A stretch of 64,000 nucleotides of DNA from a virus. Both the position numbers and the translations under genes were made by a program. The notes beneath the pieces are model-generated. The model was given only the letters and a program-made list of their open reading frames with translations, ran no database searches and was not told where the DNA came from. Of this stretch, positions 1-64,000 are shown piece after piece (the stretch's first letter is position 1; each line of letters begins with the position of its first letter). Location of the stretch: IMG/VR virus record IMGVR_UViG_3300034122_002094. One strand, 5' to 3'.

Positions 1-1
1 C

Positions 2-1282
2 CTCGTCACGGTTGACGGCGCGCATCGTCTCAAGGGTCTGGAGCTGCTGGGCGAGCTGCCCGTTCTCACGGTTATTGAGGTCTGCCATGACCTCGCGGGC
101 GTCCTTGATCGACTCAAAACGCTGGAACATCTGCGTGAGGATGTTCAGGACGGCCTTGTACTCTTGCTCATCTGCACTGTCTCCGAGGCCTTCAGCCATC
201 GCGCCAAGATTGACAGCAGATGGCGAGGCTTCGAGCTGACCGCGCAGGTTGACGACCGAGGCAGGGACGTTACCAGTGCCCCCACGAGCATTCAGCGAGA
301 GTTGCTGAGCCAGCGACGCAAGGAAGCGCTGGCCCTCGATCGACTCAGTCAGCCAACGGCCCTGCGCATCCTGGAGCGAAGACATGCCCTGTGCGCCACG
401 AGCGCGAGCCTCATTGAACTGACGCTCAAGCTCCCCGAGGAACAGATCCATCGAGGAGAAGAGCTGGAGGTTGAAGCGTCCCTCAAGAGCGCCAAAGGCT
501 GTGCGCGCGACGTGAGCAAACCCGCCCTGCCCGAGCTCGTCTGGCAGCACGAACTCGCGATCGAGGCGTGAGAAGTCCAGACGCTCACGGAGCTGAACGC
601 CGAACTGCAACAGGTCGCTCTTGGTGCGAGCCATGTCGCGACCAAGGCCACCGATCATCTTGACCAGCCCCTCAGACTGCGTATTGAGCTCTCGGCCCTG
701 GACGCGCAGGGCGACCTCGTTGAGCTCCTGCATGACGTTGAACTGCGGACGACCTGTCAGCGCCTCACTGCGCTGCTTGATCGCGGAGCCAGACTTGATG
801 CCCTGAGCGCCGACCGAGACGGTATACGTCCGCATGGTCGCCTCCAGGTCCTGAATGGATCGCGTCAGCAAGGCCACAGCGGAGCCATCAGAGCCTGCCG
901 GAGCGACAGGGGTTACTCTGACCCTCGCGACCTGCTGGCGGGCCGCCTGAGCGAGCTGTGGAGCTGCTGCGATACCTCCCTGGAGACCTTGCATCACCCC
1001 GTTGCGGACAGCCGCCTCGATGCTGTCCTCCAGCATCTTGACGCTCGCGTCATCGAACAGCGCTGTCAGAGAGATGTTAGAGAGCGCGCGCATGTTGCCG
1101 AGCATATCACGAGATGTTCGCACGGCTCGGAGCATGGACTCGGCCCAGCCCTTCTGGATTCCCTCAGATGTCGCCGCGAGCTGGACGAGCTCAGCCTCCA
1201 TAGAGCGAAGCTGAGCCACGATCGTCTCACCACCCTGCGAATCCATCTGAACGTCGATCCCGACCTTGGCTGTAACTGCCAT
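2..1282 (-). CDS. Tape measure protein, N-terminal part (runs off window)
   Basis: Open frame from ATG 1282 (MAVTAKVGIDVQMDSQGG...) to the window edge, missed by the ORF track; A/Q/L-rich helical sequence; follows the tail chaperones; TAATG coupling. Confidence 0.7.
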   Translation of the reverse strand, partial: MAVTAKVGIDVQMDSQGGETIVAQLRSMEAELVQLAATSEGIQKGWAESMLRAVRTSRDMLGNMRALSNISLTALFDDASVKMLEDSIEAAVRNGVMQGLQGGIAAAPQLAQAARQQVARVRVTPVAPAGSDGSAVALLTRSIQDLEATMRTYTVSVGAQGIKSGSAIKQRSEALTGRPQFNVMQELNEVALRVQGRELNTQSEGLVKMIGGLGRDMARTKSDLLQFGVQLRERLDFSRLDREFVLPDELGQGGFAHVARTAFGALEGRFNLQLFSSMDLFLGELERQFNEARARGAQGMSSLQDAQGRWLTESIEGQRFLASLAQQLSLNARGGTGNVPASVVNLRGQLEASPSAVNLGAMAEGLGDSADEQEYKAVLNILTQMFQRFESIKDAREVMADLNNRENGQLAQQLQTLETMRAVNRDE

Positions 1283-2202
1283 TACCTACCTCTCTTTTTG
1301 CTGCCGCTGGAGCTTTGACGACGCTCCTCGTCCATTCGCTCAATCTCGATCTTTGAGGACTCTGAGAGCACGATCTGCTGTGCTGTGTAGATCTTGTAAG
1401 GCTGATCGCCGACACCGCCATTGTAAAATGGCATGTTGGCTTTGCCAGAAGAGTACATGAAGTTCGCCAGCATCTTCACAGGAGATGGGATCCATGAGAC
1501 CGGGCACTCTGGATAGGAGAAGTTGACCTTTGGGATCTTGAAGACAGGCGCCTCCTTGATCTCTGGCTCAGGCTCGGGCTCTGGCGCCTGCGGTACACCT
1601 GGAAGGTCCATCGGTGCCGCGCGGCTGCGCTTGACCGTGTAGGAGCTCATGATGTTCGCTCGGCTCTTCTTCTTCCTCTCTGGTACCTCTGGGACCACCA
1701 GAGGCGCAGGCGTCGGCGGATGATACTTGTCGATGAGGGCCTGCTTGTTTGGCAGACCGCACAGCCTGTTCATGTAGTAGCCGCCCTTGATACAGGCGTC
1801 ACAGTCATACGTCTTCTCTTGAGCCTTGTTCTTTTCATCGGACAGATAGCTCGAAAACCGGATGTACCCTTTGAGCTGCTGGGCCTCAGTCTCGCTCAGC
1901 ATTGAGAGCTGAGTGTACGCAAACTCACCGATCTGATAGAGGACAGCGGCTGGCAATGTGTCGATGTTCGAGGGCGAGAACTTCAGCTCATGAAGCACGC
2001 CACGTCTCTCAAAGCGCAGACCAGACCATCCAACCAGGCAGTCTTTGCCGATGGTCACGAACTCGACCTGCCCGATCGCTCCCTTTGGTCCCACCCGGAT
2101 GTTGAGATGCAGAATCTCGCTGGTGCTCAAGCCTCTGACATAAAATGTCACGTTGTTGATCACGAGCTCCTGAACAAGGTCGGAGAGGATGGGATTCGTC
2201 AT
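1282..2202 (-). CDS. Tail assembly chaperone-like protein (G-T-like, Cys-rich C-terminus)
   Basis: LVGWSGL motif, C-terminal CxxC..C..CP..GGxxDQP; directly upstream of tape measure. Confidence 0.55.
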   Translation of the reverse strand: MTNPILSDLVQELVINNVTFYVRGLSTSEILHLNIRVGPKGAIGQVEFVTIGKDCLVGWSGLRFERRGVLHELKFSPSNIDTLPAAVLYQIGEFAYTQLSMLSETEAQQLKGYIRFSSYLSDEKNKAQEKTYDCDACIKGGYYMNRLCGLPNKQALIDKYHPPTPAPLVVPEVPERKKKSRANIMSSYTVKRSRAAPMDLPGVPQAPEPEPEPEIKEAPVFKIPKVNFSYPECPVSWIPSPVKMLANFMYSSGKANMPFYNGGVGDQPYKIYTAQQIVLSESSKIEIERMDEERRQSSSGSKKRGR

Positions 2203-2220
2203 GGCAGATCCTTGATCGAG

Positions 2221-2254
2221 AAGACCCTGCGGGAGTGAACCAGCAGGGTCTTCA
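2221..2254 (-). terminator. Hairpin between chaperone genes
   Basis: GAAGACCCTGC...GCAGGGTCTTC inverted repeat. Confidence 0.5.
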
Positions 2255-2271
2255 TTGGGGCTCAGAGCAGA

Positions 2272-2727
2272 TCAGAACGGGGTTGCATCCGCGTCGTCAG
2301 CGGGCTCTTCGAGCTTCTCGTCGACCTCGTTCTTGCCGCGACCATCAGGCGTGCCGAACACACGAATCAGCTCCTCGTAGTCGGCGACCTCCAGCGACCC
2401 CAGGATGTCCTTGATGGTGTCGTTGGTGCGCGGGAAGCGGATCTCCTTGCCGTTGGAGCTCATCAGACGCTCCCAGCCGACCAGACGTGCCAGCATCATG
2501 TTGAGGGACATGGTCTGGAGGTTGATCTGGCTGATGCGCAGACCGTCACGCTGCTCGCTCTCACCACGAGGCTGCCCGAGGCCGAGGAGGCTGTCCTTGA
2601 CCTTGGTCACCTCGATGTTGTCGAGGTCACGGAAGCGGAAGATCGTCTGCTCGTTCTTCGCAGTCTTGCGATCCGAGATCAGGACGTAGTCATAAGTCAT
2701 CAGAGCTTGTGCGCGCGTGCGTGCCAT
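2272..2727 (-). CDS. Tail assembly chaperone
   Basis: AGGTGA SD before ATG 2727 (MARTRAQ); LVGWERL motif; position between tail tube and tape measure. Confidence 0.6.
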   Translation of the reverse strand: MARTRAQALMTYDYVLISDRKTAKNEQTIFRFRDLDNIEVTKVKDSLLGLGQPRGESEQRDGLRISQINLQTMSLNMMLARLVGWERLMSSNGKEIRFPRTNDTIKDILGSLEVADYEELIRVFGTPDGRGKNEVDEKLEEPADDADATPF

Positions 2728-2921
2728 ATCTTCACCTGTGATGTCGTTGTAGGACTTGGCCTCTGATAAGGCCCAGCCCAGGGTTCTCATCCTAAACTTC
2801 CACGCCAGCGCCATTATTCCAGAGCGCTTGTGCTTGACCCTCTCCCAGAGAAAAAAAGAGAGGCAATGCAACCATATGGCCAGCCTCAAGAAGATTCGCT
2901 CTGGGATGAGCGCGATGTATT

Positions 2922-3098
2922 CTATGACTTTTTGCATCGACACTGACACTTGCATTCGTGCCGAGTGGTCGGCTTGTTGATGGGCGACATCTTGGCGACA
3001 GGCTCTCCAAGCCCATTGGATGCAAGGATCGACTTGGTCCTCAGCACTTCGAGCTGTCTCACGATCTCGTCTCGACGCTTCCGCTCGTCTTCTGTCAT
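2922..3098 (-). CDS. Small hypothetical protein
   Basis: MTEDERKRRDEIVRQLEVL..CxCxCxC; weak support. Confidence 0.3.
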   Translation of the reverse strand: MTEDERKRRDEIVRQLEVLRTKSILASNGLGEPVAKMSPINKPTTRHECKCQCRCKKS

Positions 3099-3377
3099 GT
3101 CAAACCTCGTCACATAAAGAATCGCATTGGGCTTCGACCCCAAACCTTCCACCGTATCTAGGTGGCTGTGCTGCCAGTTACACCAGGCGATTTTTTTCGC
3201 TGAGACCAATCAGCGTCCCAACTGTGCCGCGTCTCTTACAGGCGTCTCTGGATCCGACTGCCTACACCGATGACAGACGCTGGTCAGGCTATCTGTTTTT
3301 CAGTGTATCTGGCAGCTCCGTCCAAGACGCGAGTTTTAGCGAGATCACAACACAGTCAAACTTGGCCCGAAGGCCAA

Positions 3378-3438
3378 AGAGCAGGAGGGAATCGAACCCT
3401 CAACCTCTCCCTCGTATCGAGGTGGCACCAGCCTACTC
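3378..3438 (-). ncRNA. tRNA-like RNA lacking D stem and anticodon loop
   Basis: Acceptor GAGTAGG/CCTGCTC, T arm GAGGG-TTCGATT-CCCTC, middle hairpin CCTCG-ATA-CGAGG. Confidence 0.55.
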
Positions 3439-3647
3439 TCTCGTCGGACTCACCGGCTGGCCTACATTGCATAGGACCGATGAACGCCAGCCCTCAACAG
3501 GACCGGCCTTTTGGTGGTGATCAGCCACCTTTCTCCAGCGTCAGCACAACAGCAAGGGACCTGGTGCCAGACAGTAGAAACTGGAGCGACGAAGCTGTCA
3601 TTTGCCAGTGATGGTTAGACCACTGGCAACCGCAGACAGCAGCGGTA

Positions 3648-3721
3648 CGACTGTGGTAGGACTCGAACCTACAACCAACACCTTAACAGGGTGCCGCACT
3701 GCCAATTGATGCTACACAGTC
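3648..3721 (-). tRNA. tRNA-Asn(GTT)
   Basis: Cloverleaf; GCACC-CTGTTAA-GGTGT. Confidence 0.9.
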
Positions 3722-3724
3722 AAG

Positions 3725-3906
3725 CGGACTCTCACGCGGTCCGGTTACGACTGATTGGTTTTTTCTGTCATCAGCGGACAGGCATCACACTTCTGGCCCA
3801 GACTCAGGCATGATGCAACTTCGTGCGCGATCCGTCTGGGAGCTCGGATCGTTTTTTTGTGTGACGTTGTCTTCACTGTGACAACCGGATCACCCTCTCG
3901 GGCTCC
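3725..3906 (-). ncRNA. Pseudoknot-rich ncRNA candidate
   Basis: Enclosing helix TCCGGTTG/TAACCGGA around three pseudoknots. Confidence 0.5.
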
Positions 3907-3907
3907 A

Positions 3908-3978
3908 AGGTTCCGCCTGGGATCGAACCAGGGCCTCATCATTTGCAATGATGTGTCTTACCACTAGACTACGGAACC
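3908..3978 (-). tRNA. tRNA-Cys(GCA)
   Basis: CATCA-TTGCAAA-TGATG; U73. Confidence 0.9.
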
Positions 3979-3981
3979 GTT

Positions 3982-4057
3982 TGGCGAATGGGGTAGGACT
4001 TGAACCTACAACCTGTTGATTTGGAATCAACTGCTCTACCAATTGAGCTACCCAGAC
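3982..4057 (-). tRNA. tRNA-Trp(CCA)
   Basis: GTTGA-TTCCAAA-TCAAC; encoded CCA; two acceptor mismatches. Confidence 0.85.
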
Positions 4058-4060
4058 ACA

Positions 4061-4134
4061 TGCGTCGGGTCGGGATCGAACCGACGACCCTGGGATTAAA
4101 AATCCCGTACTCTACCAAGCTGAGCTACCGACGC
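4061..4134 (-). tRNA. tRNA-Lys(TTT)
   Basis: GGGA-TTTTTAA-TCCC. Confidence 0.9.
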
Positions 4135-4137
4135 TCA

Positions 4138-4209
4138 AGCAGCACCTCGGAATCGAACCGAGTACATCTGGGACGGAGGCCCATCGTTCTACCAGTGAAC
4201 TAGTGCTGC
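4138..4209 (-). tRNA. tRNA-Gly(TCC), C33
   Basis: TGGG-CCTCCGT-CCCA; U73. Confidence 0.8.
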
Positions 4210-4229
4210 GTTCGTCCACCGTGAGGAAG

Positions 4230-4258
4230 ACTATAAGGCAGCTCGTCAGAGCTGTCAA
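4230..4258 (-). promoter_or_regulatory. sigma70-type promoter
   Basis: TTGACA-17 nt-TATAGT. Confidence 0.8.
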
Positions 4259-4266
4259 CGAGAAAG

Positions 4267-4348
4267 TGTAGTCGGAGGGGGTCGAACCCTCACACCCGAA
4301 GGCTCTGGACTCTCATTCCAGCGTGTCTGCCAATTCCACCACGACCAC
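4267..4348 (-). tRNA. tRNA-Leu(GAG)
   Basis: CTGGA-ATGAGAG-TCCAG; variable arm. Confidence 0.85.
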
Positions 4349-4351
4349 ACA

Positions 4352-4442
4352 AGTCAGAGAAGAGTGTGCGCCTGTAACACCATGCCAGCAGATTGCTCCG
4401 CTGGCGACAAGGACTCGAACCTATCTCTTCTCTTCTCCGACC
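4352..4442 (-). ncRNA. YrlA-like Y RNA (circularly permuted tRNA mimic)
   Basis: Terminal stem GGTCGGAGAAGAG/CTCTTCTCTGACT, then T arm (AGG-TTCGAGT-CCT), closed acceptor stem-loop, D arm. Confidence 0.75.
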
Positions 4443-4443
4443 A

Positions 4444-4524
4444 TGCTCAAGGTGGGAGTCGAACCCACACGCACGAAGCACCGCCTTCTGAGGACGGCGT
4501 GGCTACCAGTTACACCACTTGAGC
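4444..4524 (-). tRNA. tRNA-Leu(CAG)
   Basis: CCGTC-CTCAGAA-GGCGG; variable arm. Confidence 0.9.
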
Positions 4525-4526
4525 GA

Positions 4527-4598
4527 TACGCAACCTGGGGATCGAACCCAGACCTCTGGCTTCAAAGGCCAGGATGCTGCCATTGACACCAGTCGCGA
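4527..4598 (-). tRNA. tRNA-Gln(TTG)
   Basis: CTGGC-CTTTGAA-GCCAG. Confidence 0.9.
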
Positions 4599-4670
4599 AC
4601 CGGGAGGTGGGAGTCGAACCCACAGTATCTTGGTCCAGAGCCAAGTGCTTTGCCATTAAGCTACTCCCGA
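4599..4670 (-). tRNA. tRNA-Gln(CTG)
   Basis: CTTGG-CTCTGGA-CCAAG. Confidence 0.9.
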
Positions 4671-4673
4671 ACA

Positions 4674-4843
4674 GGCCATCACGAACACTGCCGGTCTCGA
4701 ACCGGCCCAGGCGACCAAACAGCAACAACCTTCATCCGAGGCCTTGCGGCCAGCGCCCGTTGAGGCGCCTCGTGGTATCTCCACGGATCGAAGTCTGGCT
4801 GCGGTCTTCCCATGCTCCCAACTACACCAAGGCCGTGATGACC
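4674..4843 (-). ncRNA. tRNA-chimera RNA with multibranched domain replacing the anticodon arm
   Basis: 11-bp terminal stem GGTCATCACGG/TCGTGATGGCC, D-loop-like TGGTGTAGTTGGGAGCAT, T arm GCCGG-TTCGAGA-CCGGC. Confidence 0.65.
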
Positions 4844-4845
4844 AG

Positions 4846-4918
4846 CGACTCGTGCGGGACTTGAACCCGCGATCTCCAGCGTGACAGGCTGGCGTGATGA
4901 CCACTTCACTAACGAGCC
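4846..4918 (-). tRNA. tRNA-Asp(GTC)
   Basis: CCAGC-CTGTCAC-GCTGG; G73. Confidence 0.9.
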
Positions 4919-4928
4919 GAACAGAACA

Positions 4929-4999
4929 TTCCTGGCGCCGGGGTCGAACCGGCACTAGAGGGGTTAGAAGCCTCTGCGCTGCCATTACACCAGCCAGGA
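4929..4999 (-). tRNA. Amber suppressor tRNA(CTA), Gln-like body
   Basis: TCCTGGC TG GTG-TAATGGCAG-CGC A GAGGC-TTCTAAC-CCCTC TAGT GCCGG-TTCGACC-CCGGC GCCAGGA A; same register and C31-C39 mismatch as tRNA-Phe in this island. Confidence 0.75.
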
Positions 5000-5034
5000 T
5001 CGCGCGACGGCTTTGATACCGTCGCATCCAGAAC

Positions 5035-5970
5035 TCACATATAGCACCGTTCGATCTTCTTTGTCAACCGATCCAGGTGCTTTTTCTTGATCTTGAAAGA
5101 GACGCTCTCAAGACCGAGCGGATCGTTATCAAGCGCGTTGGCGACGATCTCAGCATAAGACACCAACAGAAGCGTGCAGATGTCTTGCTTATTTGCGGAC
5201 TTGATGAAGCTGTCGAACTCATCAGCTTTCATCCTGTGCAACGTCATGTCCAGGGACATGAGCCGCACCTCGTCGCCGCTACCGAGATCCTGCCAGACCT
5301 GGCTGCTGACCTTCTCGTGCTCCGGGAAGTGTCTGCGGCCATCATCGTCGAGCACCATGCAGTCCGGCTTTCCGCAGTCGTGGAACAGAGTGTAGTTCCA
5401 GATCGTCTGCGCCGGATGACGATGGTCGAGAAGATACTGACCGAACTTGCCAGTCAGCATCGACTCGGGGAGGACTTCAGACCAGATGCCATGCTCTCCA
5501 GTCGAGAGCGCCGAGACGATCGAGAAGGCTCGGTCCTTGACCGACACACCGTGCGCCATGATGGTCTGCTTGTCGTTCTGGCGAGCAGTCTCCATCTTCT
5601 TACACAGGGCCTCTCTGACCTCTTGGCGAGCCTCAGGAGCCACTCGTTTACCAACCAAGGGCAGACGGCCAAGATCGGGTCCCGGCACGTCTGAGGGCTC
5701 GATAGCGAGCGAGGTGGCTTGATAGCCAGTATCGGGCTCACAGAAGAGGATGGCTTTGCGACCGAGCTTCATACACTGATCATACAGCGCGAAGAGCTTG
5801 GCCTCATCAGCCACCGTCAGGACCACGAGCCTGTTGGAGAGCTTCCACCACTCAGTGGGCTGCTCCATCATGCAGTAGTCGATGGCGGCATGAGTTGCCT
5901 GAGCCGTCTGATAGCCCACAGAACCGAGATCCTCTCGAACGATCACATAGAACTTCGTCTACAAATTCAT
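5035..5970 (-). CDS. Peptidyl-tRNA hydrolase (Pth2 family)-HD domain fusion with in-frame TAG at codon 4
   Basis: ATG AAT TTG TAG ACG AAG TTC TAT GTG ATC GTT CGA GAG GAT CTC; KFYVIVREDL..AQATHA..LVVL..EPD Pth2 motifs; LFHDCGKP..HFPEHE HD motif. Confidence 0.75.
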
Positions 5971-6031
5971 CGCATTACCTTCGGTTGGCGATGTGTTGGA
6001 ATGGCGTCCTGGTGTCGGGCGCAGGTTACAG

Positions 6032-6106
6032 TGTGTAGGGAGGGAATCGAACCCTCGACCCCAGGATTAAGAATCCCATGCTCTGACCTAGCTGAGCTAC
6101 CCACAC
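6032..6106 (-). tRNA. tRNA-Lys(CTT)
   Basis: TGGGA-TTCTTAA-TCCTG. Confidence 0.9.
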
Positions 6107-6111
6107 AAAAG

Positions 6112-6193
6112 AGGAAGAGGTGGGGGTCGAACCCACAGCCCTTGACGGGCGACGACTTAGCAAGTCGCTTGATGCGCCAGTTTCCGCTCTTCC
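6112..6193 (-). tRNA. tRNA-Ser(GCT)
   Basis: GCGAC-TTGCTAA-GTCGT; long variable arm; weak D stem. Confidence 0.8.
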
Positions 6194-6204
6194 TTTTGAC
6201 GACG

Positions 6205-6480
6205 TCAGTGCTTGCAGACTACCGCGAGGCAGTCATACTCATCGAGCAGGACAGTGTCGACGCCCTGGAAGGTGATCTCCTTGCCAGTGTGGACCGGGTA
6301 CAGGACGACGTCGCCCTGATGGACCAGATCCTTGTTGACGCCGGGTCCGATCTCCAGCACTTCGCCCTGACGAACGTCGGAGTACATGGGCGCAGCGAGG
6401 AGGATGCCACCCTCAGTCTTCGACTCGAAGGGGATGGGGCGAACGAGGATACGATCGCGGAGCGGTTGCAGATGACTCAT
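6205..6480 (-). CDS. groES: Co-chaperonin GroES/Cpn10
   Basis: LQPLRDRILV..KTEGGILL..GEVLEIGPG..GDVVLY..LAVV; AGGAG SD. Confidence 0.92.
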   Translation of the reverse strand: MSHLQPLRDRILVRPIPFESKTEGGILLAAPMYSDVRQGEVLEIGPGVNKDLVHQGDVVLYPVHTGKEITFQGVDTVLLDEYDCLAVVCKH

Positions 6481-6505
6481 GGGACTCCTTGTTTTTTAGA
6501 ACCAG

Positions 6506-6578
6506 TCTGGGTGACAGGACTCGAACCTGCGTGTTCTGGTTCCCAAAACCAGCCGTTGACCACTAACGTAACACCCAG
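6506..6578 (-). tRNA. tRNA-Pro(TGG)
   Basis: CTGGT-TTTGGGA-ACCAG. Confidence 0.85.
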
Positions 6579-6640
6579 ATGCTGCCGACCGGGTTTTAAT
6601 CGGTCGGCTCTACTCCTTCTACACTTGGTAGATGAGCTGA

Positions 6641-6726
6641 TGGTTGATGCAGGATTCGCACCTGCTGACGTTTGTACAGACGCCGCCTCGTCCGCGAGGC
6701 CTCCGCTACTACACGGCCCTTCAACC
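6641..6726 (-). ncRNA. tRNA-like RNA with 4-nt anticodon loop and long variable arm
   Basis: GGTTGA/TCAACC, GCCTCG-CGGA-CGAGGC, T arm GCAGG-TGCGAAT-CCTGC. Confidence 0.6.
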
Positions 6727-6728
6727 AA

Positions 6729-6884
6729 GGGCAAGGCGTGGAATCGAACCACGTTCTCTCTATCATCTCAGCGATGAATCCAAGACGGGACACTCGCGCC
6801 TACTTCCGGCTCAGCGGTCGGCCTACCCGTCTCTTCAATCAGAGCGATACGATCAGAGCGTTCTACCTCATGAACTACCCTGCC
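6729..6884 (-). ncRNA. tRNA-like RNA with ~80-nt structured insertion in the anticodon loop
   Basis: GGCAGGG/CCTTGCC, D GTTC/GAAC, CTCTG..TAGAG, T CGTGG-TTCGATT-CCACG. Confidence 0.7.
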
Positions 6885-6910
6885 ATGTGCCTTTTTAAGG
6901 AAGGCTAACC

Positions 6911-6988
6911 TTCGTCGACGTGAAGGGACTCTCACCCTGCTCCCAGACCCGAAGGTCTCGCGCTCGCTCACCGGCGAGAAGTCAACGA
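6911..6988 (-). ncRNA. tRNA-like RNA with UUCG tetraloop in place of the anticodon
   Basis: TCGTTGAC/GTCGACGA, CTCGC-CGGTGA-GCGAG, AGACC-TTCG-GGTCT, AGGG-TGAGAGT-CCCT. Confidence 0.6.
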
Positions 6989-7069
6989 TGCCAGAAGGTG
7001 GACTCGAACCACTGACCTGCCCTTGCCCTAGCGGAACGTGGGCCGCTCTACCAACTGAGCTATTCCGGC
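6989..7069 (-). ncRNA. tRNA-like RNA with 15-nt anticodon loop
   Basis: Canonical body GCCGGAA TA GCTCAGTTGGTAGAGC..GTGGTTCGAGTCCAC; loop CGTTCCGCTAGGGCA. Confidence 0.7.
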
Positions 7070-7079
7070 CATCGAACAG

Positions 7080-7173
7080 TCGCCAGGTGTGGCATCGAAC
7101 CACAACCTTCAGTTCGCTCTTCTCTAGTAGGAGACGAGTCTGATCTGATGCTCTACCCTAGAGCTCCCTGGCG
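7080..7173 (-). ncRNA. tRNA-like RNA with extended anticodon hairpin (~23 extra nt)
   Basis: CGCCAGG/CCTGGCG, D GCTC/GAGC, TCAG..CTC-G-TCTC-CTACTA-GAGA-A-GAG..CTGA. Confidence 0.7.
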
Positions 7174-7292
7174 GGAATTTTCGCCAGAGTCTTTTTACAA
7201 GGACTGGCTGCCTTGACTGGAGCTTGTTGGGCTTGGTCGACATTACCCAACTGGCCGTTACCAGCGTACCGCACACCTGTGACAGTGTGGGA

Positions 7293-7359
7293 TGCCAGGA
7301 GATGGACTTGCACCATCACCACCAACTCCGCGTTAGTGTGCTGCTTACACTACCCTGGC
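7293..7359 (-). ncRNA. tRNA-like RNA with 5-nt anticodon loop
   Basis: GCCAGGG/TCCTGGC, ACTAAC-GCGGA-GTTGGT, GATGG-TGCAAGT-CCATC. Confidence 0.6.
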
Positions 7360-7444
7360 GATCGCCATTTTTGCTGGATGGCTTACCAGTTTTGCCTGAG
7401 CTGTAAAGGTCACACTCGTGAGTGATCGCTGTGAGGCCAGGCAG

Positions 7445-7518
7445 TAGCGGTGGTGGGATTCGCACCCACGATCTCAGACTTATGAGGCCTGCGAGGACGG
7501 CTACTCCTCTACACCGCA
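7445..7518 (-). tRNA. tRNA-Met(CAT), possibly initiator type
   Basis: CAGGC-CTCATAA-GTCTG; 1:72 mismatch. Confidence 0.8.
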
Positions 7519-7591
7519 AGCAAGTGAAGGGACTCGAACCCTTAATCTCCACCGTGGCGGGGTGGCGCGCTACCAATTGCGCTACACTCGC
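7519..7591 (-). tRNA. tRNA-Gly(GCC), C33
   Basis: CCACC-CCGCCAC-GGTGG; U73. Confidence 0.85.
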
Positions 7592-7616
7592 GTTCGCTCT
7601 ATCGAGCGATGAGCAG

Positions 7617-7645
7617 ACTATAACAACTGCTCTGGAACCTGTCAA
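7617..7645 (-). promoter_or_regulatory. sigma70-type promoter driving Gly/Met tRNAs and the tRNA-mimic cluster
   Basis: TTGACA-17 nt-TATAGT. Confidence 0.8.
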
Positions 7646-7677
7646 CAGATTTTGTCAGAATCTTTTGACCTCGAACA

Positions 7678-7755
7678 TCGGCGCCCTGAGAATCGAACTC
7701 AGTTGCTTTCGCGGCGGGGTTACAGTCCGCAGCTCGTCCATCGAGCATGACGCCG
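7678..7755 (-). tRNA. tRNA-Tyr(GTA)
   Basis: GCGG A-CTGTAAC-C CCGC; variable arm. Confidence 0.85.
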
Positions 7756-7758
7756 TCA

Positions 7759-7845
7759 TGGTTGGTCGCCCAGGAATCGCACCTGGCGGCGCATCACACG
7801 CCACCGCATAAAATACGGACCCTGCCGCTTAGCAGGCCTCGACCA
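7759..7845 (-). ncRNA. tRNA-like RNA with encoded CCA, long D stem, long variable arm and 5-nt anticodon loop
   Basis: TGGTCG/CGACCA-A-CCA, CCTGC/GCAGG, CCGTA-TTTTA-TGCGG, CCAGG-TGCGATT-CCTGG. Confidence 0.6.
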
Positions 7846-7846
7846 G

Positions 7847-7920
7847 TGTTCTGGGAGGGGCTTGAACCCCCGACCTGATGGTTCGTAGCCATCCGCTCTA
7901 TCCAACTGAGCTACCAGAAC
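7847..7920 (-). tRNA. tRNA-Arg(ACG)
   Basis: GATGG-CTACGAA-CCATC; A20. Confidence 0.9.
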
Positions 7921-7928
7921 AAGACACA

Positions 7929-7999
7929 TAGCTGGTGGCAGAATCGAACTGCCATTAACCGCTTATCAAGCAGACGTTTTACCACTAAACTAACCAGCC
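7929..7999 (-). tRNA. tRNA-Ile(GAT)
   Basis: CTGC-TTGATAA-GCGG. Confidence 0.85.
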
Positions 8000-8008
8000 T
8001 CACGAACA

Positions 8009-8082
8009 TGCCGCCTCTGAGAATCGAACTCAGGACCTGCGATTTACAAAATCGCTGCTGCTACCAACTGAGCTAAAGCGGC
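8009..8082 (-). tRNA. tRNA-Thr(TGT)
   Basis: GCGAT-TTTGTAA-ATCGC. Confidence 0.9.
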
Positions 8083-8182
8083 GTCGAACGCTTGCACTTT
8101 TAACGTGAAGGGCGTCAACCTCCACAAACATTCTGACCGGATGACTTCTTTATTTAACGTGGGAAACATCCTTCCGCCACAA

Positions 8183-8254
8183 TTGCCAGTCTCGGGATTG
8201 AACCGAGGACCTTGTGCTTGTAAGGCACCTGCTCTTCCGCTGAGCTAACCGGCA
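8183..8254 (-). tRNA. tRNA-Val(TAC)
   Basis: GTGC-CTTACAA-GCAC. Confidence 0.9.
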
Positions 8255-8327
8255 TGGACCTTATGGGAATCGAACCCATCAAAAACTGCTTGCAAGGCAG
8301 CCGTATTCCCCAGCTTACTCAAGGCCC
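8255..8327 (-). tRNA. tRNA-Ala(TGC)
   Basis: GCTGC-CTTGCAA-GCAGT; G3:U70. Confidence 0.9.
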
Positions 8328-8328
8328 T

Positions 8329-8402
8329 TGGGGTGTCCGCCCGGAGTCGCACCGGGACGACCTGCTTCACAGGCAGGTGCTCTTCTGTTGAGCTACGAAC
8401 AC
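8329..8402 (-). tRNA. tRNA-His(GTG)
   Basis: CCTGC-CTGTGAA-GCAGG; C73, encoded CCA; no genomic G-1. Confidence 0.9.
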
Positions 8403-8404
8403 AG

Positions 8405-8475
8405 TGCCAGATAGTGGAGTCGCACCACTTCATTCGGGGTTTCAAGCCGACGCTCTACTGTTGAGCTAATCTGGC
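8405..8475 (-). tRNA. tRNA-Phe(GAA)
   Basis: TCGGC-TTGAAAC-CCCGA. Confidence 0.85.
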
Positions 8476-8504
8476 GAACAGCCGCTCTCGCAGCCGACTT
8501 CTTT

Positions 8505-8533
8505 CTTCTAGTCGAGGCCATCGCAGCCGTCAA
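8505..8533 (-). promoter_or_regulatory. sigma70-like promoter
   Basis: TTGACG-17 nt-TAGAAG, heading a tRNA block. Confidence 0.55.
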
Positions 8534-8634
8534 CGAGAAAGAGAAGATTTTTACACTGGGACGTCTGCACCGCTGAATTCGATTTGTAAGCCGCCGAATT
8601 TTTTAGGTTCGAGGGCTCATCCTGGAGCAGACAG

Positions 8635-8706
8635 TATCGGCACCGGGGATCGAACCCGGTTCTTGGCCTTGAGAGGGCCGAGGTTTACCATATAACCTAT
8701 GCCGAC
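8635..8706 (-). tRNA. tRNA-Glu(CTC)
   Basis: GGCC-CTCTCAA-GGCC. Confidence 0.85.
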
Positions 8707-8840
8707 AAAAAACGGAGCGCGCCATATTGTCCCAAGGCTGTGAGGGCCTCTTTGGTGTGGGTCGCAAATCGTCGCTCCGCGCAGTCCCGTATGCCAAGCC
8801 CTCACGCATTGGCAGAGGCGGGTGCTGCTGTCGAAAAAGC

Positions 8841-8903
8841 AAACGCGGGCTGCCGAGACTTTATTCACCCTGAGGTGTTTTTTGTCTCGGCAGCCCGCGT
8901 TTT
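8841..8903 (-). terminator. Long hairpin after the tail tube gene
   Basis: AAACGCGGGCTGCCGAGAC...GTCTCGGCAGCCCGCGTTT followed by a T tract. Confidence 0.6.
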
Positions 8904-8924
8904 TCACGGGCGGGTTATCTTCGG

Positions 8925-11168
8925 TCAGGGAGCGACCACGTCGTAACGTGAGCGGTTGACGAAGAGAACCGTCAGAGCCGAGCCATTGTAGCACTTGTCG
9001 ATCATCGCCATGATCGGGAGGTCATGGGTGACCATCGAGTCGCGACCCTCGATTGCCGGTGTCGAGCCGGTGTAGCGGCAGCGGGGGCAGAAGAAGTAGG
9101 CCTGGTTGGGGATGCCAGTCAGGTCGACGCCCTCGCACGACTGCTCGATGGGCTGAGCACAGCGCCACTCGATGGCGAACTTTGTGCCGTTCTTGAACTT
9201 GGTGTGGTTGGCACCGTTGTCGAACTCTACGTTCAGGGTCGCATCGACATCGCGCGACTGCTCAGGGAGCTCGGCGCGATACTGATCACCGTGAACGTAC
9301 TTGCCCTCTTCCATCGTGTTGGCGATCGTCAGAGAGCTCGACAGCACCTCCTCGATCTCGCCGTCGATGTAGATGATCGACTGGTGCTGAACCAGCGCTC
9401 CGAGCTGCGGCTGGACGATGCCCTGAACAGCGAAGTCCTCAGTCAGCGCCAGCGTCGACGTACCGGTGCCAGTTGCACCAACCACGATCTCTGGGCTTGC
9501 GCCATACGCCAGCACCACCGTGATGACACCGAGGGCCGAGACAGCACTCTCGACAGACAGGTCCTCAGCGATGAGCGCTGCGACGCCTGCGGCGATCGTC
9601 GTGTTGGTGTCGGCACCCGAGGCGACGAACTGGTACGCGCGACCATCGATCTCGACATCGTACTCCTGGAGGTTCGCAGCCGTGCCAGCGATGGTGATCG
9701 TGTAGGTGCGGCTGCCCAGGTTTGCCCATGCGAGGCTCGTGCGCAGATCGACGTTCTCGTTGCGCAGGTGCAGACGAGTGATCGAGGTGTCACCGGTGGC
9801 GTCGTCAGCGAGCTGGTTGACATACAGGCGGACGGTGCCGTCTGCGTTCACCATGATCGAGTTGACCTGGATGTTCGTCTCGTTCTTGATGGTGATCATC
9901 GCTGGAGACTCCAGATCGATCTGCACGCCCAGCGCATACGCCGGGACGAGCTGGACGAACTGGTCGGCCTCCTTCACGAGGATCGACGCAGCGTCAGGCG
10001 CCACGTCAGCCACGAGACGACCCGAGGCATACTCGCGACGACCCATGAACGAGGCGCTGGCTGTGAGGATCGCCTGCTGCTCGAAGTTCGTGACGAGCTG
10101 ACCGATCTTCTGACCGGAGTTGGTCATCACGACCGCATCCTTGTCAGCCTCCAGCGTCAGACCTGGGGGCTGTGTGCGTCCGCCGTCGATGAAGTGAGTG
10201 AAGATCTCGTACTCATCGCCAGGGAAGTTCGCCGCATCGAGCTTGCGCAGGACCCATGCGCCCTTCTGCATACCAGCGATGACAGGGAACGTCGTGCTGT
10301 CACGGTTGATCGAAGGTGCGATGATGACAGCATCACCGACAGCCAGAGCAGCAGCGGGCAGACCCGTCGCGTTGTCAGCAGCCCAGTCAGCCTGGAGCAG
10401 CCAAATGTCGGTGCCGTTACCCGATGCAGGCTGGTCATCAGCCTGGTAGTAGCGGACGCGGACACGATTGGGACCGACATAGGCGATACCCTCTGTCGCC
10501 AGCGGCGGGTTCACCAGCAGACCACCTGGGCCTGTGATGCGCTGGAGGCGAACGCGGAGAGCAGGCGCTGCGGAGTTCGGCGAAGTGGTGCTGGAGACGC
10601 CCAGAGCGGTGATGTACGTCACGACCTGTGGGTTGCTTCGCTGGTAACGGATCGGCTGGCCGCCATCGAGATCGACGAGCGTCAGGAGGCCGTTGCTGCG
10701 GTAGACGTAAGCGATCGCAGGATCGAGCGTCGTGTAGTCCTCGTCGCCCTCCTGTGGGAAGCGGATCGGCGTCTCCTGGAGGAACTCGTGGATGTAGCGC
10801 ACGAGGTTGGTGCCGACGACGGGGATCGTGGTGATGACGTTCTCGCCCTCAAGACGTGCATGGTAGCCGCCGTCACAGCGCTCAATGAGCTGATAGTCGC
10901 CCAGAGCGTTGTAGTAGAGCATACCAGCGCCATCTGGGCCGAGCTCGAACTCGACGTCGCCACCGACATCGAACGTGCCAGGCAGCACGTCGTTGCGATC
11001 GCGGAAGCCGTTGATGCCCTCGGACTCCAGGACGTTCTCTGTCGAGCCCAGCGACTCCGACAGGTGCTCCAGGCGGTGCGTCGGCTTGACGAAGACACCG
11101 AACTGGCTCTCCTGACCGAACTTGAACTGCGAGCGCGCGCCAGCCGCTGCGTTAGTGAGCTTACCCAT
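8925..11168 (-). CDS. Major tail tube protein with inserted domains
   Basis: N-terminal FGQESQFG..SESL..VGGDVEFEL and C-terminal LTIANT..RDVDATLNVEF tube-like segments; synteny. Confidence 0.7.
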   Translation of the reverse strand: MGKLTNAAAGARSQFKFGQESQFGVFVKPTHRLEHLSESLGSTENVLESEGINGFRDRNDVLPGTFDVGGDVEFELGPDGAGMLYYNALGDYQLIERCDGGYHARLEGENVITTIPVVGTNLVRYIHEFLQETPIRFPQEGDEDYTTLDPAIAYVYRSNGLLTLVDLDGGQPIRYQRSNPQVVTYITALGVSSTTSPNSAAPALRVRLQRITGPGGLLVNPPLATEGIAYVGPNRVRVRYYQADDQPASGNGTDIWLLQADWAADNATGLPAAALAVGDAVIIAPSINRDSTTFPVIAGMQKGAWVLRKLDAANFPGDEYEIFTHFIDGGRTQPPGLTLEADKDAVVMTNSGQKIGQLVTNFEQQAILTASASFMGRREYASGRLVADVAPDAASILVKEADQFVQLVPAYALGVQIDLESPAMITIKNETNIQVNSIMVNADGTVRLYVNQLADDATGDTSITRLHLRNENVDLRTSLAWANLGSRTYTITIAGTAANLQEYDVEIDGRAYQFVASGADTNTTIAAGVAALIAEDLSVESAVSALGVITVVLAYGASPEIVVGATGTGTSTLALTEDFAVQGIVQPQLGALVQHQSIIYIDGEIEEVLSSSLTIANTMEEGKYVHGDQYRAELPEQSRDVDATLNVEFDNGANHTKFKNGTKFAIEWRCAQPIEQSCEGVDLTGIPNQAYFFCPRCRYTGSTPAIEGRDSMVTHDLPIMAMIDKCYNGSALTVLFVNRSRYDVVAP

Positions 11169-11171
11169 TTG

Positions 11172-11717
11172 TTACACCTTGTAGGGGACCGTGGATGTGT
11201 AGTCGACCATCTCACGACTATAAGCTGCGTGAATGATGGCGGTTTGCGTCAGGAGCATCTGCTTGACAGCATAGTGTTTATCGACAACCAGAACCTCATG
11301 AATGTTTGCGCCATTGACCAGCCCGTTGAGGTTCTGGTTGCGCCGCACATGGTCCGTCAGGAACGAAGCCACTGTCATGAGATCAACTCGTGTCTGCTGA
11401 GACGTATTTGAGCTGTGAATGTACTGGATATTCACAAAAGCAAGCTGGTGAGTTCTGAAGGTGACGCCAGGGGTCTGTTGCCCGAGAGCTGGAGTATCAA
11501 ACGTCACACGGTTCACCCAGACATGCAGCGAAGGGAGCGACTCGATCGGACCAACATCTGGTGCGTAGCAGTAGTTGGTCGATGGATAAAACTCCCGGAG
11601 CTCAGGGATGGACGTGAAGGCCTCCAGACAGATGTCGGTGACGTTCGCCACCAGATCCGTCATCCAGCCCTTGCCCATCCGAAGCGCGTTCTCGTTCGGA
11701 GATACAACGTGAGCCAT
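11172..11717 (-). CDS. Tail terminator/neck protein (putative)
   Basis: Size and position just upstream of tail tube; AGGTGA SD. Confidence 0.5.
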   Translation of the reverse strand: MAHVVSPNENALRMGKGWMTDLVANVTDICLEAFTSIPELREFYPSTNYCYAPDVGPIESLPSLHVWVNRVTFDTPALGQQTPGVTFRTHQLAFVNIQYIHSSNTSQQTRVDLMTVASFLTDHVRRNQNLNGLVNGANIHEVLVVDKHYAVKQMLLTQTAIIHAAYSREMVDYTSTVPYKV

Positions 11718-11721
11718 GTGA

Positions 11722-14688
11722 TCACCTAAAGTATTCGCTGAAGAGCGAAAATTCTCCAAGTTCTACCGCCCCCTTCAAAAACTTATTCAATTCGTCTTCA
11801 ATGGATGCGCCCTCTGGAGATCTCTCTTTTGCGAACACGCGGTGGAACGCCTGGTTCTTTTTGTACTCACCGATCTCGCGCTGGTAGTCAGTGATGTTCT
11901 GCTCGATGTCAATGGCGAAGTCGAAGCCACCAGTCATGGGGTTCACTGAGCCCACGGATGTGCGACGGTAGTTCGCTGTCAGTCCTGCTCTGGCCGCGTT
12001 GGTTTGCGCGTTGAGGCGTCCTCTGCCGCCCTCTGCCTTGGACATGGCGAACAGGCGCACAAGGCCTCCAAGCTCTCGCTTGGCGCCCACAAGGGCCTTG
12101 TCGTAGGCTTTCTCAATCTGCTCTGCTGGCTCCTTGTATACTGCATTGGCGACATCAACCAGCGCATCAGCCGCGCGACGCCCGAGGATCTTTGGTGACA
12201 GCTCGACGTCCTTCTCCAGCGCATCAAGGTTGTCGATCAAGGAGCGATAAAGCTTTTTGATACGGAAGGCGACATTGTTCTTATCTCTGACCAGAGTCAG
12301 GTTCTTGACTTTGTAGTTGGAGTTGAGCTTCTCGACATCCTGCCTGATCTCAGCCAGAGCGGCAGCGTAGTGCTCGTGGTTCTTTTGATGCTCCTTGACC
12401 ATCTGGAGAACGCGCGACTGAATGCGTCCGTTGGCCTGAGAAAGGTGATAGTTCATCTTTCTCAAATCAGCGTAAGTCTTGGCGATTGTATTGGTGATTT
12501 GAGAGACATGCTCTTGATATGTCTTGAGCCTTGCACCACCGCTTCGCTTGAAGACTCGGGAGCTGCGGTTCCACAGCTTGCGCTCGCGATAGAACTCTTT
12601 GATCTCGTCAGCCGGGAAGCGGATGGCTGTCGGGCCGCTCTTTCGAGCTGGCACAGCGGCCTGAGCCTCTCTGGCAGACTTGACCGCCTGACTCTGCTGG
12701 TAGCGATAGGTCCATCGCATGTCCTCGTTGTCAGTCGCAAAGATCTCGTTGAGCGTGCGCGCGAGCAGCATCATCTCATCGAGACCTGCCTCGCTGTCAC
12801 GCTTCGAGGCGTTGAGGGAGCCTGTAACGGCGAGCAGGTTCTGAGGCAGCGTCTGTCCAGCTCGGACGTATGCGTTGACGTGGTCTCCCTGAGGGCTCTC
12901 AAAGCCCTGTGAAGGGTTTCTCAGGATGGGGACGAGGTTGGAGTTGACTCCGACAAACCTCTCGTCCTGGCGCACGTCCTTGCGGTCGTAGACAGCCTGG
13001 AGGGTCTGTCCATCCTTACCCTTGACGAGGAACCGCTGCTCCATCTCATAAAATAAGGTCATATCCCTTGAGAACTCTGCTGGCAAGATCGAGTAGAGGA
13101 TGTCGTTGACCTTTCGCTCCATCGAATCGCCAGACCCAAAGACAAGTCGCTCTGATGTCTTGTCACCGCGTCCATAGATCGACATGGGGACGACGAGGTT
13201 CTGGATGTCAACCTGCGCAGTCTTCTTCGTGAGTCGATCGCGGATCATGCCCTCCAGGCTCTTGACCATCAGCAGTCGAGACTGTGTGGTCAACGCACGA
13301 GAATATGCTCCATCCTTGAAGATGTCGTTGACGGCAGCCTGATTGGCCCTGAAGGACACGTCAGGGATGTCGACGAACGCTGCAAAGAGCAGCTTTGAGA
13401 TGGTTGAGAGATCGGTGTCATCAAAGATCGACTCCTTGGATCCGTTTGCCATGATCAGGTGAACGTCCTTCAGGATGTCCTTTGAGTCACGCGCCATCTT
13501 GCGGGACTCACCAGCCTTGCCCCTGAGATGGCGCAGCTCGACTGCCTCCTTGTACTCTCTGGAGTCCTTGTCGTATGGCGTCGGCAGGTTGGTTCCTCGG
13601 GCGTTCATGAAGTAGTATCCAGCGATGTCAACTGGATTGTTCTTGAACTTGTGAGCCAAGGTCTTGAGCTGCTGAACCTGCTTCTTCGGATCATCGTTGA
13701 ACAGCTTCAGGAACTCTCCGATATTCAATGTGTCTCTGGACTTTTTGACCTTGTGAGCGTCGGCGGGAGATCGCACCATGACACCAGATCCGGTCATGGT
13801 AATGTCAATGTCCTGAAGCCACTTGGACTGAAGCACACGAGCATCCATCTCAGTCTTGAGTGTTGCAAAGGCTGCCTCTCTCTCGGCGAGCGGCGCGTCA
13901 GCCAGATCAATCACAGTCTGGATCTTATCCAGAGCGTCAGTGATCACAGCCGATCGATCCAGTCCTGTACCAAAGAGGTCACCGCCACCAGTCCCCTCTG
14001 CATCGCCAGACAGCGCCTGAACGATACGCGAGAGCGCCTGGAAATCTGGATCGACGTGCTGGGCAAGGTTCTCAGTCGCCTTCTCAAGCCCCTCTCCACC
14101 GAGCAGGTTCTGGGACATCGCTGCGAAGTAGTCGTTGACCTTGTCTCGCGTGATGAAGGCCTGACCAGACTGATCCTTCTGTGTGAAGCTGTTTGCATAG
14201 AAGCGACGATCGCCGCCACGATCCGAAGCGACCTCGAACTTTACAGAATCAAGGCGCTGTACGATCGTCTCGTACATCTCGTTGAAGCGACGAAGGTATG
14301 TGAGCTCCACAGGGAGAGTAATCACTGTGAAGGAGGTCACAGTCTGGAACGCCGAGCTCTGGATAGAGAGAAACGCCTTGAGGTCGTTGATGCCAGCCTG
14401 AACCTTGACGATGCCGTCAGCAGCGTCTTGCTTGTACTCGAAGAATTTGTTGTTGATGAGCTGGCCATGCACGTTCGCACGGTGAGCGCTGATCACAATA
14501 CCAAACTCGTTCTCAAACACAGCTCGGATCGCCTTGGGGCTGACAGAGCTGAGCGGATCTGTCGCGTGCGACTTGACCTTCTTGGCCAGATTCGCAAGCT
14601 TTCGATCAATGCCCTGGAGGCGGTTCTTGATCGCCGTCTCCTTCGAGGCACTTGTAGACTTCGAGGCACTGCCAGCCTTCTTAGCCAT
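11722..14688 (-). CDS. Large hypothetical virion-module protein
   Basis: ~990-aa ORF in the neck gene block. Confidence 0.6.
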   Translation of the reverse strand: MAKKAGSASKSTSASKETAIKNRLQGIDRKLANLAKKVKSHATDPLSSVSPKAIRAVFENEFGIVISAHRANVHGQLINNKFFEYKQDAADGIVKVQAGINDLKAFLSIQSSAFQTVTSFTVITLPVELTYLRRFNEMYETIVQRLDSVKFEVASDRGGDRRFYANSFTQKDQSGQAFITRDKVNDYFAAMSQNLLGGEGLEKATENLAQHVDPDFQALSRIVQALSGDAEGTGGGDLFGTGLDRSAVITDALDKIQTVIDLADAPLAEREAAFATLKTEMDARVLQSKWLQDIDITMTGSGVMVRSPADAHKVKKSRDTLNIGEFLKLFNDDPKKQVQQLKTLAHKFKNNPVDIAGYYFMNARGTNLPTPYDKDSREYKEAVELRHLRGKAGESRKMARDSKDILKDVHLIMANGSKESIFDDTDLSTISKLLFAAFVDIPDVSFRANQAAVNDIFKDGAYSRALTTQSRLLMVKSLEGMIRDRLTKKTAQVDIQNLVVPMSIYGRGDKTSERLVFGSGDSMERKVNDILYSILPAEFSRDMTLFYEMEQRFLVKGKDGQTLQAVYDRKDVRQDERFVGVNSNLVPILRNPSQGFESPQGDHVNAYVRAGQTLPQNLLAVTGSLNASKRDSEAGLDEMMLLARTLNEIFATDNEDMRWTYRYQQSQAVKSAREAQAAVPARKSGPTAIRFPADEIKEFYRERKLWNRSSRVFKRSGGARLKTYQEHVSQITNTIAKTYADLRKMNYHLSQANGRIQSRVLQMVKEHQKNHEHYAAALAEIRQDVEKLNSNYKVKNLTLVRDKNNVAFRIKKLYRSLIDNLDALEKDVELSPKILGRRAADALVDVANAVYKEPAEQIEKAYDKALVGAKRELGGLVRLFAMSKAEGGRGRLNAQTNAARAGLTANYRRTSVGSVNPMTGGFDFAIDIEQNITDYQREIGEYKKNQAFHRVFAKERSPEGASIEDELNKFLKGAVELGEFSLFSEYFR

Positions 14689-15571
14689 GATCGGGATCCT
14701 CTGTAAGGCAGGTATCGGGGCAAGGGTAGATCTTCTTGAAGTCACATGGTGACAGCATACGTCGAGTGTTCCACTCTCTTACCAGAGTGAGCATGTTGTC
14801 CTGGAGCTTGTCTCCAATCGCTCTTGTCGATGGAGGAAGCCTTGTCTTGTGGGCGATGTAGGTGGCGAGCGTTCGCAGCGCGGTTGCCTTCCATCGCTCA
14901 GAGAAGTGCGCCTGACCATTGCCAGTCTTATCCGCAACCTCAGAGGCAAAGACACCCGAGTAGATGTAATACGCCGACAAGAACTCGGCGACCATCTTGA
15001 TCGCTGGCGGGATGTCTGGCGATACGAACAGACGGTCCTCACCTGGCTGGAGGTAGTGTAGACGACCTCCAGCGCACATGTTGTCGATGTCGATCTCGGT
15101 GTTCTCCAGGAAGTATTCTGCGTCGTCGTTCGAGATGTCAACCTCGAAGTCGATCTTCACGACAGATCCTCTCTGGAAGGTGCCGATCCATGCCGTACTC
15201 GGGATCGTGATGAGCCCCTGGTAATCAAAAGAGGCGCCGATGGAGCCCGAGCCGTAAAGGATCTGGCGCTCATCGTAACCATCCAGCGTCCATCGGTTGT
15301 GGTATACATCGAAGTCTGTCGGCGAGCTGAAGACAATCTGGAGCTGCACTCGGCCCGCCAGCGATGAGGCATAGGTCAGGACAGCCCAGTTGAAGCCGCC
15401 AACAAAGTCCGTCGCGCCCTTCTGGTTGTTTCGGAACTGATTGCCCGCTGCGACGTCAGCGCGCATCTCGACTGTCACTCGCTTGAAGGCGTTCTCGCTA
15501 AAGCGAACACCCTCGCGTCCCGAGGAGCGAAGGATCTTCTTTACGTCGTTCAACGTGCAATATGTAGGCAT
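14681..15571 (-). CDS. Head-tail adaptor (Mu gp36/DUF1320-like)
   Basis: YCTLNDVK start; IDN..G..Y..P..IP..I...LSAYYIY. Confidence 0.55.
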   Translation of the reverse strand: MPTYCTLNDVKKILRSSGREGVRFSENAFKRVTVEMRADVAAGNQFRNNQKGATDFVGGFNWAVLTYASSLAGRVQLQIVFSSPTDFDVYHNRWTLDGYDERQILYGSGSIGASFDYQGLITIPSTAWIGTFQRGSVVKIDFEVDISNDDAEYFLENTEIDIDNMCAGGRLHYLQPGEDRLFVSPDIPPAIKMVAEFLSAYYIYSGVFASEVADKTGNGQAHFSERWKATALRTLATYIAHKTRLPPSTRAIGDKLQDNMLTLVREWNTRRMLSPCDFKKIYPCPDTCLTEDPDHG

Positions 15572-16032
15572 TACTGATCACTCCATTGCCAGACAGCGAA
15601 TGTTGCCGCGCATACAGCGAAACCCAGCGCCTGGTTTACCTGGGTCTTCTCGAAAAAAGGCTGCTCCCTCTGAGCGAGCTTTGAAAGCTCTCGGTGAGCC
15701 TGTCGCCTGTCTTCGACGCAGACAGAGAGATCTTGTTTACGATCAGCCGCCAGCTCACTGAGCTTCTCGATCGCGATGCGCTGCTGATCGATGATGTCTC
15801 GCTGATATGGCATCTTGAGACGACACTCGGACAGCTCGCCTTCTCGCTCCCTGGCCTTGTCCTCACTGACAAGGACGTAGATCTCGCCGTCCAGCTCAAC
15901 GGCCAGTGGGACGATACCCTTGTCGTCGTACACGTCTTTATAGATGCGCTTCTTTGTGTCGGCGTCGGCTGCAAAAGCCAGAAGGGTCGTGACGACCACT
16001 GCCGTCACGACCCTCACTGTATCAATCTTCAT
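15571..16032 (-). CDS. Secreted coiled-coil protein, spanin-like
   Basis: Signal peptide, coiled coil, C-terminal hydrophobic segment. Confidence 0.4.
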   Translation of the reverse strand: MKIDTVRVVTAVVVTTLLAFAADADTKKRIYKDVYDDKGIVPLAVELDGEIYVLVSEDKAREREGELSECRLKMPYQRDIIDQQRIAIEKLSELAADRKQDLSVCVEDRRQAHRELSKLAQREQPFFEKTQVNQALGFAVCAATFAVWQWSDQ

Positions 16033-16376
16033 TTGTTGAGAGCCTCGCTGATCTCTCGTGGGGTCATCCCCCGCACCCTCGCTCGCCGCTCATTGTCGAG
16101 TCGCACCATGTCGAGCTCTTTCTCTGCGACTCTGGCGAGCGCCTCCTCGGCCTGAGCCTGGACCTTGCTGTCGCGTTGCTCGATGACGATCTGCTCGCGA
16201 ACAAGGATGTCATCAAGCTTCTTGTCTCGATACTGGTCCAGCGTCTCTTTGTACTTCTCCTGCTTGGAGCTTGACCCAAAGCCGCGCGCGACGTAGGCCA
16301 GGACTGCACAGAAGGCGAACAAGACAAACCAGCGGATCTGGCCCCAAAGGGTCTGGATCTGTTCTGTGTCGATCAT
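16029..16376 (-). CDS. i-spanin-like protein
   Basis: N-terminal TM helix plus coiled coil. Confidence 0.45.
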   Translation of the reverse strand: MIDTEQIQTLWGQIRWFVLFAFCAVLAYVARGFGSSSKQEKYKETLDQYRDKKLDDILVREQIVIEQRDSKVQAQAEEALARVAEKELDMVRLDNERRARVRGMTPREISEALNK

Positions 16377-16759
16377 AGCGGATTCTCCGGCTCGTCGTAG
16401 CTCTTACCAGTGGATGCCTCAAGACGCTGGAAGGTCTTGTCGATGGCCCACTGGATGATGCCTTTGAGGGCGTTGTAAGAGAAGGAGACCAGCGCCGCGA
16501 GCACCAGAGAGTGCTTGACAATCGTCTGCCAGTCCTGCCCCGTAGAGGTCAGCAGGTGCATGGCAAACGATGCGACGAGGCTCGACATTGTCAGGAAGGT
16601 CTTCTTTGCTCCAGCATGGACCTTCATGTCGAACAGGCTCCTCAGGATCGACACCGCCATCAGAACAGGAAGCCCGAGGATGGGATCGAAGCCGAGGATT
16701 GCTGTGAGAGCCTTCTGAAGCTCTCCTAGCTGAGAGAGGTAGCTGAGGATGGTTTCCAT
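16373..16759 (-). CDS. Holin-like membrane protein
   Basis: Three hydrophobic segments, 128 aa. Confidence 0.55.
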   Translation of the reverse strand: METILSYLSQLGELQKALTAILGFDPILGLPVLMAVSILRSLFDMKVHAGAKKTFLTMSSLVASFAMHLLTSTGQDWQTIVKHSLVLAALVSFSYNALKGIIQWAIDKTFQRLEASTGKSYDEPENPL

Positions 16760-16786
16760 TTTTTACTCCCCCTCTCGAAGAGGGTG

Positions 16787-17350
16787 TCAGTCGCCCTTGG
16801 GGCTGTCATCACTGTCTGCGGCAGCCTCCTTGCGGGGACGGCCTCCCTTGCGCTTCGCTGGCGCCTCAACCGCATCGAGCTCAGGAGCGGGGTCAGCCGC
16901 CACCTGAACGGGCTCCGGGGCATCGACGAGCCGTGGCTCGCTCACTGTGCCCTGTGGGCGCGTCTTCGGCCCCTCCATCTCAAGCTTGAGACGGGCCAGA
17001 CGGGCCTCCTCCTCTGCCACCACATGCGGGACGCCGTGGGCCAGATCCTCGTTGCGGCGCCTCTCGATTGCCAACAGGTCAGACGGCGAAGGCTTGTTCA
17101 GATTCGGGAAGCGATCCTCCAGGGTCTGGTGCTTCACGTCCTGGAGATCGGCCTCGTCACAAACGAGGATGCGGGTGCGCTTGTTGATCTCTGCTGCGCT
17201 CTGAGCGACGTGCGACGCCGCAACAGGGATCCCGCGCAGGATCTGATCATAGCGCGGGTGATCTGGTCTGATGACATCACCGATCTTCAGGTTGCAGCCT
17301 GCGACGATCAGGTTCTTGCCAGCGAGGATCTGAATGTACTTCTTGCTCAT
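16787..17350 (-). CDS. Hypothetical protein after major capsid
   Basis: ORF with low-complexity P/A/E tail and KRKGGRPRK. Confidence 0.6.
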   Translation of the reverse strand: MSKKYIQILAGKNLIVAGCNLKIGDVIRPDHPRYDQILRGIPVAASHVAQSAAEINKRTRILVCDEADLQDVKHQTLEDRFPNLNKPSPSDLLAIERRRNEDLAHGVPHVVAEEEARLARLKLEMEGPKTRPQGTVSEPRLVDAPEPVQVAADPAPELDAVEAPAKRKGGRPRKEAAADSDDSPKGD

Positions 17351-17371
17351 TTACATGCCTTTAGACAGATA

Positions 17372-17393
17372 AGGGGGCGCCGAAGCGCCCCCT
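17372..17393 (-). terminator. Intrinsic terminator after the capsid gene
   Basis: AGGGGGCGC-TTCG-GCGCCCCCT then TAT. Confidence 0.65.
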
Positions 17394-17415
17394 GGGTTAG
17401 ACTCGGGCCTCAAGC

Positions 17416-18708
17416 TCAGTAGAAGAGCTCACAGACCATGTGCGCGTTGCCGACGTTGAGGCGAGGCAGCATGTTGATACCCATGAGGGTCCACAGCATC
17501 TTCGTCTCCTTGTCGAGCTCATCGATCGTCTGCATGAACAGGCCAGGCTTCGGATCGCGCTGAGCGCTGGTGATGGAGTCGAGCGCGCGGGTCGACACGA
17601 TCTCCAGCCAGTTCTCGCGGAGCTCGCCGTCAGGCTGCGCCTCCAGACCGAGGTCGAAGGGAGCCTCTGGGTTGGTGCCCAGGATGACGCCGAGGCCCTC
17701 GGGCACCGTGTACTTGTTGACGTGGACGTCGTCACCGATCGCATACGCGAGGGTCGTCACGCCAGTCAGCGTCAGGGTGCGGCCAGAGACGGACGCGATC
17801 TCAACGATCTCGTTCGCGCCGTCCGAGATGCGGACCAGACGAGCCTGATCACCAGCAGCCCAGTCGTAGGGGTTCTGGACGGTGACCGTCGAAGCGCCAG
17901 CCGACACTGTCGCCGTGATGTACGTCACGCTTGGCAGACGGTCATACGACTCCACGATCTCCAGGTCGCCGATGTAGTCGCGGATGAACGCCGCGACAGA
18001 CGGGTTGTTGCCGCTGAACGCCTGGTAGTTGTTCACAGCGAACTGCTGGAAGAAGTCGTGCGTGCGCAGCTTCATCCATGTGCTGTTCGGGAGGAGCAGC
18101 TTCGACGGGGTGTAGTCCGAGTGCTTGCGATAGTGGTTCGTCCAGTTCGCGATGTCCTCGACAACCTTGGCGTTGGCGTTGTCGTCCCACGAGACCTGGG
18201 CCTGCACCTCGAAGTCAGGCGAGTGGTTCAGGTAGTCCCACTGGACCGACTGACCAGCCGTCTTGAGCTGACCGACCACGCGGTTGTAGAAGATCACGTC
18301 ACGGATCATCTGCTCCTTGCGGACTGCCAGACGATACATGAGCTTGCGCTCCTTCGCTGCATGGAGCTCATCGAGCGCCGTCAGGGCGTCATAGGTGCCG
18401 ACCTTACGACGATCGTAGATCTCGATGTGCGAGGTGCCGACCTTCTCCTTCCAGACGGGGATCTCGGACTCGACCTTGCTGCGACGATTCGATGTACGAA
18501 TCGCGTCAGCCATCGCTCCGATACTCGACAGCGGTGTCATACCACCGAAGTCTTGCATCACGATTTCCATCTCGATGCGGTCCTTGTCGTACTGGTTGAC
18601 CGGGATCATCGGCGAGAACAGGAAGCGTGGGTTGAACGCCTGCCAGCGCTGCATGATGCCGTCGATATTGTCGGTGCGGAAGTGTGGGGCGTTGATCAGA
18701 GCGCTCAT
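17416..18708 (-). CDS. Major capsid protein (lambda gpE-like HK97 fold) with beta insertion
   Basis: Highly biased codons; position after decoration protein; ..RKEQM....W..NA....DI..W.. pattern. Confidence 0.8.
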   Translation of the reverse strand: MSALINAPHFRTDNIDGIMQRWQAFNPRFLFSPMIPVNQYDKDRIEMEIVMQDFGGMTPLSSIGAMADAIRTSNRRSKVESEIPVWKEKVGTSHIEIYDRRKVGTYDALTALDELHAAKERKLMYRLAVRKEQMIRDVIFYNRVVGQLKTAGQSVQWDYLNHSPDFEVQAQVSWDDNANAKVVEDIANWTNHYRKHSDYTPSKLLLPNSTWMKLRTHDFFQQFAVNNYQAFSGNNPSVAAFIRDYIGDLEIVESYDRLPSVTYITATVSAGASTVTVQNPYDWAAGDQARLVRISDGANEIVEIASVSGRTLTLTGVTTLAYAIGDDVHVNKYTVPEGLGVILGTNPEAPFDLGLEAQPDGELRENWLEIVSTRALDSITSAQRDPKPGLFMQTIDELDKETKMLWTLMGINMLPRLNVGNAHMVCELFY

Positions 18709-18789
18709 TTATTCACCTTGTCTGCCACTTGGGCTTTGAAGACTTGTTGGTTGTACTGCCAAAGGGCGCCTTGCGGCGCCCAGTTAATG

Positions 18790-19212
18790 TCAGCCGATGC
18801 TGTCGAGGTTGGCGTTCGGGACGAACGTCAGGTTCTTGGCATCTGCGGTCACGAAGCCCGAGCCCACCAGGAGCTGAGCGAGCGACACGGGACCGGAATA
18901 CTGGACACCGGCCTCAATGTCGTTGGACGAGCCGTAGCGCGTCAGGTCGATGTCATACTGCAAGACCACAGCGTGCTCCTCGTTCGCGCGACCATCGACG
19001 GCGGACGAGTCGAAGTGGGCGTACAGGCCCGAAGCGCTGATGCGTGTCAGGACGAGGCCTGCGCGCAGCGTTGTGGTCGGCGTGTGGCCACCGACTGCAT
19101 CAGCAGCGACGCTGGCGTCGATGAAGACGGTGCAGGTGCCGCGCTCGTTCTGATTGGGGACGACGCCGTAGCGCTCGATGCTGACTGCCTCAGCCGTGTT
19201 TGTGCGTGCCAT
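18790..19212 (-). CDS. Head decoration protein (gpD-like)
   Basis: LRAGLVLTRISASGLYAHFDSSAVDG..AVVL. Confidence 0.75.
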   Translation of the reverse strand: MARTNTAEAVSIERYGVVPNQNERGTCTVFIDASVAADAVGGHTPTTTLRAGLVLTRISASGLYAHFDSSAVDGRANEEHAVVLQYDIDLTRYGSSNDIEAGVQYSGPVSLAQLLVGSGFVTADAKNLTFVPNANLDSIG

Positions 19213-19274
19213 TCATATCACCTTGTCATGGGCGCTATGGCGCCCTGTTGTTTCTTGAGAAGACCGAGGTAGGA

Positions 19275-21104
19275 TCAGTACCAGGGGTTGATGCCAGGCT
19301 CTGCGGGACGGCCCTTGAGGCTCGAAGCCTTCACAGGAGGCTCACCCGTAGGAGCGGCCTGCTGAGGCGCGACCGGCGCGAGCACCTTCTTCTGGAAGTT
19401 GCCCTTGTCGTCACAGCGCTGCCAGAAGCTGACAGGGATCTCGGAGGCCTGGCTGAACTTCTGACCGTACAGCTCCTCAAGCCACTGGCGGTTCGCAGAG
19501 AACATCTGCGTCTGCTGCTCAGCGCTGAAGCGGGTGCGGAAGGTGTCAGGCTTCGACGGATCGAGCGGGGTGACCTCGCTTGCCTTGACCTGCTCTGGGG
19601 TCGGCGCAGCCACAGGGGTGACCTCAGCGACCTTGGTCTCATCCACAGGCTTGCCGAGACGAGCCTCGTTGGGCAGCGAGTCGAAGATGGCCTTGGCCAG
19701 ATCCTTCAGCTCAAACTGCTTGTCGCCGGTGACCGTCGAGAACTTCAGGGTGTGCGCGTCGGGGTGGACCGAGAGCAACAGCTCGCTCATGGCCTTGATT
19801 GGCGCCTCGTGGTGACCATCGGTGCGCAGCGCCTGAGCGAAGAGATCGATGCTCTGCTGATAGCTGAGCTGCGCGTTCTCCATCGCCTTCTTGCGGAGCT
19901 CGACCTGCTCAGACTCCAGACGGGCCTTCTCGGTCTGGAGCATCGAAGCCTTGGCTGTCTGCTCGCGGGCGAGGCGGTCGTTGGCGATCGAGAGCTCCAG
20001 CATCTTGCGATAACCAGCGATCTGCTTCTGGTCCTCGACATCGGTCGAGAAGGTCGCCGAGAGCTCGTCCATCTTGGCGAGCTGCTCTGCCGGTGTTGCG
20101 AGGGCGCTGAGCGTCACGAACAGTTGCATGAACTTCATCTTGTCTTCCTTCTCTTCTGCTGGCGTGGCCAGGGGGTCAATGTCGTTTTTTGACAAATTGA
20201 CCGGGGGGTTATTCAAATCGTTGCCAATAGGCGGGTTGATGGGCTCGCTGGCCGCGACGTCGCTGTACTCTTCGTCCTCATCATCACCAGGCTCCGGCTC
20301 AAGGTCCGGCATCTCATCTTCGTCGCCCTCCTCCTCGTCACCCGGATCAGAAGCCTTCGCCGCGCCCTTTGGCTTGGAGCTCTTCTTGTTCTCGCGAACG
20401 AACGTGACGAAGTCGGATCCATCGTCGATACCGACGAGACCAGACATCTCGACAGGAGCTGCGCCATCTACCGAGAGGCTGATGGGCGCGAGGTCCGGGA
20501 TGAACGGACGGTTTGTGAGTGCTCCTGACAACAGACAATACCCCTTCGGATCTTCCATCTCGTACTCAGAAGTGTCATCTTCTGGGCTGATCTGTCTGCT
20601 GCGGCGCACCTTCTCCTGGCTTTGGTACTGGAGCGCCATCTCGACGCTGAAGAACTTGTAGCGACGGTCCTTGACCAGCGCGTAGCCGAGCGAGTTCAGA
20701 TTGACCTTGCCGACCAGCACATAACAGGTGCGCGCCACGCCATCAGGATCGGTGTACGTCTTGTTGCGGATGTAGAGCGCGTCGTCTGCATCATCGAGCC
20801 ACGCCACCGCACCCACAGAACCTGGGTTGTGATCCAGATCAAACGAGAGTGGGGTGTGCGGACGGCCAGCGTTGCGGTTGTCGACGATCTGCTGGAGCTG
20901 CTGACGACCGAGCTTGATCTCTCGCCACCAATACTGGTAGACGCCTGTGCGGAGCATCTCGATCTCAACCGGATACGTCTCGCCAGGGTTGATGGAGAGT
21001 GGTGCGTCGTCGGGGAGCTGGATGCCGCCCTTGTTGAGCTGCACAATGGACTTTGGCCCCCTGGCTGGTCCCTTGCGCTTGTCCTTATTCATACCCATCG
21101 TCAC
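19275..21104 (-). CDS. Prohead protease/scaffold (Mu gpI-like)
   Basis: FDLDH..AVAW..YKFFSVE..LLSGALTNRPFI; coiled-coil C-terminal half. Confidence 0.8.
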   Translation of the reverse strand: MTMGMNKDKRKGPARGPKSIVQLNKGGIQLPDDAPLSINPGETYPVEIEMLRTGVYQYWWREIKLGRQQLQQIVDNRNAGRPHTPLSFDLDHNPGSVGAVAWLDDADDALYIRNKTYTDPDGVARTCYVLVGKVNLNSLGYALVKDRRYKFFSVEMALQYQSQEKVRRSRQISPEDDTSEYEMEDPKGYCLLSGALTNRPFIPDLAPISLSVDGAAPVEMSGLVGIDDGSDFVTFVRENKKSSKPKGAAKASDPGDEEEGDEDEMPDLEPEPGDDEDEEYSDVAASEPINPPIGNDLNNPPVNLSKNDIDPLATPAEEKEDKMKFMQLFVTLSALATPAEQLAKMDELSATFSTDVEDQKQIAGYRKMLELSIANDRLAREQTAKASMLQTEKARLESEQVELRKKAMENAQLSYQQSIDLFAQALRTDGHHEAPIKAMSELLLSVHPDAHTLKFSTVTGDKQFELKDLAKAIFDSLPNEARLGKPVDETKVAEVTPVAAPTPEQVKASEVTPLDPSKPDTFRTRFSAEQQTQMFSANRQWLEELYGQKFSQASEIPVSFWQRCDDKGNFQKKVLAPVAPQQAAPTGEPPVKASSLKGRPAEPGINPWY

Positions 21105-22756
21105 TCACCTTCCGTGATGTCTTTATCTTTTGCGTCGCGGACTCGATCACGCTTTTGAGGCGTCCGCTTGTCTGGATCGTTGGAGGCTTCGTTGCGCTGA
21201 TCCTGGCTCTGAGCAGCCTGCTTGGCTTGCGCCTGAGCCTGCTGCTGCTTCTCGGCTTGCTTCTGCTTCTCAGCCTCAATGGTCGAGCTGGAACGCTCCT
21301 CAAGCTGAGAGAGCTGGCTGCGGAACGGAATCCCGAGGTCGCTGCACATGGCCTTGATGTCCGGCATTGCGTCAGCCATGTAGCCAAGAGCCGCATAGCT
21401 CGACTGAATCTGCATGGACGACTTGAGGATCTCCTTGATCATCTTGGATCTACCAAGACTATTGCGATCGATCTCAAATTCAACTTCGTCAATACGCTTC
21501 GGTCCGAAGTTGTAGGCGATGATCTGGTTGACGACGTCAACACGGACCACCTGCTCGATCTGATCGACGATGTCCTCGACCGTGATCATGACCAGATCTT
21601 CCTTCGCATCGAGCTCAGAGAAGTTGGACTTGCCGACAAATGCACCGAATACACCGAGAGACTGGGCCTTCTGCTTCTCCAGAAGATCCAGCACTGTCAT
21701 ATAGTTGCTGACATCAGCATTCGAGATCTCAAGGAACTTGATGTTCCAGAGCGGCTCGCCAGACTTCTCGTCGCGCTCGCTCGGGAGAGCGACTGCCTTG
21801 TTGGTCATCGCCTGCTCAAGGATGTCCAGCGCGATCTCGTCATTCTGGCGTGGGCCATCAGACGTATCGGTCTCGCCCGGTGGGAACTCGACGACTACGG
21901 GCGGATCACCGGTCTTGGCGAGCTTTTGCAGGAGCGCGATCATCGTCGCCCCGAAGTAGAACCAGGGCTTGTAGGCGCTCTTGTATCGAGAGTTGCCCCA
22001 GACACCAGAGTAAGTCCTGTCGAGAGCAAACCAGACAAGCTGGTGCCGCCAGAACGTCTCATTGGTCATGCCCACGTTCTGCTCGACGCGGACGATCTCA
22101 TCAGCCACTGTGTCAAGGTAGAACCTGAAGCGATTGTTCGGGTTCAGGGTCTTGATCTTCTCAGGGTATACCATGTAGCCCTGATAGATGATCTCCTTCT
22201 CCTGAGATGACTTGTCAGTCAGGGTCACCCGCTTTCTGCCCCAGACCTTCTGAGAGAACATGAAGCCGTTCTTCAGGCCCTCTCGGACCATGTCTCGAAT
22301 GAGCTGAGCGAACACAGGCTCCAAGGCTGCTCGGACGACAGCGGCGACGCGAGGGTCAGAGCTGCGCACACGGAAACCAAGCTTGCTGATGAAGCCCACG
22401 ATGATCTGAGTTGACAACCGGATGGTGTCATCATCGATCATCTCATTGTAAGTGTAGAGATCGTAGCGGAGAGGGTTGTAGATCTCCAGCTCGGGCTCAC
22501 TGGTGCCACGATTGTTGACAGCGCGCTCGCGCATGTCAGACGGCTTGGGATCGTTGAGATCGTAAGCCGTCTTCTTGACGACTCGCTTCTTGCGAAGCAA
22601 ACCGTTCGGGCTCATGGCATCAAAGAGGGCATCCATTGGACCCTTGACGTCACGATCGCCGGAGACGCTGACGAAGTGATTCGTCGCGACCTCCGGGGTG
22701 AGCCAGCTCTGCGAGCCACAATACAGGCTCAACAGCTTCAGATCATTTTCTTGCAT
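21101..22756 (-). CDS. Portal protein (DUF935/Mu gp29-like)
   Basis: Position after terminase; WG.S....AY..W.F..; NQIIAYNFG. Confidence 0.8.
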   Translation of the reverse strand: MQENDLKLLSLYCGSQSWLTPEVATNHFVSVSGDRDVKGPMDALFDAMSPNGLLRKKRVVKKTAYDLNDPKPSDMRERAVNNRGTSEPELEIYNPLRYDLYTYNEMIDDDTIRLSTQIIVGFISKLGFRVRSSDPRVAAVVRAALEPVFAQLIRDMVREGLKNGFMFSQKVWGRKRVTLTDKSSQEKEIIYQGYMVYPEKIKTLNPNNRFRFYLDTVADEIVRVEQNVGMTNETFWRHQLVWFALDRTYSGVWGNSRYKSAYKPWFYFGATMIALLQKLAKTGDPPVVVEFPPGETDTSDGPRQNDEIALDILEQAMTNKAVALPSERDEKSGEPLWNIKFLEISNADVSNYMTVLDLLEKQKAQSLGVFGAFVGKSNFSELDAKEDLVMITVEDIVDQIEQVVRVDVVNQIIAYNFGPKRIDEVEFEIDRNSLGRSKMIKEILKSSMQIQSSYAALGYMADAMPDIKAMCSDLGIPFRSQLSQLEERSSSTIEAEKQKQAEKQQQAQAQAKQAAQSQDQRNEASNDPDKRTPQKRDRVRDAKDKDITEGE

Positions 22757-22759
22757 AGC

Positions 22760-24694
22760 TCACCTACTGAAGGGGTTCTTTAGGCCTTGACCATGAATTT
22801 GGGGCGCCAAGCCACCGGGGCTTTTACCGAGAGGAGTTGCGAGGACCGCATCCAGAGGGCCTGCTTTGCGAGCAGGTTTGCCGAAGATGTTGGGCTTCGT
22901 GTCTCGTTCTTTCTCGATCTGAGGCCTGAAGATGTTGCGACTCACCGTCAACCTCTGCGCTGAGGCCTTTGTTCCAGCCAGGCTGGCAAACATCAACGCC
23001 CAGGCGATGTCTGAGTGGTGACGAACCTTCTCGTCAGCCTCATACACGACCGTCTTGTTCGCGCGGACCTTTCGCTTGATCGCGTAGAGCTGATCGACCG
23101 TCTCCTTGTCGAAGAAGATGCCGATCGTCTGATGCTCCATTCGGATCTTGAAGTTTGTGGCGAGCAGCTCCTTCTTCTTGGCGGTGCCGCCCATCTGCCA
23201 CTCTTCCACGTTGCTGCGGTAGCGTTTCTTCAGATTTTGAGCCATCTGCATACCGATGCCGGTGGCGTCGATATTGAGCTTTCGGATGATGCCGTAGCTC
23301 ATGAGCTGCATAAGCTTCGCCTCTTGCTCCTTGAGCAGAAGGCCATCAAACTTCTCTCTCAGGCGCTCGATCTGGAAGGTGGCGCCGTCTGGCATCCTGA
23401 ACTCCTCCAGGACGACCAGCACAGCGCTGTGGTGCGTCGCGCCCACGTCGTAACCAGCATACAGGTATCTTCCAACAATACCCTGGTGAACCCCGAGCAA
23501 CAGATCCTCGATGCGAGTATAGCGCACCCTGTTGATGCCAAGCAGGTCGATCTGGCCAGACATACCCTCCTGCATATCGTCGAAGACCTGCTCAGCCGTC
23601 ATGGCCGCGCCAGTCTTTGGATCGATCCAGTCGTCCTGATCATCGGGCTGGTAGTCAGTCTCCATATCGGTCGGCAGATCGAACATGCAGTCGAAGATGA
23701 GCTCCTTGTGGAAGAACGCAGCCTCCTCATCAAGGAACTCGCCCTCAAACTCCTGGCGGAAAGAGTCTGTGCTGATGGCCGCACGCCACTGCTTCTTGAG
23801 GATGTCGCTGCCAAATGCCTCGACGCGCTCCTCGGTTGTCATGTGCTCGGCCTGCTCAGCCGCAAGCGCCATGCCCTCTGGGCTCGAATCCTCAAGGTAG
23901 ATTCGACAGTTCCACCAGTTGAGGTGCATACGGTGAAAGTCTGGATACTGCGACTCAAGAGACAAGATGTCGTGGTACAGTCCACCCTTGCCGAACGGCG
24001 TAGAGATGATGTCCATTGTACCGCGAGTCTGGCCGAGAGCAGGAACCGCCGACTCGTAGATGGTGTTGGCGAGCGTGAAGAACGCGAACTCGTCGAACAG
24101 GATCTTGTTGGCGGTCAGACCACGAATCGGCTTCTGGGCGTGGCTCATGATGCGAGCCTTGGTGCCGTTTGATGGGTTGATCCACTCGATCATCTGGAGG
24201 GGGTCGCGGCTGATCGGCTTGCGGAACTCGGGCGGCAGACAGTCCATAATCTGCCGCACATAGTTGATCTTGTTGATCGCCTCTTCCTTTTTATAGGATA
24301 CAAAGATAGCCGTGAAGGTCGTATTGCTCATCATCGCGACGATGAAATACTTCACGGCAGCGGCGAGGCTCAGACCGACCTGGCGAGGCTTGTTGGTGAT
24401 CATCCCCATCACAAGATCGAAGTAGAAGCGCTGATAAGGCTCCCACTCCCATTTGCGCCCGAGGCGGTTCATCCGGTCGAGCGCCTCCTGATCGAACAGG
24501 ATGTCAGCGAAGTCAGACTCGCTGTCAGCGATGTGCTTGACGATCTTTGGTAGATCCTGCTTCTCGATCTGCCTTGGCACAACGATCAGCGGCCCATGCG
24601 CCGTAGACTCCAGGATGCCTCTGCGCGTGGGTTGTCTGCCTCCGGCCTCCCCATCCAGGCTCTCGATCACTTTGCTCTGGATGATCTTGCTCAT
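22760..24694 (-). CDS. Terminase large subunit
   Basis: KPRQVGLS Walker A, ILFDEFAF Walker B, ISTPFG, GYDVG and HSDIAWA nuclease motifs. Confidence 0.92.
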   Translation of the reverse strand: MSKIIQSKVIESLDGEAGGRQPTRRGILESTAHGPLIVVPRQIEKQDLPKIVKHIADSESDFADILFDQEALDRMNRLGRKWEWEPYQRFYFDLVMGMITNKPRQVGLSLAAAVKYFIVAMMSNTTFTAIFVSYKKEEAINKINYVRQIMDCLPPEFRKPISRDPLQMIEWINPSNGTKARIMSHAQKPIRGLTANKILFDEFAFFTLANTIYESAVPALGQTRGTMDIISTPFGKGGLYHDILSLESQYPDFHRMHLNWWNCRIYLEDSSPEGMALAAEQAEHMTTEERVEAFGSDILKKQWRAAISTDSFRQEFEGEFLDEEAAFFHKELIFDCMFDLPTDMETDYQPDDQDDWIDPKTGAAMTAEQVFDDMQEGMSGQIDLLGINRVRYTRIEDLLLGVHQGIVGRYLYAGYDVGATHHSAVLVVLEEFRMPDGATFQIERLREKFDGLLLKEQEAKLMQLMSYGIIRKLNIDATGIGMQMAQNLKKRYRSNVEEWQMGGTAKKKELLATNFKIRMEHQTIGIFFDKETVDQLYAIKRKVRANKTVVYEADEKVRHHSDIAWALMFASLAGTKASAQRLTVSRNIFRPQIEKERDTKPNIFGKPARKAGPLDAVLATPLGKSPGGLAPQIHGQGLKNPFSR

Positions 24695-24695
24695 G

Positions 24696-24989
24696 TTACG
24701 CTCGCCAGCCGTGGCCAAAGTAAGGGCGGCAGCTCTTGTCCATGCCCTTCTTCGCAAGCTCATACTTGCGCTCGGTCGGCTCCATGTCGACAAGCGCGCT
24801 GTCCTTGCTCATGGCGCCCTTCTTCTCGACAGGCTTGTCAGAGGCCTTCAGAGGGGCTGGAGGCAGTGGGTTGGTCTCTTCCATCAGGCCGAGCTCTGCA
24901 ACCGCTCCTGGAGCGTCTACGGCGGTCTCAGCCGCATCGTCGAGCAGCAGCTCAAAGTTGATAGGGGTCAGATCGTCTTGATCGCTCAT
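24696..24989 (-). CDS. Hypothetical protein
   Basis: ORF coupled to terminase genes. Confidence 0.55.
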   Translation of the reverse strand: MSDQDDLTPINFELLLDDAAETAVDAPGAVAELGLMEETNPLPPAPLKASDKPVEKKGAMSKDSALVDMEPTERKYELAKKGMDKSCRPYFGHGWRA

Positions 24990-25750
24990 TTCGGGCCTCT
25001 CGTGGTCGTCTTGGTCTTGATTGTGACTTCCATCAAATCTTCGGTGGAGTCTTCATCTGAGTCAATGATGGCGTCGGGCATACCGAGCTTCTGGCGGTCG
25101 AGCACCTGCTGGCGCCCCTCTGCACGTCGGGCCATCTGCTTCTTGTAGTCAAACAGCTCGCCGATCGGGTTCGACTGCTTCTCGACCTCTCCGCGCAGCA
25201 AGCGCTTCTCGAAGTCGGCGCGGCGCTGAACGGTGAGCTCGTAGTTGGAGCGGATCTTCTCGGTCATGTCCTGGAAAGACATCACCGTCTCGGACTCGAT
25301 CTCGGTCGGCATCATGAGGCGCGTGGACTTGTTGATGGCCTCAAAAGCTCTGACGGTGTCCTTGTAAGACGCCATGCGAGCGAAGCGGTCCAGATACGCC
25401 TGCCTTGCTGCTGCATCGGGCAGCCCCTTGTAATGCTCCATGTCCGGCTCGTCGAAGCGGCTCTCAAGCTCGACAGCCTGCTTCTCATACAAACGATAAG
25501 TCGTCTGCTTCGCTCGCTCCATGAACTCACGATCGGACACGACCTCCTCGGTCAGCGCTTCGATGTAAGCCTTGCAGTGTTTGTTTTTGCGCCACAGGCG
25601 GATGCTGGTGTCTGGCACCCCGAGGAGGCGAGACAGATCGTCGTCTGACAAAGAGGTCGTTCGGACCATCATCTGGCAGAACTGGCGCTGCTTCAAGTTC
25701 AGAGAAGCGCCTGGAGCTTGCTGTGGTAGTGTTGGGATCTTGCTGGCCAT
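24986..25750 (-). CDS. Terminase small subunit (putative)
   Basis: LNLKQRQF..HTH..IRLW; GGAGG SD; upstream of TerL. Confidence 0.65.
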   Translation of the reverse strand: MASKIPTLPQQAPGASLNLKQRQFCQMMVRTTSLSDDDLSRLLGVPDTSIRLWRKNKHCKAYIEALTEEVVSDREFMERAKQTTYRLYEKQAVELESRFDEPDMEHYKGLPDAAARQAYLDRFARMASYKDTVRAFEAINKSTRLMMPTEIESETVMSFQDMTEKIRSNYELTVQRRADFEKRLLRGEVEKQSNPIGELFDYKKQMARRAEGRQQVLDRQKLGMPDAIIDSDEDSTEDLMEVTIKTKTTTRGPK

Positions 25751-26186
25751 GCGGACCTCCTGAGCCGTGTTTGACAGCAAACATCGGAGTTCATTTATAT
25801 TTGTGGGCTGATGTACGGCGGGAGGGGGGCAGCGGAACTGGGGGAGGTGGTCTTCCTTTCAGTTCAATTATCACTTCAAGATACTGCCGCAGGCTGTTTC
25901 CCCGTCAAAACCGCATCGTAACTTTCCCTTTAACATCGCGAAAACCATGTCAAAACTGTCTTCAGAACGAGCCTCTGGTATATGCGCTCCACGAAGTGGA
26001 GTGCGTATACCCTTTTTTTCGTAGAAAAAAAGAATAGTTAATAGATATAATAGTGGGGCGGAGCCGTTCTATTAAATTTGTAAAGTCGCCCATAAGAAAA
26101 TGGGACGTTGGCGTTAGGCATCGAAGATAACGCAGTGAATGGTGCGTTTTATTTCCTCGGCATGAGACAATTATTTGACATGTCAC

Positions 26187-26630
26187 TGTGTACCGATGGC
26201 TCAGAGCCGCAACATAAACTAGCCGGTACACACCTATCGTTTTGATTTTACTACCGAAGAATTTTTTTGGCTTGAGGCGTGTACCGGGCGTGTGTCGACG
26301 TGCCCGGTACACGCCTATCGTTTTGTTTTATTTGATGTTTACAACACGAAGAAGGAGCGAGTACCGGGCATCACCCATGTTTCTTTATGGATCGAGTTTG
26401 TATATAGAAAGAAAGGCCTAACCCCCCGGTACACACCGCTCGACTCAGAGAATAATAGATTTGATCTCATACGTTTAAGTGTGTACCGGGTGCGCCGACA
26501 CACACCCGGTACACACTTGCGGAATCTTCGGGAGGTTCTCTCGCCATCATAAAGAAAACATTATATTTTACATTGATTTAAGTGTGTACCGGGCTGCGTT
26601 TGGAGTACCAGGATCGACCCCCGGTACACA
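26187..26630. repeat. Iteron-like GTGTACCGGG / CCCGGTACAC repeats in AT-rich DNA, putative replication origin
   Basis: About 10 copies in both orientations between divergent operons, upstream of a helicase. Confidence 0.65.
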
Positions 26631-26688
26631 GGAACAAGGGGCAGGCGCCCGCTGTTGGACAAGAAACCCAACGACCACGAGGTCAAAG

Positions 26689-27171
26689 ATGAGCGATGCC
26701 AATGACTGGGCCTTCATGCTGAAGGAGCCCACCATCTCTAAAGTGCAAGATCTTATTGTGATTTTGCAGTACGCAGTGTCCCTGTATCGCGATGACGCGA
26801 GCAACCCGATGAATGACCCGACCACCCTGTGCCTGATCGCCAGAAAGGCCAGGAAGGTGCGGTGGAACCACCCTCGTGTTAAATTTATTGATCTGCCATC
26901 TCACAGCGCAAGTCATGATCCTGGTGAAAGAAAAGCAACGATCGACTACTGGGTCACGACGATCCAGCGGTCGATTGACGAAGTTCTCAGTTGCCAGACC
27001 GACCGTGATGCGGCTATATGGCTGGAGCGTCGCATGAGCGACGAGGAACGACTGGAGCAGCTTGACCGATGGCAGGTCAGCGAGAAGAAGGTCGCCTCCA
27101 CGCTGAAGCGGATCGACGCCCTCGTATTACAGCGATACCTGCTAAACCATAATAAAAACAAGAATATCTAG
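26689..27171 (+). CDS. Hypothetical protein
   Basis: GAGGT SD; MSDANDWAF. Confidence 0.6.
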   Translation: MSDANDWAFMLKEPTISKVQDLIVILQYAVSLYRDDASNPMNDPTTLCLIARKARKVRWNHPRVKFIDLPSHSASHDPGERKATIDYWVTTIQRSIDEVLSCQTDRDAAIWLERRMSDEERLEQLDRWQVSEKKVASTLKRIDALVLQRYLLNHNKNKNI

Positions 27172-27178
27172 GAGCGCT

Positions 27179-28900
27179 ATGACATCCGAAGAGCCAATGA
27201 ACGACCGCCGCCTCGCGAAGCTCACCTCGATGTGGCACAAGGTCGGCCAGCCAACATCGACACCAGAAGGGATGATGAAGCTGCTGCTGCTCAAGGGCTC
27301 GCGTCAGAATGATCTCTATATCTGGGATGAGAAGCTTGAGACCTACATCTTCTGGGATGCCAAGGACGATCTTGAGGGGGCGCTCAACTCCTTCTGCCCC
27401 ACGATCTTCTACGGCGTGAAGTCATGGTACGAGGATGGCGGCTTTGGCATGTCGTTCAAAGAGGTCTCGACCCGCTTCATGACCCGCATGAAGAAGTTCA
27501 ACATGCAGATGATGAACTATGGCAGCCATGTCGATCTTGAGAATCGAATCGCAACAATCTCGGTGCTCGCGCCCCAGCGCTTCAAACCCAAAGAGCATCG
27601 CGACGTCGCCGAGTGGCTCTTGGCGCTGCTCGGGGATCAGCAGATCGAGTATGGCCTGAATTGGCTCGCGGGATCCGTTGATCTGAGCCGTCCCATCTGC
27701 GCCATCTATATCGCTGGCGCCCCCGACGTTGGCAAGAACCTGCTCGCAGCGGGCCTCTCTGCAATGTTTGGTGGGTTTGCAAACTGGAAAGAGGTGGCGC
27801 TCAACTTCCAGAGCATGATGGGTCAGACCCCGATGATCTGGGCGAACGAGAAGATGGAGAAGCCAAAGTTCGCCGATCTGCTCGACGTCATGCGAGATCT
27901 CATCGGCACTGATCAGATCAGCCTGGAAGAGAAGAACCGCCAGGTCTACAACCTCACAACCAACTACCGTCTCGTCATCACAGCCAACAACGAGCGGCTG
28001 GTCAAGGCGCTGGGCAGCTACAACACTGATGACTTGAACGCCGTCAAACAGCGTATCGGCTACATCCAGTGCTCTGAGAACGGCAGGCACTGTCTGGCAA
28101 AGCTCGCAGAGCAGCAGAGCCTCACGCTCAACGAGCTCACGACGAGCTTCGCCAAGTACAAGATTGCAGAGCACGTCCTCTGGCTCGCGAAGACGCGGGT
28201 GCTGCCCAACGCAGGCAATCAGCGCTTCATCGTCCGTGGCTGGCAGAACCAGGTCACAGACAGCCTGGAGTTCAAGTCGGGCAACATGCGCGCGCTGGCG
28301 CAGCTCATCTATCGTCTTCTGCGGACCCCAGGCGCAAGAGGCGTGATTCGGAAGCAAGGTCAGATCTGGGTCAACGTCGGCTGCTGTCAGGAAGAGTGGG
28401 ACCTGTACATGCCGAAGACGATCGCAAAGGGCGTCGACTGGCTCAAGATGTCGGAGATGGTCCAGATGGTTCAGGCCGAGAAGAAGCGGATGAGGCCACC
28501 AGTGCCAGACTCCGTCTCAGCGCGCAGCATCGCGGCTGTCAACTACTACCGTCTCAAGAGTGAGACGATCAAGATGATCCTGACCTGCAACGGATTTGAT
28601 GACGAGGAAGCCGAGGCGATCATCAACGACGTCGAGCTCGCAGAGGACGCTGATGTGGTGGCTGATCTTGCCCCTATCGAGGTCGGAGCAGTAGAGACGA
28701 TGGTGCGCGAGCCCGAGGAGATCGACATCGAGAACTGCCCGTTGGAGCAGCTCAAAGCTCACGTTGAGACTTTGAGAGCAGACCATGCTCAGGAGACCAA
28801 GTTCAGCAGCAAGGTCACAAAGAAAGCCCGGTATGACAGAGCAAACCTTGTCCTTGGTCAACGAACCAAGCTGGCAAAGATTCAGGCGGTGACAGGATGA
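27179..28900 (+). CDS. SF3-type replicative helicase (DUF5906/NrS-1-like)
   Basis: IYIAGAPDVGKN Walker A, IWANE Walker B, LVITANN, RIGYI. Confidence 0.75.
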   Translation: MTSEEPMNDRRLAKLTSMWHKVGQPTSTPEGMMKLLLLKGSRQNDLYIWDEKLETYIFWDAKDDLEGALNSFCPTIFYGVKSWYEDGGFGMSFKEVSTRFMTRMKKFNMQMMNYGSHVDLENRIATISVLAPQRFKPKEHRDVAEWLLALLGDQQIEYGLNWLAGSVDLSRPICAIYIAGAPDVGKNLLAAGLSAMFGGFANWKEVALNFQSMMGQTPMIWANEKMEKPKFADLLDVMRDLIGTDQISLEEKNRQVYNLTTNYRLVITANNERLVKALGSYNTDDLNAVKQRIGYIQCSENGRHCLAKLAEQQSLTLNELTTSFAKYKIAEHVLWLAKTRVLPNAGNQRFIVRGWQNQVTDSLEFKSGNMRALAQLIYRLLRTPGARGVIRKQGQIWVNVGCCQEEWDLYMPKTIAKGVDWLKMSEMVQMVQAEKKRMRPPVPDSVSARSIAAVNYYRLKSETIKMILTCNGFDDEEAEAIINDVELAEDADVVADLAPIEVGAVETMVREPEEIDIENCPLEQLKAHVETLRADHAQETKFSSKVTKKARYDRANLVLGQRTKLAKIQAVTG

Positions 28901-29340
28901 GAGTGACAGTGTTGAGTATGCCGCCCTCGCAGGTGGTGATGGATACCATCTGCGAGGTCATCGAGATGAAGATCGTGAAGGGCGGCAGCAAGTATGCAAG
29001 CCTTGGCCCGATGAGCTCTGACCAGCTCATCGAGAAAGTGTTCGTGGACGACATGCCCGATCCAGTACCCTGGACGAGCTTCTTCAAAGAGCACTTCAGC
29101 ACCTTCCAGACAGTGCTGACATCCCGTCAAATTATTGGCATGACACAAGAAGGACTCTTTTATGTTGCACCCGAGGCTCATGGGCGCTATATAGAGAGGG
29201 TCGTCAAGGTTGGCGAAGCTGAGCAGATCGAGTATGAGTATCTGCTGCGAACAGAAGAGCCAGCCGAGATCAGCAGCCATGAGCCTGCGCGCACGAGAGC
29301 GTGGCGCTGGTTTACAAAACTCATCAGGAAGAAGACATGA
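28897..29340 (+). CDS. Hypothetical protein
   Basis: Translationally coupled ORF. Confidence 0.55.
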   Translation: MRVTVLSMPPSQVVMDTICEVIEMKIVKGGSKYASLGPMSSDQLIEKVFVDDMPDPVPWTSFFKEHFSTFQTVLTSRQIIGMTQEGLFYVAPEAHGRYIERVVKVGEAEQIEYEYLLRTEEPAEISSHEPARTRAWRWFTKLIRKKT

Positions 29341-30275
29341 ACGAAATCAAGAACTACCATGCCCACATCTCGATGCTTCAAGACAAGCACGTCGATCAGC
29401 CGATCTTCAACGGCGGATATGTTCGTTACGTCGAGCACCACGGCTCAGACCAGCTCATCGCCAAGGCAGCCCGCACCTCGTTCGCCCGAGACGAGTACAA
29501 GGACGACGCCGCCAATGAAGGTCTCATCGACTACCTGGTCCGCAACCACCACGGCAGCCCGCTGGAGCTGCCAGGCATCACGGTTCAGATCAAGGTGCCG
29601 ATGCAGCTCAAGAACCAGCTCATCCGCCACAGGACAGCTCGTCTGAACGAGAGCAGCCTGCGCTACATCGAGCACGACGGCACGTTCTATGTGCCCGACT
29701 ACGACCAGTGCTGCCACCAGTCGTCGACCAAGAAGCAGGGATCTGGCGATGAGATGTCGCTGGAGATGGCGACTGCTGTGCAACAGATCATCATCGATCA
29801 GTGTGAGGCGGCCAACGCCACATACGCTCGTCTCCTGGCGCCGCCCTACAACATGGCCAAGGAGCAGGCTCGCGGCGTCCTGACGCTCAACCACTACGTC
29901 ACGATGGTCTGGCAGATGGACATTCGCAACATGCTCTGGCTGCTGCGACTGCGCCTCGATCACCATGCACAGGGACCGATCAGGCAGTTCGCTCGCCTGC
30001 TCGCCAACATCGTTGAGGATCTGTTCCCGATGACCTACAAGGCCTTCGACGAGCACATCCTCAATGGCATGACCCTGAGCAAGAGTGACATCCAGTATCT
30101 GGCTGATAACGACTGCAATATCAAGACGGCCCACCTGCGGATCCTGGAGGACATCAACCTGATGAAGACCTACAATCCCAACAAGCCAGTGCCTGGTGTG
30201 CTGCTGGAGCGGGCCGCCAAGTTTGAGCGCATCGTGATGCTGTGGCAGGATGGTCCAGCCGATGACGCTGACTGA
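29337..30275 (+). CDS. thyX: Flavin-dependent thymidylate synthase
   Basis: AARTS, HGSPLE, RHRTARLNESSLRY motif, EQAR, LRLDHHAQ. Confidence 0.95.
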   Translation: MNEIKNYHAHISMLQDKHVDQPIFNGGYVRYVEHHGSDQLIAKAARTSFARDEYKDDAANEGLIDYLVRNHHGSPLELPGITVQIKVPMQLKNQLIRHRTARLNESSLRYIEHDGTFYVPDYDQCCHQSSTKKQGSGDEMSLEMATAVQQIIIDQCEAANATYARLLAPPYNMAKEQARGVLTLNHYVTMVWQMDIRNMLWLLRLRLDHHAQGPIRQFARLLANIVEDLFPMTYKAFDEHILNGMTLSKSDIQYLADNDCNIKTAHLRILEDINLMKTYNPNKPVPGVLLERAAKFERIVMLWQDGPADDAD

Positions 30276-30489
30276 TAGCGAGGTCGTGGCGCTGGTCAAG
30301 ATGATCGGCGCCACGAACTTCGATGCGATCGTGCTCGTGTCTCAGAAGCTGCTCACGACGTATCCCAATCCAAATAAACGGCACGCCGTCTTTGTTGAAA
30401 AGCTGCTGACGATGTCAGCGCTGCACACCCAGTATATTCAGGATCGACAGTCCCTGTCGCCTGACGAGCTCGCCAGAAAATGGAGTTAA
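30262..30489 (+). CDS. Hypothetical protein
   Basis: Coupled small ORF. Confidence 0.45.
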   Translation: MTLTDSEVVALVKMIGATNFDAIVLVSQKLLTTYPNPNKRHAVFVEKLLTMSALHTQYIQDRQSLSPDELARKWS

Positions 30490-30494
30490 AAAAG

Positions 30495-31934
30495 ATGCGC
30501 AAGAAATTTGCGACCGACACGAATGTGCTGCTGCTCGATCCGGATGCGATCGAGCAGTTCGTTGGGAATGACGTCTACGTCTTCCTGAAGGTGATCGAGG
30601 AGTGTGACACCAAGAAGAAGGGTTCGACTGCGCTGGCACACGCTGCCCGCACAGTCACTCGCAAGTTCAAGGCATGGGCTCAGTCTGTCCCCTCGATCAA
30701 GGACAGCGTCGGCAATCCAGTGCCGATCGAGCTCCCTGGCGACATCCGTGTGTTCTTCTACGATGGTCGCCAGCCCCTGTGGCGAGATGGCCAGGCACTC
30801 TCTGAGCAGAGCGATCTGTCAGGCGACAACACGATCCTTGAGCAGCTCAACGCCCTGACCTCCCTTATCCGAGAGCAGACCCGCGACGAGGCGCGCGAGC
30901 AGATGAAGACATGGGACGGCTTCTATCCTGAGCCGATCCTCGTGACCAACGATGCGGCGCTCTACGTTCGCGCGAAGTGCCTGGGTTTCCAGGCTGAGGG
31001 CTATGAGAGCGGCAAGGCAAAGACGCCCGAGCTGTTCGAGCCCATCAAGCAGATGCCGCTAACCTTCGATCCGCATCCGCTCTTCGAGGGCCAGACGGTC
31101 TACTCTGACGACGTCAAGATCCTGAAGAACGAGTATGCGATGCTCGGTGGCGAGTCCGAGGGCGCGACCTCAGTTCTGATCAAGGGCGTTGGCAACGACC
31201 ACTTCGTCAAGACCCGCTTCTTCGAGAAGAAGAAGGTGTATGGCATCAAGCCGATCAACCGGGAGCAGAACTATGCGCTTGACGCGCTGCTCGATCCCAA
31301 CATCAAGATCGTCGCGCTGACCGGCAAGGCAGGCACTGGCAAGAACCTGCTGGCGCTGGCAGCAGCCCTCCAGCAGACCGTTGAGCCAGGTGCCATCTAC
31401 GACCGTGTGGTCGTATCGCGCACCCCGGTATCGACGGGCCGCGAGCTCGGCTACCTCCCTGGTGACATCGACGACAAGATGGCACCCTGGATGCGAGGTG
31501 TGCTTGATGCGGTAGAGCTGCTGCACAACTTGAGCGCTCCGAAGACCAAGGGCGGCAAGGATCCGGAGCACCGCACAGGCGCCAAGGTGTGGCAGGACCT
31601 CGTCGACATCGGCAAGGCTGCCATCGAGTCGCCCGAGCACATTCGTGGCGCGAGCATCGCTCAGACCATCTTCATCATCGACGAGGCTCAGAACATGACG
31701 CCTCACGAGATCAAGACGTTCATGAGCCGAATCTCAGAGGGCTCCAAGATCGTGTTCCTCGGCGACCCCTGGCAGATCGATAACGACTACCTCGACATCG
31801 AGAGCAACGGCTTGTCGGTGATGATCGACAGGGCCAAGCAGTCGCCAGCAGCTCGTGAGCTGTTCGCCCATGTGCATCTTGAGAAGACCGAGCGCAGCAA
31901 GGTCGCTGAGATCGCCGCAGACATCTTCAACTGA
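30495..31934 (+). CDS. phoH: PIN-PhoH protein
   Basis: DTNVLL PIN motif, GKAGTGK, LGYLPG, IIDEAQN, GDPWQID, ERS. Confidence 0.92.
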   Translation: MRKKFATDTNVLLLDPDAIEQFVGNDVYVFLKVIEECDTKKKGSTALAHAARTVTRKFKAWAQSVPSIKDSVGNPVPIELPGDIRVFFYDGRQPLWRDGQALSEQSDLSGDNTILEQLNALTSLIREQTRDEAREQMKTWDGFYPEPILVTNDAALYVRAKCLGFQAEGYESGKAKTPELFEPIKQMPLTFDPHPLFEGQTVYSDDVKILKNEYAMLGGESEGATSVLIKGVGNDHFVKTRFFEKKKVYGIKPINREQNYALDALLDPNIKIVALTGKAGTGKNLLALAAALQQTVEPGAIYDRVVVSRTPVSTGRELGYLPGDIDDKMAPWMRGVLDAVELLHNLSAPKTKGGKDPEHRTGAKVWQDLVDIGKAAIESPEHIRGASIAQTIFIIDEAQNMTPHEIKTFMSRISEGSKIVFLGDPWQIDNDYLDIESNGLSVMIDRAKQSPAARELFAHVHLEKTERSKVAEIAADIFN

Positions 31935-31942
31935 ACGGAGGA

Positions 31943-31962
31943 GCGGGGCCAAAAGCCCCGCT
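31943..31962. terminator. Hairpin/terminator
   Basis: GCGGGGC-CAAAA-GCCCCGC. Confidence 0.5.
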
Positions 31963-31970
31963 TAAAAAAT

Positions 31971-32576
31971 ATGGAATCACTGATCTCTATCGCTTCTCTT
32001 CGTGATGTCCGTGACCGCGAGCGAAAGCTCTGTCAAAAAAAACTTGACTTCGGCGAGTTTACGCAGACAGTGCTGCACGCCCTGGTCCTGGAGAAGATGT
32101 TCCAACCAGCCCTTGAGGATCCGTCGCCGGAGATCTACGACCTCCTGAGCGTTCAAGGGCCTCTGGTCGCAAGGATCTACTTCCAGCTCACGCGCGCCGA
32201 GGCCGTGGTCGGCTACCTCAATGCCATCAGCCTCGAAGGCGACTACGATCTGCTGCTGCATCCTGATGAGCGAGGTCTCATCCAGAGCGGAGAGCTACGT
32301 CTCAAGCCATGCGACGCTGTGACGCAGCTTGATATGCCCACCGAGTTTCTGATCAGTCGTGACGATCTGATCAACATGGTGTTCGACAGAGACGCTTATG
32401 AGCGTGTGCTGTTGGTGCTGGAGCAGCAGATGGAGACGAGGGCCGAGCAAAATCTAGTTGAGGCCCTGGCCGAGATCTGCGACGATAATTTTGATGAGTG
32501 GTACAGGCCTGACTACCTGCTGCTCGAATACAAGGATGAGAAACTGATCCTGCACTATGCAGAGGAGGCGGTATGA
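31971..32576 (+). CDS. Hypothetical protein
   Basis: ORF with phage-like codon usage. Confidence 0.6.
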   Translation: MESLISIASLRDVRDRERKLCQKKLDFGEFTQTVLHALVLEKMFQPALEDPSPEIYDLLSVQGPLVARIYFQLTRAEAVVGYLNAISLEGDYDLLLHPDERGLIQSGELRLKPCDAVTQLDMPTEFLISRDDLINMVFDRDAYERVLLVLEQQMETRAEQNLVEALAEICDDNFDEWYRPDYLLLEYKDEKLILHYAEEAV

Positions 32577-33271
32577 GTGGTGTAAAATTTGGCAACGCCC
32601 GCAAGGCTTGGTCGTTCTTCCCCGAGAAAGCTTCGCTGAAGCCGGGTGCTGCCCCAGCGCCTGTTCTGGCCAGCCGCAAGATCAAGATGGACAAGAAGAC
32701 CTGCGCGACGCTGATCGCCATCATCGACATCGCGGGACAGCGCGTGCTGAAGCGGACCGTCGACACTGGCGAGGCGCCCCTTGACCCCATCACGATGTTC
32801 GCCAACGAGATGATGTCGCTCATGCGCGATCATCAGCGACAAGGCAAGCGCTTTGTGATCGCGGCTGAGCACAAGAGCGATCATATCTCGGTCGATTGCA
32901 ACATGCCCGATGTCAACGGGATCGAGCGCGTCGCAAGCTCGGTGCTCCTTGATCTGAACGATGCCACAGCGATGATCTCGACAGGGCTGTGCTGTCTCTC
33001 CAGGGTTTATGGCCGACAAGCTGTGGCGAGCTTTGTTGGCGATGACAATGTAGACATGTTCCCGAGCGAGACCGATCTGGTGATGATCGCCAGCGAGACC
33101 GATGATCCCTATGACATCTTCGCTGACTTTGGTAGCGTGCTGCTGTTCGACGATCAGAACCTCGATGAGAACAACAAGCACTGGCTGTTTGAGGCGTACA
33201 CCGACGACAGCCTGGAGCCTGCTCCAGCGGCACCCGCAGCTCCGATCGCATATCGGAAGGACCGTGACTGA
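32573..33271 (+). CDS. Hypothetical protein
   Basis: GGAGG SD; ATGA coupling. Confidence 0.6.
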   Translation: MSGVKFGNARKAWSFFPEKASLKPGAAPAPVLASRKIKMDKKTCATLIAIIDIAGQRVLKRTVDTGEAPLDPITMFANEMMSLMRDHQRQGKRFVIAAEHKSDHISVDCNMPDVNGIERVASSVLLDLNDATAMISTGLCCLSRVYGRQAVASFVGDDNVDMFPSETDLVMIASETDDPYDIFADFGSVLLFDDQNLDENNKHWLFEAYTDDSLEPAPAAPAAPIAYRKDRD

Positions 33272-33849
33272 TGGTCTATGTAGTAGAAGCCCTTGATGTA
33301 TTTGGCTTCTCTCTGGGCCTGTGGAAGATCGGCTTCACAGGCACCTCCCCAGAGGGCCGCCTCGACACGATCCAGACTGGCAATCCCTGGCCTTGCCGCC
33401 TGATCGCTCTGTTCGACTGCCCCACAAAGCAAGACGAGGACGCGATTCACCGCTTCCTTGAGGGCTATCGCAGCCGAGAAGGAAGCGGCGAGTGGTTCGC
33501 CCTCAAGGTTCATGACTGGATCCATCTCGTGATCAGCAAGGTTGTCTTGCAGCGAGAGGTCAAGATGCGCCCGCTCGCCGAGATCTCGGGGCAGGCTGCC
33601 CAGGCGATCCAGGACAACATGCTCAAGGTGTACATCCAGCAGTTCTGGAGGACCGATCGGTCCAGCGCGTTCAACATCAACCTCGGCACGAAGTTCCAGG
33701 AGGTGTGGCGCCACTACTACCACTTCTGCGAGCAGTACGGCAACAAGCAGATGCAGGCCGACCAGTTCTTCAAGCAGCTCAGCAAAGCCAACATCGGCTT
33801 CAAGCTGGACTCCACAAACGACTACGTCTATAACATGCAGAAAAAATAA
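33271..33849 (+). CDS. T5orf172/MUG113 (GIY-YIG-like) domain protein
   Basis: VYVV..KIGFT..RL..IQTGNP..E..IH..GEWF. Confidence 0.8.
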   Translation: MVYVVEALDVFGFSLGLWKIGFTGTSPEGRLDTIQTGNPWPCRLIALFDCPTKQDEDAIHRFLEGYRSREGSGEWFALKVHDWIHLVISKVVLQREVKMRPLAEISGQAAQAIQDNMLKVYIQQFWRTDRSSAFNINLGTKFQEVWRHYYHFCEQYGNKQMQADQFFKQLSKANIGFKLDSTNDYVYNMQKK

Positions 33850-33850
33850 T

Positions 33851-34459
33851 ATGAATATCAAACAGTTTGCAAAAAAGATTGAGGACAGGCTAGCAGAATC
33901 CTTTGCCAAGGCCACAGAGATCAGCCACAGTCGCGCCTACCGCCGTGACTTTGTTTTGACTCAAGAGGAGACCCGAGCCTACATCGAAGAGTCCAAGTCG
34001 AACGACATGGATCCGGATGCAACGACAACAGCCAGGCTGGTCATCCAGCTCTTCGTGGAGAACCTGCCTTACAGGCAGCCGAAGATCGAGGACGTCAAGT
34101 TGGAGTGGCGAGTTGGCGTCATGTCTGATGGCCAGAAAGGCGCCTTTACGCACCTCTCACCATTGAAGGGCTTCATCCACTTCAAGCAAGACGGTGAGGT
34201 GGGCTTCTCGGTGACCACCGATAGCCTCGTTGACCAGCGGCCCAAGCGCGAGGTACTCTGGACGGGTCTCGATATTTTTAAGGCCCCAGCCTCAAAAATC
34301 GTTGACACGCTCCTCGAAAATATGCCATACATGACTTCTCGGCACAGAGAGATGTCGCTGCAAGCCGAGTACCTGCACCACCAGCAGCAGGTCGAACGCA
34401 TCATGTGGTTCGGCGCACCAGCGATCCAGATCGCGAGCGCGATCAACGCAAAGAGATAA
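33851..34459 (+). CDS. Hypothetical protein
   Basis: MNIKQFAKK start. Confidence 0.6.
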   Translation: MNIKQFAKKIEDRLAESFAKATEISHSRAYRRDFVLTQEETRAYIEESKSNDMDPDATTTARLVIQLFVENLPYRQPKIEDVKLEWRVGVMSDGQKGAFTHLSPLKGFIHFKQDGEVGFSVTTDSLVDQRPKREVLWTGLDIFKAPASKIVDTLLENMPYMTSRHREMSLQAEYLHHQQQVERIMWFGAPAIQIASAINAKR

Positions 34460-34468
34460 GGAGTCACC

Positions 34469-35278
34469 TTGACCGCAAAGTTCATCTTCCCTGATAAGCT
34501 ACTCGCTCAGTTCGAGGGCGTGTACAAGCGCACCAGGCATAGCACAACCCATATGGGCCTGCCCAGGCCGCCGTGTAGAGTCATCCTCGGCGAGGATAAG
34601 ATGGTCAGGACGTTCGTCTTCGTGGAGCTTCAGGCTGTCAAAAGCACTGGTGTGTTCCGCAAGTACAGAACGACAGGCCGTTCCATCAGCGTCGACTACG
34701 AAGTGCTGGAGACCCAGTATCCGGCAGACATCGAGATCAAGTTCCGAGCAAAGGATCTTGAGGAGCTGCTCACTGAGAGCCGAGAGAATGGCAACCTGTT
34801 CTCGGATCGCTGGGCAGTCGATCAAAAGATCGATGTCCAGAGCAGCGGGCGATCTGTCGAGGGCCGGTTTGACGTCGCCGATGAGCACAGCAAGACTGGC
34901 CTCCGGGAGAGGGCAGTGCTCTTTGAGGTGTTCGAGGAGAGCTTGCCAGCGAGTCGACTCGCTCGACTGGCCGATCCAGCTCATCTTGCGGAGTGGCGCA
35001 ACCTGATGATTGCGGCCAAGGCCGAACATGCTCGCAAGCTGATCACCTGGCTCGCTGAGCTCGGTGCGGTCCTCGCGACTGACGAAGAGATCGCTGAGTC
35101 GCTCGACCTCAAGGGGACTCAGAAGATGTTCAAGGATCTCAAGGAGTCACTGACCGATCCCAGAACAAGCGAGCAGCCACATACCAAGAGGTATAACGAG
35201 AGCCATTCTGCAAAGTCGTTGATGCAGAAGATCGAGAGATCGCTCGCGCAGCTCGACGGTTCGGCGTTCCCCATCTGA
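34469..35278 (+). CDS. Hypothetical protein
   Basis: AGGAG SD, TTG start. Confidence 0.6.
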   Translation: MTAKFIFPDKLLAQFEGVYKRTRHSTTHMGLPRPPCRVILGEDKMVRTFVFVELQAVKSTGVFRKYRTTGRSISVDYEVLETQYPADIEIKFRAKDLEELLTESRENGNLFSDRWAVDQKIDVQSSGRSVEGRFDVADEHSKTGLRERAVLFEVFEESLPASRLARLADPAHLAEWRNLMIAAKAEHARKLITWLAELGAVLATDEEIAESLDLKGTQKMFKDLKESLTDPRTSEQPHTKRYNESHSAKSLMQKIERSLAQLDGSAFPI

Positions 35279-35351
35279 GTCTCTCGAAATAAGAGAGACA
35301 CAGATTTTGTTAAAGCGACTCAGGCAATAAAGCCAAGCAAAGGAAGAGAAG

Positions 35352-35735
35352 ATGCAAGCAGAGAAGACGACAGAGCGCAAGGCATACAAGCAGAAGGATA
35401 AGGGCATCTACGAGCGCGTCGGCAAGACGCTCCAGCGCCAGCGTGAGCGACTGGGGCTGAAGGCGGCGCAGGTCGCCAACGATCGCATCTCGGCCACCAT
35501 CGTCGCCAAGATGGAGAAGGGCGAGGCCCTCACACTCGACAACCTGTCGACGATCGCTCGACAGCTCAAGACGAACCTCGCCTCGATCTTCGCTGAGGCC
35601 GATCAGATCCGCGAGCCCGAGCCCATCGCCGAGGAGGCCGAGGTCCCGACCGACGCTGAGCCGGATGCGTGCGCCGAGTGCGAGGGAGATGGCTGCCCTG
35701 CCTGCGATGACGACGGCGATCAGTTCGGTCGTTGA
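35352..35735 (+). CDS. XRE-family HTH regulator with acidic CxxC-tail
   Basis: LQRQRERLGL..QVA..IS..IVAKMEKG..TLDNL..IARQL. Confidence 0.75.
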   Translation: MQAEKTTERKAYKQKDKGIYERVGKTLQRQRERLGLKAAQVANDRISATIVAKMEKGEALTLDNLSTIARQLKTNLASIFAEADQIREPEPIAEEAEVPTDAEPDACAECEGDGCPACDDDGDQFGR

Positions 35736-35828
35736 TAAAATCGGTTGACAGCCGACGAGAGAACGGGTACACAAAAATCATCGCTTGACGGCGATGATTG
35801 CAACCCGAGTCTTGAATGAGAGGTCCTG

Positions 35829-36449
35829 ATGGCCGCCCAGACAAAGAGAGGGAGGCTGACAGGGCCTCTTCCTATTTTAGCAGATTGCGTAGGGCATGAT
35901 TCGAGCTGGCACTATGACTGGGGCGGCGAGATGGAGATGATCTGTCCCGACTCCAACATGCGGTTGATGCTCGGATGGTTCATCAAGGGGCGCAGGCAAC
36001 CAGTCGCGCTGGCGATCCTGACGGTTTGCCCGAGCATCACCCAGGTCCCGCTTGGCAGTGGCAGCCGTGAGCGCACCAAGGCGATCTTCCTCGATCTGTT
36101 CGAGTGTCACCCAAAGTACAGGGGCACTGGTGTGGCAGAGGCTTGCTTCAAGTCGCTGCTTGATGTCTACCCTGACCAGAACTTCATGCTCTACTCGGTG
36201 GACAGGGCCTTCCGCTTCTGGAAGCGTATGGGCTTCAGGCTTGTGTCAGAGGTGTCCAACGACGACTACGATCTGGTGATGCTGCTCAAGCGCTCCGAGC
36301 GCCCCCTGGATGTCAACGTCCAGCTCCCTGCATGGGATGGCGCATCACTCGCCATCGATCTCTACAACGAACAATCACAAAATTCTGTTGACAGTCTCAA
36401 TAAAAAGAGTACAACGTCACAAGGACAGCAAGTCCAACAAGGAGTATAG
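35829..36449 (+). CDS. GNAT acetyltransferase
   Basis: HPKYRGTGVA motif A; AFRFWKRMGF. Confidence 0.75.
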   Translation: MAAQTKRGRLTGPLPILADCVGHDSSWHYDWGGEMEMICPDSNMRLMLGWFIKGRRQPVALAILTVCPSITQVPLGSGSRERTKAIFLDLFECHPKYRGTGVAEACFKSLLDVYPDQNFMLYSVDRAFRFWKRMGFRLVSEVSNDDYDLVMLLKRSERPLDVNVQLPAWDGASLAIDLYNEQSQNSVDSLNKKSTTSQGQQVQQGV

Positions 36450-36450
36450 C

Positions 36451-37098
36451 ATGTGGTCAGAGACAGAGCGAGAGTACATCCTGACTGAGCGGTGGGTGCC
36501 AAAGAAGATGCAAGGCAAGAACCCGCCCCTGACCAAAAGGGTCGTCGCCCGAGTGGTGAATGGCCAGCGCGACATTCCAGCAGACAGCACCTGGAGTATC
36601 AATGCGTTTGCGACAGAGCTCAAGCACTCGGCTCAGCTTCTGCTGCCAGACGTCACGGCCAACATCGTTGAGCTGATGGTCGTCGACAATTCCTTTGCGA
36701 AAGAGCCAGGCTGGCCGATTCTCTTGAGAGACGATGAGAGAGGCTTGAAGACCAAGCTGTCCATCAGCCTGGACGAGGCCGAGAAGCTCCAGAAGGTCTT
36801 CGTCATCAGGATCACGAAAGATCGCTGCGCAAGCGACTATGGAGACTATGACAGCGATGATCTGGAGTACAGCTCTGGCAACATCGGTGAGCACGTTCAT
36901 GGAGCCAGGATCAGCGCTGAGGTCTGCGACTCTCTTCCCAAGACGATGGAAGAGGCCAAAGCCATCGCAGCCAGAGAGTTGCTCAGGCTGTGTAACGAGT
37001 GGGATGAAGCTGCAAAAGAGCAGTATGAGGCTCAACTGCAAAAGCACAATGCAATCCGGCGAGCAGTGCTTGCCCAAGACACGAGAGGCCAGGGATGA
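36451..37098 (+). CDS. Hypothetical protein
   Basis: AAGGAG SD; TTGACA promoter upstream (36388). Confidence 0.6.
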   Translation: MWSETEREYILTERWVPKKMQGKNPPLTKRVVARVVNGQRDIPADSTWSINAFATELKHSAQLLLPDVTANIVELMVVDNSFAKEPGWPILLRDDERGLKTKLSISLDEAEKLQKVFVIRITKDRCASDYGDYDSDDLEYSSGNIGEHVHGARISAEVCDSLPKTMEEAKAIAARELLRLCNEWDEAAKEQYEAQLQKHNAIRRAVLAQDTRGQG

Positions 37099-37592
37099 GT
37101 TATAATAAACCCCGCTGGATCAGCCGCGAAGGGTCGCACAGCCGAAATGGCAAGACGTTCTTCGGCAGCCAATACGACCTACCGGCGCCCGATCTGGATG
37201 GGGCCTGGAGGATCAGCGGATTCTTCGTAGATGCCGAGTTCAGCGGCGAATACCCTGACGAGAAGGCGGTCCCTTCACTGGTGAATACGCTGAGCGATAA
37301 GGCGGCAGCGACAGCTCGTCGAGTGTATATTGCGAGCATGAACAAGTTCACGAGGCCCAGGTGCCATCCGGCAAGGCCCCAGAGCCTGTACGAGAAGTTC
37401 GTGCAGCCTGGCGGCGAGTGGGGCGAGAAGCCTTACCTGTTCGACACACTCGAAGAGGCCAAGAAGGCTGTCCTGACCTGCTGGACCATCGAGAGCCTGG
37501 CCGCCATGACAGAAGCCAAGGCCCTGTTTGATGAGGCCGCCGAGGACAGACAACACCTGATCGAAGAACTCCTGAGCGAGAGAGCAGCATGA
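37095..37592 (+). CDS. Hypothetical protein
   Basis: Coupled ORF; shares T(L/M)EEAK motif with the upstream gene. Confidence 0.55.
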   Translation: MSYNKPRWISREGSHSRNGKTFFGSQYDLPAPDLDGAWRISGFFVDAEFSGEYPDEKAVPSLVNTLSDKAAATARRVYIASMNKFTRPRCHPARPQSLYEKFVQPGGEWGEKPYLFDTLEEAKKAVLTCWTIESLAAMTEAKALFDEAAEDRQHLIEELLSERAA

Positions 37593-38731
37593 GCCTGACA
37601 AAAGAAGCCGATAGCCTCACCATCGTCGTCGAGTGCGACTTCTGCATGAACAAGCATGAGATCGAGCTTGATCGGTATGCAAATTCACCAGTCGTCTACT
37701 GGGCAGAACGCGAGGCCAGTAGGCTCGGATGGGCGTTCACAGATAATACGCAAAATAAAAGACTTGACGTGTGCCCAGCCTGTGCCTCGAAGCCATTCGT
37801 GTTTAACAAACTTTACAATTTTGAGCTACCCTTCAGCCTCCAAGAGCTGAAAGCTGCGTGCAAAGAAGACCTCGCACTGCGATGCGACAACAACCCAAGG
37901 ACCAAAGAGACAGCGATGAGAGAAGAGCTCAAGAACCGAGTCGACATGCTCGAAAAGCAGATCCAGCAGATGGCCGAGGCGACCAAGAGCACGCAAGAGA
38001 TCGTTCAGCGTGCTGAGCAGCGGATGGAAGAGGCCGTGAGCATCATGCAGGCCTTCGTGACCAGACTGAACCATCGGCCCTTCCAGCCGCCCACTCGTCC
38101 AGCAAACCCGCTGCCCATCACGCTCGGGGCGCCTGACAAGATGCTGTGGAACGGCGGCCCCGATCCGAAGCCCTGTGCGTTTGGTCCCTGGATCGAGGGT
38201 GGCGTCAGCAACCTCACTCACATGGGCTTCGAGGCCGTCAGCCTGCCGGATACCACCGAGCTCGGCAACATCAAGGCCCAGAGCTTCGAGGTGGACGAGG
38301 AGAACTTCGAGAGAGGCGGCGCAAGCCTCCGCGCGCTCTGGGAGGACATGGCTGCTCACCCGGAGAACTACCCCGACATGGAGGCCTGCTCGCCGATCAC
38401 CGAAGAGGAGATGCGGCCAGACGACAGCGAAGCAGATGAGGAGCCGCAGGAGTCGGAGCCTGGCTACACAGGAACACACGTCGCACAGTACATGCGCGAT
38501 CCGAACGATCGCAATCCATGCGAGGACGTCGTACTGCCTACGCCGCCCTCTCAGATCCCGCTGGACAGCATCCTGCCAGGCCTGTACATCAACAAGGACA
38601 AGCGGCGCTGCCAGGATCTTGTGACGGTCGAGCGCCAGGATCGAGATTACATCATCCGAGAGACGACCGGTGAGGTGCGCAGCCGAGTCGATCAGAGCCA
38701 GTTCCAGAAGCGATACAGGAAGGTCGATTGA
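37589..38731 (+). CDS. Hypothetical protein (N-terminal CxxC..CxxC, coiled coil)
   Basis: ORF track; possible internal start near 37916. Confidence 0.55.
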   Translation: MSLTKEADSLTIVVECDFCMNKHEIELDRYANSPVVYWAEREASRLGWAFTDNTQNKRLDVCPACASKPFVFNKLYNFELPFSLQELKAACKEDLALRCDNNPRTKETAMREELKNRVDMLEKQIQQMAEATKSTQEIVQRAEQRMEEAVSIMQAFVTRLNHRPFQPPTRPANPLPITLGAPDKMLWNGGPDPKPCAFGPWIEGGVSNLTHMGFEAVSLPDTTELGNIKAQSFEVDEENFERGGASLRALWEDMAAHPENYPDMEACSPITEEEMRPDDSEADEEPQESEPGYTGTHVAQYMRDPNDRNPCEDVVLPTPPSQIPLDSILPGLYINKDKRRCQDLVTVERQDRDYIIRETTGEVRSRVDQSQFQKRYRKVD

Positions 38732-39162
38732 GCAAGCCCAGAGAGAACATCATCGGGAGCGTGTGGGTTGTGTACACAGGTGAGAAGCCGAAGTACACCA
38801 CCGACGCCAAGTGCTGGGATCACTGCTCCGGCAGTATCCTCGCACAGCTCTGCAACGAAGAGGGCGAGGTCGTCGAGGCGCAGTTCTTCTCCAGCGAGAA
38901 GAGAGCCAGAGAGGCCGCCAGAGACAAGCTCGATGCCCACGTCGACAAGATCAGCATCATGATCGGTTACGAAGCCTGGTGGCATCACGAGGCTGCAAAG
39001 CAGCAGAGACGTCTGGACATCATGGGCCATGCGTTCATGGCGCTCGCCATCATCCCTCTGTTGACAATCATCGGTCTCATGTTGTATGAACACACCATCC
39101 TCGTCGCCCAGGCGCTCATCGCCTCGGGCACAGGCTTCTACCTGATCAAGAAGGCATACTGA
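38728..39162 (+). CDS. Hypothetical membrane protein
   Basis: Two C-terminal TM segments. Confidence 0.55.
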   Translation: MSKPRENIIGSVWVVYTGEKPKYTTDAKCWDHCSGSILAQLCNEEGEVVEAQFFSSEKRAREAARDKLDAHVDKISIMIGYEAWWHHEAAKQQRRLDIMGHAFMALAIIPLLTIIGLMLYEHTILVAQALIASGTGFYLIKKAY

Positions 39163-39971
39163 TGACAGATAGCAATATGCTCAAAGACCTCGCTGAATCC
39201 TTCAAGCCACCAACCGCCAAATGGCCAAACCATCAGGTTGTCCTGGATCTCTGGACCCGCCGAGACGAGATCGACAAGCTCGTCCAGCTCCTGGATGTCG
39301 CAGCCGAGTGGGAGTACGTCGACGATGGCGCCAACATCCCCTACTACAAGCTGCAATCAGAGAAGAGCCCAGTGTTTGCCATGCTTGTCGCGGGCAGCCG
39401 GACCTCCATGCTCTGGCGCCTCTCGGTAGATCCCAATACGCAGCAGTTGACGCAGGTGAGTGACAACCTGGTCTTCGGCAAGCCCGACAAGATCATGGGC
39501 GATGCCAAGGCGACCGTCAGGGCAAGCCTTGTGGCCTCGCGAGCAGCGTTTGACTCCATCGCCAACTGGCTGATCCTTGCAACCAGAGAGAAGGAGTTGG
39601 CAGGAGAGAAGCCGAGCTCTCAGGTCGAGGCGCCGACAGAGAAGCAAGAGGGGGCCAGTCAGATCACCGCCAACTATCTGATGGAGCTACACATGGAGCT
39701 GTCGAGGGCAGGCTGGCAGCACGCTGGCAATGGCTCACCCAACGACTGGGAGCTGCACGATGACACTGGCACAGTCTGGGCGAAGCTCCATCACCTCGAT
39801 CGCAACAACCATGAATGGAGAATCCGCACGATCTCGGCAGAGACGGGAGAGAAGACCTGGCTCGAACCAAGAAGAACCCCTGGTGTTTCACCAGGTGCCT
39901 TTGAGGAGGCCAGGAAGGCAGTGTTAATCGAGCTCCAGCATGAGTGCCTCAAGGTCAGAGGCCTCAAGTGA
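39162..39971 (+). CDS. Hypothetical protein
   Basis: Coupled ORF. Confidence 0.6.
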   Translation: MTDSNMLKDLAESFKPPTAKWPNHQVVLDLWTRRDEIDKLVQLLDVAAEWEYVDDGANIPYYKLQSEKSPVFAMLVAGSRTSMLWRLSVDPNTQQLTQVSDNLVFGKPDKIMGDAKATVRASLVASRAAFDSIANWLILATREKELAGEKPSSQVEAPTEKQEGASQITANYLMELHMELSRAGWQHAGNGSPNDWELHDDTGTVWAKLHHLDRNNHEWRIRTISAETGEKTWLEPRRTPGVSPGAFEEARKAVLIELQHECLKVRGLK

Positions 39972-40399
39972 TGAGTGACGAAGAAACTGCTCGACTCAGC
40001 AGAGCAGCAGCCTACTTCACTGAAGAGCAGGCGAAGCTCAGCGATGAGAGAACCCGATGGGAGAGAGTGGAGGCTGTCGGGATCGACGAATACTACGTCC
40101 TCAAGACAGACAAGAACGTCCCGCTCGCGGTCATCATCTGCGACGATGACGAGAGCGCAAAGATCCGAGACCCCGAGGCGCCATCGACCTACCTGATGCG
40201 GTACATGCGCTGGCGCCACGACAGGCTCATCTGGAGCAGATGGTGCAAGTACGGCCATCTGGAGACAGCAAAAGAGTTTGGCCTCTCGGGCGTTCGAGGA
40301 ACGCTCACTTTTGCAAGTATCGATCTCACCCTCAAGCTCGCCACCATGGTGTGTAGCCGCCAGTCACAAACAGATCAGAAGGAGTCCTCAGATGGCTAA
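39971..40399 (+). CDS. Hypothetical protein
   Basis: TGATG coupling. Confidence 0.55.
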   Translation: MSDEETARLSRAAAYFTEEQAKLSDERTRWERVEAVGIDEYYVLKTDKNVPLAVIICDDDESAKIRDPEAPSTYLMRYMRWRHDRLIWSRWCKYGHLETAKEFGLSGVRGTLTFASIDLTLKLATMVCSRQSQTDQKESSDG

Positions 40400-40916
40400 G
40401 CTCACCCCGCTCGCAGCCAGATGGTTCGGCTGTCCGACCGCAGACACCATCTGGACAGTCGATGTTCGATCGCCCCATGTCGACCCACCAGTCCTGCGCC
40501 ACATCACGAGCTGCCGAAATGAGACCATCTTCGTCAACCACGGCACGGCCCACGACAGGAAGGCCCGCTTCGCCCTCAAGGAGGTTGAGGGCGAGGTCAT
40601 CGCAGAGCCCGAGATGACGCACCTGCACCATCGAGCAGGGCAGGGCTACATCCACTTCCAGGTCTATCCCTTCAGGACGGAGGATGAGGCCGTTTGCGCG
40701 GTCATCAGGTTCGAGCAAGAGATCGCTGCCAAGAAAGAGCAGGACCGCCTCTGGAAGCTCCTCAATCAGTCTTGTCACGCCCTCATGGACCAGAGCTCAT
40801 ACCTCGCGCTCCAGCTCGCTTCCAGGATGCCTCTTGAGGAGGCTATCGCAGAAGTCGGGAAGATCAACATGCAGCTCCAGACCCTCCTGGACAGACCAAA
40901 GGTGAACAAGACATGA
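40392..40916 (+). CDS. Hypothetical protein
   Basis: AAGGAG SD, MAKLTPL. Confidence 0.55.
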   Translation: MAKLTPLAARWFGCPTADTIWTVDVRSPHVDPPVLRHITSCRNETIFVNHGTAHDRKARFALKEVEGEVIAEPEMTHLHHRAGQGYIHFQVYPFRTEDEAVCAVIRFEQEIAAKKEQDRLWKLLNQSCHALMDQSSYLALQLASRMPLEEAIAEVGKINMQLQTLLDRPKVNKT

Positions 40917-41188
40917 CAGACGCCCTCCACGACCTCCAAACAGCCCCTCAGAGCCCATCCGATGTTCTTCACTGGGAAGAACTCACACCAGGCAACTGGC
41001 GCCTCTCTATGGGCTCGCTGGGAGCCCTCATCGTCCTCTCGGATGGCCAGTGGCTCCACACCCGCTCGGGCGAGGTCACCAATCATGGAAAGGCTGAAGG
41101 CATCGCCGAGGCGAAGCAGGAGGCTGTGCTCCATATGAAGCTCGTGCTACTCACAATGATCGACATGCTCGAAAGGGTAAAGGACTGA
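40913..41188 (+). CDS. Hypothetical protein
   Basis: Coupled ORF. Confidence 0.5.
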   Translation: MTDALHDLQTAPQSPSDVLHWEELTPGNWRLSMGSLGALIVLSDGQWLHTRSGEVTNHGKAEGIAEAKQEAVLHMKLVLLTMIDMLERVKD

Positions 41189-41191
41189 ACG

Positions 41192-41521
41192 ATGACAGAA
41201 GAGACGACAGAGATCATGACAGAAGAAGATCTGCACCTGACGGTACAGGAGGACGGCGTCATTCGTTGCGGCGTGTTCGCAAAGCATGGCATCGTGATCT
41301 TCGGTGAGCCTGGAGGCGAATGGAGGGTCGAGCTTCATGGTAAGACGCAGCTCAAGGGCAAGGCCAAGAGCGAGGAGAACTCGTGCATCTGCGGAATCAT
41401 CGCGTGCTGCGACTGGATCAAGGCGCTGGATCAGAGCATCAAGATGAAGCAAGAAGCGCTCGCCAATGAGCACTGTGTGCCAAAGCGGTTTGTCAAGCCA
41501 GGAGAAGAGAATGGAGTTTAG
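41192..41521 (+). CDS. Hypothetical protein
   Basis: AAGGA SD. Confidence 0.5.
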   Translation: MTEETTEIMTEEDLHLTVQEDGVIRCGVFAKHGIVIFGEPGGEWRVELHGKTQLKGKAKSEENSCICGIIACCDWIKALDQSIKMKQEALANEHCVPKRFVKPGEENGV

Positions 41522-41900
41522 TGCAATCATGATCCTGGCGCACCTGCTGGGTGACTTCGTCTTCCAGACAGACTTCATGGCGCAGAACAAGACCAGGTCC
41601 AACTGGGTGGCTGCGCTCCATGCCGGAGTCTACACGAGCATCATCTGGCTGATGCTCATGCCGCAGTTCTGGTACTCGCAGGAGACGGCGCCGGTGTTCG
41701 GGCTGAAGCTGCTCGTCGTGTTCATCACCCACTACCTGATGGACCGCTACTCGCTCGCGAAGAGGTGGATGCAGAGAGAGGTGGTGGACCAGAAGGGGTT
41801 TGCTGAGCACCTGAAGCCCTGGTCGACCATTATCGTCGACAACACAGGCCACCTGCTCGTGCTGGCCGTGCTGTGGCATCCAGCCTACCTGCTGAACTGA
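41511..41900 (+). CDS. DUF3307-family membrane protein
   Basis: AHLLGDFVFQT..H..THYLMD..DNTGH. Confidence 0.8.
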   Translation: MEFSAIMILAHLLGDFVFQTDFMAQNKTRSNWVAALHAGVYTSIIWLMLMPQFWYSQETAPVFGLKLLVVFITHYLMDRYSLAKRWMQREVVDQKGFAEHLKPWSTIIVDNTGHLLVLAVLWHPAYLLN

Positions 41901-42127
41901 TGCCTACCGACGACAACCATAGAGAGCTGTCCTTCGACGACATCAGGCCGAGCTTCGATCGGCTCTACGTCAGCCCACGCTCGGGCAATACGACGCACAC
42001 GCCGGAGTGGTGGGCGAGCTATTTTGCCGATGCGATGGAGGCTGCCCTGTCGCAGCCTCTTGTGCATCCAAGAGACCGACAGCCATTCGACTGGAACGCC
42101 TTCTTCCTCAATCACCCTCCAGGCTGA
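41900..42127 (+). CDS. Hypothetical protein
   Basis: MPTDDNHRE; N-terminus resembles the next gene (MPTDNGYRE). Confidence 0.45.
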   Translation: MPTDDNHRELSFDDIRPSFDRLYVSPRSGNTTHTPEWWASYFADAMEAALSQPLVHPRDRQPFDWNAFFLNHPPG

Positions 42128-42131
42128 GCCA

Positions 42132-42362
42132 ATGCCCACCGATAATGGATACCGAGAGCCTCGGCGAGAGAGTTCGCGCCAACGCCTGATGGCCTCCGTC
42201 AGGTGGGTGAGCGAATTGGAGGAGCAGGCTCGGATGCAGAGGTGGGGCGCCATGTGTCTCGCTGCCATGCAGGAGGAGCCGCTGGTCATCAACACCCGAG
42301 GCCAGGTGCAGGAAACGTCTGACTGGCACAGTCACTTCCGATCGAGACACCGTAGCACCTGA
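42132..42362 (+). CDS. Hypothetical protein
   Basis: MPTDNGYRE. Confidence 0.4.
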   Translation: MPTDNGYREPRRESSRQRLMASVRWVSELEEQARMQRWGAMCLAAMQEEPLVINTRGQVQETSDWHSHFRSRHRST

Positions 42363-42919
42363 AGCAGCTTTTAGACCTGGCCCAAACTACTGGGCCAAAA
42401 CAGCTTTTTAGGCCCTCCGCAAATTTCTGGGTCAGACATAAGGGTATTTCAAACGCAAACAGATTCTGCCACAACAGGACCTGAGCTTGCGTTTGAAATA
42501 CCCTTGTGTCTTTGGTTTTGGGCTGCCGCAAAGTCAGTGGTCCACACAACTGGATGGCCTTTAAAACCGTCAAGATTTTGTCTGCTCCAAGCCGTCGCCC
42601 TGCGATTTTTTGAACAACTCGTGCGAAACCTAAATTTGGTGTGGTGTCAGCATCTTGACAGTTTCAAAGACCATGCCAGCTATGTGACCCACTGTCATTT
42701 CATGCTTGGATCGATCTGGCTTGACATATGGATCTGGGCGGCTCGCCGCACTGGTCATACCACTAGACCAGTGACATGATCCATGCCAACAATGCCATGT
42801 CAAGCACAAAATAATAATAATGTTATATCAAATACAAAATATACTTATATCGAATTGCATTGATCGTTGTATCGAATTGCTTTCGATATAATAAAAAACA
42901 CAAAAAATAAAAATAATGC

Positions 42920-42948
42920 TTGATCTATGGCGAGGCGTCCTGTATAGT
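42920..42948 (+). promoter_or_regulatory. sigma70-like early promoter
   Basis: TTGATC-17-TATAGT, AT-rich UP element. Confidence 0.7.
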
Positions 42949-43027
42949 CTTTCTTAGGTGGACGGGGCGAATGAGCGCAACGTCTACCGATAACCGACCT
43001 GATAGGGTCAAGCCAGTGGAGTCCACC

Positions 43028-43465
43028 ATGATCTCTCTCACCGCTGCTATCGTGTTCATCGTCGTGATCCTGCCTGTGTTCGCTTGCGCAATGGGGATCG
43101 CTATGGCGCCGTCGTTCGACGCTGGCAAGGCGACGTGGTATGCGTCTATCGCAGACGCTCCCGATCACAAGCTTTTCCTTGCTCACGTTGAGAGATGGAA
43201 AAAATCGCAGATCACGACAATCGATATCCCCTCCTGTGTTGTCAAGGGGGAGTCGTCAACCCTCCCCCGCGCCATAGGCGACACGGTAACGTATTATGAC
43301 AATATGTTTGACGCTCGCGACCAAAAGCCAGCCACAACCTTGACGGGCATCCCCGCAATCATCGCCCCGTCCTATCAGGGCGAGGGTGTCAAGGTGATGG
43401 CGCCTCGCATCATAGGGGATGCGAGGGACGTTAAGGGGCGTTTCATGCCCCGCTATAAGAGCTAA
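43028..43465 (+). CDS. Hypothetical protein with N-terminal TM
   Basis: GGAG SD; hairpin follows. Confidence 0.55.
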   Translation: MISLTAAIVFIVVILPVFACAMGIAMAPSFDAGKATWYASIADAPDHKLFLAHVERWKKSQITTIDIPSCVVKGESSTLPRAIGDTVTYYDNMFDARDQKPATTLTGIPAIIAPSYQGEGVKVMAPRIIGDARDVKGRFMPRYKS

Positions 43466-43595
43466 CAGTGTGGGGGAGGGTTGAAAGACCCTCCCCCTTG
43501 TCAAGACAAAAATAAAAAAGTTTTTTCTTTGACAAAATACGGGGCATGTGATCGGGAAGGTTTGAAAAAATCTTTCCTTGTCGTGTTATTTTTTC

Positions 43596-43624
43596 TTGAT
43601 CTTGTGGGCGCGATAGTCTATTGT
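43596..43624 (+). promoter_or_regulatory. sigma70-like early promoter
   Basis: TTGATC-17-TATTGT. Confidence 0.65.
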
Positions 43625-43668
43625 GTTTTGTAGGTGATGAATGGTTCATCATCAAGCGCGAGTTTCCG

Positions 43669-44202
43669 ATGTTCTACTCCCTCAACATGTCAACCATCAT
43701 CACTGCCGCTGTCAAGGGTGACAACGTGCGCGACATGGTATCTTGTGCGCTTGATACCTTCTCAGAAGGCATGGATCGCGACATGTTGACACAAGACATC
43801 ATCAATGCCTTGACGTCGGTTCAAGATGTCCAGACATGGCGCGCCATGTCTGATAAGGATGCAACGATCCTCGCCATTGACGTTTTGTCAATGTGGATCG
43901 AAGGCGAGGATGATGTTTTCTGCGCAGTGCAGAATGTGCTTGACAATAAGCGCGTATGGTTGAACCTTGACGCTGCGCAGTGTGACTTGACGGGGTTTGT
44001 GATCAATCGCGATCCCGTTAAGATGTTCATTCTGGAGTATGTCAAGATGAATCTCTCGTTTGCGCGTCAGATGATCCTTGACGTCAAGCATGACATGACA
44101 TGCGAGGATGCACAATCCACGCTGTATGTCAACAACCTTGATCTGAATCGCAAGGGGCTTGCGAGTCACCTTGCAAGCTACGCGCTAGACCAGATACTCT
44201 AG
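43669..44202 (+). CDS. Hypothetical protein
   Basis: Single-gene unit between promoter and terminator. Confidence 0.6.
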   Translation: MFYSLNMSTIITAAVKGDNVRDMVSCALDTFSEGMDRDMLTQDIINALTSVQDVQTWRAMSDKDATILAIDVLSMWIEGEDDVFCAVQNVLDNKRVWLNLDAAQCDLTGFVINRDPVKMFILEYVKMNLSFARQMILDVKHDMTCEDAQSTLYVNNLDLNRKGLASHLASYALDQIL

Positions 44203-44221
44203 CGTAAGTCAAGAGAAAACG

Positions 44222-44250
44222 ACAAGCGGCCCTAAGAAAGCCGCTTGTTT
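44222..44250 (+). terminator. Intrinsic terminator
   Basis: ACAAGCGGC...GCCGCTTGT-TTT. Confidence 0.75.
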
Positions 44251-44277
44251 TATTTTTATCTTTTTCAATTTTATATA

Positions 44278-44306
44278 TTGACACAAGACAATTTTTGTGG
44301 TATAAT
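44278..44306 (+). promoter_or_regulatory. Consensus sigma70 promoter
   Basis: TTGACA-17-TATAAT with TG extension. Confidence 0.85.
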
Positions 44307-44403
44307 TATAGTAGCGTGCAGAATTTTTGTTATGTGGCCAGGTACAAATATCATACCAAGTTTTGAGACCTAGCAAATTTATTTACTTGTGACCTCTAGC
44401 CTA

Positions 44404-44441
44404 AGAGAAGGGCCGTCTTGATAGACGGCCCTTCTCTTTTT
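44404..44441 (+). terminator. Bidirectional terminator
   Basis: AGAGAAGGGCCGTCT-TGAT-AGACGGCCCTTCTCT-TTTT. Confidence 0.75.
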
Positions 44442-44661
44442 ATTTCATCTTTTTCTTCTCTATCAAACTTATTATATGCGCTTGAAAGTGTGTCCACATG
44501 TAGGACACACTTGAGCCATCATCGAACACATGGGGCAGAACTTCGATGATGTCGCGCTCGCAAAGCGCGATCACGGCGTCCTGTGCGAAGACACCCGCGA
44601 AGGTGTCTACGGTGTTCTCGAACTTGGAAAGGAGGGTAGCGATCTCAGTCTGCGTCATCAT
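44440..44661 (-). CDS. Hypothetical protein
   Basis: MMTQTEIATL; promoter TTGATC-17-TATTGT at 44709-44737. Confidence 0.55.
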   Translation of the reverse strand: MMTQTEIATLLSKFENTVDTFAGVFAQDAVIALCERDIIEVLPHVFDDGSSVSYMWTHFQAHIISLIEKKKMK

Positions 44662-45156
44662 TTTGGGCTCTCTCGTTTGGGTGACGACCATTCATCACCT
44701 ACAAAAGACAATACAGAAAATGATGATCCCGATCAAGGGAAAACGACAAAAGACACTAACATTTTTTGTTGTGTCTCTAGTCTGGCCGATCCTCCCGATC
44801 GGCCTCTCTATTGTCGCCTTGTCAGCGCTTGTGAAGCGCCGACAAGGCCTTTAAGAGGCTCGTGGAGAGGTTTCTAGCCTTCCCCCCTGCCTCCCCTATT
44901 GCCGCGAGACAAGCGCGCATCTCGCGCTCATCTCGCTTGGTCATGGCGTTGTGGCATCTCGCCACAAACGCCCTTGTCTTCTTATCCACGATCTACCTCT
45001 CTAGCGTGTGGCAGCGTCTATGAGCTGCCAGAACATCAGGACCACGATCAAGGCGCAGATCGCGCCATTGATCAAACTCATGAGAACGTCCGATCCCTTG
45101 ATCATTTTCTTTCCATGTTGACAGGCTGGCGATCACATGGATCGCCAGCCTAGCTG

Positions 45157-45408
45157 TCACCGCGTGATGCGCTCAACTGTCATGGGGCGCCCGCCAATCG
45201 TGGCGGTCGAATACTTGCGGTAAAAATCGCGATTGTTTCGCGCCACGATGCAATCGAAACAATAACCGTCATTCAACTCGCGATAAAAAGCACCACAGTC
45301 TTGACACTCCTCGCATGAGAGATCCTGAAACATACGGATCTCACTATCAAGATCGCGATCGGATATGCGAGCAGACTTGGCAGACTTGGCAAACGAGAAA
45401 CGAGACAT
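45157..45408 (-). CDS. Small zinc-ribbon-like protein
   Basis: GGAG SD; CxxC..CxxC; promoter TTGACT-17-TATAGT at 45481-45509. Confidence 0.55.
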   Translation of the reverse strand: MSRFSFAKSAKSARISDRDLDSEIRMFQDLSCEECQDCGAFYRELNDGYCFDCIVARNNRDFYRKYSTATIGGRPMTVERITR

Positions 45409-45882
45409 GGTAGACTCCAGTGTGTGCCCTATCGGGCTGGTCATTTCGGCGCGGCGCTCATTCGCCATCACCTAAAAAAGACTATACAGGCGAGGCCGCG
45501 CGAAGTCAACACCTCTCACAAAATAAATCGTCTTTTTTGTGATTTTTGTTGTATCGAATGTTATATCGAATTGGCCAGATCGTTATATCGAAAGCAATTC
45601 GATATAATACATTTTTGCGTGTTGGCACGATTTTGTCCCGCTCCATGTGCAGCGGGCAGGCAAGATCCAATTTCAAGCCAGGACGATCGAGGCGAAAAAA
45701 GCCGCCGCAATGCACATGGAGCGCGGCTTTAAGCCCGTCAGAATTTTTGCGATTTAGGTTGAAATGTGCTGGAAAATATGATCAGGAAAGTGAAAGGCTC
45801 TCAATGGCACCATTAGAATAATGACGCCTGAGTGACAGCCCGTTGTATCGAAAGCCAACTCGATACAACGGGCGACCGGTCT

Positions 45883-46287
45883 CTATATGTAGAGAGACCG
45901 GGAGGTCCTCTCCCACCACTCGCCCTTAAAGCCCGACTCGTATAGCTTGTAGTCACATATAAATGTTGTGCCCGGTACATCATCGGCTGTGAACCGATGG
46001 AACAGATCGCCATAGTCGGCGAGATAGCCGCTAAACAAAGCCCTCTCGCCGAACATGATCAGTACGGCGCGGCTGTGGTCGCACACAGCCTCCAGCGGGA
46101 GTGGCAAACAACTGTTGTTCTCAAAGCGTGTGCGGCTGCGGTGGGCGAAGTCTCCATTGATCAGGACGTGTTCAAGGCGCCCGTTGGGGCGCGCGAAGCT
46201 CGCCGCCTCCATACGGTCGAGAATGGTGTTGGCGAGGCGACCGGTGAAGCAGGAGGAAGCGCAGCGAACGGTGGTGATGGTGGACAT
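45883..46287 (-). CDS. Hypothetical protein
   Basis: GGAG SD; TTGACG promoter upstream. Confidence 0.55.
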   Translation of the reverse strand: MSTITTVRCASSCFTGRLANTILDRMEAASFARPNGRLEHVLINGDFAHRSRTRFENNSCLPLPLEAVCDHSRAVLIMFGERALFSGYLADYGDLFHRFTADDVPGTTFICDYKLYESGFKGEWWERTSRSLYI

Positions 46288-46757
46288 GGGAGGCTCCGAG
46301 GCAAGGGGTGGGGTGGCGGCGTCTGGCGCTCATTCGCCATCTACCACACTCCACCAACCTAGCCGATGCCGTGCCCCACGTCAACATGAATCGAACTCGA
46401 TACATCGCCCAAGTTGTATCGAGTTTTGTATCGAATACGCCCACCAACGTGTCCCGTCGCGCCCTGGAGGCCCGAGGACCCAAAGCAGTGGCGACACACA
46501 CGTTGGTGGGCTCCGGGCTCAGTCAAAAAAATGACGGTCCAGCCCAAAAGCCTGACGGGATTTTGACGCCGGAGGGCGTGACCCGCCGTGTGTGTCGCCA
46601 CTGATAATGATAGCTCACTATCAATAGGCCTGCGTCTCCGTGGGGACGGGCGGATCGTTGTATCGAATACGCCCCGCGTTATATCGAATCGTTGTATCGA
46701 ATTGGCCAGGCGGGAGGGCGGCGATAATGACCGCTCATTATCAACACCACAGCGAAG

Positions 46758-46856
46758 TTTTCCACAGGCTGTGGATAACCTGTGAACAAAAAAGCCCCGC
46801 CGATCCATCGTGGATCGGCGGGGCGCTGGCGTGAGTTTTCCACAGCCTGTGGAAAA
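46758..46856. promoter_or_regulatory. DnaA-box cluster around a terminator hairpin
   Basis: TTTTCCACA, TGTGGATAA, TGTGAACAA, TTTTCCACA, TGTGGAAAA. Confidence 0.7.
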
Positions 46857-46915
46857 GCTGTGGGTTGTTTGGGCGAGGTGGCCGATTGTGCAGATCGGCC
46901 ACCTCGCCTAGCAGG

Positions 46916-47983
46916 TCACTTGCGCTTGCGGGGCGCCGAGGGCTTGACCGGGGCTGGTGTGGGCGCGGGGGCGACCTCCACCGCAGCGGCGGCGGCTGGT
47001 GTGGGCTCCGCATCGATCACGGCGGGCTCCGCTGCGACGTCCTCCCCCTCCACCGGGAGATCGTCGAGGGCGTTGACAGCGGCGGCGTTCTCAGCAGCCT
47101 TTTCGGCTGCCTTTTGAGCTGTATCTGTCAGGGCCTTGACTCTCTCATTATCCGCGCGAGGCGCGCGGTAGAGATTGCGGGCGATGTCCTCCCCGAACGC
47201 GCTTGTGAGCCGCTCGCGAAAGTGCTTCATCTCAGCCTTTCGCAAGGCGTCGAATCGGCGGATCGGGGCGTTGAGCGCCGCCATTCCATCAGTAGCGATC
47301 TGGATCAAGGCTAACTTAAAGTCACCCTTGATCTTGGTGAGTGTGTCAACCTCACCCTTACAGGTCAGGAACGTGAGGGCCGGATTTTTGTGGTGTGTCA
47401 AGCGGATCTCGCTTGTCCCATCCTTGGCCGTCCGTCCAGTGCGCCGCATGATCCATGCGGCGAAGTTGTGATGATCGGCCTCATTGGGGATCGGCTTAGG
47501 CCGATCCGCGCTTGAGAGGCCGAAATGTTCCAACATCAGGGCGTCACGCTTGCGCTGAAACTCGCTTGCGATTGCTGCAAACTCATCGTGCATTGTCTGG
47601 AGCTTGACCAGCGGGGCGAGGCCCGACACATCAGGACGGGGCGAGATCTCGCAACCCTTTCCCGTGATGTGAACCGTCAAGGTGTATAGCATGAAGTCGG
47701 CTTGATTAGGATACACGGGCGGGGTCGCATCCTCACCCGCTGCGATCTTGGTGTCATAGACAAGTTGGGCGGCGTCGTATGCGTCAAGCGCAGCCTCCCA
47801 TTTCTCCCAGTCCAAAGAGGCCGACTGGGTTGTCTTCTGACCGCTCGCCTTAGAGGCGGTGAGGGCGGACGATTGCGCCTCGCCGCCCTCCTTCTCATTC
47901 TTCGCGCTCGCCAGCTTCGCGGCGTTCTGCTCATTAAGGAGGGTTGCGACAACAGCGGGAGCAGTGGTGGTGTTCGTGTTCAT
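46916..47983 (-). CDS. Hypothetical protein (Ala/Pro-rich tail)
   Basis: AAGGA SD before MNTNTTT. Confidence 0.65.
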   Translation of the reverse strand: MNTNTTTAPAVVATLLNEQNAAKLASAKNEKEGGEAQSSALTASKASGQKTTQSASLDWEKWEAALDAYDAAQLVYDTKIAAGEDATPPVYPNQADFMLYTLTVHITGKGCEISPRPDVSGLAPLVKLQTMHDEFAAIASEFQRKRDALMLEHFGLSSADRPKPIPNEADHHNFAAWIMRRTGRTAKDGTSEIRLTHHKNPALTFLTCKGEVDTLTKIKGDFKLALIQIATDGMAALNAPIRRFDALRKAEMKHFRERLTSAFGEDIARNLYRAPRADNERVKALTDTAQKAAEKAAENAAAVNALDDLPVEGEDVAAEPAVIDAEPTPAAAAAVEVAPAPTPAPVKPSAPRKRK

Positions 47984-48636
47984 TCTGGGGTTCCTTAGAG
48001 CTTGCCAGCGGCATTGTTTGGGGCCGTCTGGCTGGTCATTCACGTTTGCCGATTAAGGCGCTTGGCGGGGCTGTTTGCCCCGTTCTGAGCGATCAAGGTG
48101 CGTTGTGTGGGTTGCGGTTTTCCGTTGCCTAACGGACAAGGCCGATCCATTGCGCAGGGATCGGATCGCGTCAGATCCAACGCTCGCCAAAGCGCGCGCC
48201 GATCTGCTCGTTCACTCATATTCACTTGTCAAAGACGCTCGCCACGCTGGCGAGGAGGCGACCGACCCGGCCACCGTCAAGGCGTGCGGCCCTGACAAGA
48301 GACAAGCTAGCCCCTGCCCTCCCTCCCGTCAAGCCTTTTTTGATAAATTTGTACGCTGGCGAGGCATAGCGCAGACCCGCATTGCAGGCCGTCCGCACAG
48401 TGTACACCTCGCAGACCCGCATTGCAGGCCGTCGAGCTGGGTGTCGATTGCATATGTCGCGTTATATCGAAATGGGCTCGCCGCTACCTCGGCACCTAGT
48501 GTTCGCGTAAGTGTCGAATATCATATGCAATTGAAGTGTACAATTCCAATTCGATACAACGCCCACGACATGTCGAGTTGTCTTGTCGAGTGTCATGTCG
48601 AATGTGCCGAAGCGGCGCCTCCTGTGCATTTTAGGC

Positions 48637-48666
48637 TTGACAGGCACTTAGCCGCCGTGGTATAAT
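48637..48666 (+). promoter_or_regulatory. Consensus sigma70 promoter inside 19-bp inverted repeats
   Basis: TTGACA-18-TATAAT. Confidence 0.7.
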
Positions 48667-49651
48667 GTGGCGCCGAGCAAGCCGACTGCACAGGAGGCGC
48701 CGCTTTTTACCCGTCAGAAAATAAACGATCCCAACCCAAAAGCCTGGCGGATTTTTAATGCGAAAGCAAAATAGCATAGAGATCTTAGATCAGAAAGCTC
48801 CGCGCAAACACCAGGCGCTGCGCTTTAACCCCGTCAGAAAATTTCACTAATGAGTTCAAATAGTGGTAGAAATTTGATGACGCTAGTGTAATACCCTGGA
48901 GAGGGCGAGCAGCCAAAGAGAGAGGGGGTAGTGTCGTAGAGCTGGTGAAGATAGAGGGGGAGAGGCCTGAGATGAGAGACCACTCTTATGGGCTCATCTT
49001 GAGATCTTAGATTTTGGTCTAGTGAGACAAGGTGGCACAGTAAGAGTGAGACAGGATGTCACAGGATAGCTGCCAGACCTGATGGGCCAGTGGTGCTGGC
49101 AGGGCTGATGGTCCAAACAGGTCTTGATCGGTTATTCATCGGTTTCAGCGAATTATAGACAAATTATGCACCTCTTTATATCACAATCACTTACAAAAAA
49201 TCAACTATTTATCGATCTGTTTTCGGGGTGTCCACCGTGGGAGCAAAGGTCACTTTCGATCTGGCCAGTGGCCTCTCTCGTGCTCGATCGTTCGGAAAAT
49301 CCCGCTGGTTTCTAGTTGACACCTCGGGCGCTGCATGATCCAGAAAGCTTCTGCACGCTATTTTTAGATTTCTAGTTGTGCCATTCTCTCGTCTGGAAGT
49401 CAGACCTGTGGCATAAGAAGCCTTGAAGATTGACCAGACCTGGCGCAAAACGTAGCTCTAAAACTATTTTCAAGTTCCACTAAATAGTTCTTGACTTTTT
49501 GTTAGTGATCGAGTAGTGTGATTCCACGAGCCAAAAGGTTCGGGGACAAGTCTGTGTAAAGCGCACAAGCCGTCCTCACTCATTCACCTGCCTCATACAG
49601 CACCTAATACTGGGTCTGTATGTTGCGGGTGAGGTCTATGGAGTATGTGTC

Positions 49652-51163
49652 ATGTCTACTGTCAAGCGTGCTGGTCGTCGTATCGTTGCTCCTGTCGCTG
49701 TGTCTCCCTCTCTCCTCCATGTCAACTCTATCCCCACTACTCCTCTCCCCAGTGTTGAGGTCGAGGGCTTGTTCAAGACTGTCATGACCGAGGACAAGGA
49801 GATCGTCGAGGTTCGTCATGTGGTGCCGGAGGTGGTGCCCATGCGTCATGGTTCGTCTCGTGGTGTCTCGTCACTGGAGCGAGTGCCTGTCGTGGGCGAG
49901 GGCGCCGATCGTGGCGCTTGGGTGTTGACGACTGACGTTCATGGTGATGTCGTGAGGGAGCGTGTGGCGGGTGGCGTTGACAAGAGCGCCTCTGCTCTCT
50001 CTGACCTCAATGGTCGCAGCGCTTCGCTGCGTGATGTTGCTGGTCGTGAGGCGACTCGTATCGTCGATGGGGCCGGGAATAAGACCGGGCGCGATGCGCT
50101 CGTGACCACTGGTGTCAAGGCTTCGCTCCTGAGCATCGAGAAGCACTCTGTGCCGAGTGACGATCCTTCTGTGCCATCGCTCAGGGCTGACGGCTTCTTG
50201 TGCTGGTTCGACCAGCCTGACAAGGTTCGTGAGAAGGTCGCGAGCGCGCTCCGCAAGGCTCGTAAGAGCATCGACCTGAGGTCATCGAGCAATGCCACAA
50301 GCTATGCTCAGAATGAGATCCTCATCGGCGATAGCATGGCTGGGATGCTGCTCAACACCATCGCTCAGAACAAGGCTGCATACTTCCAGTGTGGAGTCTT
50401 CGGCGAGCAGTGCATCGTTGCTCTGCATGGGAGCAAGCAGTTCTTCCGCTTCGGCATGAAGGTTCTGGAACGGCTCGCGGCTGCTCGGTTCGTCAATGTC
50501 GAGTTCGTCAATGCGACCTCGATCGACAAGGACATCTATGAGGCGAAGCTTGCCAAGGCGGGCGTTGGTAAGATGAAGGACCATGCTTCATCGGCCAAGA
50601 ACCTCGCTACCAGTCGCCTCAACAAGGTCGAGGCTGTCCAGGATGCGGTGGTTCGCAGGATGGACCGCAAGCGCTTGCAGGGTACGCCTCAAGAGATGAT
50701 GGCTCTTGAGAACTACTGTCCTCCTGTCAATGTGCTGGCCGCCTTCTGTGACATGGCGCTCACCCACAACAGCGACAAGGTCGGTCACCATGTTGACCAC
50801 ATGCTGATCGCCAAGAGCGCCATCATCTGGATGAACGATGGTCCGATCGAGCAGATGCGTGAGCTGCTCTATGAGAACGCCCGGCAGGCTATCCAGCGCC
50901 TCTCCGAGGGGGGCGGCTTCGCTGGTGTCCTGTCGATGCTTGAGCGCTGTCTTGAGAGGGCATGGCATCATCGCCACCACGGCCTCCTCGACCTGTTCGA
51001 GGACGTCGAGAACTACTCGACGTTCGAGGCCTGTGTGGCCGAGGGTGGGCTCACCGACACGTTGATCGAGGTGTTGAAGGAGCACAAGGTCTATGCCAAG
51101 CAGGGCCACCTTGACTATCCTGTCAAGGGCGATGCGATCGATGGTGTGGAGTTCGATGACTGA
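49652..51163 (+). CDS. Hypothetical protein, first gene of the right-hand array
   Basis: GGAG SD; promoter TTGACT-17-TAGTGT at 49491; biased codons. Confidence 0.7.
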   Translation: MSTVKRAGRRIVAPVAVSPSLLHVNSIPTTPLPSVEVEGLFKTVMTEDKEIVEVRHVVPEVVPMRHGSSRGVSSLERVPVVGEGADRGAWVLTTDVHGDVVRERVAGGVDKSASALSDLNGRSASLRDVAGREATRIVDGAGNKTGRDALVTTGVKASLLSIEKHSVPSDDPSVPSLRADGFLCWFDQPDKVREKVASALRKARKSIDLRSSSNATSYAQNEILIGDSMAGMLLNTIAQNKAAYFQCGVFGEQCIVALHGSKQFFRFGMKVLERLAAARFVNVEFVNATSIDKDIYEAKLAKAGVGKMKDHASSAKNLATSRLNKVEAVQDAVVRRMDRKRLQGTPQEMMALENYCPPVNVLAAFCDMALTHNSDKVGHHVDHMLIAKSAIIWMNDGPIEQMRELLYENARQAIQRLSEGGGFAGVLSMLERCLERAWHHRHHGLLDLFEDVENYSTFEACVAEGGLTDTLIEVLKEHKVYAKQGHLDYPVKGDAIDGVEFDD

Positions 51164-51190
51164 GTCCTGACAAAAAGTGTTCGGTAGTAC

Positions 51191-51230
51191 GTTATACAGC
51201 CGTATAGGATCTCCTATACGGCTGTATAAC
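51191..51230. repeat. Perfect 18-bp inverted repeat
   Basis: GTTATACAGCCGTATAGG-ATCT-CCTATACGGCTGTATAAC. Confidence 0.85.
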
Positions 51231-51452
51231 TAGTGTGGGTTGCTTTATCGTTGTGCTGTGTCATACATATCAAGCAGTGGTCAAGTGACTATGTGCTTGA
51301 TCTGTATAGCATCCTAGCATAACGCATCGTGCGTTGTAGTGTGAGATGAAAGTAGGTTCGGTTTGAGAGACCCGATCCAATCCAAAAACAGAGGCTGCCT
51401 ATACGCGGATATAAGATCCGCGTGTGAGCTTTGCCCCCAATTGAGGTCTATC

Positions 51453-52193
51453 ATGAGCAACTATGGTGAGTATCGTTCGGCGAGGGAAGAAGCCAAGACG
51501 AACGGCAACTGGGATCGTGCGTTCTGGTTGGCTATCAAGATGCCAAGGGGTGAGGAGAGAGACGCCGCGTTGCGAGACTGGTGGTTGACCGAGACCAGCG
51601 CTTATCTCTCGCCCTGCGATCTGAGGATCGAGAAGAACGGGACGAGGAGCGGAGGCTATCGTTTCGGAGCTGCTCGCAGGATCTCTCACCTCACCATGAC
51701 AGACGACTGTTGTGAGATCAGCTACCATGAGGAGCGCGTGTTTCGCGGCTCCGATGTCGAGCTGCCGAAGCTCGCTCACAAGTTTGGTCGGCTCCTCGTT
51801 GAGCGCTTGCTTGAGAGCTTCGAGGCTGAGATCAAGCAGGACATCATCCTGTGGCAGCTCCTGGACCAGTACAGAGAGTCTATCCAGTCGCCCAAGGACA
51901 GCCTGGAGAGGCGCTGGGACATCCATCTGTTGTCGAATGTCTACCTCAGGATCTCTCCCGACGACATCGACGAGCGCCAGCAGCACTCCCTTCTGGAGTC
52001 GATCGCTTATGCGATGCTCGTCTGCCTTCTGGAGTACGACTACTATCTGGAAGGGGTCGCGCTCCACTATCAGAACGCCTACAATGCGGAGCGCCGCAGC
52101 AAGGGCGAGCAAGAATACTGGGACACAATTGAGGATGTCGGCAGTGAGTACATGACGATCATCCTTCAGGCATACAAGCAGACTCTGCGCTAA
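51453..52193 (+). CDS. Hypothetical protein, paralog A1
   Basis: NYGEYRSAREEA..ERDAALRDWW. Confidence 0.65.
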   Translation: MSNYGEYRSAREEAKTNGNWDRAFWLAIKMPRGEERDAALRDWWLTETSAYLSPCDLRIEKNGTRSGGYRFGAARRISHLTMTDDCCEISYHEERVFRGSDVELPKLAHKFGRLLVERLLESFEAEIKQDIILWQLLDQYRESIQSPKDSLERRWDIHLLSNVYLRISPDDIDERQQHSLLESIAYAMLVCLLEYDYYLEGVALHYQNAYNAERRSKGEQEYWDTIEDVGSEYMTIILQAYKQTLR

Positions 52194-52224
52194 TCAACAA
52201 CACTATAACCCACAGGAGCATATC

Positions 52225-52905
52225 ATGAACTACGGTGAGTATCGTTCGGCGAGAGAAGAGGCCTTCATCAGCAACAACTGGAGAGAACCGCTGCGCATCC
52301 TCAAGCAGATGCCAGTAGGCGATGAGCGCGACGCAGCGCTGCGTGACTGGTGGATCAATGTTGACATCGACAGCCTCTTGAAGGCAGGCGTACAGTGGAT
52401 CAGCGCTTTTGACTCGTATCCTACGGTCGATGCCGCTCGTCACGTCGCGTGGCGATGGGAGATCGGTCAGTGGCACCTGATGATCCTGTCGTATCGTGAT
52501 ATGGACCTTGAGAAGATGTCGCATCGTTGGTGCGAGGAGATCATCGAGGAGGCGCTTGTTCAGTATAATGCGGACATTGCTCTGGCAGCGCCCCAAGTGT
52601 TTGACCTGATCGCACAGTACAGGCTTGCGATCAAGACTGAGCCTCGTAGCAAGGAGATGCTCGCTTGCAAGCAAGCCTTGAGAGCGGCCACTCTCAGTCA
52701 ACGCTGGTGGCCCTGGGTTAACAAGCTGCTGATGGCGATGTCAGCGAGGGTGGATCTGGAGATCGGGATTCAGAAAGCAGTGCAGGGGTTCCTCGCTTCT
52801 GCTCGTAACAACTTCTCGTCTCATGACTATGAGGAGACCTACCAGCAATACAACGACAGGTTCACAAAGAAGGTCCTCGTGGCCTACAAGGATACAGTGA
52901 AATAA
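52225..52905 (+). CDS. Hypothetical protein, paralog A2
   Basis: NYGEYRSAREEA..ERDAALRDWW. Confidence 0.65.
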   Translation: MNYGEYRSAREEAFISNNWREPLRILKQMPVGDERDAALRDWWINVDIDSLLKAGVQWISAFDSYPTVDAARHVAWRWEIGQWHLMILSYRDMDLEKMSHRWCEEIIEEALVQYNADIALAAPQVFDLIAQYRLAIKTEPRSKEMLACKQALRAATLSQRWWPWVNKLLMAMSARVDLEIGIQKAVQGFLASARNNFSSHDYEETYQQYNDRFTKKVLVAYKDTVK

Positions 52906-52966
52906 TCGTCAGGCAAGCGGCATCATGACAGGCAGTCGTGGTGTCGCTCGCATCGCTGATGATGCG
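52905..52966 (+). promoter_or_regulatory. Repeated intergenic RNA hairpin, copy 1 of 5
   Basis: ATCGTCAG-GCA-[stem]-CGCATCG-CTGATGAT-GCG. Confidence 0.75.
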
Positions 52967-52997
52967 GTATCTCAACTCTCAACTCAAGGAGTCTATC

Positions 52998-54134
52998 ATG
53001 ATCAATCTCAATGAAATGTCAGTAGAAAACATCAATCAGATCAAGCTGTTGGCCAAGATCTATGACACAAAGTCAGACGACGCTCAGCCGATTATCAACA
53101 TGTTCCTTGACATGTTCGGTCGGGACTACTTGATCGAGGACCACTTCGAGCTGTGCTGGTGGCTGTTTCATCTGGAGCACGCGGAGCACAGAGATGCTCT
53201 TGACATTATCACCAACATCTACAACGAGAAGAAGCACCGAGCGTGGGGATCGCTATTTGCGCCCACTGAAAACCTGATCGAGCTGCCTCAGTTCATCGGC
53301 GATGCTTACAGTGCTGCTGATGTCGAGAGCTTCCTGATGACAGCTTCAAAGCTCGGGCATCGCTTCTTTGATCATCCCTCACTGCCGAAGCTGCGCAGAT
53401 CTATCATCCTCGACTTCGATGACGAGCAGGCGCAGAGGATCAACTACTTCTCGGCAGGGCACCATCTACCGCTGCGCTACTGTGGAGCAGGCATCCTCGT
53501 GCCTCACGTCAGAGACTATATGCCGTGGACCCTCATGCCAAAGCAGAATGTCCACAGGGCCATCCTGGACGTCAACGTCGCTGAGATCAACCAAGATCCG
53601 CTGGTTGATGAAGGTGACTCGGTCAGTCAGGCTGTCCATGATATGGACTGTTTGTGTGACATGGAGTTTCGTGATGGTCGCGTCGACAGTCGCAAGAGTG
53701 CTGTGATCGACCATCGACTCGCCGCTCTGGCTGAGAAGTTCTTTCCCCATCGCGATCCTTATGACGTGATGGTGCGCATCTCCCCGATCACTGATGGTGC
53801 TGTGTCGAAGACCTACCGCTCAAAGAGCATGAAGCTGACCTTCAGTCACAAGGAGGACCGTGTCAGGATCTCTTCTCGCTACTATGTAGCAGAGGGTAAC
53901 GATGACCCGATCTCTTATGCGAAGGTCATGGCCAGGGTTCGGCTGTGGGCTGCCGAGGACGGCGCAAACAACGTCGTGATGTCCGGCGTCGACACACATG
54001 CCGAGTTCACTGTCTGGCCCTCTGTGCAAACTCAAGAGCCTTTTGACTATTTTGACACGCTCTTGGAGTCAGGCGCGACTGTCTGTCTTCGTCAAATCGT
54101 CCCGCGTCTCACGCTCAGGCGTTATCCTGTCTGA
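52998..54134 (+). CDS. Hypothetical protein, paralog B1
   Basis: KKHRAWG..LP.FIGD. Confidence 0.65.
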   Translation: MINLNEMSVENINQIKLLAKIYDTKSDDAQPIINMFLDMFGRDYLIEDHFELCWWLFHLEHAEHRDALDIITNIYNEKKHRAWGSLFAPTENLIELPQFIGDAYSAADVESFLMTASKLGHRFFDHPSLPKLRRSIILDFDDEQAQRINYFSAGHHLPLRYCGAGILVPHVRDYMPWTLMPKQNVHRAILDVNVAEINQDPLVDEGDSVSQAVHDMDCLCDMEFRDGRVDSRKSAVIDHRLAALAEKFFPHRDPYDVMVRISPITDGAVSKTYRSKSMKLTFSHKEDRVRISSRYYVAEGNDDPISYAKVMARVRLWAAEDGANNVVMSGVDTHAEFTVWPSVQTQEPFDYFDTLLESGATVCLRQIVPRLTLRRYPV

Positions 54135-54195
54135 TCGTCAGGCAAGTGGTATCATCCACTCATGTGGTGGTATCACTCGCATCGCTGATGATGCG
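54134..54195 (+). promoter_or_regulatory. Repeated intergenic RNA hairpin, copy 2
   Basis: Same motif. Confidence 0.75.
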
Positions 54196-54211
54196 TTCAC
54201 AGGAGTCTCAA

Positions 54212-54832
54212 ATGTCCGCCGATAACAACACCGTCGCTCCCATTGCCCGCCCGACTCCCTACTACACCCACAGCACCAACTCCTCGCGCAACGAGGAGAC
54301 TGGCCACAACACCGACATCCGATTCGGCAAGCAGATCGGTCCTCGCTACATCGATCTCCAGCTCTACCGTCGAAACGGCGGCACCGAGCTGTATGTGAGC
54401 AGCTATGTCAGCTACGATGCGATGGTGGTGCTCAACGCTCCGAGCATCCACGCCAGCAAGTGGCACCTCTATGACAGCATGGACCAGCAGCGATGCAAGG
54501 CCTATGGCATCAAGGGCAGCCAGTTTGAGGATCTGGTGGCTGCGATCAAGGAGGAGATCCCCGAGGATGTTGCGGACGTGTGGCAGGAGGTGATGTACCT
54601 CGTCTGCCTCATCACTGAGGAGCCGCTCTATAACCTCATCTCGCCGCATCGCGAGAACGCCTACAACAGCCACAAGAAGGCGATCTTCGGGCCGTGGGGC
54701 GCCGAGTACAAGCCCTTTGTACCCGTCAAGCCGGACATGGGTGATCTGTCGCCGATCCAGTGGTTGCAGCGCAACTGGTGGATCGATGGTGTTGGTCGTG
54801 TCTGCGTCGGCGATGGCCCCTGCTACTTCTGA
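54212..54832 (+). CDS. Hypothetical protein
   Basis: AGGAG SD. Confidence 0.6.
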   Translation: MSADNNTVAPIARPTPYYTHSTNSSRNEETGHNTDIRFGKQIGPRYIDLQLYRRNGGTELYVSSYVSYDAMVVLNAPSIHASKWHLYDSMDQQRCKAYGIKGSQFEDLVAAIKEEIPEDVADVWQEVMYLVCLITEEPLYNLISPHRENAYNSHKKAIFGPWGAEYKPFVPVKPDMGDLSPIQWLQRNWWIDGVGRVCVGDGPCYF

Positions 54833-54988
54833 TCTGGAGGCCGACTCGGCATCACAAGATGCGCATTTTTCGTGTGCGTTTTGTGGTGCTGTGTCGCGCG
54901 TTTTTCAGGAACGTGTCGATCTGGTCCAGTCAAGTCTTACTGGTCCAGAAATTTTAGTGCATCAACCCAAAAGCCTCAAGGAACTCTT

Positions 54989-55681
54989 ATGGAGCCCAAC
55001 AAACTCAAAATCGCGAGCATGAACACCGCCATTGAACAGGCGCGGCTTATCCGGGAAGACATGCTCCGCAACCCCAGACCACACCAGGATCTCAGCAAGA
55101 GAGTCGACTGGAAGGTCGTCGCTCGCGCATGTGTGACAGACACTCGCGGGTCTTCCCTTCTGAGGATCGACTCTTGGCGCTACTTCGATAACAAGTCGAT
55201 GGGAATTGACAAGACAGATGCTGATCAAGCGCCAGAGATCTTCAAGATCGTCTCGGGTATCCTTGCCCCGCAAGGTATCCGTTGGGATAAGCGCTCTTAT
55301 TATAAAGTGAAACAGATTGACTATGAGACACCTGACATCAGATGGGTGATCCCTGACCGCTTCTCAGAAGACGGTCTCATCGGCGCCATGCGGTTGTTCT
55401 GGCCTGTCGAGGTTGAGACAGCTTGGCGAGAGCGTTATGCTCTCTGCTACAACACCATCAGAAAGACCACCATTGGAGCTGAAGCCTACCAATTGGCCCA
55501 GTATCTGATCGGCAATGCTCACGACTGGCGCTACAACTCGGAGGACCCCTATCCTGGCATCCCGACGCAATGCGTGAGCATCGCTGAGAAGATCCACGAG
55601 TGCAACAGAAACTACTGGACGCATACGCGCGGCGCTCGCAGCGGTCGCAAGCTCATCTCCGAACTCAAGAAGATCATCTGA
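54989..55681 (+). CDS. Hypothetical protein
   Basis: AAGGA SD. Confidence 0.6.
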   Translation: MEPNKLKIASMNTAIEQARLIREDMLRNPRPHQDLSKRVDWKVVARACVTDTRGSSLLRIDSWRYFDNKSMGIDKTDADQAPEIFKIVSGILAPQGIRWDKRSYYKVKQIDYETPDIRWVIPDRFSEDGLIGAMRLFWPVEVETAWRERYALCYNTIRKTTIGAEAYQLAQYLIGNAHDWRYNSEDPYPGIPTQCVSIAEKIHECNRNYWTHTRGARSGRKLISELKKII

Positions 55682-55709
55682 TCTGTCAACAGCCTCATAA
55701 GGAAGCATC

Positions 55710-56816
55710 ATGGTCACGTTCAATGCACCAAACATCGCAGAAGAGTACATCCGCCGCTGGGGCCGCGAGTATCGCATCGAAGATCATCTCTCGATCTCAA
55801 AGTTCATGTTCCTCATGGAGGAGCACAAGGACAAAGAGGTCGTAGCCGAAGTTGTGGCGATGCTCACGAACATGGTCCTCGACAAGAAGCATCGCGCTTG
55901 GGGGCCGCTCTATGGCAAGACAACTGCTGTCGAGCAACTACCTCCTTTCATCGGCGACATGAATGATCCGGCTCAAGTTCAGGATCTGCTCGACAAGGTC
56001 GTCGCCTTCTGTAAGCCCTACAAGAAGCCTTTTGCGGTCGAGGACATCGCAGACGAGATCCTCTATGGTGACAAGCCCATCTCTGAGCGCGAGAACACAC
56101 TAGTCCATGCGCTCGCTCGCCTCACAGAAGATCAGTCTCGTCGGATCAACTGCTTGTCAGCAGAGTATCGAGAGGGGCTGTGCTACGGCGCTGTCGGCTT
56201 CTTTCAGTTTGACCACAAGGCGCCTCTCAAGCGTCGCTTCGTCAGAAGCACCAGTCCAGCGATGCTCAGTCTGGCTCAGGTCGAGAAGGTATCAATCTCG
56301 GATAAGCCGACAGATGAGCAGAACACCAACGCCAAGATCGTCCTCCAGTTCTTCATGGAGCACAGCGAATCGGTCGAGAGCATGATCGACAACACTCATG
56401 ACTACACTGTGCTCACAGGTTCAGCGCTTGTTGAGCAGATCTGTAACGCAATCTCTCATGCAAGAGGTAGAGGTCCGCTGCCGATCTCGCCGGTCAATGG
56501 ATGGATGCTTGACCAGCACACCATCATTGAGCACAGCATGGTCACTATCCTGGCTGGCGGTGATGGCTCTCAGCAGATGACCTCTCTTTGCTCCATGTAC
56601 AAAGGCCCGAGCGTGTCATCGATCTGCGGCTTGGAGTTTGAGCTCTTGGAGTATGACGGCAGCAGCTCAGACATCGCGACCCAGCTACGCATGGATCATG
56701 TCATCGCAAGCTATCAGACCAAGAGCATCACCACCAAAGCTGCTGATACAGCGATGGCAGCGAAGCTCATGTGTCTGCCAGCGCCGGATCTCAACGCCTC
56801 AAAGAGCGATCGCTAA
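55710..56816 (+). CDS. Hypothetical protein, paralog B2
   Basis: KKHRAWG..LP.FIGD. Confidence 0.65.
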   Translation: MVTFNAPNIAEEYIRRWGREYRIEDHLSISKFMFLMEEHKDKEVVAEVVAMLTNMVLDKKHRAWGPLYGKTTAVEQLPPFIGDMNDPAQVQDLLDKVVAFCKPYKKPFAVEDIADEILYGDKPISERENTLVHALARLTEDQSRRINCLSAEYREGLCYGAVGFFQFDHKAPLKRRFVRSTSPAMLSLAQVEKVSISDKPTDEQNTNAKIVLQFFMEHSESVESMIDNTHDYTVLTGSALVEQICNAISHARGRGPLPISPVNGWMLDQHTIIEHSMVTILAGGDGSQQMTSLCSMYKGPSVSSICGLEFELLEYDGSSSDIATQLRMDHVIASYQTKSITTKAADTAMAAKLMCLPAPDLNASKSDR

Positions 56817-56909
56817 AATATCGTTGCATCAAATTTAATGATGCAGCATGAAGGAATGGTGCAGCGCTCGCTGCGCGGAACCATTCCACTCTACATGGAA
56901 GACGTCATC

Positions 56910-57254
56910 ATGAATCTGACCAAGCTCTCTCAAGACATGTCTCGCGATCGCATCTACGACCGCATGGGCCGGACCCAGTTCTCTGGCACACTCCCCTACT
57001 CGAAGGGACACGATGATGCGCGCCGCCGTATGGCTGTCATCATCCAGACCCGCAAGCTTGCGAGAAAGCTTGATGCGGTGGCTCGCAAGACCGCTGACAT
57101 CCGAGCTCGCTCGCTCAACGACAGAAGCTATGCCAAGCAGCTCTTGGAGCTGGAGCGCACCATGTCCGTTCTGCAAGAGAAGATGTGGGCGGTGCGCAGT
57201 CACTACACCTGCCGCGAGAACAGAGGCCGTCGCTCTCGCAAGAGCGATCGCTAA
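56910..57254 (+). CDS. Hypothetical basic protein
   Basis: ORF between repeated promoter-like elements. Confidence 0.5.
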   Translation: MNLTKLSQDMSRDRIYDRMGRTQFSGTLPYSKGHDDARRRMAVIIQTRKLARKLDAVARKTADIRARSLNDRSYAKQLLELERTMSVLQEKMWAVRSHYTCRENRGRRSRKSDR

Positions 57255-57342
57255 AATATCGTTGCAACAAAATTAGTGATGCCCTATAAAAAAATGGTGC
57301 CGCAACCCATGCCGCAAGGCAAAACAACAAATGGAGAATCCG

Positions 57343-57690
57343 ATGCCCCTCTCTATCGTCATGCCTCTGCTTGAGAACTGCTCCGACTATCAGTGCCACT
57401 GTGTCAAGACATGCGAGCCAGGCTCAGCTCTCGCTCTGTGCTTCGCTCGCAATCGCACGACCATGCTTCGGCGAGAGCTGGCATGGGCCGAACAAGCGGA
57501 GGCCCGCGCTGCTCGTCTGGCATCTGCTGAGACTGTGCTCGGTCACTATGCCCGAGGCTACAACGGATCTGATTTTTATGAGGGTTACATCCTCGGCTAT
57601 GATGGTGAGTCAGACGAGTATGAGCTGACGCAAGAGGACGACAGCTCTATCTGGATCGAAGCCAAGACGATGATTCTTCAGATCAACTGA
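57343..57690 (+). CDS. Hypothetical protein
   Basis: GGAG SD. Confidence 0.5.
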   Translation: MPLSIVMPLLENCSDYQCHCVKTCEPGSALALCFARNRTTMLRRELAWAEQAEARAARLASAETVLGHYARGYNGSDFYEGYILGYDGESDEYELTQEDDSSIWIEAKTMILQIN

Positions 57691-57753
57691 TCGTCAGGCA
57701 AGCGGCATCATCACTCTAGCTGTGGTGGTGTCGCTCGTATCGCTGATGATACG
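57690..57753 (+). promoter_or_regulatory. Repeated intergenic RNA hairpin, copy 3
   Basis: Same motif. Confidence 0.75.
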
Positions 57754-57769
57754 CTAACAGGAGTCCATC

Positions 57770-58114
57770 ATGCCCCTCAAGCAGTTCACTGTGTCTGGTC
57801 TCAACACTGACATCGCTTCGCGCGACGGCATCTATCGTCTCGCTGAGCGTGGCGACGCCAACGATCAGGGCCTCACCTTCGAGGAGTGGGCGTGCGCTGT
57901 CTGCTGCGATATGCAGTTTGACCGCAGCAACACCGCCTACAACTCTATGCTGCTCAAGCTCCGCTATGGCGGTGAGCTTTATAAGCGTTCTGAGCAGCTC
58001 TTTGGCATGGCCTCTGAGGCTGTCCGCAAGATCCTCCTGCACGAGTGGTATGAGGGCGTTGATCCCTCCGAGCTGCGCGTCAAGTTCTCCAAGATCAATA
58101 GCGAGGTGGCATGA
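57770..58114 (+). CDS. Hypothetical protein
   Basis: AGGAG SD. Confidence 0.6.
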   Translation: MPLKQFTVSGLNTDIASRDGIYRLAERGDANDQGLTFEEWACAVCCDMQFDRSNTAYNSMLLKLRYGGELYKRSEQLFGMASEAVRKILLHEWYEGVDPSELRVKFSKINSEVA

Positions 58115-58311
58115 TGAACAAGCATCAGCATGTCTTCAAGAGCGAGAAGCCTTCCTGCCCCTGCTGTGGCGAGTCACTCTCCCTCGTGGCGGCCAACATC
58201 GACGGCGTGACCTTCACGCTCGGCTGCATCAACTGCAACCCTGAGTCTGACTGGGATCAGGTCGAGGCCCAGATCGCTGCGGCTGTGGCTGTCTGTTCGG
58301 GGAGGGACTGA
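58111..58311 (+). CDS. Small zinc-ribbon protein
   Basis: CPCC..CxxC. Confidence 0.5.
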   Translation: MMNKHQHVFKSEKPSCPCCGESLSLVAANIDGVTFTLGCINCNPESDWDQVEAQIAAAVAVCSGRD

Positions 58312-58745
58312 TGTACTACATGCCCCACTTCTGCCTCGGTATGCGCTGGAAGCTGTTCGATATTGCTCGGCAGCTCCCAGATCATACCAAGCATGGCCTG
58401 TCTATCTCAGAGGCGATCTTCACATGGCCGATCGGCTATGTGCTGGGTGATGAGCGCACAGGTGAGATGCGCTTTCACTTCGACGGTCCTCATCTGCGGA
58501 TCGTCAACACCCTCACTCGCAAGGAGATCATCGTCGAGAAGGTCAAGGTATCTGACTTTGTTGATCTCGGCCATACGCTGCTAAGTCGTCATGGTCTCTC
58601 TGATCACGAAGAGAAGATGATCGGCATCGTTGATCGCGCTTTGCAGGATACCTACTGGGATAACATCAAGGATTATCTCAAGTGGAGCAAAGACTTTTAC
58701 TCAAAAGGTCGGCTTGAACAGCAAGGCTACGAGTTCGCATACTGA
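58311..58745 (+). CDS. Hypothetical protein
   Basis: TGATG coupling. Confidence 0.55.
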   Translation: MYYMPHFCLGMRWKLFDIARQLPDHTKHGLSISEAIFTWPIGYVLGDERTGEMRFHFDGPHLRIVNTLTRKEIIVEKVKVSDFVDLGHTLLSRHGLSDHEEKMIGIVDRALQDTYWDNIKDYLKWSKDFYSKGRLEQQGYEFAY

Positions 58746-58806
58746 TCGTCAGGCAAGTGGAGCTGCTACGCATGGTAGCAGCTCCACTCGTATCGCTGAT
58801 GATACG
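58745..58806 (+). promoter_or_regulatory. Repeated intergenic RNA hairpin, copy 4
   Basis: Same motif, covarying upper stem. Confidence 0.75.
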
Positions 58807-58822
58807 TCAACAGGAGTATATC

Positions 58823-59353
58823 ATGCTCATCGAGGATAGAAGTGCTCAACACACTTCTTATCACGAGATCTATGCTCGTGCTCAGAGATTTGGCGCCAGT
58901 GTATCTGATCGGAATCGGCTGGCCAAACTCGATGAAGATCGACTCGCGCATGGGCGCGCAGTTCTGGCCAAGGCTTTGCCTCTGGGTCGGGGCTCCACCT
59001 CGTGGTTACTCGCAGTCGCCCTCACGCCCATCATCCATCCGAAAGGAGACGCAATCTCCAAGATGGATCGCACACCACGCTTGCTCGCTGCTCTTGAGGC
59101 CGTGAATCTGAAGCCTTCAGGTCCTCTGGCCGAATGGGCTGGCGAAGACTCAGCGTGGACATCGGCGACGATTGATCTAGAAGATGGATCGGCGCTGTCT
59201 CTTGTCGTGGGATGGCACAAGGGATGGCATCGTCAGCCCAGTCCGTGGGTTTACGACTACGCCCAGATCAGCGTGATGCAGCCAGCTATCCTTGGTGGTG
59301 GCTGGCACTTGATGGATGAATGCACCCTCGATAACAAAGGCAATCGACGGTAG
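58823..59353 (+). CDS. Hypothetical protein
   Basis: AGGAG SD. Confidence 0.55.
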   Translation: MLIEDRSAQHTSYHEIYARAQRFGASVSDRNRLAKLDEDRLAHGRAVLAKALPLGRGSTSWLLAVALTPIIHPKGDAISKMDRTPRLLAALEAVNLKPSGPLAEWAGEDSAWTSATIDLEDGSALSLVVGWHKGWHRQPSPWVYDYAQISVMQPAILGGGWHLMDECTLDNKGNRR

Positions 59354-59382
59354 CTAGCATATAACGCTCATAGGAGGATCTC

Positions 59383-59670
59383 ATGTCAGAAAACAAGTGG
59401 CACAAGCATGATCGGCCAGACAACACCACCATCCCTCTGTCTTGGTACAGTGATGTCGTGATTCATGGCTATACGTTCTCAGCTCAGATCATCGCGTACA
59501 ATTCTCGTGGCAATGGCCCGTACACGATCAGGACTGGCTTCATCGGATCTGTGCTGCAAGACGAGTGGTCATATGAGTACCATGACCAGCCTGAGCGAGT
59601 GCTCAAGGATGCGATGGATCTCGCTATCGTTCTGCGCGATAGCCTCGCTGGAGCAATCATCCAATCATGA
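59383..59670 (+). CDS. Hypothetical protein
   Basis: AGGAGG SD. Confidence 0.55.
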   Translation: MSENKWHKHDRPDNTTIPLSWYSDVVIHGYTFSAQIIAYNSRGNGPYTIRTGFIGSVLQDEWSYEYHDQPERVLKDAMDLAIVLRDSLAGAIIQS

Positions 59671-59921
59671 TCAGGCGCTACACTGAGAAGTTTCCGCAAG
59701 GCAGCTTACAACCTGAGGACGTCAACCTCTCGCATATGAGTGCCCTCGCCAAGAGAGACGGCAAAGATCTCTGGTTCGCCTGTTGGAAGACAGACGAAAC
59801 TGGCCGGATTGCGGCGTGGTCTCTTGGCAACACAGAAGCCGAGGCTCTTCAAAATCTGGCACTCAAGTGCCGAGATCGGCATGAAGCAATTCAGCTAGCT
59901 CACAAACAGAACCTGTTCTAA
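59667..59921 (+). CDS. Hypothetical protein, paralog C1
   Basis: R.TEK.PQGS..NLS..SA.A..DG..LW. Confidence 0.55.
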   Translation: MIRRYTEKFPQGSLQPEDVNLSHMSALAKRDGKDLWFACWKTDETGRIAAWSLGNTEAEALQNLALKCRDRHEAIQLAHKQNLF

Positions 59922-59945
59922 CCAATATCTGAGAGGGGCTCTGAA

Positions 59946-60182
59946 ATGGTGAACAGAATCACTGAGAAGTACCCACAGGGCAGCCGCGACGGTATCAACC
60001 TCTCTCTGCTGAGCGCGTGGGCGCAACAAGACGGCGAAGAGCTTTGGATCGCCTATTGGCAAGCATACGCCCCACCTCACGCTGTTGCGTGGGCGATTGC
60101 TGACACAGAAGAGAAGGCGATCGCCAAGCTCTCGCGCCGCTGCTCAGAGAGCGATGCAGTTCTGAGAGCTAAACACCGCTAA
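59946..60182 (+). CDS. Hypothetical protein, paralog C2
   Basis: Same motif as C1. Confidence 0.55.
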   Translation: MVNRITEKYPQGSRDGINLSLLSAWAQQDGEELWIAYWQAYAPPHAVAWAIADTEEKAIAKLSRRCSESDAVLRAKHR

Positions 60183-60209
60183 AACAAACCAACCTGACAG
60201 GAGTTCCCC

Positions 60210-60431
60210 ATGACCGGATGCAAGTTCACTGTGACCAAGACGCGCGGCGGATGCTGCCTCAAGATCGAGCGCACAACCAAAGGCTTCTTTGGTAACGATG
60301 TGATGTCAGACCAGCGCAACTTCCAGGACCGTACTCCCGCCGAGGTAAATCAGCTCAAGCGCATGGTCGCTCAGGCTGGTGACGATCTCAACAAGCTCGA
60401 TGATCTGTTGGCCGCTGCTGGCTGGCACTAA
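60210..60431 (+). CDS. Hypothetical protein
   Basis: AGGAG SD. Confidence 0.55.
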   Translation: MTGCKFTVTKTRGGCCLKIERTTKGFFGNDVMSDQRNFQDRTPAEVNQLKRMVAQAGDDLNKLDDLLAAAGWH

Positions 60432-60448
60432 CAACCGAGGAGAATCTC

Positions 60449-60880
60449 ATGAAAACAATTATGACCCCAGTGGTCCTCGCCCTCGACTTCGTGAACCTCA
60501 AGACGACAGAGCACGCCCTGTTCTTTGTCACTGATGAAGATCCTGGCGACGAAGAGCCGCCAGAGAGCGCAGTCAAGAATCACAAAGAGCTATGCTACCA
60601 AGTCGGCATGTGGGTGATCGGCATGATGGCCCCATCTCTCTCCAATGAGGGGCGACACAGTCGCATCAGGCCGCTGTGGGAAGAGAAGATTGGTAGCACC
60701 GCCACCAGCGACTACGACCTCCACGACGAGAACTGGGATGAGATCCTTCGCTCATGGATCTGCGCTTTGGAAGCAGACATGCTCAAGACCAGCGCCGCCA
60801 AGTTCTCCATCTCCCACAAGATCGGCACCAAGTTCACCGGCAACGGCACTATCGGTGTCGATATGACCGACCTCTACTGA
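60449..60880 (+). CDS. Hypothetical protein
   Basis: GAGGAG SD. Confidence 0.55.
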   Translation: MKTIMTPVVLALDFVNLKTTEHALFFVTDEDPGDEEPPESAVKNHKELCYQVGMWVIGMMAPSLSNEGRHSRIRPLWEEKIGSTATSDYDLHDENWDEILRSWICALEADMLKTSAAKFSISHKIGTKFTGNGTIGVDMTDLY

Positions 60881-60994
60881 ACAACAGCGATCTCTAAAAT
60901 ATCGTTGCGATAAATTTAGTGATCGCATATCACAAAATGGTGCGCGGCATCACGCCGCCATCATGAATCAAACCCAAGCATCAAGGAACGCATC

Positions 60995-61621
60995 ATGTCC
61001 ATCTCCCTCGACAAGCATCTCAAAGTCACCTACCGCCTCAATGACATCACATGTCACTTCACGAGCAAGCCCATCTATGTGGATCGCATCTTCGAGGTCC
61101 TTGCGCTCAACGAGAAGCTCAGCGTTCACTGCTGTTCAGGCACTGGTTCTGCTGAGTGCTGGCCCCGTGGGATCATCTGCTCGACCAACGAGAAGTACAA
61201 CAGCGAGAAGCACGGTGAGAAGCTCTCTGATTTTGAGATGGATAACAGCACCGCTGGCGACGACGTCAGCTACTTCGGCTGGTCTGATCTGCACGCGATG
61301 CCTGTGGCAGAGGTGCAGGACTTCAAGGACTTCGCCGAAGACTTCCGCGACCTCGGGCATCGAGACATCGACAACAGCGACATGTACACGCCCTACCACT
61401 GGGACCTCGATGAGATCCTCGGCGTCAAGAAGAGCCTGAGCGAAGTGATCGCGCAAGTCGATCACACTGAGAGACACAGCTTTGTGGATGAGAATGGCCA
61501 CACGATCCTCGTCGCTATCTCCGCCCCTGAGGCTGGCACTCCCAAAGGCTATCTCGTCGATGACAAAGAGAAGTGGCAGGACGGCCAGTGGCTTGATCCC
61601 AACCGCTATGACAAAAAGTAG
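60995..61621 (+). CDS. Hypothetical acidic protein
   Basis: AAGGA SD. Confidence 0.6.
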   Translation: MSISLDKHLKVTYRLNDITCHFTSKPIYVDRIFEVLALNEKLSVHCCSGTGSAECWPRGIICSTNEKYNSEKHGEKLSDFEMDNSTAGDDVSYFGWSDLHAMPVAEVQDFKDFAEDFRDLGHRDIDNSDMYTPYHWDLDEILGVKKSLSEVIAQVDHTERHSFVDENGHTILVAISAPEAGTPKGYLVDDKEKWQDGQWLDPNRYDKK

Positions 61622-61624
61622 TAG

Positions 61625-61686
61625 ATCGTGATGCGCTGGGAGCTATGAGCTGTCCTCGTAGCTTCCGCCGTATCAATCACGATACG
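61625..61686 (+). promoter_or_regulatory. Repeated intergenic RNA hairpin, divergent copy 5
   Basis: ATCGTGA...CGTATC-AA-TCACGAT-ACG with compensatory changes. Confidence 0.65.
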
Positions 61687-61702
61687 CCAACAGGAGTCTT
61701 TC

Positions 61703-62278
61703 ATGAAGCATCAGATCGGACTCACCTCTGCGATGAATCTCATCCGCATCATCCAGGATCAGCCAGACCTGAACATCGAGCATCGCGAGACCTGCTGCGC
61801 AACGGCGCTGCTCGATGCGCTCGATTGGCGAGACACCTGCTACACCGAGGCACACAAGCGGTCCTTTGAGTACAAGCAGAAGCGCGCCAAGGACTACGCC
61901 TACCACATTCAGGCGCTTCGCGACAAGTACACCGCCTACATGGTCTGGCCACAGTATGTCCGCGATCAGTACCGCCGCAACCTGGCCGCTCACGACAACA
62001 TCATCCGGCTCGACAAGATCCTGGAAGATGCGCGTGCTGCTGGCTGGCTGGTGGACAAGGGTACCTCCATCTTCGGCACTGAGGCGACTCTCACCAGCGA
62101 GGCGGGAGACCTGATCTTGCTCAAGTGGGACTGTGCTCGCTCCGCTGGCCCGGGTATCCTCGGGACGACTGGCTACATCGCTCGGCTGTACATCGCCAAG
62201 AACAAGATCGAGGGAATCGTGAACAACGACTTCACCGAGATCAACACGTTCGCCGATGCACTCGCCGCGCTCAATTAA
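61703..62278 (+). CDS. Hypothetical protein
   Basis: AGGAG SD. Confidence 0.6.
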   Translation: MKHQIGLTSAMNLIRIIQDQPDLNIEHRETCCATALLDALDWRDTCYTEAHKRSFEYKQKRAKDYAYHIQALRDKYTAYMVWPQYVRDQYRRNLAAHDNIIRLDKILEDARAAGWLVDKGTSIFGTEATLTSEAGDLILLKWDCARSAGPGILGTTGYIARLYIAKNKIEGIVNNDFTEINTFADALAALN

Positions 62279-62302
62279 CAAAAAACACAAGAGAGGTCCG
62301 TT

Positions 62303-62569
62303 ATGGAAGAGTGTCCCAAAGAGATCGCTGAGCTGGCATCCGAGCATGACTTCAATCGAGTGATGCACGGCTTCCCCAGCGATCAAGCCGCAGAGGCCTA
62401 CTTCGCAGGTGAACTGCTGCGCAACAGCGACATCGTAAGCTGCCCAGAGATCGTCACGTTCAATGGAGAGATCTATCTGATCTACTTCGACGATACCAAT
62501 GAGGAAGACGACATCCCTCTGGTATTCGTCAAGTATGAACCACCCCTCATCGGCAGGATCAGTCTCTGA
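62303..62569 (+). CDS. Hypothetical acidic protein
   Basis: GAGG SD. Confidence 0.5.
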   Translation: MEECPKEIAELASEHDFNRVMHGFPSDQAAEAYFAGELLRNSDIVSCPEIVTFNGEIYLIYFDDTNEEDDIPLVFVKYEPPLIGRISL

Positions 62570-63073
62570 CTTCGACGACCTCCCAACTCCCTTGACATCG
62601 TCTGCCCTTCGCGGTAGGTGGTGTCAGTGGTTCGTTGTGAAAGAGGCACGATGACCCGTTCAAGATCTCCTCTCAGGTGGCACCGCACCTTCGCCACCGC
62701 GACAACATCCACCCGAACATTAAAGCCATGAAGGCCAGCCAATATGTGTAGAGACCCGCCCTGATCAGTCGCTCAGCCCATATTTATACCGAGCCAAGAT
62801 ACTCAAGACCTCGCTGTGAGGCGTCAAATAGCCCCGTAGAGGCTTTCTACGACCGAGCGTGAGTACAATCATGTAACAGACCCAAAGCTCTCAACCAAGA
62901 CGCTCGTTAGAGGTCTGGCCACAGAGCATCGGTGCCCCATTTTCCAGTAGTAATAAAAATGGCAACGAGGCCTAAAAATCTCGTTGCCATTTTAACAGTG
63001 TCACGCTATCAAGAGACATCAGCAAACAAGCTGACCCAGGACATGTCGTCCTGCTCATCCAAAGGTATCAGTC

Positions 63074-63421
63074 ATGGCCCGTTCATTGAGCCCCATCCTG
63101 TTCGAGTTCGCAAACAACAACGCCGAGTTCCTCACGTCGTGGTGGCAGCGCCACCGGGCGACGAGCGATGCTGGCACGCCGGAGAAGAATCCCGGTCTCG
63201 ACGCGATCCTTCTCCGCTTCGCTGATGCGATGGCGTCCCCATGTCCGGCCTATCCGCAGGAGAAGCCAGAGGTCACGAACGAGCAGTTCGCCGCCTCAAG
63301 CGAGGCGTTCAAGGAGGCGTGTGAGCTGGCAGGTGTGAAGAACACCGCTCGTCAGGCCTCGAAGTTCCGCCGCAAGATGGGTGCGGCCTACAAGGTCCAT
63401 CGCGAGCTGAAGCGCGCCTAA
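63074..63421 (+). CDS. Hypothetical protein
   Basis: ORF with TNEQFA..FKEACELAG..RQASKFRRKMG basic C-terminus. Confidence 0.55.
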   Translation: MARSLSPILFEFANNNAEFLTSWWQRHRATSDAGTPEKNPGLDAILLRFADAMASPCPAYPQEKPEVTNEQFAASSEAFKEACELAGVKNTARQASKFRRKMGAAYKVHRELKRA

Positions 63422-63521
63422 CTGCGGCAGTGTGTCGTGTGTTTTTCAGGTAGTGTCGCAAATATCAAGTGAAGTTTGATACTACCTGAAAATTTTGTAT
63501 CTCAACTCAAAAGGTTTCAAG

Positions 63522-64000
63522 ATGAGCAATCAGAACAAGAATACCGATCGCCCCGCCTTCAAGAAGGCAAGCGACCTCTCCATGTTCCTCTACTGGCTGG
63601 AGCGTGCGGCTGCGCAAGGTGCGCAGATCAAGCATATCTTTCTGCCAGAAGATGGCGATGTCAACCGCATCCATGTGACATGGTATGCTGACGAGGTCGA
63701 TCCCAAGGTCAACCGAGTCATCTCGGCGCAGCTCACCGAGCTGCACAACCTGCCGAAGGAAGAGAGTGTCGCGCGTATCAAGCGGGCGATCGAAGCTGTG
63801 CCCCAGCTCTACTCTGTGTACTCGCAGAAGAAGGGCCTGGGTACGACGGTGAGCGGCATGTGTCTGCGAGACAACCGCTTCAAGCCTGACCAGAAGGCGC
63901 TGGTGATCTTCGCGCTCACCTACTTCTGCGAGGACATGGGCGTCGACTACTTTGACCTCAAGGTCGTCGATGATCGAGTGTCTGTCAGTCTGCCGCCCGA
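63522..64000 (+). CDS. Hypothetical protein (runs off window)
   Basis: MSNQNKNTDRPAFKK..., open to the edge. Confidence 0.55.
   Translation, partial: MSNQNKNTDRPAFKKASDLSMFLYWLERAAAQGAQIKHIFLPEDGDVNRIHVTWYADEVDPKVNRVISAQLTELHNLPKEESVARIKRAIEAVPQLYSVYSQKKGLGTTVSGMCLRDNRFKPDQKALVIFALTYFCEDMGVDYFDLKVVDDRVSVSLPP

Follow-up and report, generated by a model that had tools for sequence, protein, structure and literature searches.

The locus studied here raises the question of how a phage gene whose fourth codon is an in-frame amber stop could give a full-length product, and of what part in this might be played by a neighbouring tRNA that appears to carry the anticodon CUA. The gene, denoted here as Pth2-HD because it encodes a Pth2-like domain followed by an HD-type domain, lies on the minus strand of a 64,000-nt stretch of viral DNA (the window; IMG/VR record IMGVR_UViG_3300034122_002094) belonging to the 176.7-kb genome of a lake-water phage.

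The amber codon and the genetic code of the phage

A sequence-only reading of the locus had described an ATG at 5970, a TAG at 5961-5959 and a frame that continues beyond it, and direct reading proved this description exact. The features of the locus are as follows:

5978..5982, minus strand: Shine-Dalgarno (SD) sequence GAAGG, from direct sequence reading, with a spacer of 7 nt to ATG 5970
5959..5970, minus strand: candidate gate, from direct reading, made of the start codon ATG (5970-5968), AAT, TTG and the in-frame amber codon TAG (5961-5959); the arrangement ATG-NNN-NNN-TAG is kept in the related loci L006-L011
5035..5970, minus strand: entire Pth2-HD coding sequence, 311 codons with the TAG decoded, stop codon TGA 5037-5035
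5944..5946, minus strand: GTG taken as the start by ORF callers, inside beta-strand 1; a possible minor alternative start
6031..6106, minus strand: tRNA-Lys(CTT), 60 nt upstream of the ATG, which places the Pth2-HD gene within a tRNA array
5003..5026, minus strand: GC-rich 9-bp hairpin without a U tract, between the stop codon and the tRNA 5' end, 10 nt after the stop
4929..4999, minus strand: tRNA of 71 nt, best read with the anticodon CUA (C4967 T4966 A4965), beginning 36 nt after the Pth2-HD stop

After the TAG, the minus-strand codons ACG AAG TTC TAT lead to the GTG at 5946-5944, which starts 13 nt after the TAG in the window, and the frame stays open until the TGA at 5037-5035. The proposal that ATG 5970 is the SD-served start agrees with the position of GAAGG (5982-5978) and its 7-nt spacer; a GGAGG or GAGG with the same spacing precedes the ATG in relatives, and in a strain diverged by ~3% the SD region differs only at 5976 and 5977, both in the spacer. 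Hairpins with other sequences occupy the equivalent site in L007, L008, L010 and L011, and in five lineages the hairpin stands 2-4 nt before the tRNA 5' end, its structure being kept and its sequence not. No promoter-like or credible terminator-like site was found in 4500-6700, and the gene and the tRNA array are probably carried by one precursor transcript.

A first account of the stop codon would be a pseudogene or an assembly error, the TAG having arisen by recent nonsense mutation or by faulty sequencing; the bare presence of the stop codon speaks for it, and nothing further. Its probability is negligible in view of the following observations. The same protein was found on 5 contigs, and the site is covered by contigs from four lake-water runs, two of which carry the ~3% diverged strain. 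In this strain the coding sequence presents 27 changes, of which 21 are synonymous and 6 non-synonymous (the latter conservative), and the leader codons, the TAG and the tRNA are unchanged. The Pth2-HD coding sequence is under strong purifying selection, and the TAG, kept on independent contigs and runs and in the diverged strain, is also kept in homologues of 45-58% protein identity, which disposes of the concern that it might be an error in the reads. Moreover, a leader of the form ATG-(0-5 codons)-TAG precedes 8 of the 450 ORFs of at least 100 aa in the genome (1.8%), and the same leader precedes the Pth2-HD family in essentially every lineage examined. A chance origin of the early TAG is excluded.

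A second account would be a general recoding of TAG, similar to code 15, with Pth2-HD as one gene of many, and suppressor tRNAs are indeed known from recoded phages (bioRxiv 10.1101/2021.08.26.457843). The composition of the genome makes this extremely unlikely. In a greedy ORF set covering the 176.7 kb, coding density was 0.92 in code 11 and 0.92 with TAG as sense, ORF length did not change, and TAG ends 29 of the 195 ORFs (~15%), TGA being the commonest stop in the genome. Thus, the phage is not recoded and the TAG of Pth2-HD is a special case, in line with what the earlier reading had maintained about the code. Genome-wide, 31 patterns consisting of ATG, 0-8 codons, TAG and an open frame were found, 3 of them with an SD-like motif, and beyond Pth2-HD no other early-TAG gene in the genome was both long and SD-served. 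Similarly, the 15 same-frame coding-like pairs across a TAG, in which both segments span 40 codons or more, resemble ordinary neighbouring or antisense ORFs and are no more than adjacent same-frame genes would give. Since ~15% of the ORFs end in TAG, an efficient suppressor would extend them; back-up stops after TAG-terminated genes showed no enrichment, from which it follows that the suppressor would be weak, brief or tolerated.

Domains of the read-through protein

The read-through protein of 311 residues was modelled with AlphaFold2 from a 9-sequence alignment (pLDDT 88.5, pTM 0.89). Two domains were recognized:

5671..5955, minus strand: Pth2-like domain (residues about 6-100), Pfam PF01981 at 30.8 bits, the cut-off being 23
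5038..5622, minus strand: C-terminal HD-type domain (residues about 117-311), with invariant H140, H197-D198, H214, H218, D241 and H245

This pairing had been proposed from the sequence alone, and it is supported by the PF01981 match and the fold matches of the Pth2-like half and by the HD ligand pattern. All 9 family members match PF01981. The PDB profile match of the Pth2-like domain is to 2zv3 (E 6.7e-9), and Foldseek returned 2zv3, 3erj and 1q7s with a TM by target of 0.65-0.69 and probability 1.00. The phage domain has in common with these Pth2 proteins the fold, a first strand of the type KxxVxVRxDL and the AQxxHA helix. In the AlphaFold model this first strand (beta1, KFYVIVR) spans residues 6-12 and starts two codons past the TAG. 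If translation began at the GTG, beta1 would lose K-F-Y, and the match to the PTH2 profile of Pfam, which scores 26.8 bits over profile positions 6-100 without TKFY, reaches 30.8 bits over positions 2-100 with it. The view that the GTG start cuts into the first Pth2 strand is therefore upheld by both the model and the profile.

The archaeal enzyme reportedly relies on a catalytic Lys in its GKGK loop and on an Asp, according to work on S. solfataricus. In the 2zv3 alignment this Lys corresponds to a Tyr in the phage protein, and to a His in some relatives, and the Asp aligns with the invariant Glu78 of the phage family. Because of these replacements a peptidyl-tRNA hydrolase activity is not assured: the designation of the protein as a peptidyl-tRNA hydrolase holds for its Pth2 fold and profile, and the absence of the catalytic Lys reduces it to a resemblance. 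Also unlike the archaeal and eukaryotic Pth2 proteins, the phage domain is fused to an HD domain.

As for the C-terminal half, the H...HD...D metal-ligand pattern is invariant across the 9 sequences, with H197-D198 lying within the motif HDCGKP. The best structural match was to the HD domain of bacterial class II tRNA nucleotidyltransferases, with which it shares an HDxGKP motif and the His and Asp ligands: Foldseek aligned the region with 3wfo, 3wfr and 3wfs ('tRNA processing enzyme') over 210 columns, with E values of 5e-3 to 2e-2 and a TM by query of 0.38, and the PDB profile match to the same chains had an E of 0.007. The head domain of the tRNA nucleotidyltransferases is absent from the phage protein. 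Foldseek matches to known HD proteins (YfbR, PPX and 1xx7) were weak (E 0.1-0.2), none of the 9 members matched a Pfam HD family, even with E values of up to 1 allowed, and the region matches PHROG 14850 with an E of 1e-43. The HD domain of E. coli Cca displays 2',3'-cyclic phosphodiesterase and phosphatase activity. Judging from the two folds, both halves of the protein point to tRNA 3' ends, which are most likely the substrate of the enzyme.

The adjacent tRNA and the related loci

The presence of a tRNA(CUA) as the next gene downstream on the same strand was a central element of the sequence-only reading, and the tools applied to 4929-4999 disagree on its anticodon. ARAGORN labels the gene as tRNA-Arg(TCT), with the anticodon at position 32, in a fold whose anticodon stem abuts the D stem, which lacks nucleotide 26 and has an internal A.C mismatch. 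In contrast, the Rfam tRNA covariance model (46 bits) yields a canonical 7/2/4/7/4/1/5/7/5/4/5/7/5/7/1 cloverleaf, in which the 7-nt loop UU-CUA-AC presents U33 and a purine at 37 and CUA is placed with full posterior probability. The folding energy is -26.9 kcal/mol for the CUA register and -24.1 kcal/mol for TCT, the former being stabler by 2.8 kcal/mol. Four related contigs have a tRNA in the corresponding place after the homologous gene; the window tRNA aligns with these orthologues, whose anticodon loops read CU-CUA-AC; ARAGORN itself calls CUA for three of these orthologues, the fourth (L010) being cut by the contig end and read directly. When this alignment was evaluated against the CUA cloverleaf, 97% of the cells paired and 9 pairs changed on both sides, with all four stems represented; none of 500 shuffles equalled this covariation, and slid controls paired in only 28-57% of the cells. 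The Rfam model, the folding energy, the covariation and the orthologous CUA tRNAs together identify the ARAGORN label as a register error, and the anticodon is best read as CUA.

An alternative built on the ARAGORN label would hold that the tRNA is an Arg(UCU) species and that any reading of the TAG falls to near-cognate tRNAs of the host under RF1 limitation, so that the leaky stop would sense termination capacity and no phage suppressor would be involved. It could further appeal to the C31 and U32 substitutions of the window tRNA, which give a U33 in the shifted register too, and to the fact that a tRNA(CUA) was not called anywhere in the 176.7-kb genome, in which no other stop-reading tRNA was called among its 30 tRNAs either. 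This alternative is very unlikely given the deficiencies of the shifted fold and the unambiguous CUA of the orthologues. In addition, ArgRS uses A20 as an identity element, and position 20 of the window tRNA is C (C or U overall), not A; a regular tRNA-Arg(TCT) of 75 nt already exists elsewhere in the genome. In the CUA register the window tRNA has a single C.C at the loop-closing pair (C31.C39), which may lower the efficiency of the suppressor; the mismatch is found in L007 as well, so it is not a private defect of the window tRNA. The gene does not encode CCA, and pairwise comparison with the other 29 tRNAs of the genome (identities of at most 70%) did not indicate which amino acid the suppressor would carry.

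No match to the locus emerged when the phage collection was searched by megablast. Eight homologues of 45-58% protein identity were traced to contigs. Six of them (L006-L011), like the window, have the arrangement SD-ATG-NNN-NNN-TAG followed by (T/V/I)-K/T-F-Y/H. The tRNA(CUA) lies directly downstream of the gene in L007, L008, L010 and L011, as it does in the window, and directly upstream in L006, where a downstream copy has decayed to an 8-nt loop; it thus adjoins the gene in 6 of the 7 close lineages. In the remaining one, L009, no tRNA(CUA) was found within its 3.8-kb locus. A stop just before the first Pth2 strand, whose conservation the sequence-only reading had proposed as a check, is thus present in seven lineages, mostly with a neighbouring tRNA(CUA). 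In a further homologue, L013, the TAG is replaced by the sense codon ACT, which gives a normal ORF (MNSTTKFYV) from the same ATG, and the locus has a tRNA-Trp downstream and no tRNA(CUA).

These loci bear on a third account, according to which ATG-AAT-TTG-TAG is a mini-ORF that recruits ribosomes, translation restarts at GTG 5946, or in the relatives at some near-cognate codon, and the tRNA(CUA) is a mere neighbour in the array that serves other purposes. In the window, initiation at the GTG that starts 13 nt beyond the TAG could yield a protein shortened at its N-terminus without any readthrough, and 5 of the 7 close lineages have a canonical in-frame start within strand 1. In the mycobacteriophage IkeLoa a GTG directly follows the TAG and has an SD suited to it. 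By analogy, an SD followed by ATG, a few codons and a stop also resembles the bar minigenes of lambda, which yield short peptidyl-tRNAs that are substrates of Pth; the bar minigenes differ in that no in-frame coding sequence lies behind them and no suppressor tRNA is linked to them. We consider this account unlikely for several reasons. There is no canonical start between the TAG and the domain in L009 and L011, nor in the Yersinia phage fHe-Yen9-04 and the Tenacibaculum phage pT24; as a consequence, gene callers and annotators truncate or miss the gene, the starts called in L009 and L011 being 30-35 residues late. The codons right after the TAG (TKFY), which form part of beta1, differ synonymously among lineages and are kept at the protein level, which indicates that they are translated. 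Besides, the stop is almost always TAG, though TGA is the commonest stop in the genome, and the tRNA(CUA) is absent from the locus of the TAG-less relative. The possibility that the codon after the stop served as a near-cognate restart was suggested by the first four cases (ACG, ATA, ATT and GTG); it was abandoned once GTT, AAC, AAT, CTT and others had been seen at this place.

A broader sample was provided by two profile scans of IMG/VR, which yielded 65 loci, mostly on contigs of 100-570 kb; scanning IMG/VR with a single protein had turned up one HD-only locus and nothing else. Every readable Pth2-like locus has a start codon, 1-4 sense codons and an in-frame stop, which is TAG in all but one. 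In about 25 further large-phage lineages, a start, 0-6 sense codons and a TAG stand before the gene or before split Pth2 and HD halves, and separate HD-only genes present the same early TAG (MK*, ML*, MNT*, MKKT*, MKNT*, MKDT* and others). Most Pth2-bearing loci have a tRNA(CUA), frequently two copies of it, no more than 3 kb away (14 of the 16 distinct IMG/VR lineages in the first scan, and more in the second); no tRNA(CUA) was seen in the fetched flanks of L018, L039 and most of the early-TAG HD-only loci. In the exceptional locus, L058, the stop is TGA, and a well-formed tRNA(UCA), scoring 72.8 bits, lies close upstream. This match of stop and anticodon is suggestive; its standing as a clean case of covariation was downgraded because the TGA doubles as the stop of a 62-codon in-frame upstream ORF, after which a GTG comes next. 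The second scan, searched for more TGA cases, contained TAG lineages only. The adjacency in 6 of 7 close lineages, the TAG-less L013 locus without a tRNA(CUA) and the TGA lineage with a tRNA(UCA) link the stop codon to the tRNA.

A candidate amber gate and its precedents

Each of the rival explanations is contradicted by specific results, and the observations can be integrated by assuming a programmed amber gate, in which the translation of Pth2-HD would depend on the phage's own amber suppressor. Readthrough, with an amino acid inserted at the UAG, is what the sequences point to, and we consider this reading likely. Ribosomes would initiate at the SD-served ATG 5970, reach the UAG at codon 4 and pass into the Pth2-like/HD enzyme only when the tRNA(CUA) of the phage out-competes RF1; without a working suppressor, the product would be only the tripeptide Met-Asn-Leu. 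Since the suppressor would compete with RF1 at the UAG, enzyme output would follow the amount of charged suppressor tRNA relative to RF1. Low RF1 activity, as put forward in the sequence-only reading, could also open the gate, and the 'tRNA rescue' purpose with an RF2-like logic contemplated there may likewise apply.

As regards co-transcription, the substrate of the enzyme and the regulatory purpose, we infer a scheme in which the tRNA(CUA) would probably be cut from the same precursor RNA as the mRNA. Cleavage by RNase P would leave an mRNA with a protective 3' hairpin, as the array and the structurally kept hairpin suggest. The Pth2 fold would serve for ester hydrolysis or for the binding of acylated CCA ends, and the HD domain, similar to that of tRNA nucleotidyltransferases, for end-healing as a phosphoesterase. 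The gating might serve to counter the side effects of suppression with an enzyme dose that matches them, to provide a checkpoint until the phage tRNAs are working, or to let the enzyme feed back on the suppressor. In a more ambitious version, which we put forward tentatively and hold to be rather doubtful, the tRNA(CUA) would be a dedicated regulatory RNA that forms, with the early UAG, a self-contained translational checkpoint or homeostat, and the Pth2-HD enzyme, acting on tRNA 3' ends (possibly those of the suppressor or of the host pool), would be licensed once the phage tRNAs have been made, processed and charged. If true, such a checkpoint would connect tRNA status with termination in a closed loop, of feedback or feed-forward type, and it would explain the 'orphan' suppressor tRNAs of many standard-code jumbo phages.

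One precedent in logic is prfB, the gene for RF2, in which an early in-frame UGA is passed by a +1 frameshift and the product of the gene itself reads the stop, with a proven negative feedback. The phage locus resembles prfB in having an early in-frame stop in a translation-factor gene (here a conserved TAG at codon 4), to whose decoding synthesis would be tied. It differs from prfB in that the continuation is in frame and the decoder would be a tRNA; a feedback from enzyme to tRNA would be hypothetical here.

Recoded phages constitute a second point of comparison, since they carry suppressor tRNAs and read TAG as Gln ('code 15'), and a use proposed for this recoding is the control of when genes are translated (Borges et al., bioRxiv 10.1101/2021.08.26.457843; PMC9523058). 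In both cases a phage tRNA(CUA) serves, or would serve, an in-frame TAG and the host uses the standard code. Unlike recoded phages, the genome studied here uses the standard code, a single gene is interrupted by TAG, the TAG always occurs among the first few codons, and there is physical linkage between the tRNA and that gene.

A third group consists of standard-code jumbo phages with target-less suppressor tRNAs, namely the Xanthomonas phage XacN1 (PMC5852040), Atu_ph07 (PMC6102473) and phiKp24 (PMC8386662). For XacN1, in which two tRNA(CUA) genes were reported, the authors could identify no target (PMC5852040); in the phiKp24 paper the purpose of the suppressor tRNA was left open (PMC8386662). 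These phages share with the one described here a large size, tRNA arrays, a suppressor tRNA and Pth-like genes; in those papers readthrough was sought at gene ends, no target was reported and an early-stop gate is not described. In a full-text literature search, with most subscription journals outside its coverage, no natural early-stop gate tied to a suppressor tRNA was described; the same search returned work on recoded phages, on jumbo phages with orphan suppressor tRNAs and on engineered amber switches.

The module provides a concrete and conserved target for orphan suppressor tRNAs, that is, an early stop in genes for enzymes of tRNA ends. If readthrough is confirmed, it would be the natural counterpart of the amber switches of synthetic biology, with the key (the tRNA) and the lock (the stop codon) inherited together, and it would represent a new viral route that ties the expression of a translation-related enzyme to the virus's own tRNA supply. 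In practical terms, genes of this kind are systematically truncated or missed by gene callers, and ARAGORN can mislabel the suppressor. The module is present in cultured phages and hence directly testable: the early stop was found in fHe-Yen9-04, Serratia phage BF, Cronobacter phage GAP32, pT24 and IkeLoa. A similar arrangement was recognized in ORF364 of XacN1, a homologue of the HD part, whose annotated start has no SD: four codons before that start lies an in-frame ATG-AAG-TAG, preceded by AGAGGA at 8 nt.

Early TAG codons in HD-domain homologues

An opening of the kind that precedes the Pth2-HD gene also occurs in stand-alone HD-domain homologues, which likewise begin with a start codon, one to seven sense codons and a TAG (loci L028, L031, L032, L034, L040, L043, L045, L047, L050, L052 and L016); that of L016 carries an additional in-frame stop about 45 codons into its open frame. 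In Xanthomonas phage XacN1, ORF364, an HD-domain homologue, shows an in-frame SD-ATG-AAG-TAG (L059:2487-2509) four codons ahead of the annotated ATG, which itself lacks an SD. For the two tRNA(CUA) genes that XacN1 encodes, the original paper was unable to find a target (PMC5852040). The early TAG of ORF364 is a candidate target of both.

The tRNA(CUA) gene and its surroundings

In the window and in four related contigs (five lineages), the 5' end of tRNA(CUA) is preceded, at a distance of 2-4 nt, by a GC-rich hairpin devoid of a U tract, whose structure is conserved and whose sequence is not. This hairpin may act as a protector of the 3' end of the mRNA once RNase P has cut.

Hairpins ahead of tRNA(CUA) (coordinates on related contigs approximate)
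Window 5003-5026, minus strand: GC-rich hairpin without a U tract
L007:2523-2549: hairpin
L008:2384-2403: hairpin
L010:2379-2402: hairpin
L011:2366-2381: hairpin

In L006, another contig with the Pth2-HD homologue, the family tRNA found 3' of the gene (L006:1523-1594) has an anticodon loop of 8 nt and is labeled '???(aaca)' by ARAGORN, and a tRNA(CUA) unrelated to it lies just 5' of the gene (L006:412-486). It looks as if the suppressor tRNA has been replaced. In one jumbo-phage clade (L022-L027, L030, L035 and L053), the gene with the early stop is flanked by tRNA genes on both sides: upstream, an array with up to four tRNA-Thr isoacceptors, and downstream, one tRNA(CUA) or two in tandem.

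Loci with no TAG or with an ambiguous one

The sole close relative without the TAG, L013, also lacks tRNA(CUA) at the locus; a tmRNA gene (L013:280-676, tag ANNNSNFSLALVA) is located about 0.8 kb 5' of its Pth2-HD gene. In the L058 lineage, the TGA ahead of the Pth2-like gene terminates an in-frame 62-codon ORF rich in Cys, Lys and Arg (L058:2789-2977), and a tRNA(UCA) with encoded CCA lies directly 5' of this ORF. Mycobacterium phage IkeLoa presents an in-frame ATG-TAG (L003:1462-1470) immediately 5' of the GTG annotated as the start of its Pth gene, and a tRNA(CUA), annotated as tRNA-Pyl, 250 nt downstream (L003:2093-2166); the SD is suited to the GTG, which leaves this case ambiguous.

Other genes of the window

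Further genes in the window
7293-7359, minus strand: tRNA, ARAGORN Pro(cgg), 67 nt, Rfam 38 bits
6989-7069, minus strand: tRNA, ARAGORN Gly(tcc), 81 nt
4138-4209: second tRNA Gly(tcc), normal
6205-6480, minus strand: GroES/Cpn10 homologue (PF00166), inside the array, just 5' of the module

In the Pro(cgg) gene, the loop of the anticodon arm measures either 5 nt or 7 nt, the longer version having G33 in place of U33. The 81-nt Gly(tcc) gene, in which the anticodon stem end plus loop spans 17 nt versus the 9 nt expected by the model, may carry an insertion or an extended arm.
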